From the IMG/VR virus record IMGVR_UViG_3300032038_000013: DNA of 20,000 bases; one strand, written 5' to 3'. This DNA comes from an uncultured virus (IMG/VR IMGVR_UViG_3300032038_000013). Taxonomy: Duplodnaviria; Heunggongvirae; Uroviricota; Caudoviricetes. The translations under genes were made by a program, and so were the position numbers. Below are positions 1-20,000 of this stretch, one piece after another; within the stretch, counting starts at the first letter, position 1; each line of letters begins with the position of its first letter. The notes below the pieces were generated by a model that was not told the origin of the DNA, searched no databases, and saw only the letters and a list, made by a program, of their open reading frames with translations.

Positions 1-177
1 ACTCATAAACTTAATGCAGGTATAATTGGAAGATTCTTCGAAAAGATATTTGGAACGTCAGCATATACAGATATTGAAGAATATTTGCAAAATAAATATA
101 ATTTATCATATTACAAAGCAACGGAAGTACTATATTATACTAATAATGATAAATATATTTACAATCCGTTTAAATGA
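1..177 (+). CDS. 3' end of a hypothetical protein (partial, enters from window edge)
   Basis: Frame 1 is open from base 1 (THKLNAGIIGRFFEKIFG...YIYNPFK) to TGA at 175-177, which overlaps the next ATG (ATGA coupling). Not in the ORF track. Confidence 0.75.
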   Translation, partial: THKLNAGIIGRFFEKIFGTSAYTDIEEYLQNKYNLSYYKATEVLYYTNNDKYIYNPFK

Positions 178-473
178 AAGACGATATATTAGGAGCTATG
201 GGTCCTCAAGGACCACAAATTGACCCAATGACATATCCACAAATCACTTGTGATAAGTGTGGTCATAATACTTTTAGAAGAGAAGTTATAATGTATAATA
301 TTCCAGGTGTTGCACTTGGTGCCGGTACTGGAGATATTCCTTATCCAATTCCTGTTTATGTTTGTGCAAAATGTGGTACAATTATAAAAGCAGTAAGAGA
401 AGAAATTGAAGCAGCAGCAAAGAAAGCAGTTGAAAATAAAGAAGCAGCAAAAGGTACATCATTAATTTTATAA
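174..473 (+). CDS. Small zinc-ribbon protein
   Basis: Two CxxC pairs (CDKCGH, CAKCG); ATGA-coupled to the upstream gene. Confidence 0.75.
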   Translation: MKDDILGAMGPQGPQIDPMTYPQITCDKCGHNTFRREVIMYNIPGVALGAGTGDIPYPIPVYVCAKCGTIIKAVREEIEAAAKKAVENKEAAKGTSLIL

Positions 474-475
474 CT

Positions 476-637
476 ATGAAAATAAAAACTAAAATTTTTG
501 AAGGACTAAATTGTTTAGAAGAATTTCTAAATGAAGAAATTGATTATAAAGGATTTCGTCCAGAAAATGTCATATTAGGTATTACACAAAATAAAGAATT
601 TTATACAGTTATTTATAAAGATTTAAATGATGAATGA
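476..637 (+). CDS. Small hypothetical protein (53 aa)
   Basis: Own translation MKIKTKIFEGLNCLEEFLNEEIDYKGFRPENVILGITQNKEFYTVIYKDLNDE*; fills the gap between two genes exactly. Below the ORF-track cutoff. Confidence 0.7.
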   Translation: MKIKTKIFEGLNCLEEFLNEEIDYKGFRPENVILGITQNKEFYTVIYKDLNDE

Positions 638-980
638 ATTTTTAAAAAACAATCATCCATCTGAATTAGATAATAAAGAGTTGAATAATTTTAATACAAA
701 GAACGAAATTTCAGAAATTAAATTATTCAATAGAGATGGTGCTAATTTAAGATTAGTGTCTGAAGATGGTTTATTATGGAGATTTAAAGTAGATCTTGAA
801 CATAAGTATGTACTTGAATATATGCGTTATGGACTTGAAAAGGATAACAGAACAATTTGTATGATAGATCCTTCGGGTGGTCCATATATGACTATTGGAA
901 CAAAAATTGGACAAGATTTTGTCATTGATGCATTTGTTGAATTAGATGGTGAATGTTTGATTCATACAAATCGTCTATAA
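627..980 (+). CDS. Hypothetical protein (DPSGGP motif)
   Basis: 117-aa ORF in operon context; start may be 630. Confidence 0.7.
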   Translation: MMNEFLKNNHPSELDNKELNNFNTKNEISEIKLFNRDGANLRLVSEDGLLWRFKVDLEHKYVLEYMRYGLEKDNRTICMIDPSGGPYMTIGTKIGQDFVIDAFVELDGECLIHTNRL

Positions 981-1011
981 TTTGTATTATTAATAAAATA
1001 TTAAATTGGAA

Positions 1012-1938
1012 ATGAAGTTTACGAAAAAGACTATTTACATTGGGCTTTTTTCGATTCTTTATTTAATTGTAGCATTCAGTTCATTTTTTCATGCTTGTGC
1101 ATTCTTTGGTTTAGCAAACAATTCATGGATGTCAGTTATATTGGCATTTGCATTTGAGGTTGGACAAGCTGCTGTATTGTTTAGCTTATTAACATCAGAA
1201 AAGGATAGAAAGAGATTTATGCCATGGACTCTGATGTTTATGTTTACTTTAGTACAGGTTATTGGTAACGTATATAGTTCTTATAAATATATTGTACTTA
1301 ATTCAGTTGATAATCTGAAATATTTTAAAGAACCAATATTTATATGGACAAAGAATTTACCTGATGACCAAGCAACAGTAATAATTGTATATCTTGTAGG
1401 TGCATTGCTTCCTATTGCTGCATTATTACTTACATCTATGGTAACAAATTATTTATCTGACCAAGAAGCATTACAAAAAGAACAAGAAGAATTAGAACTT
1501 GGAGAAGAAGTTGGGGAAATCGAAGATGAGGAAGAACTTGAAGATAATGATTTGAATGTTGAATTAGAAAAGAAAGATGAAGAAATAGCTAGAATTAGAC
1601 AAGAACTTGAAGAATTAAAACAATCAAAAGAAAATACTGATGAGACTGAAAAAGACGAGGAAACACTTCGCGACGACGGAAGCAATGATTCGTTACAACA
1701 AGAGGATGAAGATGTTGAACAGTCCGCAAGTACAAAAAGTGAGAATGGTGATGAGGATTCAATCGAACATATCGAAGAGCCTAATGGACAAGAATCAGAC
1801 ACAGGAGAATCTGAACCCGGAGTGGATGATACAATATCAGAAGGAACGGGAGTTGAAGAAACAACAGAGGAAGAATTGGCTGAAGAACCTGTTGAAGAGA
1901 ATATTCAAAAACGAGAATCACATTTTATAAATTTATAA
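1012..1938 (+). CDS. Membrane protein: ~4 N-terminal TM helices, coiled coil and long acidic tail
   Basis: Hydrophobic segments in the first ~145 aa, then an E/D-rich coiled-coil/low-complexity region. ATG at 1012 preferred over TTG at 1006. Confidence 0.75.
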   Translation: MKFTKKTIYIGLFSILYLIVAFSSFFHACAFFGLANNSWMSVILAFAFEVGQAAVLFSLLTSEKDRKRFMPWTLMFMFTLVQVIGNVYSSYKYIVLNSVDNLKYFKEPIFIWTKNLPDDQATVIIVYLVGALLPIAALLLTSMVTNYLSDQEALQKEQEELELGEEVGEIEDEEELEDNDLNVELEKKDEEIARIRQELEELKQSKENTDETEKDEETLRDDGSNDSLQQEDEDVEQSASTKSENGDEDSIEHIEEPNGQESDTGESEPGVDDTISEGTGVEETTEEELAEEPVEENIQKRESHFINL

Positions 1939-1939
1939 A

Positions 1940-1969
1940 GAAATGAGGAATCTTAAGATTCCTCATTTC
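1940..1969. terminator. Bidirectional terminator-like hairpin (30-bp perfect palindrome)
   Basis: GAAATGAGGAATC-TTAA-GATTCCTCATTTC between convergent genes; the - strand stop codon lies in the loop. Confidence 0.75.
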
Positions 1970-2615
1970 GTATTATATTTATATCTTCATATTTACAATT
2001 ATTCAATTCTTCATAAAAATATTTATTTTTTTCCCAAAATTCAGAAAACATAGTTATAACAATTTGTTTATTTTCGTGGTTTCTCAAAAGTTCAGTATCA
2101 TAAGTAAATACAGGATAATTTATATTAAATATTTCTTTAAAATCTTTTTCTGGCATTCTCCCATTAATAAATAATAAACGTTTTTTAACATAATCAGGTA
2201 ACATAATAAATGTATTTATTATATCTGATTTTATAAGATTATAATCAGTGTACGTTGTACTATATACAAAAAAATAATTATTATTTTTACTTGCTTCTTT
2301 ACAATATTCATAAAAAAATTGTAATCTTTTAAGTAATTCAATTTTTGTCTTTTTTAATCTAAAATTATTATGTATCATTTGATAACCATCAAATTGGCAT
2401 AATTCATAATCATCATATATATTTGTATTTGAAAAACTATAATTATTATTTATAATTGATTTTAAAAAATCATAATTAAATAATTTATAAACATATTTAA
2501 AATATCCAAGCATATTATCGACTGGACCTTTTGTTCTTAAGTTTAATTGATTGCAAAAAAACATAGAATCACAACTTGCTCCAATACTTATTATTTTTTC
2601 AATTTTGTTCTTCAT
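1953..2615 (-). CDS. DUF1796-like putative papain-like cysteine peptidase
   Basis: N-terminal IISIGASC...LNLRTKGPVDNM resembles the DUF1796 pattern SLG.C...LR...PFDW; later H and KRLQFF resemble RR..RF. Confidence 0.55.
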   Translation of the reverse strand: MKNKIEKIISIGASCDSMFFCNQLNLRTKGPVDNMLGYFKYVYKLFNYDFLKSIINNNYSFSNTNIYDDYELCQFDGYQMIHNNFRLKKTKIELLKRLQFFYEYCKEASKNNNYFFVYSTTYTDYNLIKSDIINTFIMLPDYVKKRLLFINGRMPEKDFKEIFNINYPVFTYDTELLRNHENKQIVITMFSEFWEKNKYFYEELNNCKYEDINIIRNEES

Positions 2616-2968
2616 TTGTTTTTTTTATACTTATTTAATTTACCAATAATATCATATAAATCATTAATATCTTTGCCAATATATAATCCACCTTTATATG
2701 CTCTAACTAATTCCTCGTTTTTAATTATTAAGAAATTATAAGGAGATACTTCTTCCCTTATTATTTTTGCAACTATTCGTTTACAAATAAAATGATTGTT
2801 ATTATTGAAGTAATGTCCATAAACAGGAACATACTTATAATAATCTGATAAAACTTCTGATTCATTATTATCATTTCGTTTATGTGTTACAATATGTTTT
2901 TTATATATTGTATAAATATTTGGAAATGAATCGAAATTATTCATATGATATAATCTATCTGTATTCAT
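2612..2968 (-). CDS. Hypothetical protein
   Basis: 118-aa ORF with a 4-nt overlap to the downstream gene; preceded by ATTATTTTTA. Confidence 0.65.
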   Translation of the reverse strand: MNTDRLYHMNNFDSFPNIYTIYKKHIVTHKRNDNNESEVLSDYYKYVPVYGHYFNNNNHFICKRIVAKIIREEVSPYNFLIIKNEELVRAYKGGLYIGKDINDLYDIIGKLNKYKKNK

Positions 2969-2989
2969 AAGAAAAAATCATTTATATAT

Positions 2990-2999
2990 TAAAAATAAT
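2990..2999 (-). promoter_or_regulatory. Putative - strand (late-type) promoter motif ATTATTTTTA
   Basis: Identical 10-mer about 20 nt upstream of all three - strand units (also 14695-14704 and 17233-17242). Confidence 0.6.
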
Positions 3000-3011
3000 T
3001 ATTGATAAATT

Positions 3012-3019
3012 TCTATATT
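3012..3019 (+). promoter_or_regulatory. Putative + strand promoter motif WCTATATT
   Basis: Recurs upstream of + strand starts at 129, 3012, 5776, 6969, 8304, 10737, 14713 and 17471. Confidence 0.6.
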
Positions 3020-3067
3020 ATTAATACATTATTGTTATTTTAAATTAACAAAAACAAATTAGGAAAT

Positions 3068-3601
3068 ATGAATTTAGAAAAATTAATGAAAATGTTAGCA
3101 CCTTATGTTGATGCTGATGAGAAAGATGTACAGGTATATGACTTAAGTACTGAGGAAGGATTAAAAGGTTATAATGAACAATTAGACCAATTAGAAAATA
3201 CAAGTTTAGATGTACTTAATTCATTTGGTATTAATGGAAAAGAATGGATAAAAGGAATGCGTGATCTTGGTCAAAAGATTTATGTGCAAAATAAATATAA
3301 GGAAGAAAAGAAACAAGAAAATAAGATTAAGAAATCTCGTTCTCTTATACATGAAGCCCTTAAGCAAATGGAACGTAAAGAGGAAGATCATACCGAGGAA
3401 CCTGAAGAAGATGAAAATCCAAAGTTTGTTCGTCCATCACAAAGATTATCAATACAACAGAAGTTACAATTACATAAGATTGTTCAAGAATATGTTGATA
3501 CAATGATTAAGCCATTTAATGATGGTCATTTGACAAACGGTCAAATCAATGATGCATATGCAGGCTTATATGAGTTTGCTGCATGGATTATGAATAGATA
3601 A
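3068..3601 (+). CDS. Hypothetical protein
   Basis: 177-aa ORF, charged and helical, with a conserved-looking C-terminus (AYAGLYEFAAWIM). Confidence 0.75.
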   Translation: MNLEKLMKMLAPYVDADEKDVQVYDLSTEEGLKGYNEQLDQLENTSLDVLNSFGINGKEWIKGMRDLGQKIYVQNKYKEEKKQENKIKKSRSLIHEALKQMERKEEDHTEEPEEDENPKFVRPSQRLSIQQKLQLHKIVQEYVDTMIKPFNDGHLTNGQINDAYAGLYEFAAWIMNR

Positions 3602-3620
3602 AATTACGTTATGGGAACAG

Positions 3621-3953
3621 ATGCTTAATGTAGATGGTTTGAAAGAGCAGATAATGCAAACTATCAAAGATGTTATTATACCTGCTATAAAAGAAATTGA
3701 ATTAGCAAGACAACCTAATAAAAGTGATGTTGGAGAAAAACAAGCAGAACAAATTGCACAAACTTTTGATGAATTAGTAACTGAACCATTAGCAGATAAT
3801 CTTGCTAATGCAATTGATTATTATGTTAAAAACATAGCAATAACAGGAACTATAATAACGACAGGTTCTCCAGTAACACAAACGGCAATTATAACATCTC
3901 AAAAGACTCCGGTTGCAAATGGTAAAGTACCGAATACATTAGGAATATCATAA
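3621..3953 (+). CDS. Hypothetical protein, possibly a small virion/baseplate-associated protein
   Basis: Helical N-half ending LADNLANAIDYYVK, then a Thr/Gly-rich beta region (ITGTIITTGSPVTQT). The pattern recalls small proteins in Bacteroidota phage tail loci; function unverified. Confidence 0.6.
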   Translation: MLNVDGLKEQIMQTIKDVIIPAIKEIELARQPNKSDVGEKQAEQIAQTFDELVTEPLADNLANAIDYYVKNIAITGTIITTGSPVTQTAIITSQKTPVANGKVPNTLGIS

Positions 3954-3957
3954 ATAA

Positions 3958-3989
3958 AGGCAGTACATCAGTACTGCCTATTTTATTTT
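3958..3989 (+). terminator. Rho-independent terminator
   Basis: AGGCAGTAC-ATCA-GTACTGCCT followed by ATTTTATTTT, directly after a stop codon. Confidence 0.8.
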
Positions 3990-4042
3990 AAATCTTATTA
4001 ACAATTTACTATTTATTTATAAATAAATGTTAATTTGATTAA

Positions 4043-4384
4043 ATGGAACTTCCATCACTTCAATTATTAGAAAGTTTAAATAAAATTGATAAACCAATAT
4101 CTTTGATTAAAGATAAAGATAAATTAATTATTGTTGGCTATGTTTATATAAAAGATTTACCAAGAGAAAGAGGTATTAGAATAATTAATAGTATCAAAGA
4201 TTACTTAGAGAATAGTTTTGATGATACAGTTAAAGTAATTGTTATGCCTGTTTTATCGGAAGAAAAACAAGGAATAGAAGTATTAAATCCTATATTTGCT
4301 GACAATAATTTATTAAGTAAGTTTAATGAATGTTATGAAAAAATGTTGAAATTATTGGAAGAAAAATCACTTAAAAATGATTGA
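4043..4384 (+). CDS. Hypothetical protein
   Basis: 113-aa ORF, ACTATTT variant motif at 4008. Confidence 0.7.
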   Translation: MELPSLQLLESLNKIDKPISLIKDKDKLIIVGYVYIKDLPRERGIRIINSIKDYLENSFDDTVKVIVMPVLSEEKQGIEVLNPIFADNNLLSKFNECYEKMLKLLEEKSLKND

Positions 4385-4399
4385 AAGTATTATTATTAA

Positions 4400-4427
4400 A
4401 TATAAGGATTTGAAAAAATTCTTATAT
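4400..4427 (+). terminator. 12-bp AU-rich hairpin with GAAA tetraloop (terminator or stability element)
   Basis: ATATAAGGATTT-GAAA-AAATTCTTATAT, one G-U pair on the + strand; no clear U tract. Confidence 0.4.
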
Positions 4428-4478
4428 AAATTTGAACATTTTTATTTGATTAAACTATTTTAAAATTAATTAACAGAA

Positions 4479-4495
4479 GGCAAGTAATACTTGCC
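4479..4495 (+). promoter_or_regulatory. Leader hairpin of the SSB gene
   Basis: GGCAAGT-AAT-ACTTGCC about 28 nt upstream of ATG 4524, followed by an unstructured AU-rich stretch. Confidence 0.45.
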
Positions 4496-4523
4496 ACATT
4501 TGAAAATATATTTGAGATTTTTT

Positions 4524-5678
4524 ATGAGTACATTTGAAAACGATTTTTTAGGTTTCGATCCTTCACAAATTGACGCATTAGGTCAAAATGGTGAAACACC
4601 AAAGGCAAGTAATCCTTTGATTTACAAAACACGTCCAGCTGATTCTAAGTCAGAAGATGGCAAGTATCACTGCGTAATTAAGATTATTTATAATCCATTT
4701 AACCCACACCAATCATTAATTGAACAACAATCTTATTCATTAGAAGACAAGAACGGATGGTTCGGAGTAGTTAGTAAGTTGACTAACGGTGATAAGTCAT
4801 GTCCTATCTTCAAAGCATGGAAGCGTTGTCACTTTGCAGATCCTAAGAAGTATGCTGAAGATCCAGAAAAGGCAAAGTTTGAAAAGATTCTTTACAATCA
4901 AGCTGCATTGAAGAAGGATGGTGGTAATGAATTATTTGACAAGCGTTATGCTCGTTATGTATTAATTCAAGTTCTTGAAGATGACAATCAACCTGAACAA
5001 GTTGGTAAGTTCTTATTCTGGAAGTGTCCACAATCAATTTGGGATCTTGTAGAACAAAAGACAAAACCAACAGATCCAAAGAAAGCAAAGATTCCAGTAA
5101 TGGACTATTTGTTTGGTCGTTCAATTGATATTACTGTAACTCCAGGTGAAGGTAATCCAGGTGACGAATCTTACAATCGTCAAACAAAGTATACTGGAGA
5201 GATTTCTTACAAGTCAGTATGTTGTCTTGCACCTGATGGTTCTCCATTACTTAATGACGATGAAAAGACAGTTCTTAAGAATTATGTTTCTGCAATGGAA
5301 GAAGTATGGGACAGTAAGGATCCTGAGTTCCGTAAGACAAAGGAAGCTGAAATTCGTGCTGATGTAAATACTGTTGAATTAGGTAAGATTTACAATAAGG
5401 TTCTTGCACAAATGAAGGAATGGTGTCCAAATCTTCTTGACGAATTTGGTTATAAGGATTGGACTCCAGAAGTAACTGCTCGTGTTGAAAATTGGATTAA
5501 GATTGTTCTTTCAGGTAATGATCCTAAGACATATGATCCTGAGCTTGGTGCAGGTACAGCAACAACTTCAACTGGTTCTGAGGATAAGGGAGAAGGTGCT
5601 GCAAAGACAGAAGCTCCAAAGGAAGATCCATTCCCAGCAGCTACTGAAGATTCAGCAACAGATGACCTTCCATTCTAA
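4524..5678 (+). CDS. ssb: T4 gp32-like single-stranded DNA-binding protein with a bacterial-type acidic tail
   Basis: Blocks similar to gp32: TNGDKSCP (T4 THGDYDSCP), YVLIQVLEDDNQPEQVGKFLFWK..QSIWD (T4 [31 protein letters not shown]), FGRSIDITV, SYNRQTKY; flexible tail ending DDLPF. ATG at 4524 preferred over TTG at 4491. Confidence 0.85.
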   Translation: MSTFENDFLGFDPSQIDALGQNGETPKASNPLIYKTRPADSKSEDGKYHCVIKIIYNPFNPHQSLIEQQSYSLEDKNGWFGVVSKLTNGDKSCPIFKAWKRCHFADPKKYAEDPEKAKFEKILYNQAALKKDGGNELFDKRYARYVLIQVLEDDNQPEQVGKFLFWKCPQSIWDLVEQKTKPTDPKKAKIPVMDYLFGRSIDITVTPGEGNPGDESYNRQTKYTGEISYKSVCCLAPDGSPLLNDDEKTVLKNYVSAMEEVWDSKDPEFRKTKEAEIRADVNTVELGKIYNKVLAQMKEWCPNLLDEFGYKDWTPEVTARVENWIKIVLSGNDPKTYDPELGAGTATTSTGSEDKGEGAAKTEAPKEDPFPAATEDSATDDLPF

Positions 5679-5703
5679 TTGTTGGAATAATATATGTTTT
5701 GTT

Positions 5704-5730
5704 ATGCAGAGCTTTGGCTCTGCATTTTTT
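5704..5730 (+). terminator. Rho-independent terminator
   Basis: ATGCAGAGC-TTTG-GCTCTGCAT followed by a T tract. Confidence 0.85.
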
Positions 5731-5810
5731 ATTTTAATACTTTATTAATTTTATTAAACTATTTTAACAAATAATTCTATATTTTATTAATAAATACATA
5801 AAAGTGATTT

Positions 5811-6152
5811 ATGGAAGAAGTAAAAGAATATGTAAGTAAAGATGTTGAACAAGAAGCACTTGAAGTTCCAACAGTACAAGTAATGCCTGAGACAGGTACA
5901 ATTATGGATGCAGTACAAATGTCTGAAGAGAATAATAAACAAAGAGAAGCAATGGAAGCTGCAATATCAAATGACCAAATGAAGAGATTTAAAGCAATGG
6001 CAAAAGCATGGCAAGAAGCTCATACACAAAAGGTTAGAAAATTTGATAAGGTAGGTCGTAATGATCCATGTCCATGTGGATCTGGTAAAAAGTTCAAGAA
6101 TTGTTGTATGAACAAAAAGAATTGGAATGAATTAGTTCCTGTAAAAAAATAA
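5811..6152 (+). CDS. SEC-C motif (zinc-binding) protein
   Basis: C-terminal [20 protein letters not shown], the canonical SecA C-terminal metal-binding motif. Confidence 0.9.
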
Positions 6153-6161
6153 GTATAAAGT

Positions 6162-6488
6162 ATGAAGTATATATTTGATGTTGATGAAAGAAACAACAAA
6201 TTTTCAATAAGAGTAGAAATACAAAAGGGAAATGCATTTAATGCTAATGCTTCATCAATTGTTGAATGTTCAGAAGAACAACCAAATTGGGGTAAAGATT
6301 TAGAATTAATGCTTCAAGAATTAATTGATAATATGAGATTAACAGTTCAAGAAAGAACTGAAGCACGTCGTAATGCAAATATATTAATTGAATATCTTAA
6401 GTATAGTAATCCTGTTGCTCCTGAACAAAGACATCAAATGATTGTTGAAGAAAATCCTGAAATTCTAATACAAGAGAAAGAAATATAA
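6162..6488 (+). CDS. Hypothetical protein
   Basis: 108-aa ORF in a tight operon. Confidence 0.7.
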   Translation: MKYIFDVDERNNKFSIRVEIQKGNAFNANASSIVECSEEQPNWGKDLELMLQELIDNMRLTVQERTEARRNANILIEYLKYSNPVAPEQRHQMIVEENPEILIQEKEI

Positions 6489-6499
6489 TTAAACTATGC

Positions 6500-6703
6500 A
6501 TGAAGGATTTATTAGATAATGATATATGCATTGGTGATAAAGTAGTATTTCCTATTGCATATTTTGAACGTAAAGAATTGGATTATGGAATAGTTGAAAG
6601 AATGACAAAAGACGGGAAAGCTTGTTGGTGCAAATCGTTTAGATATACATTTCCAGCAGTATTGAGAAGAACATATCAAGTTGTAAAATATGAAAAATCT
6701 TAA
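6500..6703 (+). CDS. Small hypothetical protein, SH3/KOW-like beta barrel
   Basis: D..I.IGDKVVF...GIVERMT pattern typical of small phage SH3-like proteins. Confidence 0.6.
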   Translation: MKDLLDNDICIGDKVVFPIAYFERKELDYGIVERMTKDGKACWCKSFRYTFPAVLRRTYQVVKYEKS

Positions 6704-6947
6704 TGAACAATTAAAAGAACTTCCTGAAGAATTTGTTATTGAAATGGAACAACAGAAAAAAGATAGATGGGTAGATGTCTTCAATTTTCTTGTAAACTAT
6801 TTTGATATACAAAATGAAATTGATGAAGTTGAAGCAGAAGGTTTTCCATTAACAGATTTTTTCAAAAAGATACATGATATGGGATTTTATGGAGGAGTCA
6901 ATTTTGCATTAGATCCACAAATTCCTTATGAAATAAAAAGTGAATAA
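6690..6947 (+). CDS. Small acidic hypothetical protein
   Basis: 85-aa ORF overlapping the upstream stop by 14 nt. Confidence 0.7.
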   Translation: MKNLNEQLKELPEEFVIEMEQQKKDRWVDVFNFLVNYFDIQNEIDEVEAEGFPLTDFFKKIHDMGFYGGVNFALDPQIPYEIKSE

Positions 6948-7006
6948 TTGTAATAGTTACAAATATGTACTATATTATAATTGTGAAATTAATATAATAT
7001 ATATAA

Positions 7007-8071
7007 ATGATTGAACAAAAGAAATATTTGATAATTTACCATAAGGAAGATAATGATGGTGTTTTTTCAGGTGCATTGTTTTATGATTATTTAATTAATC
7101 GTATGGGATGCAAACTTGAAGATCTTTGTTTCATTGGTGCTGATTATAATATGCTTGCTGAATTTTCAAAAGACAATAAAGTTGAAGATCTTCATAAGGA
7201 TTTTGAAAATTTGATAATGACTGATATTTCTTTCAATGATGTTTCTTATATGAAGAAACTTTGGAAAGAGTTCGGTACTAATTTTGTTTGGTGTGATCAT
7301 CATGCTCCTATTATTAAAGCTTCATTTGAAAATAAGTTTAGTGATGTTCCTGGCATTCGAGATACAAAACGTTCTGCAATATTGAATGTTTGGAAATTCT
7401 TGTATGACCAATTTGATGAAGCTTACAATGAAAAGAAAGTTCCTGAGTTGCTTCGAATTTTATCAGGCTGGGATTCTTGGTCATATGAACGTGAAGGTTA
7501 TGAATTTGAATATGTTCGTAATATCAATAAGGCTGTAACAGTCAATTATGAACTTAAGCTTGGTGAAGCTCGTAAACTTGTTCATGATTTATACATGGTT
7601 TATATTGAACATAAGCCTTCAGGAAAGATGTCAGAGGTATTCAAAGATGGTTCATTGATTGAACAACTTCATGAAACTGGTAAGAAGTTGAATGAATATG
7701 ATGACCAAGTAATGCGAGATATCATTGAAAAATCAGGAGATCGTACATGGAAGCTTGCAATTTGGAATGAAGACAAACAAGAATTTTCATATCGAAATGC
7801 TTGTGCAATATTCCATCAAGGTCAGTCAAATTCAACATTCTTTAAGTCATTGATTGATACAAATTGTCAGAATGGAATTGTTTTCAAGCATCAACCAAAT
7901 GGAAACTGGGTAGTTTCATTGTATAATGTTAAAGATGGTGATTCATTCCACTGTGGAGAATTTATGAAGCGTTCTTACAAAGGTGGTGGTCATGCTGGAG
8001 CTGCAGGTTGTACATTGACAGAAACACAATTCATTAAAGTTTTGAAGTCGAAAATTCTTACCGATAAATAA
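7007..8071 (+). CDS. DHH/DHHA1-family phosphoesterase
   Basis: Motifs YH.EDNDG..S, TD, CDHH and C-terminal GGGHAGAAG. Confidence 0.9.
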   Translation: MIEQKKYLIIYHKEDNDGVFSGALFYDYLINRMGCKLEDLCFIGADYNMLAEFSKDNKVEDLHKDFENLIMTDISFNDVSYMKKLWKEFGTNFVWCDHHAPIIKASFENKFSDVPGIRDTKRSAILNVWKFLYDQFDEAYNEKKVPELLRILSGWDSWSYEREGYEFEYVRNINKAVTVNYELKLGEARKLVHDLYMVYIEHKPSGKMSEVFKDGSLIEQLHETGKKLNEYDDQVMRDIIEKSGDRTWKLAIWNEDKQEFSYRNACAIFHQGQSNSTFFKSLIDTNCQNGIVFKHQPNGNWVVSLYNVKDGDSFHCGEFMKRSYKGGGHAGAAGCTLTETQFIKVLKSKILTDK

Positions 8072-8125
8072 AATATTATTAAATTTTTGAGAGGAAATTT
8101 CATAAATTTTACATATAATATTTGC

Positions 8126-8255
8126 GTATCGTAGTACTTGAATAGGTAGTCCGGATTATTTTTACATATAGATAATTTGATATTACCTAAGATGATATTG
8201 GAGGCGAAAATATTAGTTACTTGGGTATGATTTTGTATTCATATCCAAGTTTTTT
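8126..8255 (+). ncRNA. Candidate structured small RNA or nrdD leader (three hairpins)
   Basis: Stem 8143-8189 (~18 bp, 4 G-U), stem 8193-8215 (loop GGAGGCGAA) and terminator stem 8219-8250. All wobbles are G-U on the + strand; no convincing ORF. The 5' boundary is a guess. Confidence 0.5.
8219..8255 (+). terminator. Rho-independent terminator
   Basis: ACTTGGGTATGA-TTTTGTAT-TCATATCCAAGT followed by TTTTT. Confidence 0.8.
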
Positions 8256-8309
8256 AGTCTTTATTTAAAAGGTGAAAATTATGTAAATAAATGTTAAAAC
8301 AATTCTATA

Positions 8310-8325
8310 TTTCTATATATAGAAA
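8310..8325. promoter_or_regulatory. 16-bp palindrome (NrdR-box-like core) upstream of nrdD
   Basis: TTTCTATATATAGAAA, abutting the WCTATATT motif at 8304-8311. Confidence 0.35.
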
Positions 8326-8357
8326 GGAAATTTAAAAATATATTTGTATGGAGATTT

Positions 8358-10733
8358 ATGACCGTAATCAAACGAGACGGAACTCCTCAGGAATATAACT
8401 TTATAAAAATTGTAGATGCAGTTACAAAGGCATTCAATTCAGTCGAGCAAACAGTTCCTGAGAAATTCCTTGAACAAGTTAAAGAGTCTGTAGAGAAAGT
8501 AATAATTAAGAACAATGGTAATGGTACTTCAGTAGAAGAGATTAATGACACAATTCAAAAAGAACTTATTAAGCGTAATAAGTTTGAAGTTGTGGAATCT
8601 TTTATAAATTATAGAAGAAAAAGAGAAGAGATTAGAGAGCAGAAATCTGATTTGATTAAAGATGTTCAAACAGCATTATTTGGTAAGAACATTCAAAATC
8701 AAAATGCTAACCTTGATGAAGAATCTTATGGTGGTCGTGTAGGGGAAGCTGCAAGTGTTGTTTGTAAAGACCAAGCTCTTAAGATGATGTCAAAGACAAG
8801 CCGTCGTAATCATGAAAAGAATATGGTTTATATCCATGATCTTGATGCTTGGGCAGATGGACGTCATAATTGCTTAACAATGCCACTTGATGAGCTTCTT
8901 GCAAATGGATTCACTACACGTCAGACAGATGTTCGTCCTGCCGGTTCAGTCAATACTGCTATGCAATTGGTTGCTGTTTTATTCCAATTACAATCATTGC
9001 AACAGTTTGGTGGAGTTTCAAGTTCACACTTAGATTGGACTATGGTACCTTACGTTCGTAAATCATTCAGAAAACATTATATCGTTGACTGGATTCAACA
9101 TTTGGATGCGTTCTATGAATTAGATATATTGTCTATGGATTATGAAGCATATAAACATTGGACAGAAAACAAAGTTACAGAATTTTATTTAGAAACAAAA
9201 TTAACAGATGAAGATTTCAAATTTGCAAATAAAGCAACTTTAGATCTTAAAATTAGACAAAGAGCACTTGATGATACAAAGAGAGAAACATACCAAGCAG
9301 TTGAAGGTATGTATCATAATTTGAATACATTACAAAGTCGTTCTGGTAATCAACTTCCATTTACTTCTATTAATTATGGAACTTGTACAGAACCTGAAGG
9401 TCGTATGGTAACTCGTGCATTACTTGATGTATCAATGGAAGGACTTGGTTCTAAAGGTGTTACTTCAATTTTCCCATGTGGTATTTTCCAATATATGAAA
9501 GGTGTTAATGATAAACCAGGAACTCCAAACTATGATTTGAAACGTCTTGCGTTAAAATCAACATCTATGCGTATATATCCAAATTATTGTAATGTTGACT
9601 GGTCAGTTAATGCAGGGTATGATAAAAATGATCCAACAACATATGTAAGTACAATGGGATGCCGTACATATAATGGTGCAGATATTAATGCAGAACCTGG
9701 TGTTAATCCACAAAGAAAAGATGGCCGTGGTAATATTTGTCCTGTTACTGTTATTCTTCCAACATTAGCATTAATTGCAAAACAAAAAGTTGATAAGAAA
9801 TGGGAAAAATCAGGAGCTGAATATGTTGCAAATTATAATGAAGCAGTATTTGAAGAATTTATGTCAATTCTTGATAAGAAGATTGGAGAAGCAAAAGATA
9901 CATTAATTGAAAGATTTAATCATATTGCTTCACAGCCAGCAGCATCAGGTAAGTTTATGTATGAAAACTGTACAATGTCAGGTTATAAGAAAGAAGAAGG
10001 TATTATATCTGCATTGAAGCACGGTACATTAGCATTAGGTCAATTAGGTCTTGCAGAAACATTACAGATTATTTTCAAATTAGATCATACAACTGAAAAG
10101 GGAATGAAATATGCAAAACAAATTGAACAGTTGTTTAAGACAAGATGCGCAGAGTTCAAACAAAAATATAAGTTGAATATTGGTGTTTATTATACTCCTG
10201 CCGAAAATCTTTGTAAGACTGCAATGGCTAACTTTAAGAGACTTAATCCTGGTTTTGAGCAAGAATATGTAACTTATTTAAGAGATAAAGACGGTAATAA
10301 GATAGATAAACTTTATTTTACAAATTCAATGCATGTTCCGGTTTGGCATGAATGTGATGTATTTGAAAAGATTGATATTGAAAGTCAATTGACTGGTTAT
10401 TCAAACGCAGGTTGTATTACTTATGTTGAATTGGATAGTACTTGTTATAATAACATAGATGCAATTGAAAAGATTGTTGATTATGCAATGGAACATGATG
10501 TACCTTATTTTGCAATTAATATTCCTTTGAATAGATGTGCAAAATGTGGTGAACCTATTTATGATGAAGAATTAACAGAATGTCCAAAATGTGGGTGTAA
10601 TGAAATTATTCGTTTAGGTCGTATAACTGGTTATCTTTCTACAACAATCGAACATTTTAATGCTGGAAAGAAACAAGAATTTGAACATCGTGTAGATCAT
10701 ATTGGTCAATCAATTTTTAATGGTTGTGATTAA
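8358..10733 (+). CDS. nrdD: Anaerobic (class III) ribonucleoside-triphosphate reductase
   Basis: N-terminal ATP cone (VIKRDG), YIHDLD..HNC, QFGG, LNTLQSRSGNQLPFTSINYG, MGCRT, TPAENL, YFTNS, CAKC/CPKC zinc site and RITGYL glycyl-radical loop. Confidence 0.97.
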   Translation: MTVIKRDGTPQEYNFIKIVDAVTKAFNSVEQTVPEKFLEQVKESVEKVIIKNNGNGTSVEEINDTIQKELIKRNKFEVVESFINYRRKREEIREQKSDLIKDVQTALFGKNIQNQNANLDEESYGGRVGEAASVVCKDQALKMMSKTSRRNHEKNMVYIHDLDAWADGRHNCLTMPLDELLANGFTTRQTDVRPAGSVNTAMQLVAVLFQLQSLQQFGGVSSSHLDWTMVPYVRKSFRKHYIVDWIQHLDAFYELDILSMDYEAYKHWTENKVTEFYLETKLTDEDFKFANKATLDLKIRQRALDDTKRETYQAVEGMYHNLNTLQSRSGNQLPFTSINYGTCTEPEGRMVTRALLDVSMEGLGSKGVTSIFPCGIFQYMKGVNDKPGTPNYDLKRLALKSTSMRIYPNYCNVDWSVNAGYDKNDPTTYVSTMGCRTYNGADINAEPGVNPQRKDGRGNICPVTVILPTLALIAKQKVDKKWEKSGAEYVANYNEAVFEEFMSILDKKIGEAKDTLIERFNHIASQPAASGKFMYENCTMSGYKKEEGIISALKHGTLALGQLGLAETLQIIFKLDHTTEKGMKYAKQIEQLFKTRCAEFKQKYKLNIGVYYTPAENLCKTAMANFKRLNPGFEQEYVTYLRDKDGNKIDKLYFTNSMHVPVWHECDVFEKIDIESQLTGYSNAGCITYVELDSTCYNNIDAIEKIVDYAMEHDVPYFAINIPLNRCAKCGEPIYDEELTECPKCGCNEIIRLGRITGYLSTTIEHFNAGKKQEFEHRVDHIGQSIFNGCD

Positions 10734-10750
10734 TATTCTATATTGTATAT

Positions 10751-11056
10751 ATGAGTAGATCATTAAGAAATAGAAAGGAGCAGTACGGGGTTTTCATAAG
10801 TCCCGTCTGCTATTTTTCAAATAAAAAAGATAAAAGAATTGCAAATCGTAGATTTAGACGACTTTCAAAACAAGATGCTCATATATCTACTATAAAAATT
10901 GAAGATTGTTTTAAAAGACATTCAATGAGAGAAGTGTCAGATCCTTGGAGTTTTGACTCTGATGGTTTACGTTATTATAAAAGTTTTAGTGAACGATCAT
11001 TATATGATAATGAGCCATATAGTAAAGAAGACATAAGAAAAATGCGAATGAAATGA
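10751..11056 (+). CDS. Small Arg/Lys-rich hypothetical protein (MSRS..., KKDKRIANRRFRR, REVSDPWSF.SDG)
   Basis: 101-aa ORF whose motifs resemble a recurrent uncharacterised phage/ICE family; TGA overlaps the next ATG. Confidence 0.75.
   Translation: MSRSLRNRKEQYGVFISPVCYFSNKKDKRIANRRFRRLSKQDAHISTIKIEDCFKRHSMREVSDPWSFDSDGLRYYKSFSERSLYDNEPYSKEDIRKMRMK
10779..10816 (+). terminator. Terminator-like hairpin inside the start of the ORF after nrdD
   Basis: AGCAG(T)ACGGGG...TCCCGTCTGCT followed by ATTTTT; unusually GC-rich for this genome. Confidence 0.5.
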
Positions 11057-11313
11057 GCAGAACAAATAAATTCCGAACAAGTTATAAAACAAGAACAACA
11101 AAGTATCGTTCAAATCGTTTAATAGGATGGAATCATTTTAGAACAAGACCTTATGGACGAATAGGATGGGATTATAGTTATCAAAAATGGTATGATGAAG
11201 ACCGCGGATGGCATTTATCTGAAGACTTAATAACAATAGTAAACAAAAAAGGATATAGACAAAAACTAAAAAAAGAATTAAAAAATATAATTGACAAAGA
11301 ATGCATATATTAG
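11053..11313 (+). CDS. Small Arg/Lys/Trp-rich hypothetical protein (MSRT...)
   Basis: 86-aa ORF, ATGA-coupled upstream and overlapping the nrdG start. Confidence 0.7.
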   Translation: MSRTNKFRTSYKTRTTKYRSNRLIGWNHFRTRPYGRIGWDYSYQKWYDEDRGWHLSEDLITIVNKKGYRQKLKKELKNIIDKECIY

Positions 11314-11834
11314 ATATAACAGCTCCAGATATAAATAATGGTAATGGAATAAGAGTAACATTATGGGTTGCAGGTTGTAAACATAAATGTAAAGGTTGTC
11401 ATAATCCTTGGACATGGAATTTTAATGAAGGTAAATCATTTAAAGATAATATTCAAGAAATTTCAAATCAATTAACTTCTTGGTTAGAAAGAGATTATGT
11501 TGATGGATTAACAATTTCAGGAGGAGATCCATTATGTCAAGATGAAGATGGCCTTTATAACATTTTACAATTGATTACTTGGGTTAAATCAAATTTCCCA
11601 GAAAAAACTATTTGGGTTTATACAGGTTATGTTTATGAAGATTTACAAAAGGAAATAAATGAAAATCCAAATTGTGATCGTTCAATTGCATTAAGAGGAA
11701 TATTAGCAAGTATTAATGTTTTAGTTGATGGACCTTATATTGAAGAATTAAGAGATATTGCGCACTGTCCATTTAGAGGCAGTACAAACCAAAGATTAAT
11801 ATATTTGAATAATGGAAAAAGAGAAGATAAGTAA
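11301..11834 (+). CDS. nrdG: Anaerobic ribonucleotide reductase activating protein (radical SAM)
   Basis: NGNGIRVTLWVAGCKHKCKGCHNP (CxxxCxxC), GLTISGGDP, IWVYTGY, LVDGPYI, FRGSTNQR; downstream of nrdD. Confidence 0.97.
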   Translation: MHILDITAPDINNGNGIRVTLWVAGCKHKCKGCHNPWTWNFNEGKSFKDNIQEISNQLTSWLERDYVDGLTISGGDPLCQDEDGLYNILQLITWVKSNFPEKTIWVYTGYVYEDLQKEINENPNCDRSIALRGILASINVLVDGPYIEELRDIAHCPFRGSTNQRLIYLNNGKREDK

Positions 11835-12759
11835 TAAACAAGTTTTTATAAAATGGACTGGTTCAAAAAGAAAGCAAGCACCAGAAATTGTAAATAATTT
11901 TCCAAAAGAAATAAATACATATTATGAATGTTTTCTTGGTGGCGGGTCTGTTTTACATGAACTGTTAAATAGAATTTATTCATGCGAGATAAAATGTAAA
12001 AAGATTATTTGTTGTGATATTAATCCTGACCTTATTGGTATATGGAATATGTTGAAAAACAATAGACAAGAATTGTTTGATTATTATGTATCACAATATA
12101 ATGAAATAATAAGACGAAGAGATATTGCAAGAACTCAAACTGATGATGAAGTCGAAGTAACAAGACGTATGGGTACGCTTTATTATGAAAATAGAGATAA
12201 AATGAATAGTCTTCCTGTTGGTAGTGAAGAACGTATAAAATTGTTTTATTGGATTACCCGTACTTGTTTTAATGGACTTATAAGATATAATCCTAAAGGA
12301 AAGTTCAATGCATCATATCATGTTGGTGGTCGTAATGGAATAAAGCCATCAGAATTGCAAAATGTATTTGATGCTTGGGGTAAAGTAATTGATAATGTTG
12401 ATATTGAATTTATTTGTGATAATTATGATAAAGTAATATCCAATGCAAAAGAAGGTGATCTTATTTATATGGATCCTCCTTATGAAAAATTAATTGGTTT
12501 ATATATTACAAATACATTTAACAATATTGCATTATTTGAAAACATTAGAAAACTTACAAATAATAAAGTTAAAGTATTTATGAGTTATGATGGTAAGTCA
12601 GGTTCAACTGATTATACATCAGATTCAGTTCCTGATGATTTATTTGTTCGTCATATATATGTAAATTCAGGACATAGTTCATTTAAGAAATTAAAATCAA
12701 AATCTGCAGGTACAGATAATAAAGCAATGCTTTATGATTCATTATATATTAATTATTAG
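11812..12759 (+). CDS. dam: Dam-family (D12 class) DNA adenine methyltransferase
   Basis: KWTGSK, YYECFLGGGSV (motif I), DIN..LI, FNGLIRYN..GKFN, IYMDPPY (motif IV); no partner endonuclease visible. Confidence 0.9.
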   Translation: MEKEKISNKQVFIKWTGSKRKQAPEIVNNFPKEINTYYECFLGGGSVLHELLNRIYSCEIKCKKIICCDINPDLIGIWNMLKNNRQELFDYYVSQYNEIIRRRDIARTQTDDEVEVTRRMGTLYYENRDKMNSLPVGSEERIKLFYWITRTCFNGLIRYNPKGKFNASYHVGGRNGIKPSELQNVFDAWGKVIDNVDIEFICDNYDKVISNAKEGDLIYMDPPYEKLIGLYITNTFNNIALFENIRKLTNNKVKVFMSYDGKSGSTDYTSDSVPDDLFVRHIYVNSGHSSFKKLKSKSAGTDNKAMLYDSLYINY

Positions 12760-12761
12760 TT

Positions 12762-13232
12762 ATGGATTATAATTATGTTGAAAATATTTTAAGAGAAGAT
12801 ATAAAAAGGCATTGTCCACAATTACCAAATGAAATTATTGAAGAATATGTTGATTTGACATTTTTTAGAGCATCATGGGTAACTTATGGAGGTAATAAAG
12901 ATATGTATCTTGTTGGTATAGCCGAAGGAAAATATGATTTTTATTATGTTGGATTTGATGATAATTGGAAAGTAAAAATTGTAAGTTGTGCTTTACAAAT
13001 TGAACGTAATAAAAATAGAGATAATGATTATGTTCCAAAATTTAATGAAGATTTTCAAAAGTGGTGTGATGAAGGAGATTGTATTTGGAGAGTATTACGA
13101 AACAATTTGAAATTTTATTTTGAAAAACACCCACAAGATAAATTAATATATTTCCAAGATAGAGTTTGTTCTGATGAACATATTGTATATGAGAATGATG
13201 AACATACAAAATATCATATTGAAAAAGTTTAA
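12762..13232 (+). CDS. Hypothetical protein
   Basis: 156-aa ORF, tightly packed between dam and the NADAR gene. Confidence 0.75.
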   Translation: MDYNYVENILREDIKRHCPQLPNEIIEEYVDLTFFRASWVTYGGNKDMYLVGIAEGKYDFYYVGFDDNWKVKIVSCALQIERNKNRDNDYVPKFNEDFQKWCDEGDCIWRVLRNNLKFYFEKHPQDKLIYFQDRVCSDEHIVYENDEHTKYHIEKV

Positions 13233-13234
13233 TT

Positions 13235-13708
13235 ATGGATATAGGAAGTAAAAGTGGATATCCTGCTGGTGCATTAAGTAATTTCTCACCGCATCCATTT
13301 GAAATTGATGGTGTTAAATGTAACTCAATGGAAGGTTTCTTACAAGGACTTAAATTTGAGTCAAAAGAAATGCAAGAATATGTATGTACATTAGTTGGAT
13401 ATGCTGCAAAGAAAAAAGGACACAATAAAAATTGGCAAGAAAAACAAACATTATATTGGAGAGGTGTTCCAATTAAACGAGATTCTGATGAGTATCAGAA
13501 TTTATTGAATAGAGCTTATAATGCAATGTATGAAAATTCAAAATTTAGAGCTGCATTAGAAGCATCAAAAGGAGCAACATTAACTCATTCAATAGGAAAG
13601 AATAAAAAGAGTGATACAGTATTGACAACTCAAGAATTTTGTTCAAGACTAACTTATTTAAGAGATAAAGGCAAATTACCAGTTACGGAAAATATATTTA
13701 ACAAATAA
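13235..13708 (+). CDS. NADAR-superfamily protein, T4 gp30.3-like
   Basis: YPAGALSNFSPHPFEIDG...SMEGFLQGLKF...LYWRG...FRAALEAS...LTHSIG...TVLT..EF matches the gp30.3 family pattern. Confidence 0.85.
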   Translation: MDIGSKSGYPAGALSNFSPHPFEIDGVKCNSMEGFLQGLKFESKEMQEYVCTLVGYAAKKKGHNKNWQEKQTLYWRGVPIKRDSDEYQNLLNRAYNAMYENSKFRAALEASKGATLTHSIGKNKKSDTVLTTQEFCSRLTYLRDKGKLPVTENIFNK

Positions 13709-13733
13709 GGCAGTACTTAAGTACTGCCTTTTT
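13707..13733. terminator. Bidirectional terminator (24-bp perfect palindrome)
   Basis: AAGGCAGTAC-TTAA-GTACTGCCTT plus T tract, between convergent genes. Confidence 0.85.
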
Positions 13734-13735
13734 AT

Positions 13736-14671
13736 TTATATTTCTGTATTTATACCCATCCAACAAGGACCATTTGCACCTTCTTGATTATAACATACTA
13801 AAATATAATTTTGATTATCAATAGTAACTGCAATTGGATCTGTTTGACGTGCTAAGAATGAAGTTTTAAAAGTAGGTTCCCAAATACTCCAATATTTTCC
13901 AGTTTCATCAACAAATACATCATATTCAATATTGTAAAATTTTGCCGGTACAATTATCCATACACGACGTCCTTGATCTACTGCAGTATCCCAATCAAAT
14001 GCCCATTTTGTTTTAGATTTACTGTTAATTAAACATAACCCATGACCATTTTTATTTGTTGTAGGGAATTTTCCAATTGTTTCTTGTGTATATGCCAATG
14101 ATTTAAGAGCTGCAGCATTTACACCAACAATTGTATCATTAGCATCCTTATTAAATATTCCTGTTTGAGCTTCTGATGCATAAGTAAATATATAACTTGT
14201 TGTATCTGTAGAAGGAGTTGTTCCACCAGTATCTCCTGTAGAACCTGTTGGACCGGTTGGACCTGTTGGACCTGTAGGATCTGTCGCACCTGTTGGACCG
14301 GTTGGAGTACTTCCACCACTTCCATTTTGAAACATTTGCCAAAGTTCAGCATCAGATCCACTAAATCCATGATCACGAGCCCAGTCTAAAACAGATTTTG
14401 TAACTAATACATTTTTAACTTCATCTTCTTGTAAAACTGTAAATAATAGTGTTTTAAACTCTTTATTTGACATTCCAGTTATAGAATCTTTTAATTTGTC
14501 AATAATTGACTTAATAGAGATTCTAAAATTAGAAGCAGTACCTCCAGTTGCTGCTGTTGGTTTATAAGCAACAATTAAATATGTTTCACCACCTTTAGTT
14601 TCAAAGTCAAAACTTGTATCTTGATTTAAATCTGAAATTTTCTTTGCTCTTATTTTTATTTCATTAGCCAT
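13736..14671 (-). CDS. Fibre-like/virion accessory protein with short collagen-like repeat
   Basis: N-terminal KKISDL motif, WARDHGFSGSDAELW motif (typical of collagen-associated phage fibre domains), GPT repeats and a beta-rich C-terminal domain. Confidence 0.65.
   Translation of the reverse strand: MANEIKIRAKKISDLNQDTSFDFETKGGETYLIVAYKPTAATGGTASNFRISIKSIIDKLKDSITGMSNKEFKTLLFTVLQEDEVKNVLVTKSVLDWARDHGFSGSDAELWQMFQNGSGGSTPTGPTGATDPTGPTGPTGPTGSTGDTGGTTPSTDTTSYIFTYASEAQTGIFNKDANDTIVGVNAAALKSLAYTQETIGKFPTTNKNGHGLCLINSKSKTKWAFDWDTAVDQGRRVWIIVPAKFYNIEYDVFVDETGKYWSIWEPTFKTSFLARQTDPIAVTIDNQNYILVCYNQEGANGPCWMGINTEI
14243..14306 (-). repeat. 9-nt periodic repeat encoding (GPT)n
   Basis: ACCTGTTGGACCGGTTGGA occurs at 14243-14261 and 14288-14306. 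Confidence 0.85.
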
Positions 14672-14694
14672 AATTCATTAATATTAATTATATA

Positions 14695-14720
14695 TAAAAA
14701 TAATCATACATTACTATATT
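14695..14720. promoter_or_regulatory. Back-to-back divergent promoter motifs
   Basis: ATTATTTTTA on the - strand (14695-14704) and ACTATATT on the + strand (14713-14720). Confidence 0.55.
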
Positions 14721-14755
14721 AAATATAAATAATTGATTAAATAAAAATAACAATC

Positions 14756-15631
14756 ATGAAAAATATACATACATTATTAATTCCAGATATACATGGTAGA
14801 GTATTTTGGAAAGAAGCTTTAGAAAAATATAATAAAGAAGATTATCCAAATTTAACAATTGTATTTCTTGGTGATTATGTAGATCCTTATGAATTTGAAG
14901 GTGTATCAAGACAAGATGCAATTGATAACTTTCAAGAAATTATTAATACCACAAAATCTGATAGTAGAATACATTTGTTAATTGGAAATCATGATATGCA
15001 TTATTGGTATGATGCAGAATATAAATCACGTGTTGATAATAAGAACTATAATAAAATTAAAGATATGTTCTTACAAAATTTTACATTATTCAATATTGCA
15101 TATGAAGAAACAATTAATGAAAAGAAATATCTTTATACACATGCTGGTGTGAGTTCATTTTGGCTTAAGCATTTACAATTTATAGGTAAATTAAGTGTTC
15201 AAAACAATAAAGAATATAGAATTGATAGATTAGGAAATAAAGTTAAGAAATTATCTGATGAACAATTGCCTTTTGCACAGATGTTAGAAACCATGACTCC
15301 AGATGCAGATAAATTAAATAAAATGAAAAACAATTTTCAAGGACAAGCAAATCTTTGGATGGCTTCTTATGCACGAGGTGGTGATAACAGCTGTGGAAGT
15401 TGTATTTGGGAGGATTGGTCAGAATGGCAATATAAAGGGATGGAAATAAAAGGCTTATGGCAAATTTTTGGGCATTCAAGATGGTCAAAACCAGATCCTG
15501 ATGATATAGGTATTGATAGACGCCGTCATATTGCTTGTATTGATACTGCATCAGCATGGACAATTACTGACAAAGGAACATTAAGTAAATTCAAACATAA
15601 AAAAGAAAGATTTAAAAGGCTGCCTAATTAA
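14756..15631 (+). CDS. Calcineurin-like metallophosphoesterase
   Basis: DIHG, GDYVD, GNHD, THAG and QIFGHS motifs. Confidence 0.92.
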   Translation: MKNIHTLLIPDIHGRVFWKEALEKYNKEDYPNLTIVFLGDYVDPYEFEGVSRQDAIDNFQEIINTTKSDSRIHLLIGNHDMHYWYDAEYKSRVDNKNYNKIKDMFLQNFTLFNIAYEETINEKKYLYTHAGVSSFWLKHLQFIGKLSVQNNKEYRIDRLGNKVKKLSDEQLPFAQMLETMTPDADKLNKMKNNFQGQANLWMASYARGGDNSCGSCIWEDWSEWQYKGMEIKGLWQIFGHSRWSKPDPDDIGIDRRRHIACIDTASAWTITDKGTLSKFKHKKERFKRLPN

Positions 15632-15640
15632 GCAGCCTTT
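15615..15640. terminator. Bidirectional terminator encoding the C-termini of both convergent genes
   Basis: AAAGGCTGC-CTAATTAA-GCAGCCTTT; both stop codons overlap in TTAA at 15628-15631. Confidence 0.75.
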
Positions 15641-17214
15641 ATGTTTATTCTATATTGAGCAAGAGGATAATATTTATTTGTATATTCATTTGAATCTTTG
15701 AATATAACACCTCTTATATCAACATAATCTTCATATATATCCATTATTGCACCTTCAGAGTCTTCACCAGCAATTTCATACCACTGATGTAATTTTAATG
15801 GGCGAGATGTGCTTGGTAAATGTATATTGAATCCTGTTTTTGATATTGGTTCATTTGATTTTCGAAGATAATGCATACCTTCTACAAAATCGTTATCATC
15901 AGGTCTATATATGTTATATTCATTATCATTTATATTAATATTAGGATCTACAGTTTGCCAATTCCATTTTGTATGAGAATGTCCAGTAAACCAAATTGTA
16001 TTTTTATATTCATTATTTAATTTATTCAAGAACTCAAATTGAATACCACATGGACAATATGCTGATGTTTCACTCATTTTCCCTCTATCATACATACCTC
16101 CATAATGATAATATCCATTATCTATATTATTGGATCCTGCTTTATGAACAAAAAACAAATGTGTAAATATAAATATTCTTTTATTACTAAATTGTTCTAA
16201 TAAGTTCTTAAACCAAATTAATGTTAAATTATCATATAGTTGTAAATTATATTTAGAAGGCATAAATCCAACATAATCAATAAGAGGCTGAATATTTGGG
16301 CTTTCTTCAGTTAATATATTTGATGCTGTTGATTCATTGTTATCATAATTTATTGATAAAAATATATAGATATCTGATTTGTTTGTATTTTTAATTGGAA
16401 CTTCAAACCAATATGAAGACTTACCTAATTCTGTTGTTTTATCTTGATAATGTATTTCATATTCAGAATTATCAGGTGTTAATATATTATTCCATGCTTG
16501 TTCTGGTGTTAAATTTTCTGTATTATATCCAATTTCGTTTTCAGGTATATTTTCATTTTTTACACTTTTAAAATCATGATTACCAAAACATGAATAAAAA
16601 TTTGTTGTTGGTGTATATGTATCTAATGCTTTTTTAAAATTAAGCAAATTAATTATATAAGTAAATGTAATATCACCAGCAGCACAAATAAATTCAACAT
16701 CTTCTTTATCTTGATATAATGATAATGCATTAGGTAAATCTTTTTCATATTCGCATCCATCATCAGTATATGTATATAAATCATTATCAATAGTAAAGTC
16801 ATTATAGTGAATATCTGACATAAGTCCAACTCGATATTTACGTTCTCCAAATTCTTGTAATAAAAAGTCAATATTAAGTTCACCAACTCTAACATTATTA
16901 ATATACATTCCAATATACTTTGCTAAATATGGAGCAATGTTATATTCATTAAATGATATTACCTCATCATAGTTTAATGATTTGAAATTTAAGATTATTT
17001 CTTTATTAATATCTTCATAGAAAAATTTACAGTTTTCAAATAATTGCTTATTTGTTTTTATATCATTTATTGAATATACTTCATTAACAATACCAAAATG
17101 TAAAGTATTACTTGTATTTATTAATGAAACATTTGGCTTAACAATATCATTTGAAAATATAAAATTTGTGTATTCATTATCATTTTCAAATTTTGTAAGA
17201 TGTTTTCTTATCAT
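15628..17214 (-). CDS. Metallophosphoesterase with ~125-aa N-terminal extension
   Basis: SDIH, AGDIT, GNHD, FTH and GHSH motifs; N-terminus KHLTKFENDNEY...KPNVSLI...LHF. Confidence 0.85.
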   Translation of the reverse strand: MIRKHLTKFENDNEYTNFIFSNDIVKPNVSLINTSNTLHFGIVNEVYSINDIKTNKQLFENCKFFYEDINKEIILNFKSLNYDEVISFNEYNIAPYLAKYIGMYINNVRVGELNIDFLLQEFGERKYRVGLMSDIHYNDFTIDNDLYTYTDDGCEYEKDLPNALSLYQDKEDVEFICAAGDITFTYIINLLNFKKALDTYTPTTNFYSCFGNHDFKSVKNENIPENEIGYNTENLTPEQAWNNILTPDNSEYEIHYQDKTTELGKSSYWFEVPIKNTNKSDIYIFLSINYDNNESTASNILTEESPNIQPLIDYVGFMPSKYNLQLYDNLTLIWFKNLLEQFSNKRIFIFTHLFFVHKAGSNNIDNGYYHYGGMYDRGKMSETSAYCPCGIQFEFLNKLNNEYKNTIWFTGHSHTKWNWQTVDPNININDNEYNIYRPDDNDFVEGMHYLRKSNEPISKTGFNIHLPSTSRPLKLHQWYEIAGEDSEGAIMDIYEDYVDIRGVIFKDSNEYTNKYYPLAQYRINIKAA

Positions 17215-17232
17215 TGTATTAAATATGTTTAT

Positions 17233-17242
17233 TAAAAATAAT
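17233..17242 (-). promoter_or_regulatory. Putative - strand promoter motif ATTATTTTTA
   Basis: Third copy, 18 nt upstream of the ATG at 17214. Confidence 0.6.
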
Positions 17243-17317
17243 AATCATCATTAATATATATTTAAATTTATTAACACATAAAATAGCACAAAATAACATC
17301 CAGATGATATCTAGACA

Positions 17318-17388
17318 TTCCTCTAACATCATTAAATATTGAAAACTATTAACAATATATTAAGAGAAACACTATGATGCTAGAGGAA
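17318..17388. repeat. 15-bp imperfect inverted repeat with 41-nt spacer
   Basis: TTCCTCTAACATCAT ... ATGATGCTAGAGGAA (14/15 paired); inner ATATTG/CAATAT stem. Confidence 0.75.
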
Positions 17389-17470
17389 ATATTTTTAGAA
17401 ATTATTTATATAATATATTACATTTTGTATGTAAGAATTACATATAATATTTGAATTTTTTTATTTATGT

Positions 17471-17485
17471 TCTATATTATATTTG
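17471..17485 (+). promoter_or_regulatory. WCTATATT motif overlapping a Bacteroidota -7-like element (TATATTTG)
   Basis: TCTATATT at 17471-17478 and TAnnTTTG at 17478-17485, ahead of the small-gene cluster. Confidence 0.5.
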
Positions 17486-17503
17486 TAATCAAAATAAAAT
17501 AAA

Positions 17504-17734
17504 ATGAATAAGATTTGGATTTCTTTCAATTTTTACCTTTTGGTTGTGATTAACATTATTGCTGTTCAGAATCCTATTTCTCGATGGATGATGGCTGCAA
17601 TCATTCTTGATGTTGTTTTCTTTCCTATTATTAAGAAGCTTCCTGAGAATCAGCTTTATGAGATTACTGGGGTAACGTGGTTGCAGAAGAAGTTCAAGAA
17701 CAACAAAGTTATTATGGAAATGACAAAAGAGTAA
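17504..17734 (+). CDS. Small membrane protein (2 TM)
   Basis: Two hydrophobic segments in the first 45 aa. Confidence 0.7.
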   Translation: MNKIWISFNFYLLVVINIIAVQNPISRWMMAAIILDVVFFPIIKKLPENQLYEITGVTWLQKKFKNNKVIMEMTKE

Positions 17735-17757
17735 TTAACTAAATATCAATAATTATT

Positions 17758-17961
17758 ATGAAATACAATCCCAATAAGATTTATATTGTTTGTGATGGTT
17801 CTTCCTATTACGGAGTCTATGGTTGTGATATTGAAGATGAAATCAAGGAGAACGATGTTGAGCTACATTCTCGTAAGGGATATGATGATTGGTCTGATGA
17901 ACTCGAGGATGAGATTACAAAGCTCAATGATGCTTTGATGGGAACACACATGTACCGATAA
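17758..17961 (+). CDS. Small acidic hypothetical protein
   Basis: 67-aa ORF with an AATTATTATG start context. Confidence 0.7.
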   Translation: MKYNPNKIYIVCDGSSYYGVYGCDIEDEIKENDVELHSRKGYDDWSDELEDEITKLNDALMGTHMYR

Positions 17962-17972
17962 ATATATAAGAT

Positions 17973-18389
17973 ATGAATAATATTAAAGTTGGAGATTTTG
18001 TAATTGTTCGTTCAAACAACAGTGTTAATCGCGAGGTAGGAAAGAGTAAGGAAGCTTATCTTACAATTGGTTATCGAGATAAAATTGAAGATGGTGCAGA
18101 TTTTGTTTGTATTATTGCACCACGTCCAATGAAACGATTCTTTAAAGAGAAATTCAATTGTAAGACTTGTCGTTTTGAAAAGAATGTAACAATTCATTTC
18201 AATGGTATTCGCATTATGTCAACAAAAACAAAGAAGATTTATGATGTTGATGCTGATTGGTGTTCAGGATATGTTCCTAATTCAAAAGAATATAAATATG
18301 CCGTAGGATTTGCTTATCTTGATAAAATAATGGAAGACAGGTTTCTTGAAGATTACGACAATGCAATGCCTGAAGCTTGGGATTATTAA
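17973..18389 (+). CDS. Hypothetical protein (N-terminal IKVGDFV, SH3/KOW-like start)
   Basis: 138-aa ORF. Confidence 0.7.
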   Translation: MNNIKVGDFVIVRSNNSVNREVGKSKEAYLTIGYRDKIEDGADFVCIIAPRPMKRFFKEKFNCKTCRFEKNVTIHFNGIRIMSTKTKKIYDVDADWCSGYVPNSKEYKYAVGFAYLDKIMEDRFLEDYDNAMPEAWDY

Positions 18390-18421
18390 TATAAAGTAGA
18401 ATTATAATAAAGTTAAAATAT

Positions 18422-18826
18422 ATGAAGTTTTTTAAGTACTTTACTTATAATGAGTTGAAAGATATTTATCTTAAACTTGAAAAGGATCATTGTTATTTTA
18501 GACACCCAAAGAATGATTTTGTAAAAACTCTTGGACAAGAAACTGTTGATAAACTTTTAGAGACAGGTTGTCTTAAAGATAGTCCTCGTAAAACATATCC
18601 AGGAACAGATATTCCTTGGAAAGGAGATTTTTATGAATCTTGTTATGAATTTGGAACAATGTTTCGTAAGCTTTATAATTTTGTAACTGTACCATTTGGT
18701 CTTTGGTTAAGATGCTATGTATTCAAATTTTGGTGGTTCAGATGTAAATGGCAGTCATTTAGAATTTGGTGTGGTCATCATTATGATTGGCAGGATTATG
18801 AATGTGTTGATTTAGATATGATTTAA
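18422..18826 (+). CDS. Hypothetical protein, aromatic-rich
   Basis: 134-aa ORF. Confidence 0.7.
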   Translation: MKFFKYFTYNELKDIYLKLEKDHCYFRHPKNDFVKTLGQETVDKLLETGCLKDSPRKTYPGTDIPWKGDFYESCYEFGTMFRKLYNFVTVPFGLWLRCYVFKFWWFRCKWQSFRIWCGHHYDWQDYECVDLDMI

Positions 18827-18828
18827 TT

Positions 18829-18960
18829 ATGAGTTACTTTGAAGAAGAGAAAATGAAAGCTATTGCAGATCCACATGGTTTAAGTGGTGAAGTTTATCCT
18901 GATGGCACACCAATGACAAATTGGGAACGTTGGAAAGAATTGAATAATCCATATAAGTAA
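18829..18960 (+). CDS. Small hypothetical protein (43 aa)
   Basis: Own translation MSYFEEEKMKAIADPHGLSGEVYPDGTPMTNWERWKELNNPYK*; starts 2 nt after the previous stop. Not in the track. Confidence 0.7.
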   Translation: MSYFEEEKMKAIADPHGLSGEVYPDGTPMTNWERWKELNNPYK

Positions 18961-18967
18961 TATAATC

Positions 18968-19060
18968 ATGACAGAAAAAGACAAATCATCATTAGGATTA
19001 TTAATTCCAATAATTGTATTTATTATTTGTTCATTTTTAAAATTATTCAAAATTATATAA
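18968..19060 (+). CDS. 30-aa single-pass membrane peptide
   Basis: Own translation MTEKDKSSLGLLIPIIVFIICSFLKLFKII*; fills the gap. Not in the track. Confidence 0.55.
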   Translation: MTEKDKSSLGLLIPIIVFIICSFLKLFKII

Positions 19061-19073
19061 AGAGTTAATAATT

Positions 19074-19436
19074 ATGACACAAAATATTGATAGCTATTTT
19101 GAGAATGGTAAGGGATTTAATGCAAATCCATTTCGTAATGGTTATTTGACAGATGAGGAACGTAAAGAACCATTTAGATGGTTTGGTGATAATTTTGTAT
19201 TCTTTGCTAAGAATGCTGATTTGTATTCTGGACTTGAAATTTATAGAAATGTAAATTATTCATATCCTGAAATTCATACTAAGACTTGGGAATCTGCATT
19301 ACTTCGTGACTGTATGATGTTTGGAATGTGGTGGAAAGAAAATGTTCATAGTCATTTGAATGGATTTTGTGGATTCGATTGTATTAAAGTTGAATTGGAT
19401 CCAACATTGAATATGAAAATTGATATTAAGTTATAA
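19074..19436 (+). CDS. Hypothetical protein
   Basis: 120-aa ORF. Confidence 0.7.
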   Translation: MTQNIDSYFENGKGFNANPFRNGYLTDEERKEPFRWFGDNFVFFAKNADLYSGLEIYRNVNYSYPEIHTKTWESALLRDCMMFGMWWKENVHSHLNGFCGFDCIKVELDPTLNMKIDIKL

Positions 19437-19495
19437 TATATTAAAATGCAAAGTTTAAACACTGTGTAATAATTTGCAGAATCACATATAACATT

Positions 19496-19861
19496 ATGAA
19501 AACAAAATATATAAAATACAAAAAACCAAGAGGTGAACAAATGCTTCGTCGCATGTGGGGTGATTATGATGAAAATGGAAGATATATTCCTTGGCGTTTT
19601 ATTGTGTGGTCTTGTAAGTATGGATTTGCTCAATCTAAATTTACAAAGAAAGATGGTAAAGGTATAATTTCATTTATTGATAATGATATATTTGAGCAAT
19701 ATATCAAGCCTTGGATATGCATGACAAAATCACAAAGAAGACAAATGCGAGAAGTTGGACTAGATTATAGTGTAATTGTTAAAAAGGCTTTATATGGAGC
19801 AAAAATGAAATATCAGATTTATTTGAATGATAAATATAATTATTGGAAAGAATATAAATAA
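19496..19861 (+). CDS. Basic hypothetical protein
   Basis: 121-aa ORF with a TAATG overlap to the next gene. Confidence 0.7.
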   Translation: MKTKYIKYKKPRGEQMLRRMWGDYDENGRYIPWRFIVWSCKYGFAQSKFTKKDGKGIISFIDNDIFEQYIKPWICMTKSQRRQMREVGLDYSVIVKKALYGAKMKYQIYLNDKYNYWKEYK

Positions 19862-20000
19862 TGAAACGGGAAGATTATAAGAATTTTGTTTGGTACCCAG
19901 TAACAGACGAAACTTATTGGGTAGAAGATTATCCTAAGGAATTTCCAAATTGTCAGACAATAGTCTGTCAGAAAAATGAATATGGAACTTCAAATATATT
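19861..20000 (+). CDS. 5' part of a hypothetical protein (runs off the window)
   Basis: MKREDYKNFVWYPVTDETYWVEDYPKEF..., open to the window end. Confidence 0.65.
   Translation, partial: MKREDYKNFVWYPVTDETYWVEDYPKEFPNCQTIVCQKNEYGTSNI

Follow-up and report, generated by a model that had tools for sequence, protein, structure and literature searches.

A conserved terminator-bearing element upstream of nrdD in one clade of putative giant rumen phages, a candidate transcription attenuator

The stretch analysed here (the window, 20,000 nt from an uncultured virus of the Caudoviricetes, IMGVR_UViG_3300032038_000013) contains an intergenic gap of 286 nt (8072-8357) between a DHH/DHHA1 phosphoesterase-like gene and nrdD. 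The former (7007-8071), lying 5' of the gap, matched the PHROG family 'DHH phosphoesterase' (4e-18), with its Pfam match below cut-off. The latter (8358-10733, plus strand) encodes an anaerobic ribonucleoside-triphosphate reductase with an ATP-cone (Pfam NRDD 3e-129, ATP-cone 9e-18), and an nrdG-like radical-SAM activase gene (11301-11834, Pfam) is situated 3' of it. No tRNA or tmRNA was found in the window. A preliminary description had placed in the gap, among other features, a promoter-like 16-mer and three hairpins, the last of them a terminator, and the positions and sequences of all these features, as well as the size of the gap, were reproduced. The relatives of the DHH protein sit on viral contigs of 70-554 kb, and the sequencing runs in which the stretch occurs come from the guts of cattle and sheep; the phage is therefore regarded as an uncultivated giant rumen phage. 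A host among the Bacteroidota is suggested by weak Lak-phage matches, together with the lack of a regular Shine-Dalgarno sequence before the listed gene starts of the window. A distant blastn search of positions 7000-9500 in the GenBank phage collection revealed no intergenic homologue and no close relative, the matches being weak and confined to coding sequence (nrdD of a Thomasclavelia phage and Lak Prevotella phages).

Homologues were collected by a metagenome scan with the pattern CTTGGGTA N10-34 CAAGTNTTTTNGTCTT, which gave 24 loci. Homologous elements were recognized in 19 of them, comprising 16 distinct sequences, and the other five loci were chance matches; the supposition of a conserved non-coding element thus held once relatives had been gathered. 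L084 is identical to the window, L101 equals L102, L091 lies on the contig of L001, and L097 lies on that of L012. The loci L001 (376 kb, with a DHH gene upstream) and L012 (254 kb) came from a protein search, not from the terminator pattern, and have a recognisably homologous gap before nrdD. The alignments included the window and 16 or 17 loci, with L084 and L102 dropped as identical; L098, near-identical to the window, was dropped from alignments A4, A6, and A8, and the number of distinct rows was 15-16 by tool count. The strings CTTGGGTA, CAAGT, TTTT, and GTCTT are invariant by construction, being fixed in the metagenome search pattern. A further pattern, ACCTAAG..TAGAGGCGAA, aimed to avoid terminator ascertainment, gave 24 stretches in viral contigs, all of them in coding regions of unrelated phages and none homologous. 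The exact 16-mer ACTTGGGTATGATTTT gave 55 stretches in viral contigs, of which 54 were chance matches and one was the contig of L001, and two more patterns recovered from viral contigs the L001 and L012 contigs only, besides chance coding-region matches. Among 185,579 bacterial and archaeal species genomes, the terminator pattern had a single match, which was due to chance and located in a coding region, so no bacterial copy exists at the stringency of this pattern. The homologues all fall within a single, fairly narrow clade of phages, whose NrdD N-terminal parts are 67-98% identical.

The homologous elements lie 80-135 nt upstream of the nrdD ATG, as counted from the terminator block, and on the same strand in 17 of 17 cases. 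Eleven rows have a DHH-like ORF upstream and four have IF-1 (Pfam eIF-1a 1e-25 in L081 and 5e-24 in L085; L088 and L097 share the C-terminal sequence); the upstream ORF is a Pol-beta-type nucleotidyltransferase in one (L089), an unknown ORF in one (L100), and unreadable in one (L095). The preliminary description had considered that only the 3' UTR of the DHH mRNA might be present here; this is unlikely, since the element follows IF-1, nucleotidyltransferase, or an unknown ORF elsewhere. In G001, the 376-kb contig of L001 (98% complete), model R1 had one match (82 bits), and the next matches (<=24 bits) were plain terminators without the conserved blocks; no second copy was detected within the window either. 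The fixed place and strand in four upstream contexts and the single copy favour a cis-acting leader of nrdD, whereas a trans-acting RNA would need no such constancy.

Between the window and L080, the element was 0.87 identical, compared with 0.37 at the four-fold synonymous sites of nrdD and 0.62 at those of the DHH gene (chance, 0.43). The element, better kept than the synonymous sites of its neighbours, is therefore under purifying selection. The conservation is uneven. In comparisons of the DHH group with the IF-1 group, the P1 hairpin region described below is near random (0.44-0.46), with UACCUAAG and AGAGGC(G/A)A retained as blocks; P1-region identity was 0.35-0.54 in 11 of 15 comparisons. 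The NrdD N-termini of L090 and L093 are 99% identical to that of the window, whereas their elements are just 0.68-0.69 identical, and this contrast indicates recombination breakpoints between the terminator and the nrdD ATG. Such breakpoints between element and gene are in favour of a standalone small RNA (sRNA), the other reading offered by the preliminary description. Of seven more distantly related nrdD loci, 54-75% identical to the alignment, none had UACCUAAG, GAGGC, or the terminator. The motif TATTTTTATATAC was located 41-47 nt before the ATG in three of them (L112, L113, and L115), and two had a P_A-like motif at about 105-110 nt ahead of the ATG. Both promoter motifs are retained at distant loci, from which it follows that the motifs belong to nrdD and that the element lies inside the nrdD leader. 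The P_A-like and TATTTTTATATA motifs before nrdD in sister clades without the terminator also support a cis-acting leader.

The promoter-like motif P_A, TTACATATAATATTTG (8109-8124, plus strand; consensus TTTWCAWATAATATTTR), was detected by regex in 15 of 17 homologues and as a variant in L085, with none in L089. An identical 15-mer recurs at 17439-17453 of the window, at the head of a plus-strand gene cluster, before gene 17504. One-mismatch copies in G001 numbered six versus three for the reversed control; one copy is positioned 15 nt before an ARAGORN-confirmed tmRNA gene (G001/L106), and another stands in tandem with ACTATATT before a gene. Because of this recurrence, P_A is taken as a putative promoter, in agreement with the earlier naming of the 16-mer as promoter-like. 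There are 10 runs on record as RNA that include part of the stretch, and the four examined were all assembled contigs. The contig ends at 8123 (X4 and X5) were considered as transcript ends and rejected: they coincide with an overlapping contig that starts at 8094 and therefore look like between-strain assembly branch points.

A second promoter-like motif is embedded in hairpin P1. Its conserved apex block TTATTTTTACATATA (8156-8170, plus strand), nearly invariant in 17 of 17 rows as (R)TTATTTTTAnATATA, is a copy of the common motif TATTTTTATATA. This motif was also found at 14689-14703 of the window (minus strand), 17 nt before a tail-fibre-like gene, and in G001 in 38 copies versus 21 for the reversed control, with an ORF start 8-30 nt downstream in 13 of the 30 examined. 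The G001 genes behind it have diverse functions (dNMP kinase, exonuclease, glycosyltransferase, and head-like protein). Since the motif recurs in the window, in G001, and at distant nrdD loci, the conserved P1 'loop' is best read as a promoter-like motif and as no specific RNA loop.

Two further conserved sites are located between the terminator and nrdD. The inverted repeat or hairpin P3, UUCUAUAU..AUAUAGAA (8303-8324, plus strand), overlaps a WCTATATT motif at 8304. Of 18 rows, 17 had its TCTA..TAG(A/G), which stood 32-38 nt ahead of the ATG in 15 of them; the flanking pair is U-A in eight, G-C in three, A-U in two, and A.A in four, the loop is 4-12 nt long, and L101 has a U.G wobble on the plus strand. 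WCTATATT was rightly singled out earlier as a separate motif, with 11 copies in total versus 5.5 expected, eight of which occur 14-56 nt before plus-strand ATGs. The conserved TAAAAATATAT (8333-8343, plus strand) is 12-16 nt before the nrdD ATG; AAATATA within its region is invariant in 18 of 18 rows, and it is a candidate promoter -10 or initiation region. The NrdR box, the operator of the NrdR repressor before nrd genes, is a 16-bp palindrome with fixed spacing, usually in tandem. The sequence CTATATATAG in the palindrome 8311-8324 resembles the core of this box and also stands before an nrd gene. In contrast to NrdR boxes, the arms are 4-12 variable bases apart among homologues and there is no tandem second box; the site was rejected as an NrdR operator and treated as a non-member.

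Much of the conserved sequence of the gap is promoter-like, being made up of P_A, the TATTTTTATATA apex block, WCTATATT, and TAAAAATATAT. The gap might have no dedicated RNA function and consist of a stack of promoters of different classes and a terminator shielding nrdD from transcription that arrives from upstream, with hairpin 1 as a by-product of AT-rich promoters. This explanation is considered improbable. It does not account for the invariant UACCUAAG and AGAGGCGAA beside near-random hairpin sequence, nor for the conserved terminator stem, which is unique in the 376-kb genome, and it gives no reason for a promoter to be kept directly before an unconditional terminator.

The region 8125-8260 folded on the plus strand at -35.7 kcal/mol (z -3.79), with one of 200 shuffles equally good, and on the minus strand with z -1.93 (11 of 200 shuffles equally good). 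For the whole gap, z was -4.14 and none of 200 shuffles was equally good. The wobble pairs of the element are G-U on the plus strand. The structure thus proved better than shuffled controls and strand-specific, as the preliminary description had expected of an RNA; the better folding of the plus strand and the G-U wobbles are consistent with a transcribed leader acting in cis. Three consecutive hairpins had been proposed, of which hairpin 1 and the terminator stood up to testing, whereas the middle hairpin was marginal.

Hairpin P1 (hairpin 1; 8143-8189, plus strand) was found in the window fold and has a stem of UAGGUAGU/AUUACCUA plus CGGAUUAUUU/AGAUAAUUUG, with 18 pairs, four of them G-U on the plus strand, as first counted. 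Its 5' base arm UAGGUAGU is designated segment 1. By itself, the hairpin had a z of about -2.5. A P1-type hairpin with ACCU in the 3' arm was part of the minimum-energy fold of 15 of 17 rows; across rows, energies lay between -5 and -20 kcal/mol and z between +0.25 and -5.2. Pairing on the model-fitted alignment amounted to 62.5% in the base and 73.8% in the inner stem. The base shows a compensatory change, UAGG/CCUA in most rows versus CAGG/CCUG in L090, and L093, a close relative of L090, has a mismatch there. When the duplex of segment 1 with segment 2 (the 3' base of P1) was compared with shuffles, p was <0.05 in 5 of 16 sequences and no higher than about 0.10 in 10 of 16; L100 has no such duplex. 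Six of 16 sequences have a weak P1 base or none, and the length of P1 varies by about 20 nt.

The linker (8193-8215, plus strand) carries the conserved (U)AGAGGCGAA(A), with GAGG(C/U) invariant among rows, and is the site of hairpin 2. In the window, hairpin 2 comprises seven A-U/G-U pairs and the loop GGAGGCGAA (-2.1 kcal/mol); its energy across homologues was 0 to -2.1 kcal/mol, and 7 of 15 distinct homologues had it in their minimum-energy linker fold. Against flank shuffles, p<0.05 was reached in none of the 15. The same helix (P2) was 84.8% paired on the model-fitted alignment, with double changes at five of seven pairs, and 63.3% paired on the unfitted MAFFT alignment, with double changes at one of seven. 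Hairpin 2 is no more than chance, and the conserved thing is the sequence (U)AGAGGCGAA. For the whole fitted alignment, which leans to the model, 81.5% of cells paired versus 37-46% with partners slid, and the covariation score was 0.216 versus 0.05-0.08. The chance-level hairpin 2, the dependence of P2 support on the alignment, and the modest z-scores of P1 agree with a mere promoter stack. The suggestion that an exposed GGAGG loop serves as a ribosome or protein decoy failed: GGAGGC is present in 4 of 17 rows and AGAGG(C/U) in 13 of 17, the hairpin is marginal, and no regular Shine-Dalgarno sequence is seen at the listed gene starts of this phage.

No Rfam family matched the whole 20-kb window at gathering thresholds; at E up to 10, rox2 and snoU83 (16 bits each) were found in 7950-8450, both at chance level. 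The earlier remark that no 2'-dG or cobalamin riboswitch consensus could be discerned was therefore sound. Riboswitches of ribonucleotide reductase (RNR) genes include 2'-deoxyguanosine-II in Mesoplasma and cobalamin riboswitches before nrd operons. Like them, the nrdD element is a non-coding structured leader before an RNR gene; unlike them, it escapes the Rfam models and is far simpler, phage-borne, and linked to a class III nrdD. A small-molecule riboswitch (e.g., for a nucleotide or deoxynucleotide) with the same terminator/antiterminator, which is a special case of an attenuator leader, is rated very improbable. The gene context and the conserved unpaired nucleotides adjoining the expression platform are in its favour. 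Against it, besides the Rfam result, the element contains one variable hairpin with no conserved junction or internal loop and no multi-helix junction resembling a ligand pocket, the conserved apex is a promoter motif, the length of P1 is variable, and its base is missing in L100.

The intrinsic terminator (8219-8256, plus strand) was the sole terminator-like site in 7000-9000 by terminator scan. It consists of a 12-bp stem at 8219-8250 with four G-C pairs and an 8-nt loop, followed by UUUUUU, i.e., the G+C-containing stem-loop and U tract that define intrinsic terminators; its 5' arm ACUUGGGUAUGA is segment 3. Other terminators of the window belong to a different repeated family. The terminator is present in 17 of 17 homologues and 97-98% paired, which is in part fixed by the search pattern. 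Its changes are one-sided G-C/G-U and restricted to the 3' arm, with compensatory ones at the two top pairs. Following the U tract, GUCUU (8257-8261, plus strand) can pair with GAGGC at 8201-8205 in the RNAalifold consensus. Compatibility with this pairing is 100%, a single C to U change preserving it, and the pairing would exist in read-through RNA only. Although the search pattern fixed GTCTT, L001 and L012, both recovered through the protein search, contain it as well.

Segment 2, UACCUAAG (8184-8191, plus strand), forms the 3' base of P1 and is a candidate antiterminator strand. Its CCU(A/G)AG was conserved in 17 of 17 rows and lies outside the search pattern. The segment is complementary to CUUGGGUA (8220-8227) at the base of the terminator 5' arm over 8 bp, one of them a wobble. 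Pairing holds in 98.4% of cells across the homologues, and A to G changes at two positions keep the pairing; the covariation comprised no double changes and two one-sided ones, with the 3' partner CTTGGGTA fixed by the search pattern. In L090 and L092, UACCUAAG is one base off the terminator's own 3' arm (UACCCAAG), and segments 1 (UAGGUA) and 3 (UUGGGUA) are alike. When the nascent RNA was folded as far as the loop of the terminator, 9 of 17 rows placed segment 2 within P1, seven placed it in the antiterminator, and one left it unpaired, so the P1 and antiterminator states are close in energy. An upstream segment can thus pair with the terminator 5' arm, to the exclusion of the terminator, as in attenuators; as predicted from the sequences, UACCUAAG can pair either with the P1 5' arm or with CUUGGGUA, in a layout that is partly fixed by the search pattern. 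The alternative pairing of 8127-8132 with 8192-8197 mentioned in the preliminary description is likewise feasible.

Some other pairings were examined and discarded. A long-range helix joining the P1 apex (UAUUUUUA) to UAAAAAUA ahead of the ATG was judged an AU-rich coincidence, having an uncompensated mismatch in L091 and L095. An outer helix between the promoter motif and AAAUAUUA was dropped, as AAUAUU is its own complement and the promoter motif probably lies outside the transcript. As for the antiterminator pairing itself, an 8-bp match with one wobble is not rare on its own in an AU-rich leader. A leader-peptide attenuator was also rejected: most homologues lack the ATG at 8192, there is no conserved start or frame, and the ATGs after GAGGC are in three different frames or missing.

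The element is tentatively interpreted, with somewhat less than even confidence, as a cis-acting nrdD leader with a conditional intrinsic terminator (a transcription attenuator). The operation of the switch and the starts and ends of its transcripts are inferred as follows. Transcription would start a few bases past the motif at 8109-8124 and possibly also at the P1-apex promoter motif. The RNA would contain four interlocking segments: 1, UAGGUA (P1 5' base); 2, UACCUAAG; 3, CUUGGGUA (terminator 5' arm); and 4, UAUCCAAG plus the U tract. If 1 pairs with 2 (P1), 3 would be free to pair with 4, and the polymerase would stop near 8255, giving an RNA some 125 nt long. If segment 2 is free, it would pair with segment 3 (8 bp), the terminator would not form, and transcription would read through into nrdD. 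The switch may be flipped by a protein of the phage or the host, by a metabolite, or by which start site is used. A start-site switch acting on anaerobic dNTP supply, or a metabolite or phage protein flipping the same switch, is thought unlikely in its own right. In the start-site version, RNAs from the upstream promoter would carry the P1 5' arm, fold P1, and stop at the terminator; RNAs from the P1-apex motif, which are without that arm, would form UACCUAAG:CUUGGGUA and be read through to nrdD.

The attenuator layout, with the constancy described above, speaks for the cis-acting leader. The absence of compensatory change in the antiterminator, the weak P1 base, the single narrow clade, and the lack of a junction and of an Rfam family weigh against it. 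Moreover, read-through may be unneeded, because nrdD has motifs of its own past the terminator (WCTATATT at 8304 and TAAAAATATAT at 8333). These downstream motifs are in line with a standalone sRNA gene, a less probable alternative, the transcript of which would always end at the terminator and bind a protein or target RNA in trans, with nrdD transcribed on its own from the 8304 and 8333 motifs. Such an RNA would be about 125 nt long from 8109-8124 or about 75 nt long from the P1-apex motif, and the single-stranded AGAGGCGAA and ACCUAAG stretches would be its binding parts. The own promoter motif, of a type also preceding the tmRNA in a relative, and the strong 12-bp terminator with its U tract provide the promoter and terminator expected of a trans-acting sRNA, with promoter activity deduced from recurrence of the motif. 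The conserved blocks are unpaired or weakly paired, like sRNA seed regions. Conserved target complementarity, however, was not found in the window, in G001, or in the nrdD initiation region: the conserved linker matched the nrdD initiation region at chance level (p 0.28-0.97 in 18 of 18), the only perfect complement of AGAGGCGAA in the window or G001 is the opposite strand of the element itself, and near matches to this complement were at control level in the window and G001 (phage sequences only). Between the two readings left open by the preliminary description, the attenuator is favoured by the fixed linkage to nrdD together with the alternative pairing, and the sRNA by the downstream promoter motifs.

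Terminator/antiterminator leaders include transcription attenuators, riboswitch expression platforms, and BglG/LicT- or PyrR-type protein-dependent leaders. The nrdD element is similar to them in having a promoter, four segments (2 with 1 or 3; 3 with 4), a U tract, and a regulated gene downstream, as well as alternative states that are close in energy. It differs from them in the lack of a known effector, a leader peptide, an Rfam family, and antiterminator covariation, and in the promoter-like motif inside its anti-antiterminator hairpin. Short phage RNAs are represented by the lambda pR'-tR' 6S RNA with Q antitermination, the lambda oop RNA, and the HK022 put RNA. By analogy with these, a terminator within 100-200 nt of a phage promoter may yield a short RNA unless the polymerase is terminator-resistant, and the blocks between promoter and terminator of the nrdD element could be a loading site. 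Unlike the lambda and HK022 systems, the nrdD element is tied to a single gene, not to a late operon, and no Q-, N-, or put-like component was identified.

Among the titles and abstract openings of literature on nrdD or phage riboswitches and on ribonucleotide reductase of rumen or Prevotella megaphages, no such element was described. In the available portions of PMC3653736 and PMC3185647, riboswitch occurs only in a reference and a software name. On the basis of its sequence, the element is provisionally filed as a new RNA family (a terminator-bearing leader or a phage sRNA), occurring so far in one clade of giant rumen phages.

The rumen giant phages are uncultivated, and the timing of their gene expression is almost unknown. 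A short unit of promoter, hairpin, two invariant blocks, and terminator probably gates or accompanies nrdD in these phages. If it were an sRNA or a spacer only, the finding would be of local interest. The motifs TACATATAATATTTG, TATTTTTATATA, and WCTATATT may serve as working promoter motifs for the annotation of rumen giant-phage genomes. The element itself offers a testable construct of about 250 nt for the control of phage dNTP supply in an anaerobic host. If a conserved, single-copy RNA tied to nrdD holds, it would be among the first candidate cis-regulatory RNAs defined in giant rumen phages.

The octamer WCTATATT occurs 11 times in the window versus 5.5 expected occurrences. Eight copies (window positions 129, 3012, 5776, 6969, 8304, 10737, 14713, and 17471, plus strand) are located 14-56 nt upstream of plus-strand start codons; WCTATATT is therefore probably a phage promoter element. 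A second recurrent motif, TATTTTTATATA(W), is found at window 14689-14703 on the minus strand and in many places in the 376-kb relative G001. Among 30 copies examined in G001, 13 lie 8-30 nt 5' of ORF starts, and the genes behind the motif are functionally mixed, including those for a dNMP kinase, an exonuclease, a glycosyltransferase, and a head-like protein. Three mutually similar terminators of the sequence type AAGGCAGTAC..GTACTGCCTTTTT, each composed of a G+C-rich hairpin and a T-run, were located at gene ends (window 3957-3995, 5703-5741, and 13707-13745). The terminator upstream of nrdD has no sequence kinship with this family.

In loci L083 and L092, the TCTA..TAGA repeat is separated from the nrdD ATG by about 40 nt of additional sequence, in which the AATAAATATAT block occurs once more alongside a short inverted repeat (ACATGTC..ACATGTG); the nrdD leader is thereby extended to 118-135 nt. 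The L092 nrdD gene is broken after codon 266 (798 nt past the ATG; oriented locus position about 2454) by a TAA and an AT-rich insertion. Within the insertion, a different frame stays open for at least 150 codons and encodes CxxC-type motifs. The insertion is possibly an intron or stems from a homing endonuclease, as in T4 nrdD.

Among the assembled contigs of the RNA-library run X4, one of 989 nt matches window 8094-8212 exactly and, past position 8212, runs into the 5' flank and start of gene 5811 (CATAAAAGTGATTTATGG...; window 5796-5820). The contig either comes from a strain that has the 5' portion of the element preceding nrdD fused to a different gene, or is chimeric as a result of assembly.

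The gene row of nrdD and nrdG also includes a Dam-type N6-adenine methyltransferase gene (11812-12759). Elsewhere, the window has a gene for a T4 gp30.3 homologue (13235-13708; Pfam Phage_30_3, 3e-58) and a tail-fibre-like gene (13736-14671, minus strand) with PHROG tail fibre/collagen-like matches. Within the latter, seven in-register copies of a 9-nt periodic repeat (14214-14312, minus strand) translate to a collagen-like Gly-X-Y stretch.

A homologue of the translation initiation factor IF-1 is encoded by some of the related giant phages directly 5' of the element, in L081 (1127-1342) and L085 (1178-1393), with Pfam eIF-1a values of 1e-25 and 5e-24, respectively, and also in L088 and L097. 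In G001, ARAGORN predicted a phage-encoded tmRNA (L106:1529-1935, plus strand; G001:C1 about 103338-103744) with the tag ANDELVDDAWLNSWEYRMAA*, and a motif (ACAAATAATATTTG) resembling P_A, the promoter-like motif at window 8109-8124, lies 15 nt 5' of the tmRNA gene.
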